The position numbers and the translations under genes were made by a program. A stretch of DNA of 64,000 nt, taken from contig OZ240248.1 in NCBI GenBank assembly GCA_965198235.1, positions 3,552,001 to 3,616,000 of the forward strand, written 5' to 3'. Numbering within the stretch: position 1 is the first letter of the stretch; each line of letters begins with the position of its first letter. This document shows, piece by piece, positions 1 through 64,000 of this stretch. This DNA comes from Candidatus Poribacteria bacterium (GTDB lineage: Bacteria; Poribacteria; WGA-4E; WGA-3G). The notes below the pieces were generated by a model. The model was given only the letters and a program-made list of their open reading frames with translations. It ran no database searches and was not told the DNA's origin.

Positions 1-784
1 GTATCCGAATACCGCTTTTGCTGACAAGGCACGGTATCAATATGCAAGTTCACTCTATTATCAGGGCAACTACGCAGAAGCACGTTTGCAATTCCAACAG
101 GTCATTGAAAACCATCAGCCCGAAAATCAGATGTACAGCCTGTACGCACAGAAGGCAATAGGCAACACCTACGAACAGGAAGGCACCTACGAAAAAGCCA
201 TTGATGCCTATCAGGTAAAAGCATTCCCGCCCACACCAGACCTCTCGCCAGAGATTCGGAAGTTCGTACTTGCCGAAGCCAAATTTAACCAGGCAATTGT
301 TTATGAAAAGTTAGGGGATGCCGATGCAGCGCGTGCCGCATATAAGGAGATCATGGATGAGTTCCGGACGACCCTTGAAGCAGGCCTTGCCCAAAAAAGT
401 CTTGAAGTAATTGAAGATGCCAAAGTGGTTATTGCTGCCATCGGTGAAGCGTTGGATCTCTCAAATGCGGAAAAACTGGAGAACGAAAAGCGTTACTATG
501 ACGCTTATGTCGCGTATGCCGACGCGATTCGCACCTACAAAGTCAATAAAGACATTCAGGGTGGATTGTCCACGGAACTTCGAAAGCAGATCGGGAGTTT
601 TGAAAAAGAGGCGATGACAATCATAAATAGCGTTCAAAACGCCCGTCGCTACGACGACGAAGGCGAAGAAAGTTCAGCACTCTACAGTTATGATCTGGTT
701 GTTGAATTTGAAAAACTGGGGTTAAGTCGCCGCCTCTATGAGAACGCACTGCTCCATTACAAGCGTCTTGGATCTGCCCAGTAA
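1..784 (+). CDS. Tetratricopeptide-repeat protein, 5' partial
   Basis: Frame is open from position 2 (YPNTAFADKARYQYASSLYYQGNYAEARLQF...). TPR-like helical motifs AIGNTYEQEGTYEKAIDAY and AKFNQAIVYEKLGDADAARAAY. Confidence 0.75.
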   Translation, partial: YPNTAFADKARYQYASSLYYQGNYAEARLQFQQVIENHQPENQMYSLYAQKAIGNTYEQEGTYEKAIDAYQVKAFPPTPDLSPEIRKFVLAEAKFNQAIVYEKLGDADAARAAYKEIMDEFRTTLEAGLAQKSLEVIEDAKVVIAAIGEALDLSNAEKLENEKRYYDAYVAYADAIRTYKVNKDIQGGLSTELRKQIGSFEKEAMTIINSVQNARRYDDEGEESSALYSYDLVVEFEKLGLSRRLYENALLHYKRLGSAQ

Positions 785-837
785 TTTGTTGTCGTTTTAC
801 CAACAATTTTTCTACCTTTATTTAAGGAGCAGGAATA

Positions 838-1860
838 ATGCTTTATAAATATAGTCGTCCTCCTTTTTTTGCTTCCAAAACCGTTGGATTCGCTCTTTTG
901 GCGGTGCTTTTTTTAGTCCTTATCCCGTTTGTATCATTAGGTAAAGCCGCACCCACAGGACACCTCGCTTATGCAGTCAACGGATTCGATGAAAATCTCG
1001 GGCGCTTCGATTGGAATCTCTATACGACGGCAATCAAAGGCACTAAGGATTTGAGAGCTACCCCTTTGAACCATAAAGGGATGTATCCCTCGTGGGGTCC
1101 GAACGGAGATATTCTCTATTTCATCCAACGGGATGCTGGGCACTCTAATGTTTATTCCATTAATCCTGAAAATCCGAAGAATAAGAAATTAATTACGCCA
1201 ACTGCTGGCACATATCGATTTCTTTCTGTTTCTCCCAATGGCAAAAAACTCGCTTTCAACGGTTGGACAATAAACCAGCTTCCTCAAGAAAACCAGATTT
1301 GGATGCTGGATATCGAGACCGGCGAGATGGAAGTCATGACGCAAGTGCCACACCTGGGCTGGCCCTTTTCATTTTGGGGAATGTCCTGGTCACCGAATAG
1401 CAAGCGGATCGCTTTTTCGCTCTCCAGACCCGGCTGGTTAGAACATCTCTATCTCTTAGACGCTGAAACCAAAGAGATAGAAATCTTGACCGAACTCCAT
1501 AAAGATTTTTATCCTGTGTGGGCACCCGATGGCCAACGCATCCTCTTTCTTAGATGGAACAGAGAGTTCGATACGTTCTGCACAGTCGATATTGAAACTA
1601 AAACAATTGAGACGTTGTTCGATGTGGACAAAGCCACGGGTTATTGGGCAGACTGGTCGCCTGAAGGCGACTATATAGCCTATTCCCGGTGGGGCTCCCT
1701 CTATCTTTACGACCTCGCTACCGATGAAACTGAAGTGATGGTCGAAGTTGATGGGAGCGTCTTTGTCATTGCTTGGTTGCGTGATGGGAAGATATTGCCG
1801 GTTGAACCTCAGCAAAAGTTAGTCACGACTTGGGGCAACCTTAAGCGCAAGAATTATTAG
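838..1860 (+). CDS. Secreted TolB-like (PD40) beta-propeller protein with C-terminal TWGxLK motif
   Basis: RBS AAGGAG, signal-like N-terminus, repeated PSWGPNG/SWSPNS/PVWAPDG/DWSPEG motifs, ends VEPQQKLVTTWGNLKRKNY. Confidence 0.8.
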   Translation: MLYKYSRPPFFASKTVGFALLAVLFLVLIPFVSLGKAAPTGHLAYAVNGFDENLGRFDWNLYTTAIKGTKDLRATPLNHKGMYPSWGPNGDILYFIQRDAGHSNVYSINPENPKNKKLITPTAGTYRFLSVSPNGKKLAFNGWTINQLPQENQIWMLDIETGEMEVMTQVPHLGWPFSFWGMSWSPNSKRIAFSLSRPGWLEHLYLLDAETKEIEILTELHKDFYPVWAPDGQRILFLRWNREFDTFCTVDIETKTIETLFDVDKATGYWADWSPEGDYIAYSRWGSLYLYDLATDETEVMVEVDGSVFVIAWLRDGKILPVEPQQKLVTTWGNLKRKNY

Positions 1861-1922
1861 TTAAAAGTAGTAGGCACACTCCGTGTGCCATAGCTCTAAG
1901 CACACCGAAAAAGGATAGACTG

Positions 1923-4340
1923 GTGTTATCCAGCGTTGAAAAAGCGTTAGAATACGACAAAATCCGGACACTTCTGAAAAAGTACACCGCTTCTCAACTC
2001 GGGACTGCGCGTGTTGACACCCTCACGCCATCTTCTGACATCGATAAAGTTCGCTATCTGCTCACATTATGCAGTGAAACAAAATTCTTTCATCAAGTTT
2101 ACGGCGGAATCCCGCTGAATGGTTTGAAGGATATCCGAAAATCGCTAACCCATGCTGCGAAGGTAGGCGCAATTTTAGATGCTGAGGAACTTCTTGATGT
2201 CCGAAAGGTCGCGCAGATTCCCGAAGACATCCATCGTGCTTTTAAGAAACGCGAGCGAGAGGAGTTTCCCAACCTCTTTACTATTGTTGATGCGCTGCCG
2301 GTGTTTCCAGAGTTAGTTGAGGCGATTAGTTATTGCATCGATGCGGAGGGAATGTTACTGGATCGCGCAAGTCCTGAGTTGCGCACCATCCGTCGCAAAC
2401 TGTCGCGTCTTCGTGAAAATATACACCAAAAACTGGAAGCGACACTGCGTTCACCAGAACATCAGAAAGCAATTCAGGAGCAGGTCATCACCTCTCGAAA
2501 CAATCGGTATGTCATCCCAATAAAGCAGGAGGCACGGTCATCTTTTCAAGGCGTAGTTCAGGGGCAATCCACAAGCGGTGCAACCTTTTTTGTAGAGCCT
2601 TTGGACATCGTTCAGATGAACAACGCACTCCATGAAGCCGCTGAAGCCGAACAACGTGAAATTCGACGCATTCTCCTTGAGCTCACCGATCGCGTGCGCG
2701 ACAACCTACACGAATTGGAACTGTCTCTTAATCTGTTAGCAGAGTTCGATTTCTTGAACGCAAAGGCACGTTTTAGTCTCGCGTTAAACGCTGTTGAACC
2801 GAAACTGAATACCCGTGGCGTTGTCAAATTGATTGAATCACGGCATCCGTTGTTGGAGTTCCATCTTCAGAACGAGCGTCCGTCAGCCCCTGATTCTGAT
2901 AAAGGTCCGGATCTACCAACGCATGTTGTTCCGACAAACATTCATATCGGCAAAACGTTCAATACACTGATTATCACCGGTCCGAATACGGGTGGCAAAA
3001 CCGTTGTTCTCAAAACGGTTGGGCTTTTAGTACTCATGGCACAATCCGGTTTGCATATCCCAGCGGAACACGGGAGTCAGGTTGCTATCTTCGACCAGGT
3101 CTTCGCTGACATTGGCGATGACCAAGGCATAGAACAGAGTCTGAGTACTTTCTCCTCACATATCACTAAAATTGCGGAGATGCTTAGGAAAATCGAGCAC
3201 GCCGAACATTCGCTTGTGCTGCTGGACGAGATCGGTGCTGGAACGGATCCCAGCGAAGGGACTGCCCTCGGTATGGCACTCCTTGATTGGCTTGGAGAAA
3301 GACAGGTTAATACGATCGTCACGACGCACTATGGTGCACTCAAGGCGTATGCCCATACACAGCAAAGTATGGAAAACGCTTCAATGGAGTTTGACTGGAC
3401 GACCCTGCGTCCGACCTACCGACTACAGGTAGGTATACCTGGAAGTAGCAATGCCATAAAAATTGCCTTGCGACTCGGAATCCCCTCTGAAATTCTTGAT
3501 GAAGCACAAACACATTTGGGCAATAATAACGTGGCTGTCGAAGATCTCCTCGTGCGTTTGCAGCAAACACAAGATGAATTGGAAACAGAACGTGCACTCC
3601 TACACGATAAAATTCAAGAAGCTGAGGTCGCATCCCAGAAACATACACAACTCCTTCAAACCCTTGAAACAGAACGGAATACCTTAAAACAGCAGGCTGA
3701 GAGTGAAGCTCGCGACATCGTTGCCAACGCACGCAAAACCATAGAGAAACTTGTCGCTGATATTCGTAAACAACAAGCCTCTAAAGCCAGTATCCAAAAC
3801 GCTTTTTCAGAGATAGAGGTTGCCAAAAAATCGCTGAAGAAGGAGCTCCCGAAAAAACAGCCTAACCAACCGAAGCTCAAAGTTAACGTCGGTGATAAGG
3901 TCAGAGTCAAGAAACTCAACCGATTTGGAGAGGTCACCGCTATTAAACCGCGCGGTAAAACGCCACTTCAGATTCTGGTTGGGAATATGCGAATGCAAGC
4001 CGCCTACCACGAAATCGATTCCGTGCACCCGAAACAAGAAACATCACACCTTTCGACATCTGTACTCGATATCCAATATAGTAAATCCAATACAATCAAT
4101 AGCGAGTTGAATATCCGAGGGTTGCTTGTAAAAGAGGCATTAGACGTGACCGATAAGTATCTCGATGATGCGTATCTCGCGGGTCTCCCGACAGTTCGTA
4201 TTCTTCACGGCAAAGGGACCGGCGCGTTGCGAAAAGCCGTTCATGACGAGTTGCGTGAGAATCCACGTGTAACCAAATACCAGCTTGCCCCGCTCAGCCA
4301 AGGCGGTGAGGGCATAACCGTCGTCACATTTAAAGAGTGA
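1923..4340 (+). CDS. mutS2: Endonuclease MutS2
   Basis: Walker A ITGPNTGGKT, QSLSTFSSH, LLDEIGAGTDP, coiled coil, C-terminal Smr domain ILHGKGTGALR. Confidence 0.95.
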   Translation: MLSSVEKALEYDKIRTLLKKYTASQLGTARVDTLTPSSDIDKVRYLLTLCSETKFFHQVYGGIPLNGLKDIRKSLTHAAKVGAILDAEELLDVRKVAQIPEDIHRAFKKREREEFPNLFTIVDALPVFPELVEAISYCIDAEGMLLDRASPELRTIRRKLSRLRENIHQKLEATLRSPEHQKAIQEQVITSRNNRYVIPIKQEARSSFQGVVQGQSTSGATFFVEPLDIVQMNNALHEAAEAEQREIRRILLELTDRVRDNLHELELSLNLLAEFDFLNAKARFSLALNAVEPKLNTRGVVKLIESRHPLLEFHLQNERPSAPDSDKGPDLPTHVVPTNIHIGKTFNTLIITGPNTGGKTVVLKTVGLLVLMAQSGLHIPAEHGSQVAIFDQVFADIGDDQGIEQSLSTFSSHITKIAEMLRKIEHAEHSLVLLDEIGAGTDPSEGTALGMALLDWLGERQVNTIVTTHYGALKAYAHTQQSMENASMEFDWTTLRPTYRLQVGIPGSSNAIKIALRLGIPSEILDEAQTHLGNNNVAVEDLLVRLQQTQDELETERALLHDKIQEAEVASQKHTQLLQTLETERNTLKQQAESEARDIVANARKTIEKLVADIRKQQASKASIQNAFSEIEVAKKSLKKELPKKQPNQPKLKVNVGDKVRVKKLNRFGEVTAIKPRGKTPLQILVGNMRMQAAYHEIDSVHPKQETSHLSTSVLDIQYSKSNTINSELNIRGLLVKEALDVTDKYLDDAYLAGLPTVRILHGKGTGALRKAVHDELRENPRVTKYQLAPLSQGGEGITVVTFKE

Positions 4341-4356
4341 GGTCCTACATAGAATT

Positions 4357-4386
4357 GTAGGTTGGGTTGAACGAAGTGAACCCAAC
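4357..4386 (+). repeat. GTAG-type REP-like palindrome, family A (GTAGGTTGGGTTGA...GAAACCCAAC)
   Basis: Related copies at 48738-48838, 48866-48968 (inverted), 59880-59908, 60398-60426 (inverted) and 63621-63651. Confidence 0.75.
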
Positions 4387-4403
4387 TCCCCCAACTAACC
4401 GAG

Positions 4404-4468
4404 GTAGGTGCGGTTTCCTAACCGCTGATGGTTTCCATATATGGTAGGTGTGGTTTTCAACCGTACCG
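4404..4468 (+). repeat. Two GTAGGTGYGGTTT..AACCGY REP-like palindromes, family B
   Basis: gtaggtgcggtttcctaaccgc and gtaggtgtggttttcaaccgtacc. Related copy near 63714-63735. Confidence 0.6.
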
Positions 4469-4508
4469 GGTTTGAAGTAACAGCATAATACATAAAGGCA
4501 GATTCACT

Positions 4509-6344
4509 GTGAACAGCCCCCAGACAAGAGCCACTGTGCCACGCGAAACAATTGATGAGATTCGGAGCCGAAGCGATATTGTTGAAGTTGTCTCCGAGTG
4601 TGGTGTTGTTCTGCGTCCTGCCGGTCAGAGTTACAAAGGGCTCTGCCCATTTCACGATGAGAAGACACCCTCCTTCACAGTCTCACCTCAAAAGCAGATG
4701 TTCTACTGTTTTGGGTGTCAAACGGGTGGCAATGTCATCTCTTTTGTGCAAAAGTATGAAGGTAAGAACTTCATTGAGACGCTGGAGTGGTTAGCGGGTA
4801 GGCTGAATATCGACCTCCCGAATCAAGACGCTCGCGAGAGTGCTAACCGAAAAAGGGTCACATCTTTAGAAGACCTCAACCGGTTTGCAGTGGAATACTA
4901 CCACAACCAACTTCTGATTGATAGAGCGGGTGCCTCAGCGATGCAGTATCTCAAGCACCGTGGTGTTCAACTGAAAACGCTCCGTTCCTTCCAGTTGGGC
5001 TACGCAAAGTCTGGGCGACGCGATCTTATTAAAGTCGCGACAGATAAAGGCTTCAGTGTCCAGCAACTCATTGACGCTGGGCTCATTAAGGATGAAGATC
5101 GGGGGCCTCAGGATCGATTTTGGAACAGGGTCCTTTTTCCGATTCAGAATGAGCGCGGTGTACCAGTCGGTTTCGGTGGACGCTCGCTCTCTGAGGAACA
5201 TCAGCCGAAGTATTTAAATTCTCCCGCGACGGTTCTATATGATAAGAGTAATGTCCTTTACAACCTTGACAAAGCCCGTCAATCTATCTACAAGAAGCAG
5301 CATGTCCTTCTTGTAGAGGGCTATATGGACGTTTTGATGCTTTTTCAGTCTGGGATTGAGAATGTAGTCGCGTCCTCCGGGACCTCATTGAGCGAAAATC
5401 ACGCGAACTTATTGAAGCGGTTTGCTCCCGAAGTTATCATTGTCTACGACGGAGATGCCTCCGGTTTCCAAGCTGCACAACGCGGGTTGCACCGACTGCT
5501 CGCAGAGGGGTTGCGGGTGCGTATTGCCCTGCTACCCACAGGAGAAGATCCAGATTCATTTACGCGGCAACACGGAGCTGCCGCGTTCACAGAACTCACA
5601 GACAAAGCGATAAATCTCATCGAATTTCAGATTCAAGCTGCCATCCAACGGCAGGACATTCATCGAGTTGACGTGAAAACACAGGTCGTCAAAGAGGTTG
5701 TTGAGACACTCCTGAACCTCAAGAATCGGGTAGAGCGGAACGAATACATCAAATACGCTGCAAGGGAACTTCATGTGGAGGAGTCGGTACTTTGGCAGGA
5801 ATTGCGAGATGCAGGGTTCAAGGAGATGCCTACTTCCAATCAGCAGAGGCGAACCAAGACAAATAACCGAAGGTTGACACCCCGCGCACAAATTGAGCGT
5901 CAATTGATTGAAGCATTAATTCAAAGTCCAGCGTTAATTTCCTATGTCAAATCTCAATTTGACCATCAGAGTTTCACGGAACCTCACTTTGTTAGAATCG
6001 CGCAGTTGCTGTGGGAGGCTTGCACGGACGGCGAGGATGTAGATATCCAAACCCTAATTAATGAATGCCCTGACGAAAAACTAAGCGCGTTCATTTCGAG
6101 TGCGATTCTACAGGAAGCACCTCCACCGAATCTACAGGCACGGGTGGAGGGGTGCCTTAAAAAACTACGGCATTTCCTGTTGCGAGATCTTGAGCAGCGT
6201 GTTCGCTCACACGCACTCGCTGAGGGGGCTGATGAAATGGAAACCCTTAAGGAGTTGGTGAAACTCTCGAACCAAAGACGTGCCTTACGCGATCGCGATA
6301 TTGTGGACACTCAGGGTGAAAACCCAAATAAAGGAGGAAGTTGA
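4509..6344 (+). CDS. dnaG: DNA primase
   Basis: CHC2 zinc finger [11 protein letters not shown]...CFGC, PKYLNSP, Toprim VEGYMDV and YDGDASG. Confidence 0.97.
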
Positions 6345-7885
6345 TGATGGATTTCAAGGATCATCCTACTCTTGATTATCTGGATGCCGAGGGCAACGAT
6401 GAACTCGGATACGAAGATGAAATGGCAGAAATAGCCGCAGCAAGCACAAGTTACACGGACGATTCTGTGAAGGTGTACATGCGCGAGATGGGGAAATTTC
6501 AATTGCTTGATAAGAAGCAAGAGGTTGAACTCGCTAAGCAGATTGAGGCGGGACATCGTACGGCTCATGAAGCAACCTTCGGCACAGCACTCGCTATTAC
6601 TGCAGTTCGGAAACTTCTCTATAAAATCGTCACAGTTAAAAAGCGTGCCTCTGATATTATTGATATGCCTGTTTCTAGTACCTCGACCCAGAATAAGGAA
6701 CGCAAATTACGCGAACAGGTCAAGAAAGCGTTGGGTGTACTTGAAAACTTGGAGATGGAACGTCTCACCGTTACCCCGCTTCCTGCTGCTGAAAACGGAG
6801 GGAAAACCCCTGCGAAATCGAAAACCCGTACCAATCTCATTAAGACGCTCGAAGAGCTGAAGATTGACCGGGAGGAGATTAGCAAAATTTCTGACCTCGT
6901 CAAACAAGCCGAGTATCAGATTAGCACCTGGGAAAGTGAAATCCAGGACCTTCAGCAGACACATGATATCCCCGATGAATGGTTCAACGGGAGTAACGGA
7001 GCTGAGCGTCAGTTTGAAACTGATGTTGCGAAGGCTGCCTATGTAAACATCGTTCGTTTACAACGCAATATACGACAGCACATGACCGAAATTGGGGTTC
7101 CACGAGAACGGCTCAAGGCTCTCACACAGCAGATTGACAAAGGCGAATCCGCAGCACAAGACGCGAAGATGGCGATTGTTGAAGCGAACCTCCGACTTGT
7201 TGTCAGCATTGCAAAGAAGCATAGGCACCGCGCATCGGGACTCGAATTTCTCGACTTAATCCAGGAGGGAAATATCGGGTTGATGCGGGCGGTGGACAAA
7301 TTTGATTATCAGCGCGGATATAAATTTAGCACCTATGCCACATGGTGGATTCGACAAGGTATCACACGTGCTATTGCTGACCAAGGACGCACGATCCGCA
7401 TCCCTGTCCACATGCACGAGCGGATTAACAAAATCAGGCGTGTGCAACGTTCGCTCTTACAGGAATTAGGCACCGAACCATCGGCTGAACAGATCGCCAC
7501 AGATCTCAGGATTTCCCCCAATAAGGTCAACGAAGCTTTATCAGTCGCGCCTGAAACAGCCTCTTTAGACACCCCGATCGGTGAAGAGGATGAGAATCCT
7601 CTCGGTGCCTTCATTATGGATGTTGACTCTCCTTCCCCTGTACAAGAAGCGGAATTAAATATACTCAAAGAGCAGATTCAAGAGGTCCTTTCCGAGTTAA
7701 ATGAACGCGAAAGAAGAGTGATTTCTCTCCGTTTTGGGATTGAGGATGGTTATCCAAGGACCCTTGAAGAGGTCGGCAATATCTTCAAGGTAACACGCGA
7801 GCGAATCCGGCAAATTGAAGCGAAAGCACTTCGTAAGTTAAGACACCCAAGGCGAAGTCGAAAACTTCGAGATTTTGTTAATTAA
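6341..7885 (+). CDS. rpoD: Primary RNA polymerase sigma-70 factor
   Basis: Region 1.2 [51 protein letters not shown], region 4 TLEEVG...RERIRQIE. Directly follows dnaG. Confidence 0.95.
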
Positions 7886-7910
7886 TGACGATACCTGCTC
7901 TCGCTTCGCC

Positions 7911-7937
7911 GTAGGAGGCTCTCCGAATCCCGACTCC
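7911..7937 (+). repeat. GTAGGAGG...CCCGACTCC REP-like palindrome, family D
   Basis: Inverted relatives at 60353-60380 and 60436-60461. A coding copy lies at 56733-56756. Confidence 0.7.
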
Positions 7938-7960
7938 TGACGACTGACGACTATTAAAAT

Positions 7961-7989
7961 TTGATTTTTAAAGCGAAATATGATATAAT
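7961..7989 (+). promoter_or_regulatory. Sigma70-type promoter for the tRNA pair
   Basis: TTGATT-17 nt-TATAAT with extended -10 TG, 24 nt upstream of the first tRNA. Confidence 0.7.
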
Positions 7990-8013
7990 TTTTACACGAA
8001 CCCTGTTCTAAGG

Positions 8014-8086
8014 GGGCCCATAGCTCAGTGGTCAGAGCCGCCGGCTCATAACCGGCTGGTCCTAGGTTCGAGTCCTAGTGGGCCCA
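8014..8086 (+). tRNA. tRNA with CAT anticodon, most likely tRNA-Ile2 (lysidine-modified)
   Basis: Acceptor GGGCCCA/TGGGCCC, anticodon arm CCGG-CTCATAA-CCGG, T-loop GGTTCGAGTCC. Lacks initiator features. Position after rpoD parallels E. coli ileX. CCA is not encoded. Confidence 0.88.
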
Positions 8087-8097
8087 TACCCTTACGT

Positions 8098-8170
8098 GGG
8101 GCGTTAGCTCAGGGGTACGAGCGCTACCTTCACACGGTAGAAGTCACTGGTTCAAATCCAGTACGCCCCA
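8098..8170 (+). tRNA. tRNA-Val(CAC)
   Basis: Acceptor GGGGCGT/ACGCCCC, anticodon arm CTACC-TTCACAC-GGTAG, T-loop GGTTCAAATCC. CCA is not encoded. Confidence 0.92.
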
Positions 8171-8196
8171 TTGTCTGTCAAATCGAGGAGAGGTAG

Positions 8197-9267
8197 ATGG
8201 AAAGTAAGAATACCCCGAATTTTGTCCAAGCAGGGGTCAAGGCTATTGATTGCGACATCCATAACGAAGTCCCAAACTTACAGACGCTTTTCCCTTACAT
8301 GTCTGATTTCTGGTGCGACTATTGTAGTACCTCCGGCTTTAGAGGTCCCGATGCAAATGACTATCCGCGTGAGGCACCGCTAACGACGCATCCCGATGCA
8401 CCGTCCCCCTGGGATATGGATCTCGAACATGTCCGCGAACATCTGCTTGATGCTTGGAATCTCGAATACGGTATTCTCAACTGTGCCTATCGCGTGCAAA
8501 GCGTCCACAACCCGGACCTCGCTGCGGCTATCGCGCAGGCGATAAACGATTGGCAGATAGAACATTGGCTCGATCCCGAACCCCGACTTCGTGCTTCCCT
8601 TGTTGTTCCAAGCCAACTTCCGGATCTCGCCGCGAAGGAAATTGACAGAGTTGGTGATCATCCAGGGTTTGTCCAAGCGATACTCCCTGTCCGTTCACGT
8701 ACCCCATACGGTAACCGCATTCATCATCCGATTTACGAAGCCGCAGTCCGAAATAATCTCGCTATTGGCATCCATTACGGCGGTGCTCCGGGCAATCAGC
8801 CCTCTCCTACTGGCTGGCCCTCTACATTTTTAGAGGAATATAGTGGGATGACTCAGGTCTTCCAAGCACAAGTAATTAGCCTCGTTGCGGAAGGCGTTTT
8901 CGACCAATTCCCGGAACTGCGTGTCGTTCTGATTGAAAGTGGTTTTACGTGGCTTCCCGCCATGATGTGGCGGATTGATAAAGAGTGGCGAGGCCTCCGA
9001 AACAACACACCGTGGGTAAAACGTCCACCTTCTGAATACATGCGTAAGCACATTCGGTTTACCTTACAACCTATTGATTCACCCCCAACACCGAAACAAC
9101 TTCTTCAGATTATCGGGCAATTGGAGTCCGATGAGATGCTGATGTTTTCAACAGATTATCCGCATTGGCAGTTCAATACGCCCAACGATGCCTTCCCAGC
9201 GGAACTACCGGGCTCACTCGCTCGTAAAATTTTACACGAGAACGCACGTGCCTTCTATCAACTTTAG
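8197..9267 (+). CDS. Amidohydrolase_2-fold protein, likely structural subunit of a dinuclear oxygenase
   Basis: IDCDIH, IGIHYGG, LIESG, STDYPHWQ motifs. Paralogous to the next gene. Confidence 0.8.
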   Translation: MESKNTPNFVQAGVKAIDCDIHNEVPNLQTLFPYMSDFWCDYCSTSGFRGPDANDYPREAPLTTHPDAPSPWDMDLEHVREHLLDAWNLEYGILNCAYRVQSVHNPDLAAAIAQAINDWQIEHWLDPEPRLRASLVVPSQLPDLAAKEIDRVGDHPGFVQAILPVRSRTPYGNRIHHPIYEAAVRNNLAIGIHYGGAPGNQPSPTGWPSTFLEEYSGMTQVFQAQVISLVAEGVFDQFPELRVVLIESGFTWLPAMMWRIDKEWRGLRNNTPWVKRPPSEYMRKHIRFTLQPIDSPPTPKQLLQIIGQLESDEMLMFSTDYPHWQFNTPNDAFPAELPGSLARKILHENARAFYQL

Positions 9268-9306
9268 TCTGTTTTCACTTTATTAAGTCTTTTGGAGAAA
9301 AACGCA

Positions 9307-10383
9307 ATGGAAAACACAGCGACGAAACGTTCTAAATTCCCAGTTATTGATTGCGATGTCCACAACTCTATCCCACCAGGAGGTCTATCCCCCTATCTGT
9401 CCGAGCGGTGGCAGGAGCACTATAAGACTTTCGGGCTCCGAAGCCGTATTGGTGGCTATTATCCGCGTGCGGTCCTCAATGCCGCACGGCGGGACGCATG
9501 GCCCCCCTCAGGACTCTCTCCCGGTGCAGATTTAGAGTTCATGCAGGAGCAACTGCTGGATGCATGGAATATCGAATACGGCGTGCTTAACCCGCTAATG
9601 CCTGTTGGTGAGCAGCTGAATCTTGAATTTGGTGCCGCGTTAGCACGGGCGGTCAACGATTGGCAGGTCGCCGATTGGGTGGAGCCTGAGCCACGCCTGC
9701 GTGCCTCTATTGTTGTTCCTTATGAGGATGGAGACCTTTCTGCTGAGGAGATCCACCGATGTGGTCCAAACCCAGCATTTGTCCAAATTCTGCTCATCGC
9801 TCGCACCAAAGATCCGCTTGGCAACCAAAGATATTGGAAAATCTACGAAGCCGCCGCTGAGTATGATTTACCTATCGGTATCCACTTCGGCGGCGTTGCC
9901 GGTCCTATCACGGGTGCCGGGTGGCCCTCCTATTACATCGAAGACCACGGGGGTATGCCGCAAGCCTTCCATACCCAAGTCATCAGTTACGTCATGGAAG
10001 GCATATTTGACCGTTTTCCGACGCTCAAGATTGTCCTCATTGAAGGTGGATTCGCATGGCTCCCACCGCTTATCTGGCGACTTGACGCGACGTGGGAAAA
10101 ACTGCGTGCCGAGGTGCCTGATCTTAAACGGAAACCCTCGGAATACATCCGAGATCATTTCTGGTTCAGCACACAACCGATGGAGGAACCGCCGAAGCGG
10201 GAGTATTTTGAGCAGCTACTGGAGCAGATGGACATGAACGACAAACTTATGTTCGCCACAGATTACCCGCATTGGGATTTTGACTCTCCTGACCGTGCTT
10301 TGCCCAGTTTCCTGAAACCGGAACTGCGTCGTAATATCTTAGGCGAGAATGCCCGCAATCTTTACGCATTTGATAAACTGTAG
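9307..10383 (+). CDS. Amidohydrolase_2-fold protein, likely catalytic dinuclear oxygenase subunit
   Basis: IDCDVH, IGIHFGG, LIEGG, ATDYPHWD. RBS GGAG precedes ATG 9307. Confidence 0.8.
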   Translation: MENTATKRSKFPVIDCDVHNSIPPGGLSPYLSERWQEHYKTFGLRSRIGGYYPRAVLNAARRDAWPPSGLSPGADLEFMQEQLLDAWNIEYGVLNPLMPVGEQLNLEFGAALARAVNDWQVADWVEPEPRLRASIVVPYEDGDLSAEEIHRCGPNPAFVQILLIARTKDPLGNQRYWKIYEAAAEYDLPIGIHFGGVAGPITGAGWPSYYIEDHGGMPQAFHTQVISYVMEGIFDRFPTLKIVLIEGGFAWLPPLIWRLDATWEKLRAEVPDLKRKPSEYIRDHFWFSTQPMEEPPKREYFEQLLEQMDMNDKLMFATDYPHWDFDSPDRALPSFLKPELRRNILGENARNLYAFDKL

Positions 10384-10470
10384 TGAGGGTTTCCTCTTAA
10401 AATAGGTAGGCGCGCTTTGTAAGCGCGCCAATCTATCACTGACTACTGACAACCGACAACTGATAACTAA

Positions 10471-10908
10471 ATGGCTAAATACGTAGTAGCAACCCCAGAT
10501 GAAATTCCTCCCGGTGAACGCAAAATCGTCGAAATCGGCGGGCGTTCCATCGGTATCTTTAATATTGATGGCGAATTTTTCGCTATCCGTAATAGCTGCC
10601 CACATCAAGGCGGACCCTTGTGCAGTGGGTTGGTCACTGGATTTTTAGAGTCCCCCGCGCCGGGCGACTATAACTACACCCGCCAAGGTGAAATTCTCCG
10701 ATGCCCATGGCACAGTTGGGAATTCGACATCAGAACAGGACAATCTTGGTGGAGTCCCGCGCAGCGACGCGTCAGAAGATACGAAGTCCAGGTCGAGAGC
10801 GGTGAGAACATCGAAGCATCCAACTCTGGACGCGAAAAAGGTCCCTATGTCGCCGACACGTTTCCGGTCACCGTCGAACAAAAGTACGTCGTCATTGAAA
10901 TCGACTAA
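10471..10908 (+). CDS. Rieske (2Fe-2S) ferredoxin
   Basis: CPHQG...CPWHSWEFD Rieske motif. Confidence 0.92.
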   Translation: MAKYVVATPDEIPPGERKIVEIGGRSIGIFNIDGEFFAIRNSCPHQGGPLCSGLVTGFLESPAPGDYNYTRQGEILRCPWHSWEFDIRTGQSWWSPAQRRVRRYEVQVESGENIEASNSGREKGPYVADTFPVTVEQKYVVIEID

Positions 10909-11712
10909 CTAATCCTCTTCCTCTAACCCATCGATTAATTTTTCCTGATCGCCGGGAGAGTAGAAATACGAACCCGGTTTCCACTCACCAATATCTCCGA
11001 TTAACCTGCGCTGCCGCTGCGTGCATCGCTCCATAAGTTCAGGCGATGCCTTTTCATAGTCAAATGGGCGGAAACATTGATGGCTGTAGCAATAGATTAA
11101 GGTCTTCCGAGACTGTTGCGAACGGTTTCCGACAACGCCGTGCCACATCGCATGTGGGAAGACCGCTGCATCCCCCGCTTTCACACACAGCTGCACCGCT
11201 TCGGGGATATAGGGACCGTCTTTGATGCCTGTTTCAGGAAAAGTCCGGTTGTGGCTCCCCGGCACAACAGTGAAGTTTCCACTGTCTGGACTCTCAAGAT
11301 CCGTCAAGAAATAATGGATTTTGACTTGCAGTGGTGAACTCGATCTACTGACCCGAATGGTTCGCATCGCCTGCCCACCGTCCGTATGCAGATACCCTTG
11401 ATCTTTCGGATTCGGTGGTCGAACGATGACCTCCGACATACTCAATTGGATGTAGTCACCTATCAATTCACGCACGATCGGAAATGTCACCGGATGATCC
11501 ATCAGATCGACGAAAATGTCATTGTCTTCCATCACATTTCGCTTGTCGAAAACAGAATCGGCAGTGACGTTTTCGCCTTTCCGAAACTCCGCATCCATTT
11601 CATCTACCGTTGCTATCAATGCTTGGATTTCTTCAGGAGAGATCGCCTCTTTCAAAATGAGGTAACCCTCTGTTTTCCACTGCTTACGCTGATCCTTCGT
11701 TAAAATTCCCAT
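10909..11712 (-). CDS. PhyH-family Fe(II)/2-oxoglutarate dioxygenase
   Basis: EGYLIL N-terminus, HTD...VVPGSH...WH facial-triad pattern. Confidence 0.88.
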   Translation of the reverse strand: MGILTKDQRKQWKTEGYLILKEAISPEEIQALIATVDEMDAEFRKGENVTADSVFDKRNVMEDNDIFVDLMDHPVTFPIVRELIGDYIQLSMSEVIVRPPNPKDQGYLHTDGGQAMRTIRVSRSSSPLQVKIHYFLTDLESPDSGNFTVVPGSHNRTFPETGIKDGPYIPEAVQLCVKAGDAAVFPHAMWHGVVGNRSQQSRKTLIYCYSHQCFRPFDYEKASPELMERCTQRQRRLIGDIGEWKPGSYFYSPGDQEKLIDGLEEED

Positions 11713-11982
11713 CTTTACATAACCTCTATAAACGTAAATATCTCGGCAACACCTATGGGGGGTTGCAACTCCGACCTTTCTAAGAAACTGAATGTCCCGC
11801 TATTAGATAATAAAATAGATGACAAATAAATTCGTGTCAAGTAAAATAAATAAGACTTACACAGTTGGTTGATAAGTCCCCTGATAAGCGGATTTAGGGG
11901 GTTAAAAATCAAAAAATCTCGCGCTCCATGCTAATTTGCATAGGTCCTGATAAAAATAGGGCTATTTTAACAGAAGGGAGAC

Positions 11983-13497
11983 TTGATGATGCAAACGAAT
12001 TCACATTTAAAGGAAAGCCACAAACTGACCGACGCGCAGATGCGGGAATTTATTGTGAACGGACACCTCACTGTCCGAGCGGATCTGCCGCGGAGTTTCC
12101 ACGAAACCATCTACCGCAAGACAGAGGAACTCACGGCGAAAGAAGGGAACTTAGGGAACAATATTTTGCCGCGCGTCCCCGAATTGCAAGCCGTTTTTGA
12201 GGAACCTGTTGTCCGTGGTGCATTTACGAGTATTTTGGGCGAGAATTACGTCATGCATTCCCATCGGCATCCGCATCAGAATCGTCCCCACAGTGATGGG
12301 CAGGGATTCCATAAGGATAGTTACTGGGGCTATCAAAAGGTCCGGCACCACTGTCCGCGCTGGGCGATGGCGTTCTACTATCCGCAGGACTCACCACTCA
12401 AAATCGGACCCTCGGCTGTCTTACCCGGAACGCAGTACTATGACACGCGTATCACTAAGGATAACGATGGTGAATTGGCAGTCAGTGGGGAAGCAGGCAC
12501 CCTAACGATTATCCACTTCGACCTCTGGCATCGCGCCATGGCAAACCTAACCGACAAAACACGTTACATGATGAAGTTCCAGTTTGTTCGGATGGACGCA
12601 CCACGGGCACCGGAGTGGAACGTAACGGATCCGAACTGGAAACTGGAGGACGTTGATCCAGCAACCCCCGTGCATCAAAGCACGTGGCGGCATGTCTGGA
12701 ATTGGATGGCAGGAGAGTCTAACGAGAATTCTGTCCAATCAGCCAATGGAAACTTAGCGAAACACATTGCCGCATTGGGTGATGACGATGCCGCTGTCCG
12801 TTCCCGTGCCGCCGATGACTTGGGGACATTGGGTGAATCCGGAGCAGAGGCGATTCCGCTCCTCATCCAAGCACTGTGTGATGTTTATGAACCTGTCCGC
12901 TTGAACGCCGCGTATGCACTTGGATCGATTGGTGCACCGGCTGTTCCCCAACTCATTGAAACACTCGGGGTTGAAGACCCAGTCATGCGACGAATGGCAG
13001 CGTACGCACTCGCTGCGGTCGGTGCACCCGCTGTATTTGCCTTGAGCGAGGCGTTACAACATACTGAAGATGCCGTTCGCGTCGAAGCCGCCTACGCTTT
13101 AGCACAAATAGGGAATCCAGCGGCATCTGTTATTCCGGCATTGATGGAACGCACAAAGGATGAATGCGTTGAGGTCCGTCGCTATCTCGCAGAAGCCTTC
13201 GGCGGCTTAGGACCCATTGCCGCTCCCGCTGTGCCTGTCCTGACCGATATGCTCGCAAGCGATGACGATGGACACGCGCGGTTTGAGGCAGCGTTAGCAT
13301 TAGCACAGATTGGACCCGCCGCAAGCGATGCCATTCCAGTGCTGGCGAAGGCATTCAGTGATGAAAACCGGTATGTCCGAGACAACGCCGTCTTGGCACT
13401 GAAACGAATCGACACCCCAGAAGCGGAGTCAGCACTGTTTGACTACTTACTGATGGCGCGATGGTGTCCGATTACAAATCGTGAAAGCACATTCTAA
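11983..13497 (+). CDS. PhyH-family dioxygenase fused to HEAT/PBS-lyase-like repeats
   Basis: HKD...VLPGTQ...LWH N-terminal domain followed by about 7 VRxxAAxALG repeats. Confidence 0.85.
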   Translation: MMMQTNSHLKESHKLTDAQMREFIVNGHLTVRADLPRSFHETIYRKTEELTAKEGNLGNNILPRVPELQAVFEEPVVRGAFTSILGENYVMHSHRHPHQNRPHSDGQGFHKDSYWGYQKVRHHCPRWAMAFYYPQDSPLKIGPSAVLPGTQYYDTRITKDNDGELAVSGEAGTLTIIHFDLWHRAMANLTDKTRYMMKFQFVRMDAPRAPEWNVTDPNWKLEDVDPATPVHQSTWRHVWNWMAGESNENSVQSANGNLAKHIAALGDDDAAVRSRAADDLGTLGESGAEAIPLLIQALCDVYEPVRLNAAYALGSIGAPAVPQLIETLGVEDPVMRRMAAYALAAVGAPAVFALSEALQHTEDAVRVEAAYALAQIGNPAASVIPALMERTKDECVEVRRYLAEAFGGLGPIAAPAVPVLTDMLASDDDGHARFEAALALAQIGPAASDAIPVLAKAFSDENRYVRDNAVLALKRIDTPEAESALFDYLLMARWCPITNRESTF

Positions 13498-13511
13498 GGC
13501 ACCTGTATATT

Positions 13512-13629
13512 CGCTGGCGAGGTTGCAACCTCGCCCTCTTGTCCCCCTGATAAGGGGGATTTAGGGGGTTGGGGTTAGGGTGGTTGTTTGCTAATCGAGG
13601 GTGTATAAGTAATTACAGAATTCACTATA
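13512..13629 (-). mobile_element. Partial MITE (TA-ended family) containing a CCCCCTGATAAGGGGG repeat
   Basis: Reverse strand reads TATAGTGAATTCTGTAATTACTTATACA...GGCGAGGTTGCAACCTCGCCAGCG, matching the elements at 15018 and 56241. The embedded 13543-13570 repeat recurs at 11878-11903 and 60315-60345. Confidence 0.55.
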
Positions 13630-13654
13630 AATTCATAAAATAAAGGCTTCGCTT

Positions 13655-14806
13655 ATGAACTATGAACTCATCATTAAAAACGGAACCGTCGTCGATCCCG
13701 CGCAGGGCATCCATGCGCGCAAAGATGTGGCATTCGCGAACGGACGCGTCTCAGCAATCAGCGACGATATACCGACATCTGGGGCACGGGAAATATTAGA
13801 TGCCGAAGGATGTTTCGTTACACCCGGCTTAATCGACTTGCACGTGCATGTCTTCTACGGTGTAAGCCATTTCGGGATTGAACCCGATCCTACCTGCTTG
13901 GCACGCGGCGCAACGACAGTCGTCGATGCGGGTTCAGCGGGAGCAGACACGTTTCCGGGTTTCCGTAAATATGTTATTGACGTGAGTGACACACGCATCC
14001 TCGCGCAGTTGAACATCTCCTCACAAGGCATGCTTACGCAAGAAATCGGAGAGTTGGAAAACCCTGACTATGCAGATGTCGGAAAAGCGTGTCAAATGAT
14101 TGAACAGCACCGCGATATTATTTTAGGGGTCAAGGTCCGTTTGACGCGGGAAACTATTGTCGGTACGAGAGCGGGTATGCAGCCGTTGCATAGGGCGCGC
14201 GAAGCCGCCGATGCCGCAGGGTTACCCCTGATGGTTCATCCACAAGACGCTTGGTGTGAGTCTATAGACGATATATTGGCACTGATGGGTGAGCGTGATA
14301 TTCTAACGCACTGCTTCCATGATATGGAGTGCGGTATCTTGGACGAAAACGGCAGGATTCGGGATTCAGTCCATGCCGCGATTGAGCGCGGCGTTATCTT
14401 CGATGTTGGACACGGTGCAGGCTCTTTCAGTTGGGATGTCGTTCAGAAGGCGATGTCGCAGGGCGTTGAACCGACGACAATCTCGTCCGACTTGCACATC
14501 TATAACGTCCACGGTCCCGTGTACGATCTCGTGAATGTCGTCAACAAATTCCTGTATCTCGGTATGTCGCTTGACGATGCCTTGGCGAAGGTCACGAGCA
14601 TTCCCGCAGAAACCATTCTGATGCCGGGGCAGGTCGGTACGTTAGGTGTCGATGCATGGGGAGATGCGGTGATTTTTGAACTTCGCGAGGGTGAATTCCA
14701 ACTCGTAGATGCCCATGATCAGGTGAGAGTCGGCAAACAGATATTGGAACCTGTCGTCGTTGTCAAAGGCGGACAGGTATATCGCCAACGCCGAACTCAC
14801 GGTTAA
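13655..14806 (+). CDS. Amidohydrolase/deacetylase family metallohydrolase (dihydroorotase-like)
   Basis: PGLIDLHVH, GVKVR, MVH, LTHCFH, DVGHG, ISSDLH. Confidence 0.88.
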   Translation: MNYELIIKNGTVVDPAQGIHARKDVAFANGRVSAISDDIPTSGAREILDAEGCFVTPGLIDLHVHVFYGVSHFGIEPDPTCLARGATTVVDAGSAGADTFPGFRKYVIDVSDTRILAQLNISSQGMLTQEIGELENPDYADVGKACQMIEQHRDIILGVKVRLTRETIVGTRAGMQPLHRAREAADAAGLPLMVHPQDAWCESIDDILALMGERDILTHCFHDMECGILDENGRIRDSVHAAIERGVIFDVGHGAGSFSWDVVQKAMSQGVEPTTISSDLHIYNVHGPVYDLVNVVNKFLYLGMSLDDALAKVTSIPAETILMPGQVGTLGVDAWGDAVIFELREGEFQLVDAHDQVRVGKQILEPVVVVKGGQVYRQRRTHG

Positions 14807-15017
14807 GTCTACAGACATATTGCTCCGCTGGAGCAAGGAGAACCCCGTAGGAGGGCTGTAAGGCACTCATGAGATTATACGCCTCCTCACGCCAGATGAA
14901 GTTTAAAAAATAAATCAGGTAACCTTGGTCCACGCGACGTGCGATGAATCGCACTACTACAAACGGCTTTGCTTGTCGTCGGAAAACCATTTATAGAATA
15001 TCCCGGAATTACCCGTT

Positions 15018-15157
15018 TATAGTAAAGCCCATAATTACTTGGACATTGTCAGTAGGCGAGTTTACTAGAGGAAACACCCAAGCAAAAACACCTCGCCAGC
15101 GGTGGTGCGGGATTCGTTTGCTGAACAACTGTCTACATATTTTCGGGCTTTACTATA
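15018..15157 (+). mobile_element. MITE with 13-bp terminal inverted repeats and TA ends
   Basis: TATAGTAAAGCCC (15018-15030) and GGGCTTTACTATA (15145-15157) are perfect inverted repeats. Internal GGCGAG...CTCGCCAGCGG hairpin. Confidence 0.7.
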
Positions 15158-15225
15158 CATTCTTAATCTTCATGAGGCGTGATATGTCTATAGAAACTGA
15201 TGGCTGACCGCTGAAAGCAAATCCA

Positions 15226-16830
15226 CTACGGATGCTGTTCTCCCGCCTTCGGTTTCTCCTTTGGTGCATTAGAATCCGGTCCAAAGCGGATATGGAGTGC
15301 CGCACCCGGAGCGTGTGCCTTTCCATAAAGCACGTGTTTCATACCCCAAAAGACAATTGTCGATCCTACCAACACGACGATACCCCAGGTCGATGTCCGC
15401 CAGACCCATTCATTGAACGAAAAGAGACTACCCGTCTGTTTCGGGACCGCCAGTGGACCGAGTGCCATCAGCACGGTACAGATAATCGCGTTGAGCGTAA
15501 TCACACCTTCTGTCACCAGACGATGTGGACTAAAGCCGACTAAAGCGCGTTCAAAGTTGAAGATAACCATCCACCATAGAAATACGAAGTAGAGCAACTG
15601 TCCCTTCCCCAGCCAACTCGTCGGGATAAAGGCAAGCGGTTCTTGGAAATGTACCGACAAAATCCAGACACAGGCGATGCCGATGCCGATATAGAAGAGT
15701 TCAAACCAACCTATCCATCCTCTTGAATGCCGAAACCAACCGACGACAGGTAGCCCAAAAAAACGCTCCGGTAAACCTTCAACCAAATCCACCCACGTTC
15801 CTGCTGCCTTCCGATAATTGACGTAGGTCAAAGCGATGAGCACACAGAACACAGCGAATATTTCCATCCATGGTGGCAGATTTGGATTGGTTTCTAAGAG
15901 GGGTGCTCGGTTAAGAAGGAGACCGAACGGTATCGCAATACCGAGTCCGAATAACAAGCCTTGTGTCTGCTCCATAACGCTATGCCAGTTCGTTTGGAGT
16001 CCCGTTCGGATGTAGATGAGTTTCAGCAATTGTCCAAATGAAAACGCAATACCGCCTCCGAAACCTGTCATCAGGGTAGCGAAAGCCACGCCGCTGAGTT
16101 CATAACGCCAGCAGTACCCCAAGACCCCGATGACCATACCGACACAACCTGCCCAGTTGTCACCACGCGGCGGTGTCATGCGGAGACGGAAGACGTTTAC
16201 CAGCAACAAAAACGCGCCGAACCAGCCGATACCCATGTAGAGGACGAGTGAGGTGCCCATGTCCAAACCCCCGCGGAAGAGCGCGACAATAAGTGCCGCG
16301 ACTATCGCTACCAGGGCGGACACCCAATCCGTGTCGTACCAATACAGTGGACTCTCGTGCCGTTGCATCCGTTTCGGTGCGAGAATCCGGTCAATGATGA
16401 CAGCCTGAAGCGACCAACCGATGAAGACTGCCGCGATTGGCGCAAAGAGGAGAGACAATTGGCTATGCGTTAGGAACGCAGGAAGCGCAGTTCCGGCACC
16501 GCCAAGGGCTGCCCACAGGAATCCGATAGCGAACAGATTCGCAAACCCGTAAAACACCGTTAGTGAGTGCGGAGAATGACTGTACCCGACGACCATCATG
16601 TATGACATACTTCCACCGAAGGACCACCCGATTGCACCGAACAACGCGAAGTAGTGAACGTGCCGCCACCAGTCCTCTCGTCCAGAGAGCAGGGCAATTG
16701 CCATCCCCGCGAGCGCGCCAGCGAGTGCCGCACCATATTCATGCCCGAAGTTGCCGCGTATTCCCCAACCAACACAGACGGATAAACCACATAGAAGTAC
16801 CATTTGCCACGGGATAATTGCCATGTCCAT
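15226..16830 (-). CDS. Polytopic membrane protein of unknown function
   Basis: 534 aa with many hydrophobic segments. N-terminal GWGIRGNFGHEYGAA. RBS GGAGG. Confidence 0.8.
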   Translation of the reverse strand: MDMAIIPWQMVLLCGLSVCVGWGIRGNFGHEYGAALAGALAGMAIALLSGREDWWRHVHYFALFGAIGWSFGGSMSYMMVVGYSHSPHSLTVFYGFANLFAIGFLWAALGGAGTALPAFLTHSQLSLLFAPIAAVFIGWSLQAVIIDRILAPKRMQRHESPLYWYDTDWVSALVAIVAALIVALFRGGLDMGTSLVLYMGIGWFGAFLLLVNVFRLRMTPPRGDNWAGCVGMVIGVLGYCWRYELSGVAFATLMTGFGGGIAFSFGQLLKLIYIRTGLQTNWHSVMEQTQGLLFGLGIAIPFGLLLNRAPLLETNPNLPPWMEIFAVFCVLIALTYVNYRKAAGTWVDLVEGLPERFFGLPVVGWFRHSRGWIGWFELFYIGIGIACVWILSVHFQEPLAFIPTSWLGKGQLLYFVFLWWMVIFNFERALVGFSPHRLVTEGVITLNAIICTVLMALGPLAVPKQTGSLFSFNEWVWRTSTWGIVVLVGSTIVFWGMKHVLYGKAHAPGAALHIRFGPDSNAPKEKPKAGEQHP

Positions 16831-16928
16831 ATCTATAACCTCCGTTCTTCACTCACAATCTATTGCACCTATTATGAGAGGTTTCGCTTTTATTGTCAAC
16901 TTTCTGACCACGCAATCTTTATTCTTCT

Positions 16929-17017
16929 GTAGGAGCGAGTGTTTTTGCTTGAGGTGTTTTTGCTTAAGAAACGCCCAAGCAAAAACGGTATTTCTGCGGA
17001 TTTCCCCATGCTCGCGA
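16929..17017 (+). repeat. GTAGGAGCGAG...TGCTCGCGA REP-like palindrome with inserted modules
   Basis: Compact copy at 63738-63760. Here about 65 bp of extra sequence lies between the arms. Confidence 0.6.
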
Positions 17018-17094
17018 TTCTTTCCTAATAACTAAACAGAGCCATTCGGATTCGATTCTCTACCGACTACAGAAAAGGGACGGGAAAAAACTTT

Positions 17095-17122
17095 TTGAAA
17101 AAACGGGAGGGTGTGGTATAAT
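17095..17122 (+). promoter_or_regulatory. Sigma70-type promoter upstream of hisC
   Basis: TTGAAA-16 nt-TATAAT with extended -10 TG. Confidence 0.55.
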
Positions 17123-17195
17123 AGAATTGTATTTCGGCGTGTTCGGTGGACGCGCTTGCAGTCATAGAGATAATAGAATTGAGAAGCGAACCGTT

Positions 17196-18314
17196 ATGCT
17201 AAAACCGAAACCCAGCATTGACACGATTCAGCCGTATCAGGGTGGTAAGCCGATTGAAGAGGTCCGACGCGAGTTGGGCATTACCGATATTATCAAACTG
17301 GCATCCAACGAAAATCCGTTAGGTCCCTCGCCGTTGGCGATGCAGGCGATCTCAGAGAGTGTCACACAGGTGCATCTCTACCCTGACGGTAACGCCTACT
17401 ACCTTAAGGAGGATCTCGCAGAATATCTCGGAATTTCTGCTGAACATCTGATTTTAGGGAACGGCTCGAATGACGTGCTACAACTCGTCGCCGAAGCATA
17501 CGTCGCCCCCGGTGATGAGGTAATCTATGCAGCTGGGGCATTCGTCGTCTATAGTCTTGTGACGAAGCTGTGCAGTGCGACAGCAGTCGTCGTGCCGATG
17601 GTTGAGCATACACACGACCTCTCTACCATGGCAGCGGCGATTACCGATAAGACGAAGGTCATCTTTGTTGCGAATCCGAACAACCCTACTGGCACGATGG
17701 TCACAGCAGACGAGACAGCGGCGTTTATGGAACGGGTGCCGGACGATGTGCTGGTCGTTTTTGACGAAGCCTATTATGAGTACGTTAACCGTTCAGACTA
17801 CCCACAGACGCTCCCTTATGTGCTGGCGGGACGGAACTTCATCATCACTCGCACCTTTTCTAAGATTTATGGGCTTGCCGGGCTGCGTATCGGATACGGT
17901 GTCGCGTCACCTCCGTTGATTGAGACGTTAAATCGGGTGCGTCAACCCTTTAATTGCAGCTTGGTCGGACAAGCGGCGGCGCGAGCGGCACTAAAGGATA
18001 CTGCACACGTTACGAGGAGCCGAGAACAGAACGCCGTCGGTAAAGCCTTTCTCTACGACGCGTTTGACGACATGGGACTCCGTTATGTCGAAAGCGAAGG
18101 CAATTTCATCATGTTGCACCTTGAACGATCGGGGGCAGACATCGCCGATGCGCTTCTGAAACAGGGAGTTATTGTGCGTCCAATTGGGGGCTACGGCTAT
18201 CCAAATGCGGTGCGCGTAACGATCGGCACACAGCAGGAAAACGAGAAATTCATCACGGCTTTGGGAGTAGTGGTCAGTCGTCAGTTATCAGTTTTGACCA
18301 GCGACTCGCTCTGA
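17196..18314 (+). CDS. hisC: Histidinol-phosphate aminotransferase
   Basis: KLASNENPLG, NPNNPTG, DEAYYEY, RTFSKIYGLAGLRIGY (PLP lysine). Probable start ATG 17196. Confidence 0.93.
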   Translation: MLKPKPSIDTIQPYQGGKPIEEVRRELGITDIIKLASNENPLGPSPLAMQAISESVTQVHLYPDGNAYYLKEDLAEYLGISAEHLILGNGSNDVLQLVAEAYVAPGDEVIYAAGAFVVYSLVTKLCSATAVVVPMVEHTHDLSTMAAAITDKTKVIFVANPNNPTGTMVTADETAAFMERVPDDVLVVFDEAYYEYVNRSDYPQTLPYVLAGRNFIITRTFSKIYGLAGLRIGYGVASPPLIETLNRVRQPFNCSLVGQAAARAALKDTAHVTRSREQNAVGKAFLYDAFDDMGLRYVESEGNFIMLHLERSGADIADALLKQGVIVRPIGGYGYPNAVRVTIGTQQENEKFITALGVVVSRQLSVLTSDSL

Positions 18315-18452
18315 TTAGATTTGTATAAGGTACGAGTTGCTGGTCAAAGTTAAGAGCAACATTGTGGTGGGCCTATTTGCGATAACTGCCACAAGGGGTG
18401 TTACTGAAAACTGTTAGCTGATAACCCTATAACAGATAAGCATTAAAAAAAT

Positions 18453-19577
18453 ATGAAAGAACTGATACAGATCAGCAACAAACGCCCTACGCGAAAAATT
18501 ATGGTGGGGACTATCCCGATCGGCGGTGGGAACCCCATCTCCATCCAGACGATGACGACGACGTTGACGCGCGATGTCGATGCCACACTGGCACAGGTGG
18601 AACGGTGTGTGGAGGCGGGTGCGCAGATTGTTCGCGTTGCTGTCCCCGAAGAACCGGACGCGAAGGCACTCGGTCCACTTGTGAGGCGCGCTCCCGTTCC
18701 GATAGTCTCAGATATCCATTTTAACTACCGATACGCACTCGCCGCGGTAGACGCGGGGGTAGCAAAGGTACGGATCAATCCTGGTAACATCGGTAATGAG
18801 GCGCGGATTGTTGAGGTTCTGTCTGCGGCGAAAGCGGCGAATATCCCCATCCGTATCGGGGTCAATGAGGGTTCACTGGAGCGGGATCTTTTAGAGAAAT
18901 ATCCGTCGCCGACAGCGGAGGCGTTGGTAGAAAGTGCGATGCGGCACGTCAATATTTGTGAGGAGCACGATTTCAGAGACATCGCGATCTCCGTGAAGTC
19001 GAGCGATCCACTTCGGATGATAGAGGCGAACCGTCAGTTTTCAGCGAAAGTCCCGTATCCGTTACATCTCGGTGTGACGGAAGCCGGGACACCTCGACGC
19101 TCGCATGTCAAGTCGACACTCGGCATTGGGACGCTCTTGCTGGAGGGGATTGGTGACACCATCCGCATCTCGATTACCGGCGACCCGGTTGAGGAGGTTT
19201 TGACCGCTAAAGAACTCCTTCGAGCATTGGGTATGGCGGATGATATGTTAGACGTTGTTTCCTGCCCGTTCTGCGGTCGTGGGGACCCCACGGCGGATTA
19301 TGAGAACATTGTGGCTGTCGCTGAGGAGCTTTTAGAGAAACACGGCATCAAAATCCCAGTTGCCGTGATGGGGTGTGAAGTTAACGGGCCCGGTGAGACG
19401 CGCAACGCTGAGGTCGGCATCCATTTGGGTGGCAAGGAGCTTGCCGTTCTAAAGGTTCGCGGTGAACGGGTACGCACCTTCCGAGGGAAAGACGAGGTCA
19501 ACCCGGAATTTTTAGCGAATGCTTTGTTAGAAGCGGCACAACAGTTGGAGGCAGTTCAAACCGATAAAGCCGTGTAG
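18453..19577 (+). CDS. ispG: 4-hydroxy-3-methylbut-2-en-1-yl diphosphate synthase
   Basis: DIHFNY, RINPGNIG, HLGVTEAG, GIGDTIRIS, SCPFCGR, MGCEVNGPGE. Confidence 0.96.
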   Translation: MKELIQISNKRPTRKIMVGTIPIGGGNPISIQTMTTTLTRDVDATLAQVERCVEAGAQIVRVAVPEEPDAKALGPLVRRAPVPIVSDIHFNYRYALAAVDAGVAKVRINPGNIGNEARIVEVLSAAKAANIPIRIGVNEGSLERDLLEKYPSPTAEALVESAMRHVNICEEHDFRDIAISVKSSDPLRMIEANRQFSAKVPYPLHLGVTEAGTPRRSHVKSTLGIGTLLLEGIGDTIRISITGDPVEEVLTAKELLRALGMADDMLDVVSCPFCGRGDPTADYENIVAVAEELLEKHGIKIPVAVMGCEVNGPGETRNAEVGIHLGGKELAVLKVRGERVRTFRGKDEVNPEFLANALLEAAQQLEAVQTDKAV

Positions 19578-19581
19578 AAAA

Positions 19582-21102
19582 ATGAAACACTTACAACAGC
19601 AGATCCAAAAAGCGATTCGATTAATTCCTGTCCAGATTGGGTTGCTCGCGCTATTTTTCGTAGTTTACCATATATTCTTGTATTACGTCATGCGCGAGAT
19701 GTCTATCAAGCTCGGTGCGGTGCGGTTTGGAAGACACATTTTTCCCCTTTATGCCGAACCGAGTTTCGACTTGAGTTGGTGGATATTGCCTGCCCTCGCG
19801 GTGTGTATCGGTTTTCTGTATCTCTGTCACAGGTACCTGCTTTCAGGTGCAGACGGTCGTCGATTAATCGGGATAGCGGTTATCTGCTTCCTTGCGATTC
19901 ATATCAGCGTTGCCCAAATTGATGGCTACCGAGAGTTAGAACAAGATGGCAAAACAGAACGGGTCTTAACGCTTTTAGAGCCGTATACGCGGACTTCATT
20001 GGAGTATTATGGCGATGTGCCACGAATTGACGAACTTGGACTCCGCACGTTTCTACGGGATTATAGCAAACCGGAATTGTTTGATACCCTTTCAGGTCAC
20101 GCACGTACCCATCCGCCGGGGGGTGTGGTTTTTTTGTGGTTTGTTAGTAAAATCTTCGGTTACAATCTCGTATCGGCATCGTTGCTCTCGATTCTCTTCA
20201 CTGCGATTACAGTAATACCGATCTATCGTCTCGCCGAACACCTCTACGGCGAAAAAGCTGGACGGTATGCGCTTCTCCTTTTTCTCATCACCCCTAACTT
20301 TGTGATGTTCACCGGCACGTCAATGGACGGCCCCTTCAGTGTCTTCCCAATCCTGAGCGTTTACCTGTTTTATAAAGCACGAGATCAAGAAACCATACCC
20401 GACCAGGTGTGGTATAAATTTCGACCTTATAGCTTATTGACGGGGGTTTCGCTTGCGCTTGGGATGTTCATGACGTATGCAACGGTAGTTGTCGGGGTAT
20501 TTTTGTGTGTTCTCGCCTTACTGGAGCGGAAGCGGTTCGGACAGTATCTGAAGGTCTTGCTGTTCGCGGCTTTGGGATTTGTCGGATTTTATCTGTTGCT
20601 TTTTGTCCTGACTGGGTTCGATCCAATCGAGGCACTTTGGGCAGCTATCAAAAAAGATGAGAAGGGCATGGGGACGGGTTATGAAAGCATTGGGCGTTAT
20701 TTCCACCTGAGTTTCGCGAACCTGTTTGCGTTCCTCATCGGCGTAGGGCTACCGATAACGACCGTCTGGCTTCGGGAAGTCGTAGCAGCGTTGAAGGAGT
20801 GGCGGCAGAATACTCGCTCGTCTGAACAGGAGAGCAGTGGAACTCGTATCCCTTGGATATTGCGCCATGATGAAGCGTTAGACACGTTCGTCATCGGTTT
20901 CCTAATCACGCTTCTCTACTTCACATTCTCTACACTGTTTACGATGGAGGTTGAGCGGATATGGATTTTCATGGTGCCATTTTTCGTTATTCCGGTCGCT
21001 AAACACCTCACGGCGCGTCCGATGTCAGATCTCTATTGGGTCGCGGGTGTCCTCGTTGTGCAGCTTATCGTGGGGGAAGCCCTGCTCTATACGTATTGGT
21101 AG
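19582..21102 (+). CDS. Polytopic membrane glycosyltransferase-like protein (GT-C/PMT_2-like)
   Basis: Multiple TM segments and HARTHPPG motif. Adjacent to a GT4 gene. Confidence 0.65.
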   Translation: MKHLQQQIQKAIRLIPVQIGLLALFFVVYHIFLYYVMREMSIKLGAVRFGRHIFPLYAEPSFDLSWWILPALAVCIGFLYLCHRYLLSGADGRRLIGIAVICFLAIHISVAQIDGYRELEQDGKTERVLTLLEPYTRTSLEYYGDVPRIDELGLRTFLRDYSKPELFDTLSGHARTHPPGGVVFLWFVSKIFGYNLVSASLLSILFTAITVIPIYRLAEHLYGEKAGRYALLLFLITPNFVMFTGTSMDGPFSVFPILSVYLFYKARDQETIPDQVWYKFRPYSLLTGVSLALGMFMTYATVVVGVFLCVLALLERKRFGQYLKVLLFAALGFVGFYLLLFVLTGFDPIEALWAAIKKDEKGMGTGYESIGRYFHLSFANLFAFLIGVGLPITTVWLREVVAALKEWRQNTRSSEQESSGTRIPWILRHDEALDTFVIGFLITLLYFTFSTLFTMEVERIWIFMVPFFVIPVAKHLTARPMSDLYWVAGVLVVQLIVGEALLYTYW

Positions 21103-21208
21103 GGAGTGGCTGTCGATCGTAAGTCCCAAGCAACGCGCCGGGACGAATGGACGCCGAGGCACGTTTTAACACGACCCACCTCATCGAACCGCAAGGAAAA
21201 TTAAAAAA

Positions 21209-22306
21209 GTGCGGATTCTCTACGTCATTGATTCCATGACAAAAGACGGTGCCGAATCGCAACTGCTCAAGACATTGGATCGGTTGCCACCGGAGCGGTA
21301 TGAAGCGTCCGTTGTGCTGAGTCGTGCTGAAGGGGAACGCGTCAGGGAACTCGCAGCACTGCCCTGTGTGCGGGAGGTTGCAACACTCACAGGTGAAGGC
21401 AACCGTCCGAGGTTGCTGGAAAAGGCGTTTGCACTCGGTGGCATTATCAATGCTGTTGAACCCGACATCGTGCATAGTTGGTTGTGGTATTCCAATTTCC
21501 TCTGCGGACTCTCCCGTAAATTTGGACTGTGGCGGCAGGTTCCGTTCATCGTTTCACAACGCGGCGACTACCATGCGAGATACGGAAAGTTTCGGCTCTG
21601 GCTTACAGAAAAACTCATCTACAGGACCGCCGATGTCCTTCTGACGAACTCAGCGCAGATCCAAAGACATCTCCACCAGCGGTATCCAGAGAAAAAGATT
21701 TTTAGTATCCCCAATCTATTAGAATTACCCACCGAGACGTGGGCACAGCCACATACGTGTAGCCCCGAAGAGAAGTTAATAGTAAGCGTCGGACGGTTCG
21801 CTCCCGAAAAAGGGCATCGGTATCTGATTGAGGCGTTAAACGTGTTGAACCGAAGATATGTCGCATGGCGATGTACGTTTCTCGGTGACGGTGAACTGGA
21901 AACGGAACTCCGGGCACTTACATCGGAATACGGACTCTCAGAGCGGGTAGCGTTCCCGGGTTTTTGCGAGGATGTTTTTTCTGTGCTTTTGACGGCGGAT
22001 GTCTTTGTGCTGCCGTCGCTACACGAGAGTTCACCGAATGCGCTAATTGAAGCGATGGGGATCGGGATGCCGTGCATTGCATCGGGTGTGGGTGGCATCG
22101 TGGATCTGATAGAAGATGAGAGGAACGGCATCCGGGTGCCGCCACAGGATCCGGCAGCGTTAGCGGCGGCACTGCATCGGGTGTTGACGGAGCCTGACTT
22201 TGCAAGTGAATTGGGTAGAAACGCACGTGCGACGATTCAGCAGAAGTTTGACAGTACGGTGTCTATTCAGAAGTTGGAAGATATTTATCTAAGCGTCGTC
22301 AGTTAA
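21209..22306 (+). CDS. Glycosyltransferase family 4
   Basis: GAESQL, VGRFAPEKG, FVLPSLHESSPNALIEAM. Confidence 0.92.
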   Translation: MRILYVIDSMTKDGAESQLLKTLDRLPPERYEASVVLSRAEGERVRELAALPCVREVATLTGEGNRPRLLEKAFALGGIINAVEPDIVHSWLWYSNFLCGLSRKFGLWRQVPFIVSQRGDYHARYGKFRLWLTEKLIYRTADVLLTNSAQIQRHLHQRYPEKKIFSIPNLLELPTETWAQPHTCSPEEKLIVSVGRFAPEKGHRYLIEALNVLNRRYVAWRCTFLGDGELETELRALTSEYGLSERVAFPGFCEDVFSVLLTADVFVLPSLHESSPNALIEAMGIGMPCIASGVGGIVDLIEDERNGIRVPPQDPAALAAALHRVLTEPDFASELGRNARATIQQKFDSTVSIQKLEDIYLSVVS

Positions 22307-22401
22307 CTGTTGAACAGGACTCTGGTTCAACAGGTCCACCTCTTGACTGACCGCTGATGACTCTTAACTCTGAAGACTGAAAACTGAAAACTATAAAATA
22401 G

Positions 22402-23304
22402 ATGCATAATTTTCTGAAAAATCTGGTTGCAATTTTTGTTTGTCTATCGGGCATGCCAGTTCTCATTCGGGAATGGGTGTGTCGGCATCGGGTTGCTATC
22501 CTCCTGTATCACGACCCGAAACCTTCGATTTTCGGGAAACATATCGCCTATCTCTCGCGCCATTACACGGTTATCTCACTGGATACCCTCGTTGCCGCTG
22601 TCCATCGAAAGGATTTCTCGCAGATCCCCCCGAAAAGCGTTGTGATTACGATCGACGACGGACACGCTGGCAATATCGCACTCCTGCCGATTTTCAAACG
22701 ATACCGCATTCGTCCAACGCTCTACGTCTGCACGCAGATTATTGATACACATCGGCATTTCTGGTTTAAGATAGAGGGACAATCTAAAGCAGAGAAGGAG
22801 AGACTGAAAAGACTCCCGAATGCAGAACGGTTGGCGCGCCTCAAGCATACTGCTGACTTTGCGCCTGAAAAGGTGTATCCAGACAGGCAGGCACTCAATA
22901 TAGTGGAAATGCAAGAGATGGCAGAAAGCGTTGACTTTCAACCGCATACCCAATTCCATCCGATCCTACCGTGCTGTACAGAGACGGAATGTAGACAAGA
23001 AATTCTTGAGAGCAAAGCGGATTTGGAAACGCTTTTGAAGATTGAATGTTCTCATTTCAGTTACCCGAACGGCGATTATACTGAACGCGAGATTGAGATT
23101 GTGAAAGCGGGTGGGTTCCGCTCGGCGCGTACGACGGATATAGGATGGAACACGTTGGATACGCCACTGTATCGACTGAAGGCTGTTCCAATCACTGATG
23201 ACGCTGGACTGATGCTCTTCCGTTCCGAACTCACGACGATTCCCCAACGGCTTAGCAGATGGGTGAATTCTTTATTAAATGGCAGTCGGCATGCTTCGCA
23301 GTGA
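22402..23304 (+). CDS. Polysaccharide deacetylase family protein
   Basis: ILLYH, ITIDDG, HTQFH, FSYPNG. Confidence 0.88.
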   Translation: MHNFLKNLVAIFVCLSGMPVLIREWVCRHRVAILLYHDPKPSIFGKHIAYLSRHYTVISLDTLVAAVHRKDFSQIPPKSVVITIDDGHAGNIALLPIFKRYRIRPTLYVCTQIIDTHRHFWFKIEGQSKAEKERLKRLPNAERLARLKHTADFAPEKVYPDRQALNIVEMQEMAESVDFQPHTQFHPILPCCTETECRQEILESKADLETLLKIECSHFSYPNGDYTEREIEIVKAGGFRSARTTDIGWNTLDTPLYRLKAVPITDDAGLMLFRSELTTIPQRLSRWVNSLLNGSRHASQ

Positions 23305-23427
23305 GAACTATCGGCTTTCAGCGAGTACCCTCACGATTTTCATAAACGATTGTCATCCAAAGGAAACTGGGGATATTTAGAAAAATCTTTTTGCCGACGG
23401 CTGGTTGCTGTTATAGGGAGAAGTCGT

Positions 23428-24111
23428 TTGACAAAATGGCACCGTGCCTACATCCAGAACGCTTACCGCGAATTAGAAGATGGCATAACACGAAGGCAAC
23501 TCGATACGCTGGGCATCAATGCTACCGGCAAAAGGGTGTTAGATGTCGGGTGTGGACCGGGGAATCTTCTTGTTGCCCTCTCCACCGATACTCCAGAACT
23601 CCTTGTTGGTGTCGATAGAGATGCGATTTTCTTGGTGTCCGGACGTTCTCAAATCGGGAAGTTAATAGAGCCGTCTTCTGTAGATCCTGTTTTGCTTCGC
23701 GCCTCGCTTCCGATCCTGCCGTTTGCAGACGAGACTTTTGATCTCGTTACCTGCCTCCTCGTTATGCCGCATGTTCCTGACGACAAAACCGCCTTAATTG
23801 AACTGGCGCGAGTCTTGAAACCGGGAGGTACCCTCGTGATCTCTGGACACGGCTTGGGGTTTCCTCTCAGGTATCTCAAACGCTTCAAGCTGAAGCCGCT
23901 GCAGATGTACCTCGCCAGTCTGATTTATAGGTGCACTGGGAAAAAATGGATCCGGAACACACTGCAAAACGATAAGAGAATCTGCGACACCTTAAAGCGT
24001 ATCGGTGTGATGCCAGAGGTGCGGTACTACAACAAAAAGGTACTCGGATGCGTTGCGACTTACTGGATTAAGGCGATTAAGAGTGAAGTTAGTCCTAAAG
24101 CGACACAGTAG
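23428..24111 (+). CDS. Class I SAM-dependent methyltransferase
   Basis: VLDVGCGPG, LPFADETFDLV, RVLKPGG. Start is uncertain: TTG 23428 follows GGGAG, but the ORF extends to 23350. Confidence 0.85.
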   Translation: MTKWHRAYIQNAYRELEDGITRRQLDTLGINATGKRVLDVGCGPGNLLVALSTDTPELLVGVDRDAIFLVSGRSQIGKLIEPSSVDPVLLRASLPILPFADETFDLVTCLLVMPHVPDDKTALIELARVLKPGGTLVISGHGLGFPLRYLKRFKLKPLQMYLASLIYRCTGKKWIRNTLQNDKRICDTLKRIGVMPEVRYYNKKVLGCVATYWIKAIKSEVSPKATQ

Positions 24112-24899
24112 TAGGAAAAGAGTGAGAATTTGCCTCGGTTTAGCATGACTAATAGGAATCGTAACGCGATATAGCCGACAATAAACGAAGCGAGCATCCC
24201 GGTTCCTACGATGTGAAACGGGATCGCCGTGTCTCCGACATCTCGGATTTTGAGAGCAACCGCGCCAAGTATCGCGGGAATTGAGAGTAGAAAGGAATAT
24301 TCCGCGGCGGTTTTTGCCGGAATCCCTAAAAATAGTGCCAACGAGATTGTCGTGCCGGAACGGGAGATGCCCGGTGTAATTGCGCATCCTTGTGCAATTC
24401 CGATGAGCGGGGCATGCCACGTTTTCAATTCTTCGGTAGAGGTATCGGGACTATCCGTTTTCTCTCTGCGGAGTCGGGGTAGTTGGAGAATAACGCCGGT
24501 GAGGATTAACATGATGCTTACGAGGCGGACCTCATCGAAAAAAGACTCTAATTGGGTCTTGAACACCACTGCGATAATTCCCGTTGGAATGGAGCCGATG
24601 AGTATCAGCCATATAAACTTGAGTTCTGCCGATGTGTTGAGTGTCGCCTTCGGTTGTCGCCAAAATCGGGTATCTCTGAGTGCAGAAAGCCCGCCTATTA
24701 CTAATCTTCCTATCGCATCACGATACGCGACAAGCACGGCGGCTAACGTTCCTACGTGAAGCATTACATCAAAAAAGACGAGGGGTTCCTTGAGTCCGAG
24801 GAATTGCTGTGCCAAGACGAGGTGTCCTGAGCTACTGACCGGTAGGAATTCTGTTAAACCTTGTAAAATCCCGAGAAGAATCGCTTCAAGAAATGTCAT
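24060..24899 (-). CDS. uppP: Undecaprenyl-diphosphatase
   Basis: QGLTEFLPVSSSGHL and PGISRSGTTI motifs. Start ATG 24899. Confidence 0.95.
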   Translation of the reverse strand: MTFLEAILLGILQGLTEFLPVSSSGHLVLAQQFLGLKEPLVFFDVMLHVGTLAAVLVAYRDAIGRLVIGGLSALRDTRFWRQPKATLNTSAELKFIWLILIGSIPTGIIAVVFKTQLESFFDEVRLVSIMLILTGVILQLPRLRREKTDSPDTSTEELKTWHAPLIGIAQGCAITPGISRSGTTISLALFLGIPAKTAAEYSFLLSIPAILGAVALKIRDVGDTAIPFHIVGTGMLASFIVGYIALRFLLVMLNRGKFSLFSYYCVALGLTSLLIALIQ

Positions 24900-25105
24900 G
24901 GGGTTATTGTAGCACTTAAGTTCTCGGCTTTCAAGGCGAAATTTTGGTGGGTAAAGGGTTGCGTATTTAACAACTGCCGACAACCGATTGCTGACAGCCG
25001 ATTGCCATTGCTCATTGCTATAATTTGGGGAATGTTGTATAATGCATTGACACTGTTCGATATTTGTGTTAAAATTCTTGTTAAAATTCTGAAGGAGGCA
25101 CAAGA

Positions 25106-25882
25106 ATGCGTGGAAATCTAATCCTGTTGGGGCTTACGGCGATCTGTGTATTTGCGGTGAGTCTCTCTTATGCTATCGAGGAAGAAGACATCCTCGTCTA
25201 TTATTCTTTTGATAAGTTAAGTGGTAATAAAGTCATCGATGATTCTGGCAACGGAAATGATGCAGAATTGTCTGGAAAGGGTTCGCTTGTTAAGGGGGCG
25301 TTCAATAAAGCCATCCAGCTGAACGGTGGTGTCGTCCAAATGGAACAGAATGACTTTATCGTTCCAATTGGAGTAAACGGAGAAATTACGATGGAAGCGT
25401 GGTTTTTCCTGAATCAGCACGCCTCATACGATGGGATTATCTCGATTGAAGCCGCTGCGGGTGGATGTTGCGAATTCCGTACGATGGTGAACCCCGGTTT
25501 CAACCCATTTTGGGATGCTGGACATCACGCCGATAAGAGTCTCGGGAACTATAAGTTTGAATTGAAAGAGTGGTACCACTACGTTATGGTTGCCGATGGG
25601 AAAGATGCCAAAATCTATGTCAACGGCGAATTTATCGGCTCACAGCCGGAGAATTTTAAGTGGCCCAAGTTCAAAGAGGCAGCGATTTACATCGGTGCGG
25701 GTGAAAATCCGACCCTCCACAAAGTCGAGGACGCGATTATTGATGAAGTCGTCATATACGCGAAAGCGTTGACTGAAGAAGAGGTCAAGACATCGATGGA
25801 ACTGAGTGTGCCGGTGGTACTTGACGTTGAAGCCCGCGACAAGTTGGCGGTGACATGGGGAGAGTTGAAAACCGATTTCTAA
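25106..25882 (+). CDS. Secreted LamG-like (concanavalin A-like) domain protein with C-terminal TWGxLK motif
   Basis: Signal peptide, DDSGNGND, EWYHYVMVADG...IYVNG, IDEVVIYAKALT, ends VEARDKLAVTWGELKTDF. Confidence 0.88.
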   Translation: MRGNLILLGLTAICVFAVSLSYAIEEEDILVYYSFDKLSGNKVIDDSGNGNDAELSGKGSLVKGAFNKAIQLNGGVVQMEQNDFIVPIGVNGEITMEAWFFLNQHASYDGIISIEAAAGGCCEFRTMVNPGFNPFWDAGHHADKSLGNYKFELKEWYHYVMVADGKDAKIYVNGEFIGSQPENFKWPKFKEAAIYIGAGENPTLHKVEDAIIDEVVIYAKALTEEEVKTSMELSVPVVLDVEARDKLAVTWGELKTDF

Positions 25883-25938
25883 AACAATTTGTGGGGCGAG
25901 GCACTTCCACCTCAGCCCTACACTTATTCGGAGACGCT

Positions 25939-26331
25939 ATGAAATTAGGATTCTTATCAAAAATTTTTGAAAGTGCGTTGAGTATAGAAAAAACATATAA
26001 CCAATGCGATAACGCACTGAGCGAACTAAAAGCCTACAATCAAAAATGCCAAGAGGCGGATTTTCGGATATCAGATGAAGACAAAGCGGAATTGGACGAG
26101 GTTGTCAATACCGCTCTCACAAATGCTACCCGTATCATTGATAGGGAAGGCGATCGAAATTGGCCCGGTGTGTTTCGGGAAATGCACAAGAATTTGGCAA
26201 GCCTCTATTTGGAACTTGACGAACACGATAAGGTCCGAGCCGCATGTGAACGCCTCCATGACTATGGCGAGACCGGTAGGCTGGATGCCGATGAGGTGCT
26301 GCAGAGCCTCAAGGAGAAAGAGGATTCTTAA
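25939..26331 (+). CDS. Hypothetical alpha-helical (TPR-like) protein
   Basis: RBS GGAG and ATG 25939, 130 aa, acidic and helical. Confidence 0.6.
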   Translation: MKLGFLSKIFESALSIEKTYNQCDNALSELKAYNQKCQEADFRISDEDKAELDEVVNTALTNATRIIDREGDRNWPGVFREMHKNLASLYLELDEHDKVRAACERLHDYGETGRLDADEVLQSLKEKEDS

Positions 26332-26386
26332 TATTCCTTGCGGTTCGGTAAGGTAGGTTGGAGACTTCACATTCCTTTACGTAGAC

Positions 26387-26414
26387 CCGCCTTCCACTAC
26401 GTTTCAGGCTACGC
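26387..26414 (+). repeat. CCGCCYTCCACTACGTT..RGGCTACG short repeat
   Basis: Second copy near 44047-44073. Confidence 0.55.
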
Positions 26415-26512
26415 ACTTTGGAAGAAGGGAAGAAAGGAGGGAAGGCGAAAGCACTTCTTAACGGCAAGTTTTTGCTTGCGAGTTACGTCAGAAGTACCGC
26501 AGGGAGGCGAAA

Positions 26513-28429
26513 ATGCAATTCCTAAACCCTGCCGCGTTTTATCTGCTGGGCGTTATTCCGATTGTGGTGGCACTTCACTTTCTGAAATTACGCCGCCATA
26601 CCCGCCTCGTTCCGAGCATTATGTTTTGGCTCTCCACTGACGAAGACCGGAGAGCAAATGTCCCTTTCCAACGACTCCGTAACCTACTCCTCCCACTGCT
26701 ACAGGTGCTGTTTTTGTTGCTCCTCATTTTCAGCGTCGCGCGCCCCGCGCTACGTAGACCCGGATTCATGCCCGGAAAAGCAATCCTCATCCTTGATAAT
26801 TCCGCGAGTATGTCGTCGAAAGAGATGGGGCAAACCCGCCTCACACTCGCAAAACAGGAAGCACAGCAGTACATTAAAGAGGTTGCCGCGAGCGGTGGGA
26901 TGATGCTCATGGTGACGAATTCCCCTGAAACCTACATCCAACAAGCTTTTACAACGGATACCTCGAAACTCCAGCAAGCGATAGCAGACATCGCTCAGAC
27001 CCATGCACCGCGTAATCTACGTCCTGTCTTCGATGCAGCGACACGCTATGCGGATTCGCCGCAAGACAAGATTGTCTTTATCAGTGGGACGTTTGAAAAC
27101 CTACCCGATACATCGCTGCCGGTACAGAAAATCAGAGTGGGTGGGAATGCAGAGAATATCGGTATCGTTCGGTTCAGCGTTGAGATGTTAGAGGATCGTT
27201 ATGAAGTCCTAATCGGCATTCAAAATTTTACGGATACGCCGACGGAATTAGACGTTCAATTGGCGGTGGAGAATGTTCCACTTGATGATAGAACGATGTC
27301 TATTCCTCCGGGTGAAACCAAATCGGTGCTGTTTTCAGGGGATCCGAGTGGTTTAGAGGGAAAGATTCTTAGCGGGCATCTTAATGTGGATGATGACTTT
27401 CCACTTGATAACAGTGTTTGGGCACTCCTATCTGCTGTCCCGTCACTGCGAATTTTGCTTGTGAGCGACAATCGAAAATCGTTGCTACCTGAACTTTTGA
27501 AATCTTATGGAGATCACGTTAAACTGGATTTGGTTGAGCCAGCGGATTATCACGGCACTGGCGATGCGGATGTCGCAATCTTTGATGGTGGCACGCTCGC
27601 TGGACGCGAGGCTATCGGCCCCCCCACGTTATATGGAAGGTCTGAAATTGCCTCTGGAACGGCTTTGGTCTTCATCGCACCCGGTAACAACCTGCCTTTC
27701 ATTCGGGAAGATGTTCCGATTGTTGAAACGGAGACAACACCTGCGCGCGTTATCAAAGAGGATGGGAATCACCCGCTCATGGAGAGTGTATCGCTGCAGG
27801 GGTTACAGGTAAGCGAGTCTATACACCGAGCGTTGCCACTCTGGGGGCGTTCGCTTGTTGAAACAGAGCAAGGGGCGTTGATATGGCTCGGTAGCAGATC
27901 AGACGCTCGACTTCTTGTTTTCGAGTTCGACGCGTTTAACCCCGAAATCTCTACGTTTGCGCTGACTGTTCCCGATGGACCGCAATTTATCTATCAGTGT
28001 TTAGCGTGGTTTGAAGCGGGAACTGCCCCACTGCAGCCGCTCGAGTCTCAAGGCGGTGGAACCCGGCACGCGTTCCGAACTGGAGAACAGGTGAGGGTCG
28101 CGTTGACACGCGAGGGACGCACGCTTCACGTGCAGAAACCGGATGAAACGAGGGTTGGATTGGATAGTCCGATATTCACTGAAACGGATCAGATTGGAGT
28201 TTACACCCTTTTTGCTAATGATGTGCAGCTTGAACGGTTCACGGTCAATTTGCTGAACGTTACGGAATCGGCACTGTCGCTTTCACCAACAGCAGCGATT
28301 GCAGACCCTTCAATGGATGTAGAAGGCGGATTGCAACCGATGGTGCAGGAGATATGGCGTTGGTTTGCGCTTGCGGCACTCCTGCTTCTCCTGTTGGAGT
28401 GGTGGTTTTATCATCGGAGTAGTCTGTGA
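26513..28429 (+). CDS. BatA and vWA domain-containing membrane protein
   Basis: N-terminal MQFLNP...LHFLK...PS BatA motif, MIDAS DNSASM, C-terminal TM ...LLLLLEWW. Confidence 0.88.
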   Translation: MQFLNPAAFYLLGVIPIVVALHFLKLRRHTRLVPSIMFWLSTDEDRRANVPFQRLRNLLLPLLQVLFLLLLIFSVARPALRRPGFMPGKAILILDNSASMSSKEMGQTRLTLAKQEAQQYIKEVAASGGMMLMVTNSPETYIQQAFTTDTSKLQQAIADIAQTHAPRNLRPVFDAATRYADSPQDKIVFISGTFENLPDTSLPVQKIRVGGNAENIGIVRFSVEMLEDRYEVLIGIQNFTDTPTELDVQLAVENVPLDDRTMSIPPGETKSVLFSGDPSGLEGKILSGHLNVDDDFPLDNSVWALLSAVPSLRILLVSDNRKSLLPELLKSYGDHVKLDLVEPADYHGTGDADVAIFDGGTLAGREAIGPPTLYGRSEIASGTALVFIAPGNNLPFIREDVPIVETETTPARVIKEDGNHPLMESVSLQGLQVSESIHRALPLWGRSLVETEQGALIWLGSRSDARLLVFEFDAFNPEISTFALTVPDGPQFIYQCLAWFEAGTAPLQPLESQGGGTRHAFRTGEQVRVALTREGRTLHVQKPDETRVGLDSPIFTETDQIGVYTLFANDVQLERFTVNLLNVTESALSLSPTAAIADPSMDVEGGLQPMVQEIWRWFALAALLLLLLEWWFYHRSSL

Positions 28430-28602
28430 GTAGAATCGTTTTTGTGGTGAAACATATTGCCGATGAAGTGTTGCTGGCGAGGTGTTTCTGCGTATTTCTG
28501 CGTATTTCTTTTTCCCCAAGGAAACCTCGCCAGCGATAGCGTAGAAGTCTAAATTCTACTATTTCTTACGACAATCGCGATGCCTACTGTCTTCTTTTAA
28601 TT

Positions 28603-30231
28603 CTATTCAATGTCTATGGCACTCAGAATTCTCTGAAGCAGTTGGGCTTTTGGTATCACTCCTGCTAAACGATCAACAGCCTTTCCATCTTGGAACACGA
28701 TATAAGTCGGAGTTGCTCTGACCGGATATTTTTGGAGCGTTTGTCGACCATTCTTAATATTCAGTTTCGCGACAGCAAACGTGTTCCGTTTCTCTAAGGC
28801 AATTTCGGCGACAACTGGCGCCATCTGTCGACAGAACGGTCAGCCATCCTTTATAAACTCAAGCAGGATAGGAACTTCTGATCCGAGCACAAGGGTATTA
28901 AACGTCGCATCCGTGACTTCAAATGGGATGCCGGAGGTTTTACTGGCGGTGGTAAAACTAATGTTGATGTCGGTTGAATTGCCAGCAGCGTCCTTGACTT
29001 TCCCCGCAATGACGTAGGTTATCTCGTTGCCAAGTTCTTTGCCTTTTACCAATTCAAGCGTTCCCTTATTGCCTGCAATTTTGCCGAGCCATCCGACATC
29101 AGCACCTGCTGCGGTTTGCAGTGCGATGTTGCCGGTTACCTCTTCGCTGAATTCGACTTGTATGCGCCCACCACTGTTAAGTGCTTCAGGGTCAACGTCC
29201 TTATCACCGTCATTGACGCTTCCGCTGGTAATTTTGGGTGCCTCGGTGTCTGGTACAGCGACGGTATAAGCGAGCGTCTGGTTTCCATCTGCCCAAGTGA
29301 TCGTCAAAGCGAGGGGACCTGGGTCGAAGGGACCCGTGATTCGCATCCGTTTGCCAATGATTCGAGCCGTTCCTGTGCTTACAGTGACATCCTCTGGTGG
29401 ATTGTCAAAAGTAAGGGTGATGGTATCGTCGGCAGCGAGTTCCGAGTTGCCTGCTGGGTTCGCGCTAACGAACGCTGCGGGGGGTCTGATGGTATAGTTG
29501 AGCGTCTGAGTGCCATCCGCCCAAGTGACGGTCAATATGAGTGCGCCTGGGTCGAAGGGACCTGCGATTTTCACAGTTTTGTCAGTGACTGTGGTGGTGC
29601 CTGCGCTCACCGTAACATCCTCTGGTGGGTTATCAAAAGTAAGGGTAATGGTATCGTCCACAGTTAGTTGCGATTGGACTGCTGGATTCGCGCTAATGAA
29701 CGCTGCCGGGGTTCTGATGGTATAATCGAGCGTTTGGGCTCCGCCATTCCAAGTAAGCGTCAGGGCAAGGGGACCTGGGTCAAAGGGACCTGTGATTGTC
29801 ACGATTTTGCCATCGACTGTAGCGACCCCTGCGCTCACTGTAACGTCCTCTGGTGGGTTGTCCAAGGTAACGGTGATAGTATCATCTACGTCAAGCTGCA
29901 AGTCGGTTGCTGGATCCGCTCTAAGAAACACCGGAGTACTAACAAAGACTACAGGCGGAGGGATAGTTTTGCCGAAGTTTGCGGCGACGAGCGTCAGATC
30001 GAGGATATTGACGGTGCCGTCCCCGTTGACATCTGGGTTAGGGGATTGGTCTGCGGTGGGTGTCGCTCCGAAGTTTGCGGCGACGAGCGTCAGATCGAGA
30101 ATGTTTATCGCGCCGTCGGCGTTGACATCAGATGCTCTTAGGGTGTCGAGATCCACATCTTGTGTATAGCCTACGGTTAAATTAGTGAGGATTAAACAGG
30201 TCGTTAGGAATAAAACGGTGATTTTTTTCAT
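28603..30231 (-). CDS. Putative secreted selenoprotein (542 aa): signal peptide, dockerin, 3x76-aa repeats, Ig-like domain, thioredoxin with UPFC
   Basis: ORFs 28840-30231 and 28603-28824 are in one frame, joined by TGA(28842-28840)-CCG-TTC-TGT-CGA-CAG. The thioredoxin fold spans the TGA (VTDATFNTLVLGSEVPILLEF...U-P-F-C...RATPT). Confidence 0.85.
28809..28830 (-). promoter_or_regulatory. Candidate bacterial SECIS hairpin
   Basis: mRNA CGACAGAUG-GCGC-CAGUUGUCG starts about 10 nt after the UGA and has a G-initiated apical loop. Confidence 0.5.
29257..29934 (-). repeat. Three tandem 228-bp (76-aa) intragenic repeats
   Basis: F102, F178 and F254 are in register. Shared DDTITLTFDNPPEDVTVSAG...ITGPFDPGPLALTITW. 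Confidence 0.9.
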
Positions 30232-30252
30232 CTGTTTTTCTCCGTGGATAGT

Positions 30253-30320
30253 TTATGCTTGTGTGCCGTGCCATTCTTGAACTGCTTCGGAAATCGCTGG
30301 CAGATTTTCGATTGTGGTTT
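30253..30320 (-). pseudogene. Degenerate duplicate of the 3' end of the MtaA/CmuA gene (duplication scar)
   Basis: tgccattcttgaactgcttcgg...atcgct...agatt.tcgattgt.gttt matches 30985-31052. Confidence 0.8.
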
Positions 30321-30355
30321 TACCACCGAAGCTACAAGTAGGAAATTATATAACT

Positions 30356-30964
30356 TTATTCAGTTTCATCAATCCCTAAGCTTCCAAGGATTTGTTGCAC
30401 CAGTTCAGCCTTAGGCTTTGCTCCGATGAAGCCCTGGACAATTTCTCCATCTTTGAATACGATATAGGTGGGCGTTCCACGAATGTGATATTCAGCCGTT
30501 TTCTCCAGTTGGGTATTTACATCCAACTTGACGAAACTAAATATCTCGCGATATTCCAATGCAACTTCTGCGACCACCGGTCTCATCAGTATGCAAAATG
30601 CTCAGGTATCGTCTTTAAATTCTACCACAATGGGGAGTTCGGAACCCAAGACAATATCGTCAAACGTCGCATCCGTGACTTCAAACGGGATACCGGATCT
30701 CCTACCAAAATGGCTTGCGACGCGTGTCAAATCGAGGATATTGACGGTGCCGTCACCGTTGACATCCGGGTTAAGGGGCTGATCTGCGGTGGGTGTCGTG
30801 CCAAAGTTTGCGGCGACGAGTGTCAAATCGAGAATGTTTATCACGCCATCGGCATTAACATCGGAGGCACTCAGGGCATCAAAAACCGCGTCTTGTGTGT
30901 AGCCTACAATTGAACTTGTAAGCATTAAGCAGGTCGTTAGCAGTAAAACGGTGATTTTTTTCAT
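30356..30964 (-). CDS. Putative secreted selenoprotein (202 aa): signal peptide, dockerin, thioredoxin with UAFC
   Basis: ATG 30964 gives MKKITVLLLTTC and two DVNxDGxxNILDL repeats. In-frame TGA(30604-30602)-GCA-TTT-TGC-ATA-CTG continues into ORF 30356-30586 (RGTPT cis-Pro loop). Confidence 0.85.
30560..30595 (-). promoter_or_regulatory. Candidate bacterial SECIS hairpin
   Basis: mRNA UGCA-UA-CUG-AUGA-GACC-GGU-GGUC-G-CAG-AAGU-UGCA. Apical loop GGU lies 23 nt 3' of the UGA. Confidence 0.5.
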
Positions 30965-30984
30965 CTGTTTTTTCCGTATGTGGT

Positions 30985-32013
30985 TTATGCATGTGCTTGG
31001 TGCCATTCTTGAACTGCTTCGGGAATCGCTTGGAGATTCTCGATTGTCGTTTGAAGTGGGATTGCACACTCCGGTCCGATCAATGGGACACCTGCCTCAA
31101 GGTTTTTTACGACCTCTGCTTTAACGTCTTCCGGCTCTTTAGAAAACAGCGTTTCGGGGTTGTTGATGTTTCCGACGAGGGCAATGCGCTCCTGAACGAT
31201 GTCCATGGATTCTTGGGGTTCGTTTTTGGAATCGTAGTGGAAGGCGGACATGCCGGTCTGTGCGATGTACTCCATTCTATCAACAGTGCGCCCGCAGATA
31301 TGCAGGATTAAGGGAATAGGGATCCGTTCAACAAATTCGATGTGGAGGTCCCGAAGATAGCGTTGGTAGTATTCGCCACTGACGAGATCGCCTGTGGCGT
31401 GGTCGGGGAGCGTCAGCGCGTCGGCACCTGCCTCAATTTGTGCGACCCCGAATTGTACGGTGGCTTCCTTCATCCGATCGAGTGCGAGTTTCGTTTTACC
31501 GGGATCGTCAAGTGAGAGCAACAGGAAGGGTTCAACCCCGAAGCAGTGGTAACCGAGCGACCAGGGTCCCATCGTTTTCCCGATGACAGCGATTTCATCG
31601 CCGTATTCTTTCTTCAGGATTTTAATCGCTTCGAGGACGCACTGGGTATCGGGATGGGTCAAGAAATCGTCCGGTATAGCGATGTCGTCAACATCTTCCC
31701 AGATCGGTTCTCGCATTCTAACGGTGGGCCAGTTGTCCTTCTGTTCCCACTGAATTTTACAACCGAGTGCACTGGATTCTTGAATGATCGTGAAAACAGG
31801 CATGATGGTGTCGAATCCGAGTTCGGTATATCCTGTGGCGGCGAGTCGCGCCATGAGTTCCGGTTCTCGATTTGCCTGTGGGAAAGGGGCATCAACGAGA
31901 TCCATCAGTTCGACTGTAGCAACAGAAGTAGGGTTGCAGATAGGCGTGCGGTCGGTCGGTTCATTACGGAGCGCGGCGAGCACCCGTTCACGACCTGTCA
32001 TCGGTGTTTGCAT
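30985..32013 (-). CDS. MtaA/CmuA-family methylcobamide methyltransferase (URO-D superfamily)
   Basis: MTGRERVLAAL, GPWSL, QIEAGAD, Zn ligands LHICG and PECAIP. Confidence 0.85.
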   Translation of the reverse strand: MQTPMTGRERVLAALRNEPTDRTPICNPTSVATVELMDLVDAPFPQANREPELMARLAATGYTELGFDTIMPVFTIIQESSALGCKIQWEQKDNWPTVRMREPIWEDVDDIAIPDDFLTHPDTQCVLEAIKILKKEYGDEIAVIGKTMGPWSLGYHCFGVEPFLLLSLDDPGKTKLALDRMKEATVQFGVAQIEAGADALTLPDHATGDLVSGEYYQRYLRDLHIEFVERIPIPLILHICGRTVDRMEYIAQTGMSAFHYDSKNEPQESMDIVQERIALVGNINNPETLFSKEPEDVKAEVVKNLEAGVPLIGPECAIPLQTTIENLQAIPEAVQEWHQAHA

Positions 32014-32025
32014 CTTCAGTTTCCT

Positions 32026-32682
32026 TTAGGTTTGTTGGCTCGGAGCAGAAAGCACGCCGCGTGCGGTGCCCATCTCTTCTTCTCGCAGGACGACTCTGAC
32101 GTTCGGGGCGCGGATCAGCAGAAGTCCGATAAGTGCGTCATGGGATTGTCCGCATGCAAAACTGACCGTGTCATTATTGTCGGTTTCAATGCTGTCCATT
32201 TCGCCCAATTTCATCAAGCCGCCTGCGATCGCTGAGATTCGTCGTGCTGCGCCTCTGCCTTCACCATTTGCACTCACCTGATAGGTGCCGTTTCCAGTTG
32301 AATCGACGGTGATGGTGAGTCGCGATTTTCTATCCAGTATGTTTAAAGGGCGTGGTTCGGTATGGGTGTTTGATGCGAGTTTGCATGCCTCCAAGAAAAC
32401 GCGACGACACGCGGCTTCATGAACGTTTTTACAAGGGAAATAAAGCATGCCTTCGGGGGTTTTTAGCATGCCACCGAGTGTCTGCATTGTTTGGGCAACT
32501 TCCTTGATTCTCTCGGTAGCACCTGTCATTTGGCTATAGGTATGCACCAGAAAAGCGGGGAAATTCCTTCCAGTCGTTGCATCGGCAATTTGCTGGCAAT
32601 AGAGCCCAATGGTGATGTCATGGAAGTGTGGATCGATGGGTATGAGTTCAATGCGTCTACCGATGTCAACAATGCGTCGCAT
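32026..32682 (-). CDS. Hypothetical protein
   Basis: RBS GAGGA and ATG 32682. Co-oriented with and tightly spaced to its neighbours. Confidence 0.7.
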   Translation of the reverse strand: MRRIVDIGRRIELIPIDPHFHDITIGLYCQQIADATTGRNFPAFLVHTYSQMTGATERIKEVAQTMQTLGGMLKTPEGMLYFPCKNVHEAACRRVFLEACKLASNTHTEPRPLNILDRKSRLTITVDSTGNGTYQVSANGEGRGAARRISAIAGGLMKLGEMDSIETDNNDTVSFACGQSHDALIGLLLIRAPNVRVVLREEEMGTARGVLSAPSQQT

Positions 32683-32701
32683 AGGGATTTCCTCACAGCA
32701 A

Positions 32702-33661
32702 TTAGCGGCGGACGAGTCTACCGCCGTAGTGATTTTCATAGATATATTTATAAGCGCGTTCGGAAAGCCTGCGCAAGATATAGGCGCGCCGATTTCTCCA
32801 ATTGGTAAAAGACTGCCAGCGATTTCTTCGATTCGTTTTCGTTCTGTCCTCCATCAGCCCAATAAAAACATAAGGTCTCAGTTTGCCTCGCGGATCTCGA
32901 AAAACTAATATGCCGCCGTCTCCTACCAATCCGTAAACAGTACCGGTTTTGTTATAAACCGTCACCGATGAGGGGATGTAGGTTTTTTTAAAGATGTAGT
33001 CTCCGTTTTTGAGTTTGAAGTACCATTTCATTTTTGAAGAATGAGGGAGTCGCCCGTGCCACAACCGCAGGAAAAACGTGCCAATATCCCGCGCGGACGT
33101 CATATTCCTGTAAGTCCGTCCTCCCCGTGGTATGTATTCAACAATCCGAGTCTGCTTAAAATAGGGATAATTAACTTTCAGTATCCGATTTACCCGTGCC
33201 GGTCCGCCAAGTAACCGAATAAAGTAGTTAGTTGATAGATTTGAGCTCCTCTGAATCATTGCTGTCAGGTGTCCCCTATTTATAGCAGTGTGTGCTTGCC
33301 GTCCATATTTAACTTCATGAAAATAGGCGAGCATAACAAAATTCTTAGCAAGTGAGGCTGCCATCATCTGCCGATCTTCGTTGATCGACACTATTTTTTT
33401 ATTTTTTGAAATGTCGTAGACGACGAAACTCGTCCGATCGGTTGTTGACAGAATCCGACGATTCCGCTTGTTTTTGATATAGAGCTCAAAGTTTGCCTCC
33501 AAAGGCGAATCGATCGTCCCTCGGAGTTTACTTGGGATGCTCCAATATTTTGCCGCTGGCGCGCTACATATCGGAAATAATAGCACGATACTACAACAGA
33601 TTGCGAGAGGGTATAAATTTCGTATATATCTAAACATTCTGTCATCTATTTCCTTTCTCAT
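32702..33661 (-). CDS. Class A beta-lactamase-like serine hydrolase
   Basis: SxxK (ASLAK), SxN (SSN) and KTG motifs, signal-like N-terminus. Alternative start at 33637. Confidence 0.8.
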   Translation of the reverse strand: MRKEIDDRMFRYIRNLYPLAICCSIVLLFPICSAPAAKYWSIPSKLRGTIDSPLEANFELYIKNKRNRRILSTTDRTSFVVYDISKNKKIVSINEDRQMMAASLAKNFVMLAYFHEVKYGRQAHTAINRGHLTAMIQRSSNLSTNYFIRLLGGPARVNRILKVNYPYFKQTRIVEYIPRGGRTYRNMTSARDIGTFFLRLWHGRLPHSSKMKWYFKLKNGDYIFKKTYIPSSVTVYNKTGTVYGLVGDGGILVFRDPRGKLRPYVFIGLMEDRTKTNRRNRWQSFTNWRNRRAYILRRLSERAYKYIYENHYGGRLVRR

Positions 33662-33726
33662 TCTTCTTTCCTTAACAGGTGAAGGGAATGTTATTTATGA
33701 ATGCGAGCATACATCTGAGTTGTGAA

Positions 33727-35268
33727 TCACTCAATGTTGGAGTTAATATCGGTATTAATAGTTGGTAACTGATAGCACGCCGCCTCGCGATCGCTCCGAA
33801 CAAGCAAATAATCACCGGCAAGTGCGGGTGTGTTCCAAGCTCTACCCTTTACGGCTGCGAAGCGTGCGTGTTCTATATGGATGTTCGGGTTTGGGTCTAC
33901 GAGTACAACTTCGCCGGATTCGGTCAGGACGAGGAAAACATCGGAAATCAGGAGAGTCTGTCCGTGTCCATATCTACCTCGTTTCCATTGACGTGTGCCA
34001 TCGACTGGGTTTACACAGGCAAAGATCCCATCGTCCAATCCATACAGATAGTCGTTGTAGTAAATGATGTTAGTGAATTTGGCTTTTAGATATATAGTCT
34101 CCCATATAATAGAGACGTTGAATTCACCTATCGGGTTACGAGAAATTTGGAACAATTTAGCACCGACACCGTAACCGCTTGAGACAAGAAGTTTGTCATC
34201 AGGTAGCGGGACGGGTTGCGATACACATTCCACTGAGGGGGGCCACGGTTGCATCCATAAGAGTTCACCGCTCAACGGTTCATGCGCCGTGACGAGTCCT
34301 TGGTTAAAAATCACGATTTGCTCTACACCTGCCAGAGTGGTGAGGAATGGTGAGCTGTAACCGCTCTTGGTCCTGTATCCTATCCAAGCAACTTCGCCGG
34401 TCTCTCTGTGATACGCAACTGCGCCGCCAGCACTGACGACGACGAGTTCACCGAAAACGAGTGGCGAAATACTGACACCCCAAGGGGGTGCGTCTGCCTT
34501 GTGCGCTTTAAAGATATTGGTTGTCCAGAGTTGTTCTCCCGTTTCAAAGTCGAGGCAATTGAAAATCCCTGTTGAACCGACGGTGTAAACCCTGTTCCCT
34601 GAAATCGTTGGTGTTGCTCGCGGACCAAGTCCAGCGAGAGGTGTGTTGTATTTCGCGCGATCTTGGTGGCTCCACTTTACTTCGCCGGTGTGTAATTCAT
34701 AACAGACCACTTTTTCCCAGTCGTCTTCCTGTTCTTGCGTGATTGCTGAATTACCGGCAATTGCGAATCCTGACCAACCTGCGCCGACAGGTCGCCGCCA
34801 CACTAACTTCGGTGGAGAGGATTCCCAATCAAGTTTCAATTGAGTTGTGGATATGACACCATTTCGATTCTGTCCGAGGAATTGTGGATAGTCGGTTGTG
34901 GACATTTGGAGGTCGGACGAGTTTTCAGAACTGGGTCGGAGGGTCGTTTGCTCCTCTTGCCAACGCCATTCAAATATCGGGACGAGGTCGCCGCTGAATC
35001 CTTTGAATTGGAATAGGTTGGTGCTGAGAAGAACACCCAAAGCGATCACCGCAAGAGCAAGTAACTTAACCCGCCATCTCATCTCAGAGAGGAATAATAA
35101 CCATAATATGCTCAAGATGATTGTGCCGATGACAATCATGGTGGTTAAGAGGATTTTGTCTTGGCGATGGCCCGCGTCCGAAATCCATGTCACCAGCGTC
35201 CCTAAAATGGCTAAGATGATGACAACCCAAAGGGGCCACCAGCGGATCGATTTTGGGGTGTGTTCCAC
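33727..35268 (-). CDS. Membrane-anchored PQQ-binding-like beta-propeller protein
   Basis: Three N-terminal TMs, YPQFLGQNRNG, repeated TGE..W blades, GPRATPTI, GYSSP. Confidence 0.85.
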   Translation of the reverse strand: MEHTPKSIRWWPLWVVIILAILGTLVTWISDAGHRQDKILLTTMIVIGTIILSILWLLFLSEMRWRVKLLALAVIALGVLLSTNLFQFKGFSGDLVPIFEWRWQEEQTTLRPSSENSSDLQMSTTDYPQFLGQNRNGVISTTQLKLDWESSPPKLVWRRPVGAGWSGFAIAGNSAITQEQEDDWEKVVCYELHTGEVKWSHQDRAKYNTPLAGLGPRATPTISGNRVYTVGSTGIFNCLDFETGEQLWTTNIFKAHKADAPPWGVSISPLVFGELVVVSAGGAVAYHRETGEVAWIGYRTKSGYSSPFLTTLAGVEQIVIFNQGLVTAHEPLSGELLWMQPWPPSVECVSQPVPLPDDKLLVSSGYGVGAKLFQISRNPIGEFNVSIIWETIYLKAKFTNIIYYNDYLYGLDDGIFACVNPVDGTRQWKRGRYGHGQTLLISDVFLVLTESGEVVLVDPNPNIHIEHARFAAVKGRAWNTPALAGDYLLVRSDREAACYQLPTINTDINSNIE

Positions 35269-35516
35269 TATAAGAGTTCCTTTTTGCCTTCATGAAACGT
35301 GAAATTCTGCCTAAATTTCAACGTTCTACGCTATCTTACTAACTATAATAGTGTTTTTTATTAAAGATTGTCAAGGGGAAATTTGTGGGGCACTGGGATG
35401 AACGCATTCTTCCTGCTGTAAATCGTATGAAACTTTGCATAAGGAAAGGACGTTATGATAAAATATTATAACACAGAGGAACGAAGAACAGAAATTGTCT
35501 GAAAGGAGAAAATCGG

Positions 35517-36290
35517 ATGCGTTTTGAGAACAAGGTTGCATTGGTGACGGGTGGTGGTGGACCGTTAGGTATCGGGAGAGCGGCGTGTTTGGCGTTCGCT
35601 CGTGAAGGCGCTTCTGTCGTTGTTGCCGGAGGTAGAAGTGCAGAGGCTGTTGCCGCCGAGGTCCGCGCCGAGGGTGGAAAAGCCATTGCTGTTCCATTAG
35701 ATGTTACCGTGCCTGAGGAAGTTCAGGAAGCCGTAGAGATTGCAGTGGGGACATTTGAACGGATCGATATTCTCTTCAATAACGCGGGAATTCTCGGTAG
35801 GCAGCCGTTGTTTGAAGTGACACCAGAGCAGTTTGACACGGTAATGGCGGTTAATGTAAAAGGGTGTCTGCTCTGTGCGCAAGCGGTCGCTCAAGTGATG
35901 ATTGCTCAAGGCATACGAGGACGAATCATTAACAACTCATCTATTTTTGCCGAGGAATCTCATGTCGGTGTTTTGAGTTATTGTGTGAGTAAAGCTGCGC
36001 TGAATAGGCTCACGCGGAGTCTTGCACTGGAACTTCGTCCGCACGGTATCACCGTGAATGCTGTCGCACCAGGGGGTGGCGCGCCGACCGGTATAAATGC
36101 TTCACGAAATCTTCCTGAAGATGACACTCTACCCGATTTACCGTCTGCTTCACCGGACGCCCCTCCGCTGGAACGGGGGGCAACAGTGTGGGACTATATC
36201 GGTGCAGTGTTGTTTCTTGCCTCTGATGAAGCCGCCTATATTAGTGGTGATATTATGACGATTGACGGGGGATCCGTCTCGCGTCGATGA
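35517..36290 (+). CDS. Short-chain dehydrogenase/reductase
   Basis: VTGGGGPLGIG, NNAG, YCVSK catalytic motif. Confidence 0.92.
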   Translation: MRFENKVALVTGGGGPLGIGRAACLAFAREGASVVVAGGRSAEAVAAEVRAEGGKAIAVPLDVTVPEEVQEAVEIAVGTFERIDILFNNAGILGRQPLFEVTPEQFDTVMAVNVKGCLLCAQAVAQVMIAQGIRGRIINNSSIFAEESHVGVLSYCVSKAALNRLTRSLALELRPHGITVNAVAPGGGAPTGINASRNLPEDDTLPDLPSASPDAPPLERGATVWDYIGAVLFLASDEAAYISGDIMTIDGGSVSRR

Positions 36291-36313
36291 ATTGTGATTA
36301 GGAGAAGACTTTC

Positions 36314-36757
36314 TTGTCGTTTATTGGTATGTTAAAAACTTACTGTCACCTACTCTTTGAATGGCTAAAGGCGTATGGGGTGATGCTGGTTGGTGTCTCT
36401 GTCGCGAGTTTTATCGTTAGCATCCTCTTTTGCACGCTGGTTATTGCCTACTTACCTTCTGACTATTTCTTGCCTAATAGACGGGAGAACCGTATCAGGC
36501 AACCCGTTTTACGGATAGGTCTCAAGTGCTTAAAAAACCTGCTCGCGGTCATACTTGTTGTGGTGGGAATTATTCAGATACCCTTACCGGGACAGGGTGT
36601 TTTGACGATGCTGATAGGCATTATTATCAGCGATATTCCCGGAAAGCGGAGGTTGGAATGTCGGATTATACGTTCGCCGGTCGTCTTAGCGACTGCAAAC
36701 GGCATTCGTTCCCGCTTTAAACGTCCGTTGCTTATGTTAGATGAGTCAGTGGAATAG
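36314..36757 (+). CDS. Small membrane protein (PGPGW-like)
   Basis: Hydrophobic helices and LPGQGVLT...DIPGKR motif. Confidence 0.65.
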   Translation: MSFIGMLKTYCHLLFEWLKAYGVMLVGVSVASFIVSILFCTLVIAYLPSDYFLPNRRENRIRQPVLRIGLKCLKNLLAVILVVVGIIQIPLPGQGVLTMLIGIIISDIPGKRRLECRIIRSPVVLATANGIRSRFKRPLLMLDESVE

Positions 36758-36824
36758 AAGCCGTTCGCGGAATGGAAGCATCTGGTTCAGGGTCGTCATC
36801 AGGATATGGACGGAGACGATGGGA

Positions 36825-37580
36825 CTACCGTGGCACCAATTGCTTGTGAATCTCCAATAACCGCTGAAGCTCTTCGATCGGCTTCTCGGCATCGTCCACT
36901 CGTAAATCGATGTACCGGTCATTGAACCTGCCGTAGCCGCTGGCTTCTTGAACGACGAGCAGGGCGGCTGACTGTTGTCCCCGTGTATCGCCCCCTGCCT
37001 CTTGTCCAGCGAAGAGTGCCGCCATTAATTTATCCGCCAGTTCGCCGTCTGTTTCCTCGAACGCTTTGCCCATCGCCTTGACGACTTCTTCACCGGCGAG
37101 GATGTTGCCTTGAGCCGTGTAATGTTTACCTGAGACGGCACCTGCCCACTCGTTGCATTCATCTCCCGTATAGTTAGCGACAGTGCCCTTCGCATCCACG
37201 ATACCTACCTGACGCGTTGCACGTCCCGAATCATCTGCGATGAGACGTTCCAAGGTCTGTTCAGCGGAGAGTCCGCTTTTGAGCAGTTTTAAACCGTTGG
37301 GACCGAAGGTCGTATTTGCCCAAGATTGGGTCGCAATTGCGCCAACACCTGCTTCTGCCCATGGGACAACCGAGCCAACAGCGAAAAATTTGGATTGCAC
37401 AGCAATCCCAAGAGCACCCGTTTCTGTGTCATATCCGACAATTGAAAACGTCGCGACGGGAGGCAGAACAGGTCTTTCACTGGGTATGTCGGGTTCAGAA
37501 AGATGGAACAGTAGGCTAAGGGGAATGAAAAGCATCGTGTGTATCTCCCATAACAACAAAGCGGGCTTAATCTTCTTCAA
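36825..37580 (-). CDS. DUF1028 domain protein (Ntn-hydrolase-like)
   Basis: TFSIVG.D...GIAVQS..FAVG.VVPWA, GGDTRGQQSAAL, DLRVDD. Confidence 0.85.
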   Translation of the reverse strand: MKKIKPALLLWEIHTMLFIPLSLLFHLSEPDIPSERPVLPPVATFSIVGYDTETGALGIAVQSKFFAVGSVVPWAEAGVGAIATQSWANTTFGPNGLKLLKSGLSAEQTLERLIADDSGRATRQVGIVDAKGTVANYTGDECNEWAGAVSGKHYTAQGNILAGEEVVKAMGKAFEETDGELADKLMAALFAGQEAGGDTRGQQSAALLVVQEASGYGRFNDRYIDLRVDDAEKPIEELQRLLEIHKQLVPR

Positions 37581-38865
37581 ATCGGATTTTCATAGCGGCG
37601 GCGTGCCCTTCAAGTCCTTCAACCTCAGCGAGTTTAACGACTGCTGGTGTGACTTCTTCTAAAGCCGCCTTGGTGTATGAGATGAGACTTGACTTCTTTA
37701 GGAAATCATCGACGCTGAGTGGCGAGGCGTAGCGTGCGGCTGTCCCTGTAGGCAAGACGTGGTTCGGTCCTGCAATGTAATCCCCAACGGCTTCTGGCGA
37801 ATAGGGACCTATGAGGATAGCGCCGGCATTATGCACGTTTCCGAGCCAATCAAATGCGTTTTCAATGTGAAGTTCAAGGTGTTCCGGTGCGATTTCGTTG
37901 GCGAGGGTGAACGCCTCCGATAGATTTGAGGTGATAAATGCGGCACCAAAGTTTGCAAATGCCTTTGTAAGTTCGTCGCGGCGAGGTAAGGATTCGCCTT
38001 GAACCTCGATAGCTGCTTTGACTTGTTCGGCGAACCCAAGTGAAGGAGTGATGAGGATTGCAGCAGAGTCGGATTTGTGTTCTGCTTGTGAGATGAGATC
38101 CGCGGCGACGTAATCTGGGTCAGCTGTACTGTCGGCGATGACAAGGATTTCGCTGGGACCCGCTAACTTGTCTATATCAACATGCCCATAGACCTCTTTT
38201 TTGGCAAATTGGACATAAAGGTTCCCCGGTCCGACAATTTTATCGACAGATGGGATGGTCTTGGTGCCGTACGCCATCGCGGCGATGGCTTGCGCGCCGC
38301 CACATTTGTAGATTTCTCGGATACCACATTCTGCGGCAGCAACCAGCATATAGGGGTTAATGTCCCGATTTCGCATTGGAGGGATACAGACAGCGATTTC
38401 TTCAACACCCGCTACGGTAGCGGGGATAACGTTCATCAGCAATGAAGAGACGAGGAGTTGGCTGATGGCTGGAACACAAACACCGATACGCCTTAGCGGA
38501 CGGATTAGATGTCCGAGCAGGACACCATTGGGTTCTGTTGACATCCATGAAGTCCGTAACTGTTTTTGGTGGAATTTTTCGATGTTTGTTCTTGCCTGCG
38601 TGATTGCGTCTATAAATTCAGATGGGACTTCTAAATACGCTTCCCCAAATTTTTCTCGTGATACCTTTAGTTCCTTTGCTGAGATACGGGGTGCGTCGAG
38701 TTTGCGTGTATATCGGACAACCGCTTTATCCCCTTCTGCTTGCACATCACTCAAAGTCCGCCGGACTGTCTTTAAGATACCTTCATCTGCTAACTTACCC
38801 CGCGCCTTCAACTTTGAGAGAAAATCCTCAGCTTTTTGGGTACCCGTCTCGACAATTTGTAACAT
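37567..38865 (-). CDS. hisD: Histidinol dehydrogenase
   Basis: GGAQAIAAMAYGT, KIVGPGN, AGPSE, SQAEH, APEHL, GDYIAGPNHVLPT, EGLEGH. Confidence 0.96.
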   Translation of the reverse strand: MLQIVETGTQKAEDFLSKLKARGKLADEGILKTVRRTLSDVQAEGDKAVVRYTRKLDAPRISAKELKVSREKFGEAYLEVPSEFIDAITQARTNIEKFHQKQLRTSWMSTEPNGVLLGHLIRPLRRIGVCVPAISQLLVSSLLMNVIPATVAGVEEIAVCIPPMRNRDINPYMLVAAAECGIREIYKCGGAQAIAAMAYGTKTIPSVDKIVGPGNLYVQFAKKEVYGHVDIDKLAGPSEILVIADSTADPDYVAADLISQAEHKSDSAAILITPSLGFAEQVKAAIEVQGESLPRRDELTKAFANFGAAFITSNLSEAFTLANEIAPEHLELHIENAFDWLGNVHNAGAILIGPYSPEAVGDYIAGPNHVLPTGTAARYASPLSVDDFLKKSSLISYTKAALEEVTPAVVKLAEVEGLEGHAAAMKIRFEED

Positions 38866-38941
38866 TCTTCAATAATCCTTTCTCTTGGTTTGCGACGTTT
38901 ATAAACAGGACTTAGGAACTTACAAGCGGTGCCAAAAGCGA

Positions 38942-40222
38942 CTAAACTTCTTCGCCGCTGTCACGGACTCTTGTAATATTTGCGCCGATGTTGTTCAGTT
39001 TTTCCTCAATGGATTCATACCCACGATCAATGTGATAGACCCGTGATACGACGGTTTCACCGACTGCTGCCATTCCAGCTGCAACAAGGACAGCACCAGC
39101 ACGCAGATCGGACGCCATCACTGGTGCACCACTGAGTTTGGAGACACCGTTAATCACTGCCTTGCTGCCATCGAGCATGATGTCCGCGCCCATCCGGTTC
39201 AGTTCGGCGGCATGGATGTAGCGATCTGTGTGTACATTTTCGGTGATAACGCTGGTCCCGGATGCGAGGCAGAGCAGTCCCATAATTTGTGCCTGCATAT
39301 CTGTCGGAAAGCCAGGGAAAGGTTCTGTGATGACATCAATACCTCTAATCTCGCGTGGTGTTGTAACGCGGACACCATTGTCATCCCAATCTAATTCGAC
39401 ACCTGCTTCAGTGAGTTTTTCTGAGATGGCGGGAATTTGTTGCGGTGTGATACCTTCGACATAAACATCGCCTCTGGTAATAGCCCCTGCGACAATGAAG
39501 GTGCCTGCCTCAATATCATCGGAGATGACAGTGTGTTCCGTGCCACGCAGCTGCTTGACACCGTGAATTGTCAGGACAGAAGTGCCGATGCCTTCTATAT
39601 CTGCTCCCATCGCATTGAGGAAACGGGCGAGATCAGAGATATGGGGTTCACGTGCTGCGCCACGGATAACCGTGGTGCCTTCAGCCAAAGTGGCAGCCAT
39701 CATAACATTCGCAGTTGCACCGACGCTGGGTCCGTGCTGTCCCATGAGATACATCTCTGTGCCAACGAGACGTTCCGCTTGCGCGTAGATGTATCCGCTT
39801 TCGACTGTGACTTCTGCACCTAAGTGATCCAAACCTCGGATATGCAAGTCGATCGGTCGGGGTCCAATGGCACATCCGCCGGGGAATGAGACTTTTGCCT
39901 TCCCTAATTTCGCCACGAGCGGACCGAGGACATAGATAGATGCGCGCATTTTTCGCACGAGTTCGTAAGGTGCTTCGTATTCTAAGTGGTTTATAGGTTC
40001 AATATAGAGCGAGGATTTTTTTATTTTTGTTGTCGCACCGAGTCCTTCCAACACAGCACTGAGGGTTTTTACGTCTGTTAGATTTGGTACGTTGTGAAGT
40101 ACACTGACCCCGTCGCCGAGGATCGCAGCGGCGACTGCGATAGGTAGAACTGCGTTTTTGCAACCGCTGACTGGAATCCTTCCTTGAAGCCGGGTGCCAC
40201 CTTTGACGATTAATTTTTCCAT
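38942..40222 (-). CDS. murA: UDP-N-acetylglucosamine 1-carboxyvinyltransferase
   Basis: KNAVLPI, KMRASI, PGGCAIGPRPIDLH, PGFPTDMQAQ, DLRAGA, HIDRGY. Confidence 0.97.
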   Translation of the reverse strand: MEKLIVKGGTRLQGRIPVSGCKNAVLPIAVAAAILGDGVSVLHNVPNLTDVKTLSAVLEGLGATTKIKKSSLYIEPINHLEYEAPYELVRKMRASIYVLGPLVAKLGKAKVSFPGGCAIGPRPIDLHIRGLDHLGAEVTVESGYIYAQAERLVGTEMYLMGQHGPSVGATANVMMAATLAEGTTVIRGAAREPHISDLARFLNAMGADIEGIGTSVLTIHGVKQLRGTEHTVISDDIEAGTFIVAGAITRGDVYVEGITPQQIPAISEKLTEAGVELDWDDNGVRVTTPREIRGIDVITEPFPGFPTDMQAQIMGLLCLASGTSVITENVHTDRYIHAAELNRMGADIMLDGSKAVINGVSKLSGAPVMASDLRAGAVLVAAGMAAVGETVVSRVYHIDRGYESIEEKLNNIGANITRVRDSGEEV

Positions 40223-40278
40223 TTCCTTCTCCTTACAAGTTTTCGTCGCCGAATGTAATGGGTTGTGTTAACCCTACT

Positions 40279-40294
40279 TGCATAAACGATGCCA
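40279..40294 (-). promoter_or_regulatory. Sigma54-like (-24/-12) promoter upstream of murA
   Basis: Minus strand TGGCATCGTTTATGCA fits GG-N10-GC, about 55 nt before the ATG. Confidence 0.55.
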
Positions 40295-40450
40295 ATCGGT
40301 TACTTGTTACAGGTTATAGACAATGTATGGCTTTATATGGCTTTTTGTATTCAAGGAATGTAAGGGTTGGATTGACTTTATCGCGTAGTCGATACCAATT
40401 GGTTACTTGTTAGACACTATAGGCAGTGTATGGCTTTATATGGTTTTTCG
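40288..40450. repeat. Imperfect ~60-bp direct repeat, two copies 103 bp apart
   Basis: gatgccaatcggttacttgtta...tgtatggctttatatggctttt versus gataccaattggttacttgtta...tgtatggctttatatggttttt. Confidence 0.8.
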
Positions 40451-40698
40451 GCTTTGAGAGATGTGTTAAAAAGGACACATGTTATCTATTTTTCGTAGAA
40501 TTCGCTTGTATTGACGGACAATTTTTGATAAAATGTGAGTCCAGTAAAACTTACGTCAATTTCTTTTATGGCTCGGTTTCCGATTGAGGTTTTTTTGAGA
40601 AACGGTGTGTTTGAGAATTTCGGTTGAGACCTCATCGTGTCACATCGGCGTAAGTCCTGTTCACAATCTATTTTGAAGATGAGGATAAGGTAAAACAG

Positions 40699-41751
40699 AT
40701 GGCAGACAAGACATATCGTGTTGGAATTATTGGATGCGGTGGTATGGGCCGTTCCCATGTGAATAATTGGACAAGTACGGGTCGTGCCGAAGTTGTCACG
40801 GCTTCAGACATTAGCGCGGAATCGGCGGCGAAATTTGCGGGAGAGTTCGCTCTCCCCACGCACTATACCGATTTCGGTGAAATGTGCGAGAAAGAGGACT
40901 TGGACATCGTCAGTATTACGACGTGGCAGAGCGTCCGTGCGGAACCGACTATCGCCGCTGCGGCGAGCGGTGTACTCGGCGTTATTACCGAAAAACCGAT
41001 GGCGGGTTCGGTTGGCGATGCGCAAGACATGATGGATGCCTGTGAGAAGCACAATGTGAAGTTGGTCGTTGGACACCAACGGCGTTTCAGCCCCCAAAAT
41101 TGCGAGGCGCGCCGCCTTATCCAAGAAGGTGCCATCGGTCAGCCGCAGGCGATGCTCCGTCGCGATGGGCACGGGCTTTTGAACCGTGGCACCCATGAAA
41201 TCGACGAAATGCGCTACATCCTTGGTGATCCGGATCCGTTATGGCTTATTGGTCAGGTTGCACGCAAAACCGATCGCTGGGAACGACGTGTAAGAACTGA
41301 AGACTTGTGTATGGCGGAAATCTGCTTTGAAGGCGGTATCCGTGGCATCTACGAAAGCGATTTACCGGAACCCGTCCTCCGAGGCGATGTCGTCTATGGA
41401 GACGATGGGCAGCTCCGTCGTGGTGAAAACGGTGCGATTGAATTGCTCAACAGCAAAGCCGAAGGATGGCAGGTTATTGAACCCCGCCAAGGTGAACCGA
41501 ATCAATTTGATGAGATGTTAGCCTGGATTGAAGGTGGTGTTGATGAGCACCGCAATGCTGGTAAACATGGACTTTGCACGATAGAAATCCTGATGGCGAT
41601 TTATGAATCGTTGCGCCTCCAAGACGTTGTAACTTTCCCATTAAAAACGCGCCCCAACCCGCTTGACCTTTTGGTTGAAGGCGGTAAGTTACCGGTATTT
41701 GTTGAGGGACGTTACGATATCCGTGCGCCGTTCCCGGAAGAGACGAAGTAG
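40699..41751 (+). CDS. Gfo/Idh/MocA family oxidoreductase
   Basis: GIIGCGGMG, TEKPM, GHQRRF, GTHEID. Confidence 0.92.
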   Translation: MADKTYRVGIIGCGGMGRSHVNNWTSTGRAEVVTASDISAESAAKFAGEFALPTHYTDFGEMCEKEDLDIVSITTWQSVRAEPTIAAAASGVLGVITEKPMAGSVGDAQDMMDACEKHNVKLVVGHQRRFSPQNCEARRLIQEGAIGQPQAMLRRDGHGLLNRGTHEIDEMRYILGDPDPLWLIGQVARKTDRWERRVRTEDLCMAEICFEGGIRGIYESDLPEPVLRGDVVYGDDGQLRRGENGAIELLNSKAEGWQVIEPRQGEPNQFDEMLAWIEGGVDEHRNAGKHGLCTIEILMAIYESLRLQDVVTFPLKTRPNPLDLLVEGGKLPVFVEGRYDIRAPFPEETK

Positions 41752-41885
41752 CTTAATAGTTGTCGGTTGTCGGCTATCGGCGGTCAGTAAAGAGCGATTT
41801 GTGGCAGTCCGATGATTTGCAACTGCCACAACCCTGTACTGTACGAATTGCCGATTGCTGATTGCTGATTGCTGACAGCCATTAC

Positions 41886-42749
41886 TTAACAATCTACATC
41901 TTTCCCATCGCTACCGTAAACATCCATCCGTTCCTGTGTTGTGATCTCTCCGGCACTCGCCGGTTTGTAATGGAGTTGTAGCGCGCGCCGCCGTTGTTCC
42001 GATTGGTTCACAGGGCTTCCGTGATGGGTCAAACCGTGCCAGAAAAGGCATCCGCCCGGCTTAAGAGGAACCATCGTATCACGCGCAACTGGTACATCCG
42101 TATCGCAAATCTGCCAATCCCGACGTTTGAAATGGATCATCGGTCCCTCGTTATTTGAACCCGGTATGACGTGCAAACATCCGTTTTCAGGCGTGGCTTC
42201 GTCTAAGGCGATCCATACACCGACAACCGTTGTTCCCTCCGGTAGGTTAAAATAGGCGCAATCCTGATGCCACGCCTTTTCCGACCCGTGACGCGGCGGT
42301 TTGACGAGTGCCATATCTTGGAACAGTTCAGGTGTGTCCCCCACGATTTGTTCAAGTACACCGAGGAGTCCTGAATGGGTTGCTATCGCGTTCAGACGAG
42401 GTTCGTAGTCAACAAAACCGAAGATTTTCCTGATAGCGTCACGGCGTGCTTGACCCTCCAACTCATCCTTCTGCTTGACGAGTTTCGGTTCAAATTGGAT
42501 CGCTCGGAAATCAGGACACTTCCCATCCATGAGATGGAGCATACCTGCCAATGCGTCCTCGATTTCGGTAGGACTGAAGGCATCGTTGATGACGAGGTAG
42601 CCGTGGCGATGAAAGTATTCGATGTCTGCCTCAGTCACGGCTGGAAACCCACCCGTAATCCCCTCGGCAGCCGTGTCAAAACGATAGAGATCGAGTGGAT
42701 ATGGGATTTGGGCGATGTCTGTCCGTTCGCTTGTCGTTGGGGTGTTCAT
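41886..42749 (-). CDS. PhyH-family dioxygenase
   Basis: HGYLVI, WHQD, WIALDEATPENGCLHVIPGS, HHGS. Confidence 0.92.
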   Translation of the reverse strand: MNTPTTSERTDIAQIPYPLDLYRFDTAAEGITGGFPAVTEADIEYFHRHGYLVINDAFSPTEIEDALAGMLHLMDGKCPDFRAIQFEPKLVKQKDELEGQARRDAIRKIFGFVDYEPRLNAIATHSGLLGVLEQIVGDTPELFQDMALVKPPRHGSEKAWHQDCAYFNLPEGTTVVGVWIALDEATPENGCLHVIPGSNNEGPMIHFKRRDWQICDTDVPVARDTMVPLKPGGCLFWHGLTHHGSPVNQSEQRRRALQLHYKPASAGEITTQERMDVYGSDGKDVDC

Positions 42750-42767
42750 ACATAAATTCCTTTTATA

Positions 42768-42958
42768 GTTGTCAGTTATCAGTACGCTTACTCCGTTCGC
42801 TTTCAGTTATCAGTACGCTCACTTCGTTCGCTTTCGGTTAATAGTTACAAGAGGCATTTATTAAACGAAACCTCTTAACTGATAACCGATAACCGAAAGG
42901 GTTGCGTAGCAACCCGTACTACAACTCTTATGCGTAGCAATCTATTCTGACGACTGGA
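42768..42958. repeat. Heptamer-armed hairpin element with 31-bp tandem duplication and GAAAG..CGTAC modules
   Basis: CAGTTAT-type arm on the left, AACTGAT/AACCGAT arm on the right. 42773-42803 is repeated at 42804-42834. Confidence 0.65.
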
Positions 42959-42970
42959 AGCCATCACGTC

Positions 42971-43984
42971 TTAAATTTCTCCGTCGCCTTCGCGGGTCAT
43001 TAGGGTCAGAAAATCGTCAACCCGATCGATTGCGGCTTGGGCGCGATCGCGTGCCGATGCGTCCTTCTCCTCTTCAGCCAACCACTGCCGCCGTTTCGGA
43101 AGCCACTCGTTTTTCAGATAGTCAAGTTGGTTCAGGAAGTGGGGATCTTCGGTTTCACTGACGAAGTACTCAATCAGACCCAGCAATCCGTATTTACGGT
43201 TTATCTCCATATCGTCTAATTCACCTACCATTTGTGTGAAAAGCTGCTGGTTCCTGTCTTGTCGGGCTTGGGCGACTTCGCGCGAGGACTCAGTCAGAAG
43301 TTTGTCGACGAATTCCTGCTTGGAATTAATCCAACGTGGCAGGCTCCGGACGTAATCCTCAAGGTCAAAATTTCCGCGTTGGAGCGCGAAATAGGAGTGG
43401 ATGTGAATGTTTCGGAAGAAAGCGGTATACCCAACATTTGGATCCATGGTGTCAGCATCGTAGAGGATCTGGTTTTCAATCCTATTATAGAGCAGTTTAA
43501 AGTCCTCCGCTGTGAGATTCATCGGCTTTAGGTGCGCGAGGACAACAGACGTTGCAGCTTCCACGAAATCGGATTCAAAGTCGTACATTCCCAAGATGTT
43601 CTCGGTAATGACTGCCCCGGATTCGTGATGTACCTTGCCGTGGAGGTTGTGCTTACTGTAAAGCTCGGTAACGACGTTCTGACCGGCAGGGGTGAGTGTC
43701 TCGTTTAACCAGAAACCGCTGTGGTCAAGGACACGTTGTCCATTGTCGTCAGTCAAGATAACGCCGTCGTATCGTTTGGTGATGTCGTGCAGGGTGCCGG
43801 CGACTTCAAGTAGCTTCACATCGCCACCTTCCCGCTTACCGAGTTCCATGCTCATCGCACGCACACGCATGGTGTGGTTCCATGTATAGTGTCGCCACTG
43901 GAAACCTACGCGGTTGTGTTCCCAGAGTCCGAAGGTTTCATTGACTAAAGTTTCCAATTCATTCAAGACTTGGCTGTAGTTCAT
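42971..43984 (-). CDS. HD domain-containing metal-dependent phosphohydrolase
   Basis: NHTMRV, LHDITK, HH, YDADTMD. Confidence 0.8.
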   Translation of the reverse strand: MNYSQVLNELETLVNETFGLWEHNRVGFQWRHYTWNHTMRVRAMSMELGKREGGDVKLLEVAGTLHDITKRYDGVILTDDNGQRVLDHSGFWLNETLTPAGQNVVTELYSKHNLHGKVHHESGAVITENILGMYDFESDFVEAATSVVLAHLKPMNLTAEDFKLLYNRIENQILYDADTMDPNVGYTAFFRNIHIHSYFALQRGNFDLEDYVRSLPRWINSKQEFVDKLLTESSREVAQARQDRNQQLFTQMVGELDDMEINRKYGLLGLIEYFVSETEDPHFLNQLDYLKNEWLPKRRQWLAEEEKDASARDRAQAAIDRVDDFLTLMTREGDGEI

Positions 43985-44171
43985 TTTTTAATTTTTCCTT
44001 GCGGTTAAAGTTCGTGCGTTTCGATTTTGACGGGCGTTGCTTATATCCGCCCTCCACTACGTTACGGGCTACGGATTTTTGAGTCTATTTCAAGAGGAAA
44101 CCTTTGTAGGACGAACCCCTCTTTACTGACTGCTGATTGCTGGCTGCTAATTGCCATCCGCCAAATCCGCG

Positions 44172-44951
44172 TCAGGCGTTATATTTCACTTCAGTGAGGG
44201 ACAATCCGTGCGCGGGGACTGACATCCCTGCTGCGGCTCGGTCTTTGGCATCTAAAATGCGACGAAGTTGCATTTCAGCGTCTTGGCATTTCATATTTTG
44301 GGCGCAGCTTGTAGGTTTCCAAAACTTTCTATTAAGCGTTAGAACGGTGCCGGTGATGGCGCGAACCATACCTCGCAGAAACGAATCCGCTTCGATCTCA
44401 AAATAGACGTACGGTTCTTTTTTCCTCCAGCGCGCCTCATAAATCTCGCAAACGGGGTTTATTCGGTCACTCCCTGCCTTTTGGAAGGAGGAGAAATCGT
44501 GTGTGCCGACCAGCGTTTGGCAAAGATCGTTGGTTCTCGGAACGTTGATTTCTGTCGGGAAGCAGTAACTTGCTTGTCGCATAAGTGCGCTCGGATATTC
44601 CCGATTCAAAATCGTGTATCGGTATCGCCTGCTTGTCGCACTGAAACGGGCGTGGAACTCAGTGGACACCTCTGTTGCGGAACAAACGACGATATCCCGA
44701 GGCAGAATAGCGTTGAGTCCTTTCTGAAATGCGACGACGGGTATCTGTGAATCCGTGTGGAAGTTGGCGACTTGTCCCTCCGCGTGGACACCGGTATCGG
44801 TCCTCCCCGCCCCGATGATCTGTATCGGGGTTTTGGTTAGCTTTGCCAAAGCATCTTCGATTGTGCCTTGGACTGTCGGCAAGTGCGGTTGCGTCTGCCA
44901 GCCGTGATAATTCGTGCCATCGTATTCAAGCACGAGTTTAATGTTTCGCAT
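44172..44951 (-). CDS. truA: tRNA pseudouridine(38-40) synthase
   Basis: YDGTNYHGWQ, AGRTDTGVHA, FHARFSA, FLRGMVR. Confidence 0.96.
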   Translation of the reverse strand: MRNIKLVLEYDGTNYHGWQTQPHLPTVQGTIEDALAKLTKTPIQIIGAGRTDTGVHAEGQVANFHTDSQIPVVAFQKGLNAILPRDIVVCSATEVSTEFHARFSATSRRYRYTILNREYPSALMRQASYCFPTEINVPRTNDLCQTLVGTHDFSSFQKAGSDRINPVCEIYEARWRKKEPYVYFEIEADSFLRGMVRAITGTVLTLNRKFWKPTSCAQNMKCQDAEMQLRRILDAKDRAAAGMSVPAHGLSLTEVKYNA

Positions 44952-45139
44952 TGTGTCGCCCTATTATAGGGTTCGTAGATGTCTGATAGATAAAGGGTAT
45001 CACATTCCTGCATTAAGTGTCAAATCAATTGTGGAGCGGCTACCTAACAAGAACTTGATAATTTCTTTTACGATATGCTATTATATTTTCATTGAGAGAC
45101 AGTGGCGAATACAGGTCGTGGTGATAGGAGGGATTGTTT

Positions 45140-45949
45140 ATGGTCAGCCGACAAGAGATTCAGGCTACTTGTGATGACATCGTGCGCGAATTCGCGCCGC
45201 TACAGGTGATCCTCTTTGGCTCTTATGGGTATGGCACCCCTACGGAGGATTCGGATGTCGATTTACTCGTCGTCATGGCGATTTCAGAGTCGGAGACGCG
45301 TCGCCAAGCGGCAGAAATTAGACAGCGCATCCCCCACCGCTTCCCTATGGATTTGCTTGTCCGGTCGCCGGAAGATATTGCTTATCGCCTCTCATATAAT
45401 GACTGGTTTCTTCGCGAGATAACCGAAAAAGGAGAGGTCCTTTATGGCACTGCGGATCCCTTGCAACGTGCGCTTGCGAGATGTTCTGCTACATGCCGCG
45501 ATGCATTGGAAAAGGAGAAGGAGGCAATGAATCCGTTGACATTGGAGTGGACCCAAAAGGCTGAGGGTGATTATACTATCATGCACCAGAATTATCACTC
45601 ATCGAATCCAGTACACGATGCCATCTGCTTCCATGCCCAGCAGTGTATTGAAAAATATCTCAAAGCGTGGCTTCAAGAGGCGAACATTCCCTTTACGAGG
45701 ACACACGATTTAGAAAGGCTACTAAGTTTGATTATTCCGACGATTCCTGCTTGGGAGGCTTGGGAAGCCGATTTCTCAACGGTTTCTGAACATGCGGTGG
45801 ATTTCCGTTATCCGGGCAAAGCGGCGACTGTTGCTGATGCCCAACACGCTCTAAAAACTTGTGTTCGGGTTCGCCAAGCGATTCGGGAACAGTTGGGATT
45901 ACCTCCCAATGTAGCAAGCGACGATCAGCTGCTGACACCTGATGAATAA
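45140..45949 (+). CDS. Fused minimal nucleotidyltransferase (MNT) + HEPN protein
   Basis: LFGSYGYG...DSDVDL followed in frame by AEGD...CFHAQQCIEKYLKA...THDL...RYPG. Internal RBS and ATG at 45527. Confidence 0.85.
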   Translation: MVSRQEIQATCDDIVREFAPLQVILFGSYGYGTPTEDSDVDLLVVMAISESETRRQAAEIRQRIPHRFPMDLLVRSPEDIAYRLSYNDWFLREITEKGEVLYGTADPLQRALARCSATCRDALEKEKEAMNPLTLEWTQKAEGDYTIMHQNYHSSNPVHDAICFHAQQCIEKYLKAWLQEANIPFTRTHDLERLLSLIIPTIPAWEAWEADFSTVSEHAVDFRYPGKAATVADAQHALKTCVRVRQAIREQLGLPPNVASDDQLLTPDE

Positions 45950-46073
45950 CCACCTTTGATCACGGTTCCCCCGACTTTTATCTCTGATCCGAATCGGTCT
46001 GAAAAGCGTAGGAAATTCTTGTGTGTAAACGATGGACAATTATCAGTTGCACTGATAGGCGGGGCATTCCGAG

Positions 46074-47081
46074 ATGAAAAACGAAACTCAGGTCTATGAC
46101 ATCCAAGAAAGTCAGCGCGGGACACGTCTCGACCGCTTTCTTATCAGCGCAACGGAAGGTGTATCTCGAACCTATCTTCAGCGATTGATTCGCGATGGTG
46201 ATGTCACTGTTAACGGCAAGATTGCTAAACAACCGAGTTATGCGCTGCGAGACGGTGATCAGGTGTGCTTGACGCTTCCACCGCCGCGTCCTTTGGATAC
46301 TGCCCAACCTGAGCGAATTTCTCTTGACATCCTTCACGAGGATAGCCATTTAATCGTTCTGAATAAACCCGCGGGTATGCTGGTTCATCCCGCGAACGGG
46401 GTGAATGTTGGCACGCTTGTCAACGCATTGCTCGCACATTGTACAGACCTGTCCGGCATCGGTGGTGTGGCGCGACCGGGGATTGTTCACAGGCTGGACA
46501 AGGGGACGTCAGGCGTGCTCGTTGTTGCGAAGACGGATGTGGTGCATCGGGGACTCTCTGTTCAATTTGAACGGCATAGCATTACACGTCAGTACGTCGC
46601 CGTGGTGTGTGGGGCGCCTACGGAAACAGCAGGGACGATTGATGCACGAATTGCGCGGAGCCGACGGGATCGACGGCGGATGACGACGGTTGAAACAGGC
46701 GGACGGCATGCTGTCACGCACTGTGAGGTTTTAGAGAGGTATCCCCAATTCGCACTTGTTCAACTGACATTAGAAACCGGGCGACTCCATCAGATTCGTG
46801 TGCATCTGCAACATATTGGACATCCAGTGGTTGGTGATGCCGTTTATGGTGGCGAACAACGTGCTATGAACGATGCCGACACGCCGGAACTGAAACAGGC
46901 GCTCTCGCAACTGAAGCGTCAAGCGTTGCATGCACGCTTGCTCGGTTTTGAACATCCAGCAACGGGGGAACACTTGACTTTTTCAGCAGAGTTGCCGGAA
47001 GATATGCAGTACCTCGTTGATGCCTTAAGGAAAAAACAGCGCGGTAGCTCATTTGATGGAAAAGAGTTCAGGAGTCGGTAG
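46074..47081 (+). CDS. rluD: RluA-family 23S rRNA pseudouridine synthase (RluD-like, S4 domain)
   Basis: RLDRFL S4 domain, NKPAGMLVHP, HRLDKGTSG, TGRLHQIRVH, RQALHA. Confidence 0.88.
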   Translation: MKNETQVYDIQESQRGTRLDRFLISATEGVSRTYLQRLIRDGDVTVNGKIAKQPSYALRDGDQVCLTLPPPRPLDTAQPERISLDILHEDSHLIVLNKPAGMLVHPANGVNVGTLVNALLAHCTDLSGIGGVARPGIVHRLDKGTSGVLVVAKTDVVHRGLSVQFERHSITRQYVAVVCGAPTETAGTIDARIARSRRDRRRMTTVETGGRHAVTHCEVLERYPQFALVQLTLETGRLHQIRVHLQHIGHPVVGDAVYGGEQRAMNDADTPELKQALSQLKRQALHARLLGFEHPATGEHLTFSAELPEDMQYLVDALRKKQRGSSFDGKEFRSR

Positions 47082-47188
47082 TTTGGAAACGCCAAACCCA
47101 ACAAGAGAAGGGGTGCCGCATCGAGAGATGTGCACGACTTGCCTTGTTCCCGTTGTATGTGCTATACTTGTAAAAAAGGAGGCTTCTC

Positions 47189-47569
47189 ATGTCAGATCAA
47201 GATTTTCGAGAGCGTGTGCTATCTGCCCTAGAACGGCTGGAGCAGAAATCTGAGCGGCTGGATCAGAAATCTGAGCGGCTGGATCAAAAGTTTGAGCAAA
47301 AGTTTGACGCTCTGGATCAAAAGTTTGAGCAGAAGTTTGACGCTCTGGATCAAAAGTTTGAGCAAAAGTTTGACGCTCTGGATCAAAAGCTTGAGAAGAA
47401 GTTTGACGCCCTGGAAACCCGTTTGGGCCTTTTGGAACAAGGTGTAAGTTGGATTCGAGGGAAGTTAGAGGGGAAGGCAGAGGTTGGTGCGACTTTGGTG
47501 AGTCGTATAGCAGTCGGGACCGCAATTGTCTCTGCCATAATTGCTTTATTCGCTCTGTTTAGGTCATAA
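47189..47569 (+). CDS. Small coiled-coil repeat protein with C-terminal membrane anchor
   Basis: RBS AGGAGG, heptad and hendecad repeats, hydrophobic C-terminus. Confidence 0.8.
   Translation: MSDQDFRERVLSALERLEQKSERLDQKSERLDQKFEQKFDALDQKFEQKFDALDQKFEQKFDALDQKLEKKFDALETRLGLLEQGVSWIRGKLEGKAEVGATLVSRIAVGTAIVSAIIALFALFRS
47237..47410 (+). repeat. Intragenic VNTR: 2x21 bp plus 4x33 bp
   Basis: ctggaKcagaaatctgagcgg x2, then ctggatcaaaagtttgagcaaaagtttgacgct x4 (last copy diverged). Confidence 0.92.
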
Positions 47570-47719
47570 TTGAGGTTGGCATGCTAAAAAACATAGTTAT
47601 GTTCTGGCAATGGCGTGGTCTGTAGGTTATTCCGTGTGCTACGGTTGTAGCAGAATTTTCGTAGCACGAGAGCCACGTGTTTCGTAAACTTCATCAGAAA
47701 CAGAAAAGGAAATCTATCT

Positions 47720-48706
47720 ATGGAATATGTCAATTTTGGAAAAGCAGGGGTTAAAGTAAGTCCACTCGCATTGGGTTTAGGACTCAGAGGACAAAGCGAT
47801 GCCGATGATGCCCAAAGACTCATTGAACACGCCATCGATTCCGGTATCAACCTCATCGATTGTGCCAACATCTATGGACTTATGGACGATCGCGCCAACA
47901 TCGGTCGTTCTGAGGAGGTTCTCGGTAAAGCGATTCAGGGCAAACGCGATGACGTGGTGATTACGTCGAAGGTTTTCAGCCAGATTGGTCCGGGTCCCAA
48001 CGACAGCGGTTTGTCACGATTCCATATTATGCGGGAAGTGGAGCGTTCTTTATCACGTCTCAATACTGACCATATTGATGTTTACCTCATCCACGCGCCT
48101 GATGAAACGACCCCACAGGAAGAAACGGTTCGCGCAATGGACGATCTCGTGCGTTCGGGCAAGGTGCGCTATATCGGTTGTTGTAATCATCAGGCATGGC
48201 AGGCGTGTAAGGCACTCTGGATCGCCGATCGGATTAACGCAACGCCCTATATGTGTCTTCAGAACATGTATAACCTGCTGAATCGAGATACGGAAACCGA
48301 GCTGTTCGGTTTGGTACGTGAGGAAGGGTTAGGCGTTATGTGTTATAGCCCGTTGGCGGTGGGCTTGTTGAGCGGTGTTTATTCACCGGATGAACCGCCT
48401 CCGGCTGGTACTTTGTGGGGGACACGGTTACGTGATGAGTTTTCGCAACGAATGAGTGGCGCAACCGGACAGGTGATTGTAACTCTCAAGCGACTCGCAG
48501 CGGAATTGGGAAAAACGTCTGCACAGCTCGCTGTGGCGTGGGTGTTATCGCATCCAGAGGTTACCGTCGCAATCAGTGGTAGCGACACGATTGAGCAGCT
48601 TGACGATACACTTGGTGGTGTTGGTTGGGAACTTGATCCGGCGGTTCGTGAGGAGTTGGACGAGGTATCGAGTTCGTTTGTGCGTCTCATCGCACCACCC
48701 GCTTAA
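47720..48706 (+). CDS. Aldo/keto reductase
   Basis: IDCANIYG, SLSRLNTDHIDVYLIH, GKVRYIG, YSPLAVGLL. Confidence 0.92.
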   Translation: MEYVNFGKAGVKVSPLALGLGLRGQSDADDAQRLIEHAIDSGINLIDCANIYGLMDDRANIGRSEEVLGKAIQGKRDDVVITSKVFSQIGPGPNDSGLSRFHIMREVERSLSRLNTDHIDVYLIHAPDETTPQEETVRAMDDLVRSGKVRYIGCCNHQAWQACKALWIADRINATPYMCLQNMYNLLNRDTETELFGLVREEGLGVMCYSPLAVGLLSGVYSPDEPPPAGTLWGTRLRDEFSQRMSGATGQVIVTLKRLAAELGKTSAQLAVAWVLSHPEVTVAISGSDTIEQLDDTLGGVGWELDPAVREELDEVSSSFVRLIAPPA

Positions 48707-48737
48707 TGGCGGTCAGCAGTCGGTAAGTTCATTCTTT

Positions 48738-48968
48738 GTAGGTTGGGTTGAAGGGAAGTTTACTAAAACCACTTGTAGAAGAAGGCTTTTTAAGTTTCAT
48801 TGGAAGCCGAAATTTCCGAAGTACGAGTGAAACCCAACACTTTTTTATCTCTGGAGGGGTTGGTTGTTGGGTTTCGCTATATCCTATCTACGCGAAGGCT
48901 CATTGAGAAGTAGAATTTTCCGTGTAAATCAGATAAATTTTGATCTTTTACCGCTCAACCCAACCTAC
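48738..48968. repeat. Inverted pair of expanded family A REP elements
   Basis: GTAGGTTGGGTTGA...GAAACCCAAC at 48738-48838 and its inverse at 48866-48968, each with about 70 bp of different filler. Confidence 0.7.
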
Positions 48969-48988
48969 GTCTACACTTTTACAAAAAC

Positions 48989-49018
48989 GAAAAGAGGCGG
49001 ATCCAAAGGTCCGCCTCT
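48989..49018 (-). terminator. Rho-independent terminator
   Basis: AGAGGCGGA/TCCGCCTCT stem with an adjacent A-run (U-tract on minus), just downstream of the 49032 stop. Confidence 0.65.
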
Positions 49019-49031
49019 ATGTTTTATGCTG

Positions 49032-50204
49032 TTAGGATACGGTTTGGTATCGTTCCCAGGCATCGCCTGCAGCAGCGGCTTGACGTTCGAGTTCGGTTCG
49101 CCATCCAACGACTTCGCCTGTCTTGATGCGTTGAATGTCAAAGCCGGCATAGCGATCTTCGAGCCTATCGCCGAGTTTGAGGGTTGCCGCCCAGCGGTCC
49201 CATGCCGTTTTCATCCATTCGTGCGGGAGTGCCTCACGGACGGTGGTGTCGAGCTGCCATGCGAATCGCGCATCGGCGACTGTTGGTTCCTCGTCGGAGG
49301 GACCGCTCCATTTCGACCAGCCGATTGAGAGGGTGTTGCGTTCGCGCTCAGGTACGGTGTGTCCGGTATGGATGGTCGTGCCGTTACGGATGAGTGCCTC
49401 GCCTGCCTTGAGCCGAATCGCGACCTGTCCGGGGAGCGGGTCTGTGCCATTCCAACTCGGTGTATATGGAACACCCTGGTCCTTCATGGATTGTGGGAGT
49501 AGTACGTCGTGCTCAAGCGGGGTGCGCCATCGATGGTGGCTACCTTGAACGAGTTCATGGCATTCGTCGTCCGCAAGTGCCAAGAACATGCCCACACTGT
49601 TCCGTTCGGTAATTCGCTTCTCATTTTCTTCCTGAATTTCCTTCCAGCGGATCCGCTCGACCTCCTCGGAATAGGCTTCGGGACCTTCTCGACGATCTTC
49701 TTGTGAGAAGTAACTCTCTCCAGTGCCCCACCATGTCGTGTCTCTGTGCCATCCGAGTTTGTTTTCTTTTTTACGAGGGTTACACCAGAGGAGTATGTTC
49801 GTCATGACAAGGTCTTCAGGCTCCGCGCCACACCACGCCTTGACGAAGCCTGTGAAATCTGGCGATCCGTAAAATTCAGCGAAAACGGGTTCTTTAAATG
49901 CCGGATGGATTATGCCTCGGATTGCCCAAGGTTCATTCTCACCTGCACGGTGAACGTATCCCTTTGAGCAGTCGATGCCGTCGTATCCGCTCTCTGGCGC
50001 ACAGGCTTGTGTAACCCGTCTGCCTGCCTCTCGGAGGATTGGAATCCACGGATTGTCAACAAAGTCGGTGATGATGACGAAACCGTGTTCCTTCAAGTGT
50101 GCCAACCGTTCGGGTGTGGCTCCGGGTGCAGCGAGTTCGGATTTTGAATCCGCAAAAGCCGGGGCGCGGTAAACTTCCTTCGCAGGGGATTGATCGTTGC
50201 TCAT
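49032..50204 (-). CDS. PhyH-like dioxygenase
   Basis: EHGFVII, WHRD, VQGSH, LKAGE...IHTG. Confidence 0.78.
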   Translation of the reverse strand: MSNDQSPAKEVYRAPAFADSKSELAAPGATPERLAHLKEHGFVIITDFVDNPWIPILREAGRRVTQACAPESGYDGIDCSKGYVHRAGENEPWAIRGIIHPAFKEPVFAEFYGSPDFTGFVKAWCGAEPEDLVMTNILLWCNPRKKENKLGWHRDTTWWGTGESYFSQEDRREGPEAYSEEVERIRWKEIQEENEKRITERNSVGMFLALADDECHELVQGSHHRWRTPLEHDVLLPQSMKDQGVPYTPSWNGTDPLPGQVAIRLKAGEALIRNGTTIHTGHTVPERERNTLSIGWSKWSGPSDEEPTVADARFAWQLDTTVREALPHEWMKTAWDRWAATLKLGDRLEDRYAGFDIQRIKTGEVVGWRTELERQAAAAGDAWERYQTVS

Positions 50205-50407
50205 TGTCGTGCCTCCTTTTGAAGCTTTTAGAACGCTTGTTGAAACTTGAGGTTGTAGTATGATACTCCTTCACAAATTTGTCAAGGATTACGATGTTTC
50301 CTGTTGAAGGTTTCCAAATCCTATTGGTTTTCAGGTATCGGTTATCAGTTAAAGGATTATCGTCTAACAAAAGTCTCTTTTAACTGACAACTAACGACTG
50401 ACAACTA

Positions 50408-51445
50408 TTAATGCATCTCAATTGAGAGGACGTAACTCAGGATTGTCACCAGAAGCCATGTGCCGACCAACACGATCCCGAACGGACGTTTCAACTGATC
50501 GCCCGACACGAAAATCCCACACCGGAACATGATCAGAATAAACAGCATCGCTGGGAACAGAAACTGGAAGAACTGACCGTCTGCCTGCAAACCGCCTTGC
50601 GTTGCGGAAGCGGAGACACCGGCGACAAAAAGGACGTTGAGAATATCGGCGCCGATAATGTTACCGACTGCCAACTCTCCGTGTCCGCGCCTGACTGCTG
50701 ATAGTGCCGTTACCAGTTCTGGAAGCGATGTGCCGAACGCAACGAGTGTCGCTGAGATAATGTGTTTCGGGACCCCTATCCTTTCCGCCATGATGCTCAC
50801 GGTCGGAATCAGAATCTGGGCGGAGACGACGATGATGGCAATTGAGACGATGAGTTTAATGAGCGTTCCGAACCCGCTTGCTTCTTCCACCTCCGCTTCT
50901 TCGCCATTATCAGTATTCGCTCCTGCTGCACTTGCCCACCGGATGGACTGCCAGATATATAACGCCAGTAGTATAACGAAGATGACACCTACAAGTTGTG
51001 GCAGAACGCCGCCTTGCGTGAAGACTTTTGCTGGGGAGGTCCACGGGAAACAGCCGAGCACGAGTAGGATGCCAGCACCTACTTGTACGTTTGACAACCG
51101 TGAAGTCAACTGGCGATTGAGGGGTAGCGGAGCGATGAGGGATGCCAATCCGAGAATAAGTCCCGTGTCGCAAATAATTGAACCGACTGCGTTGCCGAGT
51201 GCAAGCCCCGGTTTTCCTTGTATTGCGGATAGTACAGAGACTGCCGCCTCTGGAGTTGTGGTGCCGATGCTCACGATCGTTGCACCGATGACCGCTTTTC
51301 CTAAACCCCATCGGGTTGAAAGGGTGACGGCTTCATCGACAAGCCAATCTGCACCTTTGCCGAGTGTGTAAAGCGTTACCGCAATTATCAGAAAAAGAGC
51401 CAGGCTGGGTAACCCGTTAGTAAGTTCTGTGATCCATTGTTCCAT
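50408..51445 (-). CDS. Calcium/sodium antiporter (YrbG-like)
   Basis: Alpha repeats GTTTPE...GNAVGS and GTSLPE...GNIIGA. Probable start at 51445. Confidence 0.9.
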   Translation of the reverse strand: MEQWITELTNGLPSLALFLIIAVTLYTLGKGADWLVDEAVTLSTRWGLGKAVIGATIVSIGTTTPEAAVSVLSAIQGKPGLALGNAVGSIICDTGLILGLASLIAPLPLNRQLTSRLSNVQVGAGILLVLGCFPWTSPAKVFTQGGVLPQLVGVIFVILLALYIWQSIRWASAAGANTDNGEEAEVEEASGFGTLIKLIVSIAIIVVSAQILIPTVSIMAERIGVPKHIISATLVAFGTSLPELVTALSAVRRGHGELAVGNIIGADILNVLFVAGVSASATQGGLQADGQFFQFLFPAMLFILIMFRCGIFVSGDQLKRPFGIVLVGTWLLVTILSYVLSIEMH

Positions 51446-51522
51446 TAATTTTACCTTTCGAAGAGATATAGGATATTCATTTCCTGAGAATAGATTAGCA
51501 TATACCTTTGGCGAAGTCAATT

Positions 51523-51775
51523 AGTTTTCAGTTAAGAGGTTATCGTCTAACGAAGCTTCTTTTATGGTAAAACCCACAATTACTTGGACATTGTGGACGG
51601 GCGAGGTTAGGAAATCTCGCGAGCGGAGAGCGAAACCCAACACTTAAATGCCGTGTATAGGGTTGGTTCCTTCAGCCCCAGCGGGGGTTTTTGCTTGGGT
51701 GTTTCTTCAACATGTGTGTAGAAATAGAGTAAAGATAACAGTCAAGCCCCAGCGGGGCGACATGTGTAGATATAA
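51523..51775. repeat. Composite of nested repeats: hairpin-element arm, MITE half, REP A half and two GCCCCAGCGGGG repeats
   Basis: cagttaagaggttatcgtctaac (cf. 50346), tatggtaa...aattacttggacattgt (cf. 15018), gcgaaacccaac, and gccccagcgggg at 51675 and 51746 (cf. 59188, 59237 and inverted near 14809-14834). Confidence 0.6.
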
Positions 51776-51814
51776 CAGTAAATTTCTCTAAATGTTTGTG
51801 TCGAACTCACGTTT

Positions 51815-53755
51815 TTAATAGTAAAATGTATACGTCGGTCTGTCAAGGAGAATGCTTAAGATATTCCAGAAACTCCCCATGGCAAAGTCGCCGAGTGCTA
51901 ATCCGAGAAAAAGCGGCACTATTTTCCGGTAGAGACCGAGTCCACCGTATTTTAGCACACTCCATTTGGCAAGCGCACTGATGATAAACGCCGCCCAGAA
52001 GAGGTGGAGATGGAAGGAGACTCCATAACCGAGTGGATGAATGGGCCACCAGAACAGCCGACTGCGGACCACTGAGAGCAGAAGCGTAACAGAGAAACCG
52101 ATTGTTATCGCGGTGATATGCCCGCTATTTGCATCTTGCGGTGAGGTGAGCCAGCCCTCAAGAAAGCGATACGCCCGTCCACCGAAACTGTTAATCTGCC
52201 CACCGACCTTACCGGAATTAACACCGAGTTCAAAGAACGTATCTACCAACATAAGGATGCACAACGGCATTGCGATGACTGTCAGCATAAGCATCAGACG
52301 AGACAGACCTTTTACGTCGAGGTTGCCGCGCTCGGCAAGTTTAAACGCTTCAAGTTGGTGCGGCATCGGGTGGCTCCGATTGTCTCTATTGAACCAGAAA
52401 AAGAGCGCGAACCATGTCAGATTGCGTCCACCGATCCGCCGCGTGCCGAGTCCGCTAACGAGGCTATGGTGCGGTCCTATAAAGGTTGTTGAGTGAATAG
52501 GGAAACCGATTTGTGCTCGGATACGCGTCAACGGCATCGCGATCGTTGCAAAATGTGCGGCAAAAAATAGGATGGCGATCCACATCGCCATTCCGCCACG
52601 CATCGCAAATCCGATGATGAATATTCCACCGAAAACGATCCCCAAAAACGCCGTTCGATAGCGCATCGGTTCTTTCGCGTCCGCTGCCGTTCTTTGGGCA
52701 AATGCTGTGCGAAATGCCCGCCAGATCTGCCTGCGTGTGCTCCACAGGGCGACTGCACAGATCCCGATATACGCGCCGATGTTCTGCTCATACGGGTAAG
52801 GAAAGCCGGGGATGTTCTCCAACCCGGTGAGGATGGTGATGAAGTATTGCACTTTATAAAGAAAGAAAAAGAGTAGACACGATGTAAGCAATTCAAGTGG
52901 CATCAGGAAGCCGAGTCCAACAGCGAATGGATAGACAATAATTGCATCCCCACCACGGAGAAAGGCTGTCCACGGCTTTTCAGTGAATAAAGCGTTGAGG
53001 GGGATGTGTTTATTAGGAAAAGCCGGAATTGAAGGAAAAAAGATGTTAAGTCCATTGATAAGACTAATTATTGACGCGATGCCGAATCCCCACCACATGG
53101 CTCGGTTCCGCAGGAATCGGCTTGTGTTGTAGGCGAGTTGATACGGGAGCTCGACAATCGGATACACGAGACGTTCCTGTTCCGTCCACTGCTTGCGGAT
53201 GATAACATTGATACACTGCATCACGAAGATAAGCGCGAAAGTGAATGTACACCACCAGAAGGTAGGGATCATCCATTCCATTATATAATGGGTTTCAAAA
53301 AGCGGTTCATCGCCGAGATAGAACGCACGGAGCACTCTCGGATCGTTGATTGTCAGCCAGTCCGGCAGATGGTGCCAGAACAACTCGCGCCATTCGTTTT
53401 CAGGTGTACCGAAGTAGAAGGCGTGAACGATGATTGAGACGAGCGGAAGGAACATATCATAAGACATGAACAGCAATGTTATGGACATTAGGACATAGAG
53501 GGTGATCAGTTCACCACCTGTCAGCGCGTGCTTCGCAGCATATTTTTTAACGCCGATGTTGAACGCGGCGATGACCAGCAGTGTGAAGACAACACTGTAG
53601 AACGGTGCCATCAACGTTGGGAAGGTGTATCGGAGGGCTTCACATTCAATATGCCATTTGTAGATGAGCGGCAAGAGTAACAACGATATGAGGATGGTAC
53701 GCAGGGTGATTTTTTCGGGGGTCGGCGTACTTGTCGATGGACTTAAAGGAGACAT
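51815..53755 (-). CDS. Polytopic membrane protein, DUF6785/DUF6784-like putative transporter
   Basis: About 16 TMs with motifs FGTPENEW, KQWTEQERLVYPI, WWPIHPLGY, KYGG, PLFLGLALGD. Confidence 0.7.
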   Translation of the reverse strand: MSPLSPSTSTPTPEKITLRTILISLLLLPLIYKWHIECEALRYTFPTLMAPFYSVVFTLLVIAAFNIGVKKYAAKHALTGGELITLYVLMSITLLFMSYDMFLPLVSIIVHAFYFGTPENEWRELFWHHLPDWLTINDPRVLRAFYLGDEPLFETHYIMEWMIPTFWWCTFTFALIFVMQCINVIIRKQWTEQERLVYPIVELPYQLAYNTSRFLRNRAMWWGFGIASIISLINGLNIFFPSIPAFPNKHIPLNALFTEKPWTAFLRGGDAIIVYPFAVGLGFLMPLELLTSCLLFFFLYKVQYFITILTGLENIPGFPYPYEQNIGAYIGICAVALWSTRRQIWRAFRTAFAQRTAADAKEPMRYRTAFLGIVFGGIFIIGFAMRGGMAMWIAILFFAAHFATIAMPLTRIRAQIGFPIHSTTFIGPHHSLVSGLGTRRIGGRNLTWFALFFWFNRDNRSHPMPHQLEAFKLAERGNLDVKGLSRLMLMLTVIAMPLCILMLVDTFFELGVNSGKVGGQINSFGGRAYRFLEGWLTSPQDANSGHITAITIGFSVTLLLSVVRSRLFWWPIHPLGYGVSFHLHLFWAAFIISALAKWSVLKYGGLGLYRKIVPLFLGLALGDFAMGSFWNILSILLDRPTYTFYY

Positions 53756-53898
53756 AGTGAGAGTTTAGCGGATGAATAGGCGGTCGGTGAAAAGTCTTGG
53801 TGTGTGCTCGCAGAAATGTGAACCTTCTCCCTGTATTTTACGTTTATTTAGATAAAAGTTCAAGGAAATCCATTGTGAGCATCGGGGGATGTTTGGTT

Positions 53899-55053
53899 AT
53901 GAAAATTACACAGGTTGAAGCGTTCGCGCTCCGATACCAAACGGGGAAATCATCAGAAGGGCAGGCAGACAATTATTACTTACCGGACGAAGGATGGCGT
54001 TGCATCTACGCACGTCACCATGAAACGATGGTCGTGCGGATGACCACGTCGGACGGAATCGTCGGGTATGGCGAAGGACAAAGCCCCGTTTCACCGCGCA
54101 CATCGAAGACAATCGTTGAGGATTTGTGTCGTCCGATACTGATGGGAAAAGACCCGTTTGACGTGGAATACCTTTGGCAACGGATGTTTACGGCGATGCG
54201 GGAGCGTGGACACTATACCGGTTTTTTCATTGATGCGCTCGCCGGGTGTGACATTGCACTGTGGGACATCATCGGGCAAGCGACAGGTAAACCCATTCAC
54301 AAAGTGTTGGGTGGACGCTATCGGGATCGAATACCTTTATATGCTGGAGTTGGCAGCAGCACTCCGGAGTCGGCGGCGGCACAAGCGGCTAAGCATGTCT
54401 CGCAGGGTTATGGTGGGTTGAAGATTCACTCGACGCACGGGCGCGCCGAGATTTTGGAGATCGTCGCCGCGGTGCGCGAACAGGTCGGTCCACAGATTAA
54501 GTTGATGGTGGACCTCCATACCCAATACAGCGTGCCAGAGGCGACGCGACTCGGACGCGGGCTTGAGGAATTGGACGTGATGTGGTTAGAGTCGCCGACG
54601 GCACCCGAGGACATCCCCGGACAAGCGGCATTGGCACAGTCGTTGGATATGTCGGTCGCTATCGGGGAGTGGACACGCACCCGTTATGAATTACGGGAGG
54701 TGTTTGAACGTCGTGCCTGCGACATCACCATGCCCGATATTGCCCGCACGGGTCTCACGGAGGGTAAGCGCATCGCGAGCCTCGCCGATACCTATAACAT
54801 TCCGGTGACACCTCACATCGGTGGCGGTGGCATCCTCTCGATTGCCGCAACGGTGCAATTTTCCGCGACGATCCCTAACTTCTTGATTATGGAGCATTCC
54901 CCTGAGGCGTATGAATCGAAAGGGCAAATCACCACGCGAAAACCGACAGTTGAGGATGGGGCTTTCAATAAGTGGTAAAACATTGATGATATGCCCGGAC
55001 TCGGTGTTGTTATTGATACGGAAGCGTTAGAAGCCTTCGCAATAGGTGGTTAA
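53899..55053 (+). pseudogene. Mandelate racemase/muconate lactonizing enzyme family gene with a premature TAA at 54976-54978
   Basis: GYGEG, DIALWD, KIH, MVDLH, WLESP, IGEW, PHIG, MEH. After the TAA the same frame continues NIDDMPGLGVVID...GG to TAA 55053. Confidence 0.7.
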
Positions 55054-55997
55054 TACCCTTTTTCCTTATCCACAACGTTGGTGAGCGGTTCTCCGTTCAC
55101 GTGTTTGTGCATGTTGTCGATGAACAACTCCATTGCGCGTTTGGCGATATTCTGTGACGCGCCAGCGGTATGGGACGTTAGAATCACGTTCGGAAGCGTC
55201 CATAATGGATTGTCTTGTGGACACGGTTCCGTATAGGTCACGTCCAACCCCGCGCCCGCCACTTTCCCGCTTTTCAGCGCGGCGACGAGTGCGTCCTCGT
55301 CAACCACTTTCCCGCGACTGACGTTGATGAAGAAGCTTCCGTCTGGTAAGGCATCGAATTCTGCATGCGATAGCAGTTTATGGGTTTGCGGTGTGATTGG
55401 GCAGCAGACCGTCAAAACGTCGCAGCGTGACAGGAACTCCGGCAGCCAGTCGAGTTGCCCCAATTCATTGACGGTGTCTGGCTTCTCCATCGGTTCGGGA
55501 TCGACAGCGATTACGTTGAACTCGAAGGCTTTGGCACGTTGCGCGACCGCTCTGCCGATGCCTCCAAGTCCGAGAACTCCCATTGTCATTCCCGATACCT
55601 CAACGCACGACAGCCCCTTCCACTCCTTATCTCGCATCAAATCGAGTTGTGTGTTGATTCCCCGTGTCAGTGCAAGTAGCAACGCGAAGGCGTGTTCGGC
55701 GAGTTGTGGTCCGTACAAACGTTTGCTGTTTACGAGGGTGATGGGACTTTCCTTGAAGGCGGGGTACATTGATCTTTCCACCCCCACGAAAGGTTGCATC
55801 ACCCATTGTAGGGATTTCGCATAAGGGAGGACATTCTCTGATACCACGCCGTAGAGAATTTCAACATCTGAAAGGTGGTCTTTAAGTTGCTCACCTTCCT
55901 GTAGAAAGCTAACTTCCATCTCTGGGGGTGCGTCCCCCAGCATATCCGCAACCTCTTGACTGATCCCACTGGCGATCAGCACCTTGATTTTAGCCAT
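55050..55997 (-). CDS. D-2-hydroxyacid dehydrogenase
   Basis: GVLGLGGIG, INVSRG, GAGLDV..EP, TSHTAG, VDKEKGY. Confidence 0.92.
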   Translation of the reverse strand: MAKIKVLIASGISQEVADMLGDAPPEMEVSFLQEGEQLKDHLSDVEILYGVVSENVLPYAKSLQWVMQPFVGVERSMYPAFKESPITLVNSKRLYGPQLAEHAFALLLALTRGINTQLDLMRDKEWKGLSCVEVSGMTMGVLGLGGIGRAVAQRAKAFEFNVIAVDPEPMEKPDTVNELGQLDWLPEFLSRCDVLTVCCPITPQTHKLLSHAEFDALPDGSFFINVSRGKVVDEDALVAALKSGKVAGAGLDVTYTEPCPQDNPLWTLPNVILTSHTAGASQNIAKRAMELFIDNMHKHVNGEPLTNVVDKEKGY

Positions 55998-56240
55998 TGA
56001 TAGTCTCCTTCGTTATAGGATTTTCTGTGATAATTCTTGACAAAAAATTAATGCGTCAATATGGGCTTGTCTAACTTTATTGCTTTTTGTCTCCTTGTGA
56101 AGGTAGATGGTGTCAGACATACCGTACGGAGAACTCGCTTTTTAGTGCTAACTGGAGTTAGAGATTATATAATCTATCACATAAAGGAGAAAAATGCAAC
56201 TCAAATTAGTTTTCCAAAAACAGTTTTTCTTACGGTTATT

Positions 56241-56356
56241 TATGGTAAGCCTACAGTTACTTAGGCATTGTGAGGCGAGGTTGGGAAACCTCGCCAGCGG
56301 GGGTGGCAGATTTTCGCTTCTATTGAGATGCCTATTTATTTCTATAATTCACCATA
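56241..56356 (+). mobile_element. MITE of the TA-ended family
   Basis: TATGGTAA...TTACTTAGGCAT left end, ATGCCTA...TTCACCATA right end, internal GGCGAGGTTGGGAAACCTCGCCAGCGG. Confidence 0.65.
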
Positions 56357-56462
56357 ATTTTCGGTTTTCACTGAGTTTACGAATTTCCCTTGACAGATTT
56401 CCCCAAAACGGGTATTCTCAAGAAAAATCTCTCCTTTACCCCCTGAAAGCGAGCAATATACT

Positions 56463-59177
56463 ATGCTACAGGTCCGATACGCACGCTATACTCCCCACGA
56501 TGCATACCTCCGTTTGACGAATGAACATTACATCCTTGATGTGGATAGACGCAGCGGTGTTATCAAAGGTTTATACCTGACAGAGGACGCACAAGGCACG
56601 AACTTCTTCGGGAATGAGCAGAACATGCGTCTCAACATCTGGTGGAAGCAACAGCACGTTCCTGAAAAGGCGCAACGCATTCCGATGCACTGCTGGACTG
56701 GCGACGTTGTGCTGAAAGCGCGTGCAACCCCTGTAGGAGGGATTTGTAATCCCGATCCTAAAAAACAAAACTGGCGCGCGATGCACACCTTCCTCAGCGA
56801 CGATGTCCGGACGGTGACGTACGACCAAGATTCTATAACCACCCGTTATGCGGGCAATTCTGTCAACCAAGGCGGACTCCAGCACCTCAATATTGAGCAG
56901 CGTTATGAGTTTAGGGGAAACCCGCAGAGCGGCGATGCCATTCTATGGACGATCACGCTTCATAACACTTCGCAGGAACAGGTCGAAATCGGAGAACTCG
57001 GACTCCCGATCACACTGAATACGAACTACAGCATCGGTGATGAGAAACAGGGTTTCAACCATCGGTCGATCGAGTCTACGAAATATGTCTTTGAGCAACG
57101 CGTGATTGAGAGCTCGTTTGTCTCTGGACATTCGTCCTATATCCTTGTGACCCGTGCAAGCGGCAAAGGTGACCAAGTGCTGATTGTTCCGCAAGGCGAC
57201 ACCGCATTGGAGGCGATTTCTGGATATGGACTTTTCCCTAACACCGATATGATGACGGGTGCTGGCTCCATGTTTTACCTGTTTTCCGAAGCGACTGCGA
57301 TGGAACCTTGGTACAATGGACACCGTTCGCTCACTTTGGCACCCGATGAAAGACGGACTTTCAGTTTCACATTGTGTCGCGTTAAGGACTACGCCGATGT
57401 CAGCGAGAAGTTGTATCAGAACGGGAACGTCGCTGTGAAGATCGTGCCGGGGATGGTGCTACCTGTCGGCACGACGGCACATCTTCTGCTCCGATGCCAG
57501 AAACCAATTACGGCGATTGAGACTGCTGATGGCATTGAAGTTGAACCTGTGGCAGCGATGGGGGACCGCTATACCTATACCGTCTGTCTCACTTCTATGG
57601 GTGAACAGAAGGTGACAATTCGCTACGGCAATGGCGAATGGACACACCTGTTGTTCAAGGGTATCGCGGAGATAGAGACCTTGATGAAGGCACGCGCCGA
57701 ATTCATCGTGGAGAATCAACGTGTTGAAGATCCTGACGACCTCTGCCACTACAGTTTTCGCATCTGGAATAACGAGGATGAAAGACTCATCGTGGAGGAG
57801 GAGGCACCTTGCGGTTCGATTGATATGGGGGGCAGCGATGACCGATGCTTTGCACCACCCGTATTCCTCGCTGGTAAAAACGCCTATTACCCCGATGAGG
57901 AAGAGATCCACGCACTCGACGAATTCATTGAAAACTTTCTCTACGGGAAGCTACAGAATAAAGACAACTATCAGGTGCTGAACTCACTCATTGGGCTCCG
58001 ACCGGGTTCGTGGCGGCGATGGGATTACGTCTGGCGTATCTATAACTATCCGCACGTCTACAATATCTACTATCAGATGTATCGGATCACCAAGTTGCAC
58101 GGGATAAAAACGAGTCGCGAACCCTTGTGGTATCTCAACCTCGCCTATAACACTGCACTCGCCTCTTACCTCGATTCCACCTACGAGAGTATCTATGAGA
58201 CGAAGAATTACATCGACTACCACCGCGGCAACATGTCCAAAACGCATGCACCGATGGGTTCACCGATTCTGGCGCATCTCCTGAGATCGCTGAAGATGGA
58301 AGGCATGACTGCTGAATACCGCACGCTTCGAGAGGCTATTGAAGGGTGTCTCCCGTTTTTCCTTGAGGAGGAATACCCGTTTGCATCGGAGTATTGTTTC
58401 GACCACGCTTCAAAAGCGGCGTTGTACTACTTGGCACAGGTCGCCGACGATGAGCTGTTGAAGCAGCGCACTGTGCAGACGATCCTCGCGAGCCGCGACG
58501 CAACCCCGATGTGGTTCTCCTACTGCACGAACATGCGATACATCGGATGCTACCCGACGCCGTTGCTGGCGCGTCCGCTTTTTGATAGATATGAGCAGAC
58601 GGGGGATCTGCACTTCCTGCAGAAGGCGTACGGCGCAACCTTGGCGGTCTGGAGTTGTGTCGATCCGTCTGGGAAGGGCTACAACGGTAGGGAATGGCGA
58701 TTCAACCCGCCGGAGAAGGGTTCGCCAGAATACAATTACTATCGGAACGGCTGTTTCTCTGGTGAGGTCGGTGTGGGACTTTACGGCAACTTGAGCATGT
58801 TGAAATCCTACCTCGTCCAAGATCCAGATTTCGGGCTTGTCGGTTACGGGTGCGCTGTATCTGAAACGGCGGACGACTGGACGCTCGTCCCGCAGGATGG
58901 ATTAGGTGTCAGAGCGTCCTTTGTGCCGCTCGGCGTGACGTTGGAGACGGTGAAGGCTCGCATTGAGAAGGCGACACTCGCAAAGGATACGCGGCGGTTG
59001 GAGCTCGTTTTGTCGAAGCCGTCCAAGCATGCGGAATGTGCGCATATCTCGGTTCGTGGGATGCCATCGGGTTCCTATCGGTGTAGCGCAGGTCGTGTCA
59101 AAGTCAGCGATCCCATTGAGTGGGATATTCCTTATGCAGAGGGGCAGGATTCCGTTGTCGTGACGTTAGTCCGCTGA
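56463..59177 (+). CDS. DUF5695-like, glycoside hydrolase-like protein
   Basis: 904 aa with EIGELGLP, WRIYNYPHV, PFASEYCFD, DPDFGLVGYG, PQDGLG motifs. Confidence 0.7.
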   Translation: MLQVRYARYTPHDAYLRLTNEHYILDVDRRSGVIKGLYLTEDAQGTNFFGNEQNMRLNIWWKQQHVPEKAQRIPMHCWTGDVVLKARATPVGGICNPDPKKQNWRAMHTFLSDDVRTVTYDQDSITTRYAGNSVNQGGLQHLNIEQRYEFRGNPQSGDAILWTITLHNTSQEQVEIGELGLPITLNTNYSIGDEKQGFNHRSIESTKYVFEQRVIESSFVSGHSSYILVTRASGKGDQVLIVPQGDTALEAISGYGLFPNTDMMTGAGSMFYLFSEATAMEPWYNGHRSLTLAPDERRTFSFTLCRVKDYADVSEKLYQNGNVAVKIVPGMVLPVGTTAHLLLRCQKPITAIETADGIEVEPVAAMGDRYTYTVCLTSMGEQKVTIRYGNGEWTHLLFKGIAEIETLMKARAEFIVENQRVEDPDDLCHYSFRIWNNEDERLIVEEEAPCGSIDMGGSDDRCFAPPVFLAGKNAYYPDEEEIHALDEFIENFLYGKLQNKDNYQVLNSLIGLRPGSWRRWDYVWRIYNYPHVYNIYYQMYRITKLHGIKTSREPLWYLNLAYNTALASYLDSTYESIYETKNYIDYHRGNMSKTHAPMGSPILAHLLRSLKMEGMTAEYRTLREAIEGCLPFFLEEEYPFASEYCFDHASKAALYYLAQVADDELLKQRTVQTILASRDATPMWFSYCTNMRYIGCYPTPLLARPLFDRYEQTGDLHFLQKAYGATLAVWSCVDPSGKGYNGREWRFNPPEKGSPEYNYYRNGCFSGEVGVGLYGNLSMLKSYLVQDPDFGLVGYGCAVSETADDWTLVPQDGLGVRASFVPLGVTLETVKARIEKATLAKDTRRLELVLSKPSKHAECAHISVRGMPSGSYRCSAGRVKVSDPIEWDIPYAEGQDSVVVTLVR

Positions 59178-59187
59178 TTGGTATTCA

Positions 59188-59261
59188 GCCCCGTAGGGGC
59201 GATATGTTTATAGAAAATGTGGGATGTAAGATTATAGCCCTATAAGGGCGGTATGTGTATA
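59188..59261 (+). repeat. Two GCCCC..GGGC(G)ATATGT..ATAG-type repeats
   Basis: gccccgtaggggcgatatgtttatag and gccctataagggcggtatgtgtata. Same paired arrangement at 51675/51746. Confidence 0.6.
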
Positions 59262-59309
59262 TCGTCATACATCGAATTACACCAGCGCAGTAGGAACATT
59301 GCGTCGTAC

Positions 59310-59344
59310 AAAAAAATGGGGACTGGTAAAACCAGTCCCCTTTT
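59310..59344. terminator. Bidirectional rho-independent terminator
   Basis: A-run, GGGGACTGGT-AAA-ACCAGTCCCC, TTTT, lying between convergent genes. Confidence 0.8.
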
Positions 59345-59367
59345 GACTTACCACTGAACTTTAGAGG

Positions 59368-59709
59368 CTATGCCGATAGTGCTGAGACTGCGGCATCCTC
59401 GCTGTCGAAACATTCAAAGAGACTCACCAGTCGATTCAGAGCGACCAGGTTTTTGATGTGTTTACCGACATTGACAACCCCGATGCGCCCTTTCTTTCGG
59501 GTTGCGGCGACACGTGCTTCCATAAGGGCACTGAGTCCTGAACTATCGATCCTATTGACGTGCTCGAAATTGATGAGAACACGTGGCTCATCGTAAGCCT
59601 CTATTTGGGGTGAAATTGCTTTCCGTAATTCTGATGCTGAGGATCCCACTATTTTCCCGCTCGGTTCCAAAATCGTGATGCCGTCTTGCTGACGAATCTG
59701 CGTTACCAT
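59368..59709 (-). CDS. STAS domain anti-sigma factor antagonist
   Basis: 113 aa, INFEHVNRIDSSGLSAL, RBS AAGGAG. Confidence 0.9.
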   Translation of the reverse strand: MVTQIRQQDGITILEPSGKIVGSSASELRKAISPQIEAYDEPRVLINFEHVNRIDSSGLSALMEARVAATRKKGRIGVVNVGKHIKNLVALNRLVSLFECFDSEDAAVSALSA

Positions 59710-60474
59710 GATTTTTCTCCTTCTTCATTTCTTAGAACACTGTAAATCTCAATTCACTTCTCTAACTTTGGTACTATTTTAACGTTCAATTGCTGTATTC
59801 GTTACTTTAGTCAGATTTTGTGGAAAAAAGTTCGTTTTTTTAATTTAAAGAGGAACTGATAAATATTAATTGGTCTCACGTAGGTTGAGTAGAGTGTAGC
59901 GAAACCCATAGGTGTCAATTTAGGGCTGTAGGGACTGATGCGTAATTTCACAGTTTTCATAGCAAACCGGAAAAATGCCAGATTTGAAGACAGAGTATAA
60001 ACCTACGCAATGACTGGGTTTTGAGCAATTTCCACGCAAAGGTTCTTCGAGGGTTGCTATGAAATTTCATAGCTGAGCCGTCAATCATCCGCAGGAGCGG
60101 AAGCATCGCTGAATGCTACAGAAGCGGACAGTCGGGACGAGTGATCGGCATTTGTAGATGAGTTGGTATGGTTTCAATGCATCGTGTTAATATAATTTTA
60201 TCACATTGTTTTTTCACGGAGGCAGTGCATGTTCGTTGTTGGGAACCCACGGACCGCCTGACTCGAAAAAATCCTCCGTGAAGCCTCCGTGAATTGTGGC
60301 TATTGGGTATCAGTAACCCCCCTAACCCCCCTTATCAGGGGGGAATGAGTTAGGAGTCGGGAATCGGAGATCCCTCCTACAAAAGAATGGTGGTCAATTG
60401 GGTTCACTTCGTTCAAACTAACCTGCAACGTGAGAGAGTCGGGGTTACAAACCCCTCCCACAAGAAGGGGTCCC

Positions 60475-63400
60475 CTACAACGTAGGCAAATTTTTCACAA
60501 TCTCCACCGTTTTCAGGCTGACGGTGATGACACGCGCAATCAGATCCACGATATACCGCGGCTCCGATTCACGGTTCGGGTCGTTGACTATCCTGCTCCG
60601 TTTGTCCGTCTTGACGCGGTACTGATCTACCACCCACTCCAACGCCGAGCGATTGCCAAGCCGATACTCGGACACCTCTGCAGGGATACCGTCCAGCGTC
60701 AGGAAATCGTTGTATACCAATTGCGTCTTGTCTTTGGAGAGTTTCATCTTCTCAACCCGCCAATCGACCGTCATCCCTTCTGTTTCAATGTATTTCAGTC
60801 CGTCATATTTGGGAGCGGATTCATAGTTGACGTGAAGGTCTGCTAACGCCGCGCCTGCAGTGGCGAATCCCCAGAAGTCTTTGGCGAACGGGATATGTGG
60901 CAAGTCGCGCTTGAGGTTCATCTGATACTTCTCGCGATAGGTGGGGTGGTGCAAGAGACCGTAGTTGTAGTGGAAGATGTCCCACTTGGTGATGGTGTCA
61001 TCGCCGTAACGGGTTCGGAATTCCGCCAGTGCCCAATCGGTGATGTTCTCTTGTCGATTGGTGCCGTCTTCGTCGTAGGTGTAGAAGGGGAAGCATTGGG
61101 AATCACCTGTTATATGGAGATCAGGAATTACATTAACCATCAATGTATGAAAGGATAATTTTGTTCCTGGGGGGCTAACACAAATGGCTCGATTTTCCGT
61201 TTTTGATGTTGGAAAAATAGATGGGAAGAGGTAAACACAATTATTCAATACTCGGTCGAAGAACAGATTTGATCTTGTGAAAGGTCGATAGAGTGCTACT
61301 CGCATTTTGTCTTGAGTGAACTCGACAGGTTTACCGCGCTGCAGATGTTGACGTAATTCCCGATCCCATTTAATTTTCGTCAAATCCACTTCTACAAAAT
61401 CAATGGCGTTTGCCTGTTGGTTTTCCCGATGTTCCCACCGAAGGACTTGCAGTCTGTAATACTCAATTGTCTGCTGAACATTTTCAGAAAGGTTGCTTTG
61501 GTCGAAGTTGTAAACCCATGCATCGCGGTTAGTTTTAACACCTGCACTATAGGTTTTGGAAATCACATCCACCACTGCGCCTTTTACTGCCTTCGCTTCC
61601 TTCGTTCCCATCGGAATAAAGGTATCAAACTCGGCGTGGAGTCCTTCCGTCAGCCACGTATATCGACTGTCAGGCGTTATCTGTTGCCAGTCAATGTTTT
61701 GATAATGTTCCTTTGAATTGAGATAGTGATACTTCTCTTCCTTCCGCCAAAATTCATCAACACGAGTGTAAAAGATTTCGGCGGTTTTCAAGACAGGTTT
61801 TGAATCTGTGTCGATAGCATTTTTCTTCACGAAAAGGTTGATACTCACTCCGACCTGAATTCCAAAAACATTATGTGTTGTTCCCGACAACTTCGGATTT
61901 TGACGGACGTTTCCACCGAGATCCAGAATGTAAATCGCATCGAAATCGTCTGTGAGGTGTTTCCGCATCCCGTCAAACGCCATACCATCAAGGAAACCGT
62001 TGTTCGTCACGAAGGCAATAACTCCTTCCTCTCGAATTCGTTTTGATGCCCACCGAATCGCCTTCACATACGGGTCATAGAGGGCATTTTTGAGCGTTGC
62101 TTTGGAATCTGCAGCGTAAGTTTCCGTAATCCGTGCGTCCATTACCTTGTATTTCCGATTCCTGTTGTTGTCGCTGTCATTAACCTGCGCCATGTTATAA
62201 GGCGGATTCCCAATGACGACGAACATATCCGCCACCTTCTGTCGCTCCACCCGTTCTGTGTTTTCCTGTGTGAACATAATATGCTGCTGCTGTCCTTCAA
62301 ACAACTCAAACGTGTCCGCAAGTGCGATCCCTTCAAACGGCAGATACGTCCCCATCCGTTGGAAGTACTCCTGTTCGATGTTCAGGCTGGCGATGTAGTA
62401 GGGTAGGAGCATCACCTCGTTGCAGTGGAGTTCATGGCGGTATTTCGCCTCCAACGCCGTGCCTTGGATGTCCTGCATGAGACGGACGATGAAGTTCCCC
62501 GTCCCGACGAACGGATCGATGATATGCACGCCGGTATCCGACAGCGACCGACTGAACTCGGTTTCCAAGATGTGTGCCACGCTGTTCACCATGAAATCGA
62601 CGATCGGTTGCGGTGTGTAGACGATGCCGTGTGTATCCGCTACGTCCTCGGAGAACCCCTGAAAGAACTTCTCGTAGAACGTGTTGAGGAAGTGCTGTTT
62701 TTGGGAGAAGTCCTTGCAGAGCGTCGCGGCTTGTTCAATAGCGACGTAGAATCGGTTCAACGGTCCAAGAAACTCGTCACGGCTCATAGACTGCCGCATC
62801 AACACGTCGCTGACGTTTTCAATCTCGCGTGCGATGATGTTTCGACGCGTGAAGTCCGACCGCTCAAAGACGGTGCGGAAGATGCGTTCGGTGAGGATAT
62901 GTTGGATGAGCATCTCCTCGACGGCATCCTGTGAGAGTTCCGGGTTGATGGAAGTGCGGCAGGTTTCGTAAAAATCGGTGAACGCTTTTTTGAAGTCTGG
63001 ATCGGTTTCGTGGCGTTGCTCGATCCGTTCTTTCAACTCGCTTGCGAGGTCTGGGACGTGTTCTCTGAAATCCGAGACGGCAGTCTGCCAATTGTCGAGT
63101 GCGGGCGCGGTGTAGGAGAACAGGAATTGGAGTGCCGCAATCAGATTTGCGGGTTCGGTGATGTCGAGATCCAGCACCTCATATCCGTTCTGGTAGAGGA
63201 TGGCGCGCTGCGGGTTTTGGAAAAGAATATTGTCGAGTGGGTAACCTGCCTCGCGCTTGTCAATTACGGCTTTGGCGAGGTCGTCATCCATATCCTTTGC
63301 TTCCCAGTAGGCGAACGGGAGTCCGTATTCGTCGATGATGGTGCCGTCGATGACGATACGGTTGCCTTTCGGGGCGCGCATCGGGTATTGGGGGACGAAG

Positions 63401-63555
63401 GTGGCGTTCATCTGCTTCGCACAGGTGTGTAGGAGTGTATCGAAAGGGGAGCTGACCGCGCCTTCGTGTGTGATGCTTTGTTGTTCGTATTGCTGCAGTG
63501 TGGCGTAGTAGTCTCGGGCTGCTTTGTGATTGGGTTTGAGGTTGAGTTGCGGCAT
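60475..63555 (-). CDS. Single-chain restriction-modification enzyme (nuclease + N6-adenine MTase + Type ISP-like specificity domain), no helicase
   Basis: IDG...WEAK nuclease, GIVYTPQPIVDF, DPFVGTGNF, GNPPY, GVKTNRDAW, YRPF, SQCFPFY, YRLGNRSALEWVVDQY. Confidence 0.88.
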   Translation of the reverse strand: MPQLNLKPNHKAARDYYATLQQYEQQSITHEGAVSSPFDTLLHTCAKQMNATFVPQYPMRAPKGNRIVIDGTIIDEYGLPFAYWEAKDMDDDLAKAVIDKREAGYPLDNILFQNPQRAILYQNGYEVLDLDITEPANLIAALQFLFSYTAPALDNWQTAVSDFREHVPDLASELKERIEQRHETDPDFKKAFTDFYETCRTSINPELSQDAVEEMLIQHILTERIFRTVFERSDFTRRNIIAREIENVSDVLMRQSMSRDEFLGPLNRFYVAIEQAATLCKDFSQKQHFLNTFYEKFFQGFSEDVADTHGIVYTPQPIVDFMVNSVAHILETEFSRSLSDTGVHIIDPFVGTGNFIVRLMQDIQGTALEAKYRHELHCNEVMLLPYYIASLNIEQEYFQRMGTYLPFEGIALADTFELFEGQQQHIMFTQENTERVERQKVADMFVVIGNPPYNMAQVNDSDNNRNRKYKVMDARITETYAADSKATLKNALYDPYVKAIRWASKRIREEGVIAFVTNNGFLDGMAFDGMRKHLTDDFDAIYILDLGGNVRQNPKLSGTTHNVFGIQVGVSINLFVKKNAIDTDSKPVLKTAEIFYTRVDEFWRKEEKYHYLNSKEHYQNIDWQQITPDSRYTWLTEGLHAEFDTFIPMGTKEAKAVKGAVVDVISKTYSAGVKTNRDAWVYNFDQSNLSENVQQTIEYYRLQVLRWEHRENQQANAIDFVEVDLTKIKWDRELRQHLQRGKPVEFTQDKMRVALYRPFTRSNLFFDRVLNNCVYLFPSIFPTSKTENRAICVSPPGTKLSFHTLMVNVIPDLHITGDSQCFPFYTYDEDGTNRQENITDWALAEFRTRYGDDTITKWDIFHYNYGLLHHPTYREKYQMNLKRDLPHIPFAKDFWGFATAGAALADLHVNYESAPKYDGLKYIETEGMTVDWRVEKMKLSKDKTQLVYNDFLTLDGIPAEVSEYRLGNRSALEWVVDQYRVKTDKRSRIVNDPNRESEPRYIVDLIARVITVSLKTVEIVKNLPTL

Positions 63556-63863
63556 AGGGGTATGATAGCAGGTTTGGGAGATACGTCAACGGAAAATGGC
63601 AATCAGCAATCAGCGATCTCGTAGGTTGGGTAGAGCACAGCGAAACCCAACAATTTGCTGGCAGCTATCCAAAATCTGCATCATCTGTGTCATCCGCGAT
63701 TCAGACAAACACCGGTGCGGTTAGGAAACCGCCACGTGTAGGAGCGAGCTGTGCTCGCGATGTTTCCTGATTGCTGACAGCCATCGAAAATAAAGACATG
63801 ATTTTTCATGAAATATGTGTTATACTCAAATTAATAAGCTTTTGTGGCGAATAAGGAGTTAAC

Positions 63864-64000
63864 ATGTTGAATGAAATACAAACTGCTCAAGATATATGGC
63901 CGCAACTGGCTTCTATTGTATTTGTTCCGCAGACAGAGAGTGATTATCAGTACCTCTCTGCTTTGCGAAACGACTTAATAGATCTCATCGGTGAAAACGA
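63864..64000 (+). CDS. HigA-like antitoxin/HTH regulator, 3' partial
   Basis: RBS AAGGAG. MLNEIQTAQDIWPQLASIVFVPQTESDYQYLSALRNDLIDLIGEN resembles HigA N-termini. Confidence 0.55.
   Translation, partial: MLNEIQTAQDIWPQLASIVFVPQTESDYQYLSALRNDLIDLIGEN

Follow-up and report, generated by a model that had tools for sequence, protein, structure and literature searches.

Two neighbouring genes of a Candidatus Poribacteria bacterium very probably encode exported dockerin-thioredoxins with an active-site selenocysteine

In the window analysed here, a stretch of 64,000 nucleotides from the sponge symbiont Candidatus Poribacteria bacterium (assembly GCA_965198235.1, contig OZ240248.1, positions 3,552,001 to 3,616,000; coordinates below are those of the window), a minus-strand open reading frame of 463 aa (28840..30231) ends at a TGA (28842-28840), beyond which the same frame stays open for 78 further codons up to a TAG at 28605-28603. 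Is this TGA a stop, or is it a selenocysteine (Sec) codon inside the redox motif of a thioredoxin? The original prediction took it for the latter and described one secreted protein made of dockerin, stalk and thioredoxin; the frame it gave, closed by that TGA and open to 28603, agrees with our coordinates and translation. When the TGA is read as U, gene A yields a 542-aa product (...LLEFIKDG-U-PFC-RQMAPVV...VRATPTYIVF...) with the following parts.

28603..30231 (-): gene A, whole; signal-peptide-like segment, dockerin, Ig-like stalk and thioredoxin, 542 aa, stop TAG 28603-28605
30160..30231 (-): signal-peptide-like segment, about residues 1-24, by inspection
29980..30132 (-): type I dockerin, residues 34-84, two DxNxDGxxNxxD repeats; Pfam PF00404 Dockerin_1, E 1e-10
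28948..29955 (-): stalk, three repeats of ~76 aa (residues ~93-326) and Big_5 (328-428); Pfam, repeat alignment and model
28627..28920 (-): thioredoxin domain, residues 438-535; PF00085, PDB thioredoxins at E 1e-19
28840..28842 (-): putative Sec codon UGA, residue 464, motif U-P-F-C; U in 16 of 16 orthologs read
28801..28824 (-): SECIS-like core AUG GCG CCA GUU GUC GCC GAA AUU; synonymous freezing and pairing
30232..30340 (-): leader 5' of gene A, a copy of the URO-D 3' end and gene B leader; 85% mean column identity

The placing of the TGA on the N-terminal Cys of a thioredoxin CxxC motif was borne out: the Pfam thioredoxin profile PF00085 runs across it (E 9.3e-17, residues 438-535 of 542, profile positions 4-101 of 103) and spans residue 464, while the cis-Pro loop (RATPT) expected 3' of the motif is present in the translation. 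The selenoprotein gene that had been proposed is supported; what had been overlooked is a second, shorter gene in tandem with it. This paralog, gene B (30356-30964, 202 aa), carries the same feature, a TGA at 30604-30602 within ...EFKDDT-U-AFC....

30356..30964 (-): gene B, whole; signal-peptide-like segment, dockerin and thioredoxin, 202 aa, stop TAA 30356-30358
30713..30865 (-): type I dockerin, residues 34-84; Pfam E 2.1e-12, pLDDT 82-96 per 10-residue block
30389..30682 (-): thioredoxin domain, residues 95-192; Pfam E 8e-19, pLDDT 94-97 per 10-residue block
30602..30604 (-): putative Sec codon UGA, residue 121, motif U-A-F-C; U in 21 of 22 orthologs read, Cys in 1
30560..30595 (-): SECIS-like interrupted hairpin, GGU apical loop, +10..+45; RNAalifold

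Both thioredoxin domains score far above the PF00085 gathering cut-off (61.4 bits in gene A and 68.0 in gene B, against 23.5), the PDB thioredoxins align U with the first Cys of WCGPC, and the T-P-T (cis-Pro) loop is present in both sequences. In the gene B model (pLDDT 88.3) U121 lies, in chain order, directly ahead of helix 122-137, and the thioredoxin part superposes on E. coli thioredoxin 2trx with a TM of 0.93 and an rmsd of 0.9 A. There is strong support for a classical thioredoxin fold of the modelled product, in which helix 1 starts at the U-x-x-C redox centre. Equivalence with cytoplasmic TrxA is unsupported, because the NCBIfam TrxA equivalog TIGR01068 was not reached (64.4 and 66.1 bits against a cut-off of 96.8) and the motif is not canonical: DG-U-P-F-C in gene A and DT-U-A-F-C in gene B differ from W-C-G-P-C, the Trp before the first position is missing, and the dipeptide between U and C is P-F, A-F or I-Y.

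The predicted dockerin was likewise found, PF00404 scoring 42.0 and 47.5 bits in genes A and B against a cut-off of 22.9, with the calcium-binding repeats DVNADGxINILD and DVNGDGTVNILD, both of which all aligned orthologs conserve intact. What had been called a stalk resolved into the three repeats and the Big_5 domain (E 7.6e-11), modelled throughout as beta-sandwiches with a pLDDT of 79-96 per 10-residue block; Foldseek matched it to tandem Ig domains, an RTX adhesin extender and S-layer proteins, and the number of Ig-like modules varies from 2 to 5 among gene A orthologs. From the full-length gene A model the stalk part alone was used, since the alignment held 13 close orthologs only and confidence outside the stalk was low (pLDDT 28-67 for the dockerin and thioredoxin parts). 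The N-terminus of gene A, judged by eye, reads MKK, about 17 hydrophobic residues and GYT-QD; a lipoprotein reading of an 'LTTC' in the putative signal peptide was rejected because its Cys is not conserved across orthologs. By its sequence, the leader copy in front of gene A is a relic of tandem duplication.

The genome encodes a complete Sec system, selA, selB, selD and tRNA-Sec(UCA) all being found. Profile searches gave 517.7 bits for SelA, 70.1 bits for the SelB wing domain within a 671-aa frame, 359.8 bits for SelD, whose gene carries one in-frame TGA of its own, and 78.1 bits for tRNA-Sec, which adjoins selB and is called by ARAGORN as tRNA-SeC with anticodon tca (UCA). TGA closes 291 of the 1341 open frames of at least 400 codons, and a global reassignment was rejected, TGA being used as a normal terminator genome-wide. 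Another dockerin match, at C1:4642269, also counted 'one TGA', but this is an ordinary gene end.

We further compared the two genes with their relatives, and the TGA was found either kept or replaced by Cys at exactly the same column, with conservation continuous across it and beyond in the orthologs of both genes. The gene A type was matched in 23 of 24 congeners, each among the matches listed with exactly one TGA, and the gene B type had a full-length match in 22 of 24 (21 with one TGA, one with none); across this Poribacteria family, matches occurred in 110 of the 112 genomes searched and, by row count, one TGA was seen in 94 of 106 near-full-length matches and none in 12, at identities down to 51%, all these counts coming from related, non-independent genomes. 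Database homologs of full length carried Cys at the U column throughout, both in the 11 aligned and in the 30 of the larger (A6) alignment.

Bacterial SECIS elements are hairpins placed immediately 3' of the UGA with a G in the apical loop, as described in the bSECISearch literature. In gene A a GGCG/CGCC stem with an 8-nt loop lies at 28807-28822, +21..+36 from the UGA; it is 100% paired and shows one CG>UA double change, though shuffling does as well in 112 of 500 cases, which is not significant. For the gene B hairpin 94.6% of the cells are paired, against 26-67% when it is slid, with zero double changes. The covariation tests had too little variation to work on and were not significant. 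Gene A codons +7..+13 use a single codon in the orthologs of all 16 relatives, synonymous entropy there is 0.0 bits at the conserved degenerate codons (+6..+11 and +7..+13) against 0.69-0.90 in the flanks, and in 21 gene B genes it is 0.40 bits within the footprint against 0.94-0.95 outside. At +8..+10, P-V-V is encoded by every one of the 34 distinct short genes of Sec form, against 3 of 30 Cys-form database proteins and neither of the two Cys-form loci, so that, as judged from these related and non-independent sequences, P-V-V is coupled to the Sec form. This coupling and the frozen synonymous sites lend the hairpins indirect support. Folded as single sequences, the stretches after the two UGAs did not outdo their shuffles (z +0.89 and -0.81). 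One common in-register SECIS for both paralogs was rejected, its A+B consensus energy being about 0; each paralog has a separate candidate hairpin. An Rfam scan of 27000-32500 at E <= 10 gave no match at either UGA, and Rfam may hold no bacterial SECIS model; its only match, an S4-Bacteroidia leader below threshold (28290-28338, E 0.12), was taken as chance.

It could be argued that the two TGAs are true stops, and that the locus holds broken genes, or a dockerin protein followed by an N-terminally truncated thioredoxin fragment, and the four pieces are indeed stored as separate proteins in public collections. This is scarcely credible, since a thioredoxin split between strand 1 and the CxxC helix would be unable to fold alone, the downstream piece of gene A has its first listed start (ATG) 6 codons past the TGA, conservation is unbroken across the TGA, and gene decay is incompatible with a 'break' that recurs in one and the same column through 94 of the 106 matches in the family, down to 51% identity. 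Nor do we favour the view that near-cognate decoding (Trp or Cys), or a leaky, selenium-free process, carries translation past the UGA. The lack of significant hairpin covariation would fit such read-through, but the complete Sec system, the position of the UGA exactly on the catalytic Cys column of homologs that have Cys, the synonymous freezing at the distance expected of a bacterial SECIS, the tie of P-V-V to the UGA forms and the efficiency of TGA as a stop elsewhere make it very unlikely. Taken whole, the best explanation is that both genes are intact selenoprotein genes, for which we estimate a probability of about 0.85; decoding of the in-frame UGA as Sec by the bacterium's own SelA, SelB, SelD and tRNA-Sec is strongly supported by the sequence comparisons, and the two neighbouring genes very probably encode exported dockerin-thioredoxins with an active-site Sec.

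Where would such proteins act? The search for cohesins yielded seven modules in five ORFs elsewhere in the genome, three ORFs with one module and two with two. Three of these ORFs carry LRRs, a dockerin and a FlgD_ig-type C-terminal domain, and a fourth (857 aa) combines its cohesin with a FlgD_ig-type tail without LRR or dockerin; in all, four of the five have a dockerin of their own and four have the tail, which in two of the four tailed ORFs is overlapped by a sub-cut-off Por_Secre_tail match (Pfam). No CBM was found in the five ORFs at E <= 1e-4, and none of them is a multi-cohesin scaffoldin with a CBM, the hallmark of a cellulosome. A complex prediction of the gene B dockerin with the cohesin of the 857-aa protein and 2 Ca, run without controls, gave a score of 0.12 and a mark of 0.32 and counts neither way. 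We infer that the dockerins dock onto the cohesins and that the location is extracellular.

A periplasmic location may also apply. The products could be real selenoproteins that are periplasmic or released free, the dockerin-like module serving calcium binding or another interaction and not a cohesin anchor. Dockerin-like modules are common outside cellulosomes, where many have no known partner; genes A and B have no outer-membrane export tag, unlike the four cohesin ORFs with the FlgD_ig-type domain; the five cohesin ORFs offer only one or two cohesins each, and four of them bring their own dockerin; and about 25 dockerin matches in the genome compete for the seven cohesins. We nevertheless regard a free or periplasmic enzyme as a possible but less probable outcome, because no aligned ortholog lacks intact, conserved dockerin repeats, the genome does encode cohesins, and a stalk of 2-5 Ig-like domains best fits a displayed enzyme.

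For an anchored, exported selenoenzyme the following course may be envisaged. The UGA that opens the thioredoxin motif would be translated as Sec through the SelA/SelB/SelD/tRNA-Sec of the genome, probably aided by the hairpin 10-45 nt past it, which lies within the M-x-P-V-V-A codons. The signal peptide would direct passage across the cytoplasmic membrane, the single secretin in the genome being a candidate for the export route, and the type I dockerin would plug into cohesins of the large LRR-cohesin surface proteins encoded elsewhere; in gene A only, the variable Ig-like string would keep the enzyme distant from its anchor. The enzyme would presumably act as an extracytoplasmic thiol-disulfide oxidoreductase, reductase or isomerase, for which selenium may provide a strong nucleophile that, in an oxidising compartment, resists being over-oxidised irreversibly. 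The one DsbD_TM protein of the genome is a candidate electron source; no redox partner gene was found among the neighbours of genes A and B, which comprise URO-D, BatA/VWA, BacA, a methyltransferase and others with no functional link. As a more speculative extension, which we consider improbable, one may imagine a cell-surface 'redoxosome', in which Sec thioredoxins plugged by their dockerins into cohesins of eukaryote-like LRR surface proteins, on Ig-like stalks of species-variable length, reduce or reshuffle disulfides in proteins of the sponge matrix or of the cell surface at the host interface. In that case, since the UGA lies 3' of the dockerin, and in gene A 3' of the stalk too, selenium shortage would give dockerin-only products that still occupy cohesins, and selenium supply would gate the amount of active enzyme displayed at the surface.

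The chemistry of these proteins has precedents. A UxxC thioredoxin (PF00085) is already catalogued among characterised prokaryotic selenoproteins, citing Kim et al. 2015 (PMC13188914), and the GOS marine survey lists thioredoxin selenoproteins and a 'Trx-like 1' family, normally UxxC (PMC2398784). Our proteins share with these the fold, the Pfam family, the predicted Sec position at the first residue of the redox motif, a SelA/SelB and putative SECIS decoding logic and the existence of Cys homologs. As described there, the catalogued Sec thioredoxins are small and carry no stated export signal, dockerin or stalk, whereas here the domain is fused to a putative signal peptide and a type I dockerin, with 2-5 Ig-like modules added in gene A, the motif has P-F, A-F or I-Y and not G-P, no Trp precedes it and the NCBIfam equivalogs are missed. 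What is new is the architecture and not the chemistry: the kind of selenoprotein is known, the arrangement of its modules undescribed. A literature search, mostly at the level of brief descriptions, found no dockerin-linked selenoprotein; supplementary tables of surveys may list the family.

Three further groups invite comparison. The oxidoreductases of TlpA, ResA, CcmG and DsbE type, which belong to the Redoxin, AhpC-TSA and Thioredoxin_8 Pfam families and are fed by DsbD/CcdA, resemble our presumably exported proteins in combining export with a thioredoxin fold and CxxC or UxxC, and a DsbD-type protein is present in the genome. They are membrane-anchored or periplasmic, whereas anchoring here would be by dockerin, and the best matches of our proteins are classical cytoplasmic-type thioredoxins. 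The catalogue (PMC13188914) also names a 'TlpA disulfide reductase family', along with further thioredoxin-like selenoproteins. With cohesin-dockerin systems the locus has in common a two-repeat type I dockerin on an enzyme and cohesins on large secreted proteins of the same genome; it differs from a cellulosome in that a redox selenoenzyme takes the place of a glycoside hydrolase as cargo, and docking is predicted only, and from CBM-bearing multi-cohesin scaffoldins in that each carrier has 1-2 cohesins, with LRRs in three and an own dockerin in four. The eukaryotic ER proteins Selenof/Sep15 and Selenom are thioredoxin-fold selenoproteins with a signal peptide, non-cytosolic and tethered to a partner; this is analogy only, as their sequence is unrelated, their SECIS lies in a 3' UTR and their motifs are others.

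An exported, apparently anchored selenoenzyme would join a list dominated by cytoplasmic proteins, and for cohesin-dockerin biology the cargo would be a redox and not a carbohydrate-active enzyme. SelA and SelB co-occur in most sponge-symbiont bins according to Slaby et al. 2017 (PMC5649159), and the dockerin-thioredoxin family may be part of the reason. The frequent alternation of Sec and Cys in close relatives forms a natural series, and the P-V-V coupling could be used to study both the benefit of selenium to an extracytoplasmic thioredoxin and the way an embedded SECIS constrains its protein.

Four metatranscriptome runs of one study hold contigs covering the locus, which as contigs cannot prove transcription. 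One RNA-library contig (30070-31100) and a second, shorter piece run through the gene B TGA, which is unchanged in them; among the matches listed, none bridges the TGA of gene A. The expectation that annotation pipelines would split gene A was correct, its 463-aa and 73-aa pieces being separate database proteins. The whole family is stored as two unrelated fragments per gene, and functional surveys of sponge symbionts therefore miss it; in JGI/IMG the 76-aa piece goes by the name 'thioredoxin 1' or 'thioredoxin-like negative regulator of GroEL'.

The long gene A (28603-30231) and the short gene B (30356-30964), both on the minus strand and each carrying an in-frame TGA, are very probably real selenoprotein genes which have been mis-annotated. 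Gene A reads as an ORF of 463 aa (28840..30231) terminated by the TGA at 28842-28840, beyond which 78 further codons follow in frame up to a TAG at 28605-28603. Translated with TGA as selenocysteine (U), it gives a protein of 542 aa including ...LLEFIKDG-U-PFC-RQMAPVV...VRATPTYIVFQDG... and the following domains:

Residues 34-84, minus strand: Dockerin_1 (Pfam E 1e-10)
Residues 328-428, minus strand: Big_5 (Pfam E 7.6e-11)
Residues 438-535, minus strand: Thioredoxin, PF00085 (Pfam E 9.3e-17, profile 4-101 of 103)

The PF00085 match crosses the TGA (residue 464) without interruption. The original prediction had described this frame, its coordinates, TGA position and domains correctly, as ORF translation and Pfam indeed showed, and had also foreseen that annotation pipelines would split the gene, whose 463-aa and 73-aa pieces are separate database proteins. 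In the predicted model the stalk is all-beta and confident over residues ~100-430 (pLDDT 79-96 per 10-residue block), and on structure comparison it resembles tandem Ig domains, an RTX-adhesin extender and S-layer proteins. Stalk length differs between species: 13 aligned gene A orthologs of 470-692 aa (loci L041-L085, alignment A5) have between 2 and 5 Ig-like repeats of ~76 aa, and in one of them (L075) Big_5 is duplicated, with a second copy inserted. The N-terminus, judged by eye, is signal-peptide-like, with MKK or MRK, ~17 hydrophobic residues and then GYT, SYA or GHA before Q/E-D; a lipobox at 'LTTC' in this predicted signal peptide is unlikely, since the Cys varies among orthologs.

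Directly upstream of gene A on the same strand we found gene B (202 aa), which had not been noticed in the original prediction and has the layout of gene A minus the stalk. Its TGA at 30604-30602 lies in the context ...VVEFKDDT-U-AFC-ILMRPVV..., and in an alignment of the thioredoxin-coding parts of both genes (79% mean column identity) the TGA shares one column. The gene B model, built with a 35-row alignment as input (pLDDT 88.3, pTM 0.77), shows the dockerin with confidence and, in the thioredoxin domain, places U121 immediately before helix 122-137; by Foldseek it superimposes on E. coli thioredoxin 2trx with TM 0.93 and rmsd 0.9 A, and the thioredoxin fold is thereby strongly supported. 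Residues 2-20 are modelled with low confidence as an N-terminal helix, which would be consistent with a signal peptide. The minus-strand segments 30232-30340 and 30965-31073 are 85% identical: the ~110-nt leader of gene A repeats the 3' end of URO-D together with the leader of gene B. A tandem duplication in which the URO-D tail was copied too therefore gave rise to the pair. RNA-library contigs (runs X5 and X8) join 29476/29478 to 30717 via 31-33 foreign letters, probably reflecting a related strain with a different dockerin-gene arrangement.

The genome (5.17 Mb, two contigs, 96.3% complete, 5.3% contaminated) encodes SelA, SelB, SelD and tRNA-Sec, the machinery for which the original prediction had proposed a search. 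SelA scored 517.7 bits, the SelB wing domain 70.1 bits inside a 671-aa frame, and tRNA-Sec 78.1 bits at ~170 nt from the selB match, the same tRNA being called tRNA-SeC with anticodon tca by ARAGORN. SelD (C1:3115227-3116150, 359.8 bits) has one in-frame TGA of its own and is probably a further selenoprotein. Genome-wide reassignment of TGA is ruled out, as TGA terminates 291 of the 1341 open frames that span 400 codons or more; two gene A orthologs also use it as their final stop.

Relatives either keep the TGA or have Cys at the same column, which answers the homolog check proposed earlier. Across 24 congeneric species genomes, full-length gene B matches occurred in 22 (one TGA in 21, none in one) and gene A-type matches in 23, each with exactly one TGA; the translations read U in 21 of 22 gene B orthologs, Cys in the remaining one (EF-C-GFC), and U in all 16 gene A orthologs extracted. 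A family-wide search gave matches in 110 of 112 genomes at E <= 1e-25. Among the near-full-length matches listed (all at E <= 2.5e-53; lowest identity 48%, or 51% where a TGA is present; 78 weaker matches lie outside these counts), 94 of 106 had exactly one TGA by a hand count of rows and 12 had none. These 12 take in one genus entirely (three genomes); a separate match, with 3 TGA and 1 TAA, seems degraded. The exported TGA-bearing type had no match in 16 genomes from three other families of the order, of which 15 gave a single match (frames of ~110-190 aa, 35-44% identity) and one gave two. The position of the UGA at the catalytic Cys column, the complete selenocysteine system and the Sec/Cys alternation among orthologs are strongly supported.

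In four relatives the pair has a third tandem neighbour, a paralog whose frame is free of stops (257-261-aa frames, 42-46% identity; 4774269, 5133365, 3029896 and 5163198 in G004, G006, G018 and G024, respectively), in the place taken here by the URO-D gene. Several congeners have extra paralogs, of both the selenocysteine and the Cys form, unlinked to the pair, e.g. at G002:C1:2206054 and G008:C1:2309694 and 2315370. In another Poribacteria record (L130) a more distant paralog reads ...FWAVW-U-GAC..., its in-frame TGA having different thioredoxin-like surroundings.

Database homologs fall into full-length dockerin-thioredoxin proteins of ~200 aa (48-72% identity) and dozens of 120-aa dockerin-only entries (73-100% identity, 46-59% query coverage), all three aligned examples of which terminate exactly at ...FKDDT. 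At the U column, Cys was present in 11 of 11 full-length homologs in one alignment and in 30 of 30 in another. These two populations are the pattern expected for a selenoprotein. The locus itself appears as four separate database proteins (463 + 73 aa and 120 + 76 aa), and members of the 76-aa cluster are named 'thioredoxin 1' or 'thioredoxin-like negative regulator of GroEL' in JGI/IMG.

At the RNA level, single-sequence folds after both UGAs were not better than shuffles, and Rfam had no match at either UGA. Alignments of relatives gave a conserved hairpin at +21..+36 nt after the UGA in gene A (GGCG/CGCC stem, 8-nt loop) and an interrupted 12-bp one at +10..+45 in gene B (GGU apical loop), the two genes having no single in-register structure in common. 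Pairing was kept in 100% of cells in gene A and 94.6% in gene B; with partners slid it dropped to 25-50% and 26-67%, respectively, yet a slide of -3 again gave 100% in gene A. Covariation proves nothing for either gene, since gene A has one double-sided change (CG to UA), equalled by 112 of 500 shuffles and thus not significant, and gene B has none. More telling, though as indirect tests on related sequences and hence not independent events, are two observations: gene A codons +7 to +13 (A-P-V-V-A-E-I) use one codon each in 16 orthologs (0.0 bits, against 0.69-0.90 bits at conserved degenerate codons up- and downstream), with a weaker dip in 21 gene B genes (0.40 vs 0.94-0.95 bits); and the P-V-V encoded in this stretch is present in 34 of 34 distinct selenocysteine-form short genes, while the positions are relaxed in the Cys forms: 30 Cys-form database proteins have PIV (17), PTV (6), PTI (3), PVI (1) or PVV (3) and both Cys-form loci PIV. 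An RNA element over the P-V-V codons, required only with UGA, would explain both the freezing and the coupling. Constraint on the RNA just 3' of the UGA is strongly supported. A match to the Rfam S4-Bacteroidia ribosomal leader at 28290-28338 (minus strand; 23.5 bits vs a gathering score of 34.7, E 0.12) is probably due to chance.

A sequence comparison with solved structures gave bacterial thioredoxins as the best relatives (E 1e-19), U falling opposite the first Cys of their WCGPC. Whereas canonical TrxA has WCGPC, this family has U-P-F-C, U-A-F-C or U-I-Y-C and no Trp before the motif. Among CxxC variants of thioredoxin, more oxidising, isomerase-like behaviour goes along with an aromatic side chain just ahead of the resolving Cys. 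Genes A and B did not reach the NCBIfam thioredoxin equivalogs (64-66 bits vs a 96.8 cut-off) and matched no dedicated NCBIfam model. In excerpts of PMC13188914, thioredoxin (PF00085, UxxC) stands among characterised prokaryotic selenoproteins, and the same source and PMC2398784, likewise excerpted, catalogue many thioredoxin-like UxxC families; an excerpt of PMC5649159 records co-occurrence of SelA and SelB in most sponge-symbiont bins. The chemistry and UGA decoding are already known; the putatively exported dockerin (plus stalk) architecture is new, and so is the likely display on cohesins. Literature searches linking selenoproteins with dockerins returned unrelated papers only, and those on Poribacteria and dockerin, with or without cohesin, an unrelated preprint only, though supplementary tables might list the family.

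The search for cohesins, also proposed earlier, found seven modules above the Pfam cut-off in five ORFs of the genome. Three of these proteins (1249-1548 aa) have leucine-rich repeats (LRR), one or two cohesins, a dockerin of their own and a C-terminal FlgD_ig, overlapped in one by a Por_Secre_tail match below cut-off; a 545-aa protein has cohesin and dockerin, and an 857-aa protein an N-terminal cohesin, a C-terminal FlgD_ig and a Por_Secre_tail match below cut-off. Elsewhere the genome has ~25 further dockerin matches, nine Por_Secre_tail matches, one secretin and one DsbD_TM protein; the immediate neighbours, URO-D upstream and BatA/VWA downstream, offer no redox link. We propose that the protein would be exported via the Sec pathway and docked through its dockerin onto cohesins of the LRR surface proteins, so displaying the enzyme on a stalk of variable length, where it may act as a thiol-disulfide oxidoreductase outside the cytoplasm with DsbD as a possible electron source. 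At C1:4893000-4912900 (L174) four large genes lie on one strand, two for LRR-cohesin proteins of 1521 and 1548 aa (LRR, two cohesins, dockerin, FlgD_ig tail) alternating with two for cohesin-less ones of 704 and 756 aa (LRR, dockerin, FlgD_ig tail), and weak PSCyt1 matches are seen at N-termini in this cluster.

What the first reader, a model, noticed from the sequence alone, without database searches (positions are those of the whole stretch)
30356..30964. Second paralog with the same in-frame TGA (UAFC): signal peptide-dockerin-selenothioredoxin
Seen: ATG 30964 gives MKKITVLLLTTC, two DVNxDGxxNILDL dockerin repeats, SGIPFEVTDATF...VVEFKDDT, then TGA (30604-30602), AFC-ILMRPVV...RGTPT to 30356. 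The residues flanking the TGA have diverged from the first paralog (IKDG-U-PFCRQ versus KDDT-U-AFCIL), yet the TGA, the resolving Cys and the open downstream frame are kept. Inference: this is what selection on a recoded codon predicts, and it is hard to explain as a shared nonsense mutation or a sequencing error.
Basis: partly seen in the sequence, partly recalled or inferred. Interest (0 to 1): 0.88.

Follow-up and report, generated by a model that had tools for sequence, protein, structure and literature searches.

The report
Secreted dockerin-linked selenocysteine thioredoxin
A sponge-symbiont bacterium (Candidatus Poribacteria) encodes an exported thioredoxin whose reactive cysteine is replaced by selenocysteine, written as an in-frame TGA, and which carries a dockerin anchoring module; gene callers cut it in half at the TGA, so public databases list only a short fragment.

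Summary
Window 30964..30356 (-) encodes a 202-residue protein. It has a signal-peptide-like N-terminus, a type I dockerin (Pfam 47.5 bits) and a thioredoxin domain (68 bits), with TGA at codon 121 in a U-A-F-C motif. The next gene (30231..28603, -) is a longer paralog with TGA at codon 464 (U-P-F-C).

The genome is a Candidatus Poribacteria assembly. It has tRNA-Sec, selA, selB and a selD that itself contains an in-frame TGA. TGA also ends 439 of 2086 long ORFs, so it is an ordinary stop codon here.

In a sample of 151 genomes of the phylum, the gene occurs in one family only. Of 96 near-full-length copies, 86 keep exactly one TGA and 10 have none. Where checked, the codon at that position is then Cys. 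Downstream of the TGA the median dN/dS is 0.14, with no frameshifts.

A hairpin follows the UGA in Sec forms. It shows compensatory changes and is degraded in the three Cys-form orthologs I could examine. An AlphaFold model superposes on E. coli thioredoxin (TM 0.92), with Sec at the position of the attacking cysteine.

Selenocysteine thioredoxins are already known. The export signal and the dockerin fusion are new, and dockerin binding to a cohesin is not shown.

The parts
30356..30964 (-). Gene B (the finding): 202-codon CDS for signal peptide + dockerin + selenothioredoxin, stop TAA included
   Evidence: Translation with TGA read through. Pfam domains. Full-length orthologs in 22 of 24 same-genus genomes.
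30893..30964 (-). Signal-peptide-like N-terminus (residues 1-24: MKK, a hydrophobic core, then GYTQ before D25)
   Evidence: Read from the sequence. The pattern is conserved in orthologs, with ...SYA/GYTQ then D/E. The model gives helix 2-20 at low confidence. No signal-peptide predictor was available, so this is inference.
30713..30865 (-). Type I dockerin module (residues 34-84, two DVNxDGxxNILDL calcium-loop repeats)
   Evidence: Pfam PF00404, 47.5 bits against a cut-off of 22.9. It is also the best dockerin match in the whole genome (first row).
30389..30682 (-). Thioredoxin domain (residues 95-192)
   Evidence: Pfam PF00085, 68 bits. A PDB profile search hits classical thioredoxins at E 4.5e-29. 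AlphaFold model pLDDT 88.1. Foldseek gives TM 0.92 and rmsd 1.0 A to E. coli thioredoxin.
30602..30604 (-). In-frame TGA = predicted selenocysteine 121, first residue of U-A-F-C
   Evidence: It aligns with the first Cys of WCGPC in solved thioredoxins. TGA is kept in 86 of 96 copies. The codon is Cys in a minority of orthologs.
30593..30595 (-). TGC = Cys124, the partner (resolving) cysteine of the UxxC motif
   Evidence: Invariant column C124 in 38 aligned homologs.
30560..30595 (-). SECIS-like hairpin. It starts 7 nt after the UGA. The upper stem is at 30569-30585 and the apical loop GGU at 30576-30578.
   Evidence: Present in the minimum-free-energy fold and the RNAalifold consensus. In 42 unique Sec-form sequences 89.2% of cells are paired and 3 pairs show compensatory changes; no shuffle of 500 reached the paired fraction, the 19 double-change cells or the covariation score. 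The upper stem is weaker in the 3 Cys-form orthologs.
28603..30231 (-). Gene A (the 'first paralog'): 542 codons for signal peptide, dockerin, three ~76-residue repeats, a Big_5 Ig-like domain and a selenothioredoxin (U-P-F-C)
   Evidence: Tandem 228-nt repeats at 29260-29943.
28840..28842 (-). In-frame TGA = predicted selenocysteine 464 of gene A
   Evidence: All 33 aligned A-type sequences have TGA here.
28807..28822 (-). Hairpin after the UGA of gene A (GGCG..CGCC stem around CAGUUG)
   Evidence: 85.4% of cells are paired and one pair shows compensatory change. A register slid by 3 nt pairs almost as well (84.3%), so this support is weaker.
30236..30320 (.). Remnant copy of the 3' end of the upstream MtaA-like gene, lying between B and A. 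It is a footprint of the tandem duplication that made the two paralogs.
   Evidence: Direct repeats: D3 (30236-30320 versus 30968-31052, 82%) and D2 (29984-30239 versus 30717-30972, 84%). Sequence read.
30985..32013 (-). Upstream neighbour: an MtaA/CmuA-family methyltransferase gene. Its stop lies 20 nt before the ATG of gene B.
   Evidence: TIGR01463, 248.8 bits against a cut-off of 235.4. Pfam URO-D. Found in the held DNA of 41 of 57 loci that carry B, directly upstream of B in many of them.

Best explanation
Gene B, and its neighbour gene A, are genuine selenoprotein genes of a Candidatus Poribacteria sponge symbiont.

**Recoding.** The in-frame UGA is decoded as selenocysteine by the bacterial SelA/SelB/SelD/tRNA-Sec system. 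Decoding is guided by a hairpin that starts 7 nt after the UGA and presents a small G-containing loop about 24 nt downstream.

**Product.** The protein is a classical thioredoxin fold. Sec121 takes the place of the attacking cysteine, and Cys124 is the partner that would form a selenenylsulfide. In front of the thioredoxin sit a cleavable export signal and a type I dockerin. The protein is therefore made for the cell envelope or cell surface, not for the cytoplasm.

**Likely mode of action.** It would act as a thiol-disulfide (selenenylsulfide) oxidoreductase outside the cytoplasm. The dockerin would hold it on cohesin modules, which in this genome sit on large proteins with a T9SS sorting tail.

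**Shown here:** the recoded codon, its conservation, purifying selection downstream, the Sec machinery, the hairpin, the fold, and the domain content.

**Inferred:** export, cohesin binding, and the direction of the reaction and its substrate. My confidence is about 0.9 that this is a real Sec-thioredoxin, about 0.7 that it is exported, and about 0.4 that it is tethered to a cohesin.
For: **Sec machinery in the same genome.**
- tRNA-Sec, 78.1 bits, over the cut-off.
- selA, 592.5 bits.
- selB, 348.2 bits, next to the tRNA-Sec.
- selD, 359.8 bits, itself with one in-frame TGA.

**TGA is otherwise a stop.** It ends 439 of 2086 ATG-ORFs of 300 codons or more.

**Conservation of the codon.**
- 21 of 22 full-length same-genus orthologs have TGA; one has TGC.
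- 86 of 96 near-full-length copies in 151 genomes of the phylum have exactly one TGA; 10 have none.
- At the aligned codon of 108 thioredoxin-domain hits in the loci held, 94 are TGA, 8 TGT and 6 TGC. These are 89 unique segments, and some genomes were probably fetched twice.
- All 24 full-length database homologs I fetched carry CxxC at this site.

**Selection.** Median dN/dS is 0.142 downstream of U and 0.095 in the thioredoxin part upstream of it. No frameshifts were seen.

**Hairpin.**
- 13 pairs are 89.2% paired in 42 unique Sec-form sequences, against 29-65% when the partners are slid. Three pairs show double-sided changes; no shuffle of 500 reached the paired fraction, the 19 double-change cells or the covariation score, but 214 of 500 reached the count of 3 such pairs.
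- The loop Val codon is GTG in 39 of 42 Sec forms, against 22.6% of Val codons genome-wide.
- The three Cys-form orthologs have ATT there and only 3-4 of the 7 upper pairs.

**Fold.** pLDDT is 88.1, with U121 at the start of helix 122-137 after strand 112-117. TM is 0.92 to E. coli thioredoxin. U aligns with the first Cys of WCGPC, E115 with the buried Asp, and P165 with the cis-Pro.

**Docking context.** The genome has 7 cohesin matches over the cut-off and 33 dockerin matches. Two cohesin proteins carry a T9SS type A sorting domain (TIGR04183, 29.0 and 29.8 bits, cut-off 23).

**RNA libraries.** Contigs from RNA libraries of one sponge metatranscriptome study cover the whole gene with the TGA unchanged. 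Contigs cannot exclude DNA carry-over.
Against: - No protein-level evidence exists: no selenium labelling and no peptide spanning residue 121.
- No Rfam family matches the hairpin, either at gathering thresholds on the whole window or at E up to 10 on 28700-30700.
- The folding energy of the window's own 68 nt is not unusual (z = -1.15 for B and +1.23 for A).
- The count of pairs with compensatory change is not above shuffles (214 of 500 reach it), and the orthologs are related, so shuffle counts overstate support.
- For gene A, a register slid by 3 nt pairs almost as well.
- The protein does not reach NCBI's equivalog cut-off for thioredoxin (66.1 bits against 96.8). It also lacks the Trp-Cys-Gly-Pro signature, so its redox properties may differ from those of thioredoxin.
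- Export is read from the sequence only.
- The protein has no T9SS tail of its own, so how it would reach surface cohesins is open.
- No electron donor or acceptor was identified.
Confidence: 0.82

Rival explanations
1. This is a real selenothioredoxin, but it is not cohesin-tethered. It stays soluble in the periplasm, and the dockerin-like module serves another role such as calcium binding or self-association. It would then work like DsbA-, TlpA- or ResA-type envelope oxidoreductases.
For: The protein has a signal peptide but no T9SS sorting tail, whereas the cohesin proteins do have one. I recall that dockerin-like modules are widespread in non-cellulosomal bacteria with unknown partners; this was not checked here. 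Exported UxxC selenoproteins of the DsbA-like and thiol:disulfide interchange types are listed in the reviews.
Against: The dockerin is conserved with both calcium-loop repeats across all orthologs (19 invariant columns in 69). It evolves under purifying selection (median dN/dS 0.16). Cohesin modules are present in the same genome and in all 24 same-genus genomes searched.
Confidence: 0.35
2. The TGA is a true stop. The product is the 120-residue dockerin-only protein that gene callers annotate, and the downstream thioredoxin half is a decaying remnant.
For: 89 of the best 120 database clusters are proteins of 120-143 residues with only a dockerin domain on record. That is how pipelines read the gene. 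TGA is a normal stop in this genome.
Against: The downstream frame is open and under purifying selection in all 23 orthologs examined (median dN/dS 0.142, with dS often near or above 1). The stop would split a thioredoxin fold exactly at its active site. Cys replaces the TGA in some orthologs. The Sec machinery is present.
Confidence: 0.03
3. The TGA is read as a standard amino acid (Trp, Gly, Cys or Arg), either through a changed genetic code or through near-cognate read-through, and not as selenocysteine.
For: Read-through alone would also keep the frame open. I have no direct chemical evidence for selenium at this position.
Against: TGA ends 21% of long ORFs (439 of 2086). selA and selB have no internal stops. 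The alternative residue seen in homologs is always Cys, the classic Sec/Cys pair. A conserved hairpin sits at the distance expected for a bacterial SECIS and is lost in Cys forms. Genomes with the Cys form still have selB (5 of 5), so the Sec trait is in use across the family.
Confidence: 0.03
4. The TGA is a sequencing or assembly error in this genome.
For: None found.
Against: The same codon is present in 86 of 96 copies from separately assembled genomes. It is also unchanged in contigs from public runs.
Confidence: 0.005

Closest known systems
Selenocysteine-containing thioredoxin (Pfam PF00085, UxxC). Two reviews list it as an experimentally verified prokaryotic selenoprotein family (passages seen in PMC13188914 and PMC9312934). 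Their reference is Kim et al. 2015, which I saw only as a reference entry and did not read. Eleven Trx UXXC sequences were reported from the Sargasso Sea (PMC1088965, tables seen).
   Same: The same Pfam family, the same UxxC motif with Sec in place of the attacking Cys, Cys-containing homologs alongside, and a hairpin right after the UGA.
   Different: This protein has an export signal and a type I dockerin in front of the thioredoxin; gene A also has Ig-like repeats. The dipeptide between U and C is AF, PF or IY, not GP. The Trp before the active site is missing in gene B. The known examples are, to my recollection, plain cytoplasmic thioredoxins; I did not check this here.
Exported UxxC selenoproteins of the thioredoxin superfamily: DsbA-like, DsbG-like, thiol:disulfide interchange protein and thiol-disulfide isomerase-like (tables in PMC9312934 and PMC1088965)
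   Same: An envelope location is implied, the fold is thioredoxin-like, and the motif is UxxC. This is the closest analogy for how the protein would work.
   Different: Not a member. The Pfam DSBA match is below its cut-off (18.1 bits against 25.6). The best models are classical thioredoxin. None of those families is described with a dockerin in the passages I saw.
Cys-form dockerin-thioredoxins of Poribacteria (for example database clusters P0002-P0032, one labelled 'thioredoxin 1' by JGI and others 'hypothetical protein')
   Same: The same architecture and length, at 48-72% identity.
   Different: They have CxxC instead of UxxC. After the motif most have Pro-Ile or Pro-Thr (a few, such as P0002, P0026 and P0113, keep Pro-Val-Val like the Sec forms), and the three with DNA in hand lack most of the upper hairpin. 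A tree of 112 domains needs at least 9 Sec/Cys switches, 5 of them forced by well-supported branches.
Type I dockerin-bearing enzymes of cellulosomes (recalled background, not tested here)
   Same: A duplicated calcium-loop dockerin module (PF00404), with cohesin modules in the same genome.
   Different: The cargo is a redox protein, not a glycoside hydrolase. The host is a sponge symbiont. The cohesin proteins here carry leucine-rich repeats, spondin-like domains and T9SS tails.

Membership tests
Bacterial selenoprotein (UGA decoded as Sec) | An in-frame UGA at a conserved position that aligns with Cys in homologs | tested here: met
   TGA in 86 of 96 copies. TGC in G011. Cys in L093 and L094. 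CxxC in 24 of 24 fetched full-length homologs.
Bacterial selenoprotein (UGA decoded as Sec) | A stem-loop immediately downstream of the UGA with a small apical loop containing G (feature as worded in PMC1088965; the numeric spacing rules are recalled only) | tested here: met
   The hairpin starts 7 nt after the UGA and has loop GGU. 89.2% of cells are paired, and compensatory changes occur at 3 of 13 pairs. Caveats: no Rfam match, and the sequences are related.
Bacterial selenoprotein (UGA decoded as Sec) | selA, selB, selD and tRNA-Sec present in the same genome | tested here: met
   All four score over the curated cut-offs.
Bacterial selenoprotein (UGA decoded as Sec) | Coding-type conservation downstream of the UGA | tested here: met
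   Median dN/dS 0.142 and pooled pN/pS 0.243 over residues 122-202 in 23 orthologs. No frameshift or extra stop.
Bacterial selenoprotein (UGA decoded as Sec) | Selenium shown in the protein | not testable with these tools
   This needs 75Se labelling or mass spectrometry.
Thioredoxin family (PF00085) | Thioredoxin fold with the redox motif at the N-terminus of helix 1 after strand 2 | tested here: met
   Model pLDDT 88.1, strand 112-117, U121, helix 122-137. TM 0.92 and rmsd 1.0 A to E. coli thioredoxin.
Thioredoxin family (PF00085) | Two redox residues spaced CxxC, a cis-Pro loop, and a buried acidic residue | tested here: met
   U121/C124, P165 and E115 align with the corresponding residues of solved thioredoxins. 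C121, C124 and P165 are invariant columns in alignment A4, and E115 is nearly invariant.
Thioredoxin family (PF00085) | Equivalence to housekeeping thioredoxin TrxA (NCBIfam TIGR01068 equivalog cut-off; WCGPC signature) | tested here: not met
   66.1 bits against a cut-off of 96.8. The motif is T-U-A-F-C. I therefore file it as a thioredoxin-family domain, not as TrxA.
Type I dockerin (PF00404) | Two tandem calcium-binding loop-helix repeats | tested here: met
   47.5 bits against a cut-off of 22.9, covering profile positions 2-54 of 57. The repeats are visible in the sequence.
Type I dockerin (PF00404) | Binds a cohesin module | not testable with these tools
   Candidate partners exist: 7 cohesin matches in the genome. 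Binding itself needs an experiment.
DsbA family (PF01323) | A match to the family model over its cut-off | tested here: not met
   18.1 bits against a cut-off of 25.6, with no stretch passing on its own.
Iodothyronine deiodinase-like selenoproteins (PF00837) | A match to the family model | tested here: not met
   No PF00837 hit at E up to 0.01 for either protein. The T-U-P-F resemblance seen in orthologs is a recalled motif likeness only.

The most novel reading that the evidence does not exclude
These would be the first selenoenzymes displayed on a cohesin-dockerin scaffold: a selenothioredoxin held at the cell surface of sponge symbionts. Selenium chemistry would let it work in oxic, reductant-poor surroundings on host-derived substrates. 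Candidate substrates are disulfide-rich matrix proteins, peroxides, or the organohalogens that host sponges make, the last by a deiodinase-like attack of Sec on the halogen. The repeated Sec/Cys switching within one bacterial family would then reflect selenium supply inside different hosts.
Probability: 0.25. Interest if true: 0.75.

Novelty: new variant of a known kind. Interest (0 to 1): 0.55.

Why it matters
**Annotation.** Public gene calls stop at the TGA. Of the best 120 database clusters, 89 are dockerin-only fragments of about 120 residues, and the few that carry a name are called 'hypothetical protein'. A conserved redox enzyme of a major sponge-symbiont lineage is therefore invisible in current catalogues.

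**Biology.** Bacterial selenoproteins meant for the envelope or cell surface are few. In the library searches I could run, none is described with a dockerin. The gene is present in 95 of 99 other sampled genomes of one Poribacteria family and in none of 51 genomes from eight other families. It switches between Sec and Cys at least nine times.

That makes it a compact natural system for asking when selenium pays off in a thiol oxidoreductase outside the cytoplasm. It is also a marker for selenium use in sponge holobionts.

Tried and rejected
**Rfam.** The gathering-threshold scan of the whole window found only two tRNAs. A relaxed scan of 28700-30700 gave two chance lncRNA hits and no SECIS family. 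Bacterial SECIS elements are poorly covered by curated models, so I do not count this against the hairpin.

**Single-sequence folding.** The energies are not unusual, so the case for the hairpin rests on the alignments.

**Complex prediction.** I submitted the dockerin (19-row alignment) with the cohesin of the 857-residue ORF (21-row alignment) and two calcium ions. The score was 0.11 against a mark of 0.32, and the verdict was 'no answer'. This is not evidence either way, and only one of seven cohesin modules was tried.

**RNA libraries.** Four runs of one sponge metatranscriptome study hold the stretch. When laid, they are contigs only. They show presence with the TGA intact for gene B, but they cannot show transcription, strand or ends. 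No listed contig bridges the TGA of gene A at 28840-28842. That gap proves nothing.

**Another dockerin match flagged '1 TGA'** (G000 C1:4642269-4642412) turned out to be an ordinary gene that ends at that TGA.

Their thioredoxin domains are only 48% identical, so synonymous sites would be saturated. I used orthologs instead.

**Gene A hairpin.** The support is weaker, because a register slid by 3 nt pairs almost as well.

**Loss of the Sec trait as the reason for Cys forms** is rejected. selB is present in 5 of 5 Cys-form genomes tested.

**Literature searches (full-text library only).**
- Poribacteria + selenoprotein: 1 paper, on [NiFeSe] hydrogenases. One passage was read; it names Poribacteria among the phyla with Sec variants.
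- Poribacteria + selenocysteine: 3 papers (listing only for the other two).
- Poribacteria + dockerin: 1 irrelevant paper.
- dockerin + selenocysteine: 7 papers, none relevant by title or abstract.
- Poribacteria + cohesin: 3 irrelevant papers.
- selenoprotein + sponge + symbiont + thioredoxin: 9 irrelevant papers.

Supplementary tables of selenoproteome surveys were closed and could list this family. Subscription journals are not in the library.

Full report
**What is there.** On the minus strand, ATG 30964 opens a 202-codon frame that ends at TAA 30358-30356. It has a single in-frame TGA at 30604-30602, which is codon 121. Pfam finds a type I dockerin at residues 34-84 (47.5 bits) and a thioredoxin domain at residues 95-192 (68 bits). 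The first 24 residues (MKK, a hydrophobic stretch, GYTQ) look like a cleavable export signal. I had no predictor for this, so it is inference.

The TGA sits in T-U-A-F-C, exactly where thioredoxins have C-x-x-C. The gene 124 nt downstream (30231..28603) is a 542-codon paralog. It has the same signal and dockerin, then three 228-nt tandem repeats, a Big_5 Ig-like domain and a thioredoxin domain, with TGA at codon 464 in G-U-P-F-C.

Two direct repeats (84% and 82% identical) show that the 5' part of the gene was duplicated in tandem together with the last ~85 nt of the upstream MtaA-like gene. A remnant of that gene's 3' end still lies between the two paralogs.

**Whose genome.** Related contigs are all titled Candidatus Poribacteria, which are sponge symbionts. 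The window lies in a 5.17-Mb assembly of two contigs.

**Can this genome make selenoproteins?** Yes. It has a tRNA-Sec (78.1 bits), selA (592.5 bits), selB (348.2 bits, beside the tRNA-Sec about 57 kb from the window) and selD (359.8 bits). All score over the curated cut-offs. selD itself has one in-frame TGA, which serves as an internal positive control. TGA is not reassigned, because it ends 439 of 2086 ATG-ORFs of 300 codons or more.

**Is the TGA conserved?**
- Among 24 same-genus genomes, 22 hold a full-length ortholog at 59-82% identity. Twenty-one have exactly one TGA and one (G011) has none. Of the other two genomes, one has the gene split across contig ends, and in the other (84% complete) it was not found.
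- Reading the orthologs shows the TGA at the same codon in all 21 and TGC in G011. The flanking residues vary (DDT-U-PFC, DDT-U-IYC, DDN-U-RFC, SEF-U-IYC, SEF-C-GFC). There is no frameshift or second stop.
- In an even draw of 151 genomes of the phylum, a copy at E <= 1e-40 is present in 96. These are 95 of 99 other genomes of the window's family (genera g1 56/56, g9 37/38, g12 2/2) and 0 of 51 genomes from eight other families. Of the 96 near-full-length rows, 86 have one TGA and 10 have none.
- In the loci I held, the aligned codon of 108 thioredoxin-domain hits (genes B, A and further paralogs) is TGA 94 times, TGT 8 times and TGC 6 times. These are 89 unique segments, and some genomes were probably fetched twice by two tools.
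- In the protein database, 31 of the best 120 clusters are full-length (PF00404 + PF00085). All 24 that I fetched have CxxC. The other 89 are dockerin-only proteins of 120-143 residues, which is what a gene caller produces when it stops at the TGA.

**Selection.** In 23 orthologs the median pairwise dN/dS is 0.142 downstream of the TGA (pooled pN/pS 0.243). It is 0.095 in the thioredoxin part upstream and 0.160 in the signal-plus-dockerin part. dS against the window copy is commonly 0.5 to above 1. The downstream half is therefore translated.

**RNA signal.** The minimum-free-energy fold of the window sequence places a 36-nt hairpin starting 7 nt after the UGA, with apical loop GGU. RNAalifold recovers it on 22 orthologs.

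On 42 unique Sec-form sequences, the 13 pairs are 89.2% paired, against 29-65% when the partners are slid by 1-3 nt. Three pairs show double-sided changes (C-G to U-A, C-G to A-U, G-C to A-U or C-G) in 19 cells. No shuffle of 500 reached that cell count, the paired fraction or the covariation score. The count of pairs with such changes, however, is reached by 214 of 500 shuffles, and relatedness inflates shuffle tests.

The loop lies in Pro-Val-Val. The first Val is GTG in 39 of 42 Sec forms, while GTG is 22.6% of Val codons genome-wide. The three Cys-form orthologs with DNA in hand have Ile (ATT) there and only 3-4 of the 7 upper pairs, against a minimum of 5 in Sec forms.

One subgroup (K-P-V-V-T) may use a stem shifted by 3 nt with loop GGUC. 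This is my reading and was not counted separately.

Gene A orthologs have a GGCG...CGCC stem at the same place, with one compensatory pair, but a slid register pairs almost as well. No Rfam family matches.

**Fold.** An AlphaFold2 model built on 38 homologs has mean pLDDT 88.1 and pTM 0.74. It shows the thioredoxin beta-alpha-beta-alpha-beta-alpha-beta-beta-alpha order, with U121 between strand 112-117 and helix 122-137. Foldseek puts E. coli thioredoxin first (TM 0.92 on the target, rmsd 1.0 A, 32% identity). A profile search of PDB sequences hits classical thioredoxins at E 4.5e-29. U aligns with the first, attacking Cys of WCGPC, E115 with the buried Asp, and P165 with the cis-Pro. The protein misses NCBI's TrxA-type equivalog cut-offs, so I call it a thioredoxin-family domain and not TrxA.

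**Docking context.** The genome has 33 dockerin matches and 7 cohesin matches over the Pfam cut-offs. Two cohesin proteins were examined.
- An 857-residue protein has an N-terminal cohesin, a spondin-like domain and a C-terminal T9SS type A sorting domain.
- A 1548-residue protein has a cytochrome-like N-terminus, leucine-rich repeats, two cohesins, a dockerin and the same sorting tail.

The 857-residue protein has an ortholog in most of the 24 same-genus genomes searched (21 at 62-84% identity over the cohesin), and a cohesin match is present in all 24. Tethering of the selenothioredoxin to such proteins is therefore plausible, but it is not shown.

**Evolution.** A maximum-likelihood tree of 112 thioredoxin domains (79 Sec, 33 Cys) needs at least 9 Sec/Cys switches, and well-supported branches force 5 of them. 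With 114 columns many forks are unresolved. Genomes with the Cys form keep selB (5 of 5).

**Comparison with what is known.** Thioredoxin (PF00085, UxxC) is listed as an experimentally verified prokaryotic selenoprotein family. Exported UxxC relatives (DsbA-like, DsbG-like, thiol:disulfide interchange) are listed as predicted families (passages of PMC13188914, PMC9312934 and PMC1088965). The recoding is thus a known kind.

New here are the export signal, the dockerin (plus Ig-like repeats in gene A), the non-GP dipeptide, and the restriction to one Poribacteria family. My full-text searches found no paper that joins dockerin or Poribacteria with a selenothioredoxin. Supplements were closed.

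**Verdict.** It is a new variant of a known kind. My interest score is moderate (0.55): the recoding itself is textbook, while the surface-docking architecture and the systematic mis-annotation are worth reporting.

Noticed in passing
window 30985-32013 (-): The MtaA/CmuA-family methyltransferase gene directly upstream of gene B is 93-98% identical in protein across species, while gene B is only 52-85% identical. It is found in the held DNA of 41 of 57 loci that carry B. I saw no functional link to a secreted thioredoxin.
   Followed up: partly
window 30236-30320 versus 30968-31052: A remnant of the last ~21 codons of the MtaA-like gene, with its frame still readable, sits in front of gene A. 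It is a footprint of the tandem duplication that produced genes A and B. The same remnant is visible in a relative (L024).
   Followed up: partly
window 29260-29943 (-), inside gene A: Three head-to-tail 228-nt repeats (69-77% identical) encode ~76-residue modules with weak CopC and Big_5 likeness.
   Followed up: no
G000 C1:3115227-3116150 (L020): The selD gene of this genome has one in-frame TGA, so it is probably itself a selenoprotein.
   Followed up: no
G000 C1:4904717-4909360 and C1:830770-833340 (L179, L178): These are large proteins that combine cohesin modules with leucine-rich repeats, a spondin-like domain, a planctomycete-cytochrome-like N-terminus, a dockerin and a T9SS type A sorting tail. 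This is an unusual scaffold architecture for a cohesin-dockerin system.
   Followed up: partly
Relatives, for example G002:C1:2206054-2206377, G019:C2:3253736-3254050, G008:C1:2309694-2310011; also L102 and L105: Further thioredoxin-domain ORFs with one TGA occur in relatives but not in this genome. They are 165-200 residues long, or of a W-U-G-F-C type with a different hairpin. The family of Sec-thioredoxins in Poribacteria is therefore larger than genes A and B.
   Followed up: no
Relatives, for example L025:3197-3508, L026, L030, L032, L069, L072: A third paralog of about 257-261 residues, with an ordinary W-C-P-P-C motif, lies near the pair on the MtaA side of gene B in some species but not in this genome.
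   Followed up: no
Loci L038, L040-L042, L062, L063, L082-L088: Gene order is A then B in one subgroup of species and B then A in the window and its closest relatives.
   Followed up: no
window 29476/29478 joined to 30717 in runs X3 and X4: Contigs from two RNA-library runs join the end of a dockerin to the repeat region of gene A, with 31-33 other letters between them (tables 5 and 5c). This is probably a related strain's gene A laid across the 84%-identical duplicated dockerins. I did not resolve it.
   Followed up: no
window 8014-8086 and 8098-8170 (+): Two adjacent tRNA genes.
   Followed up: no
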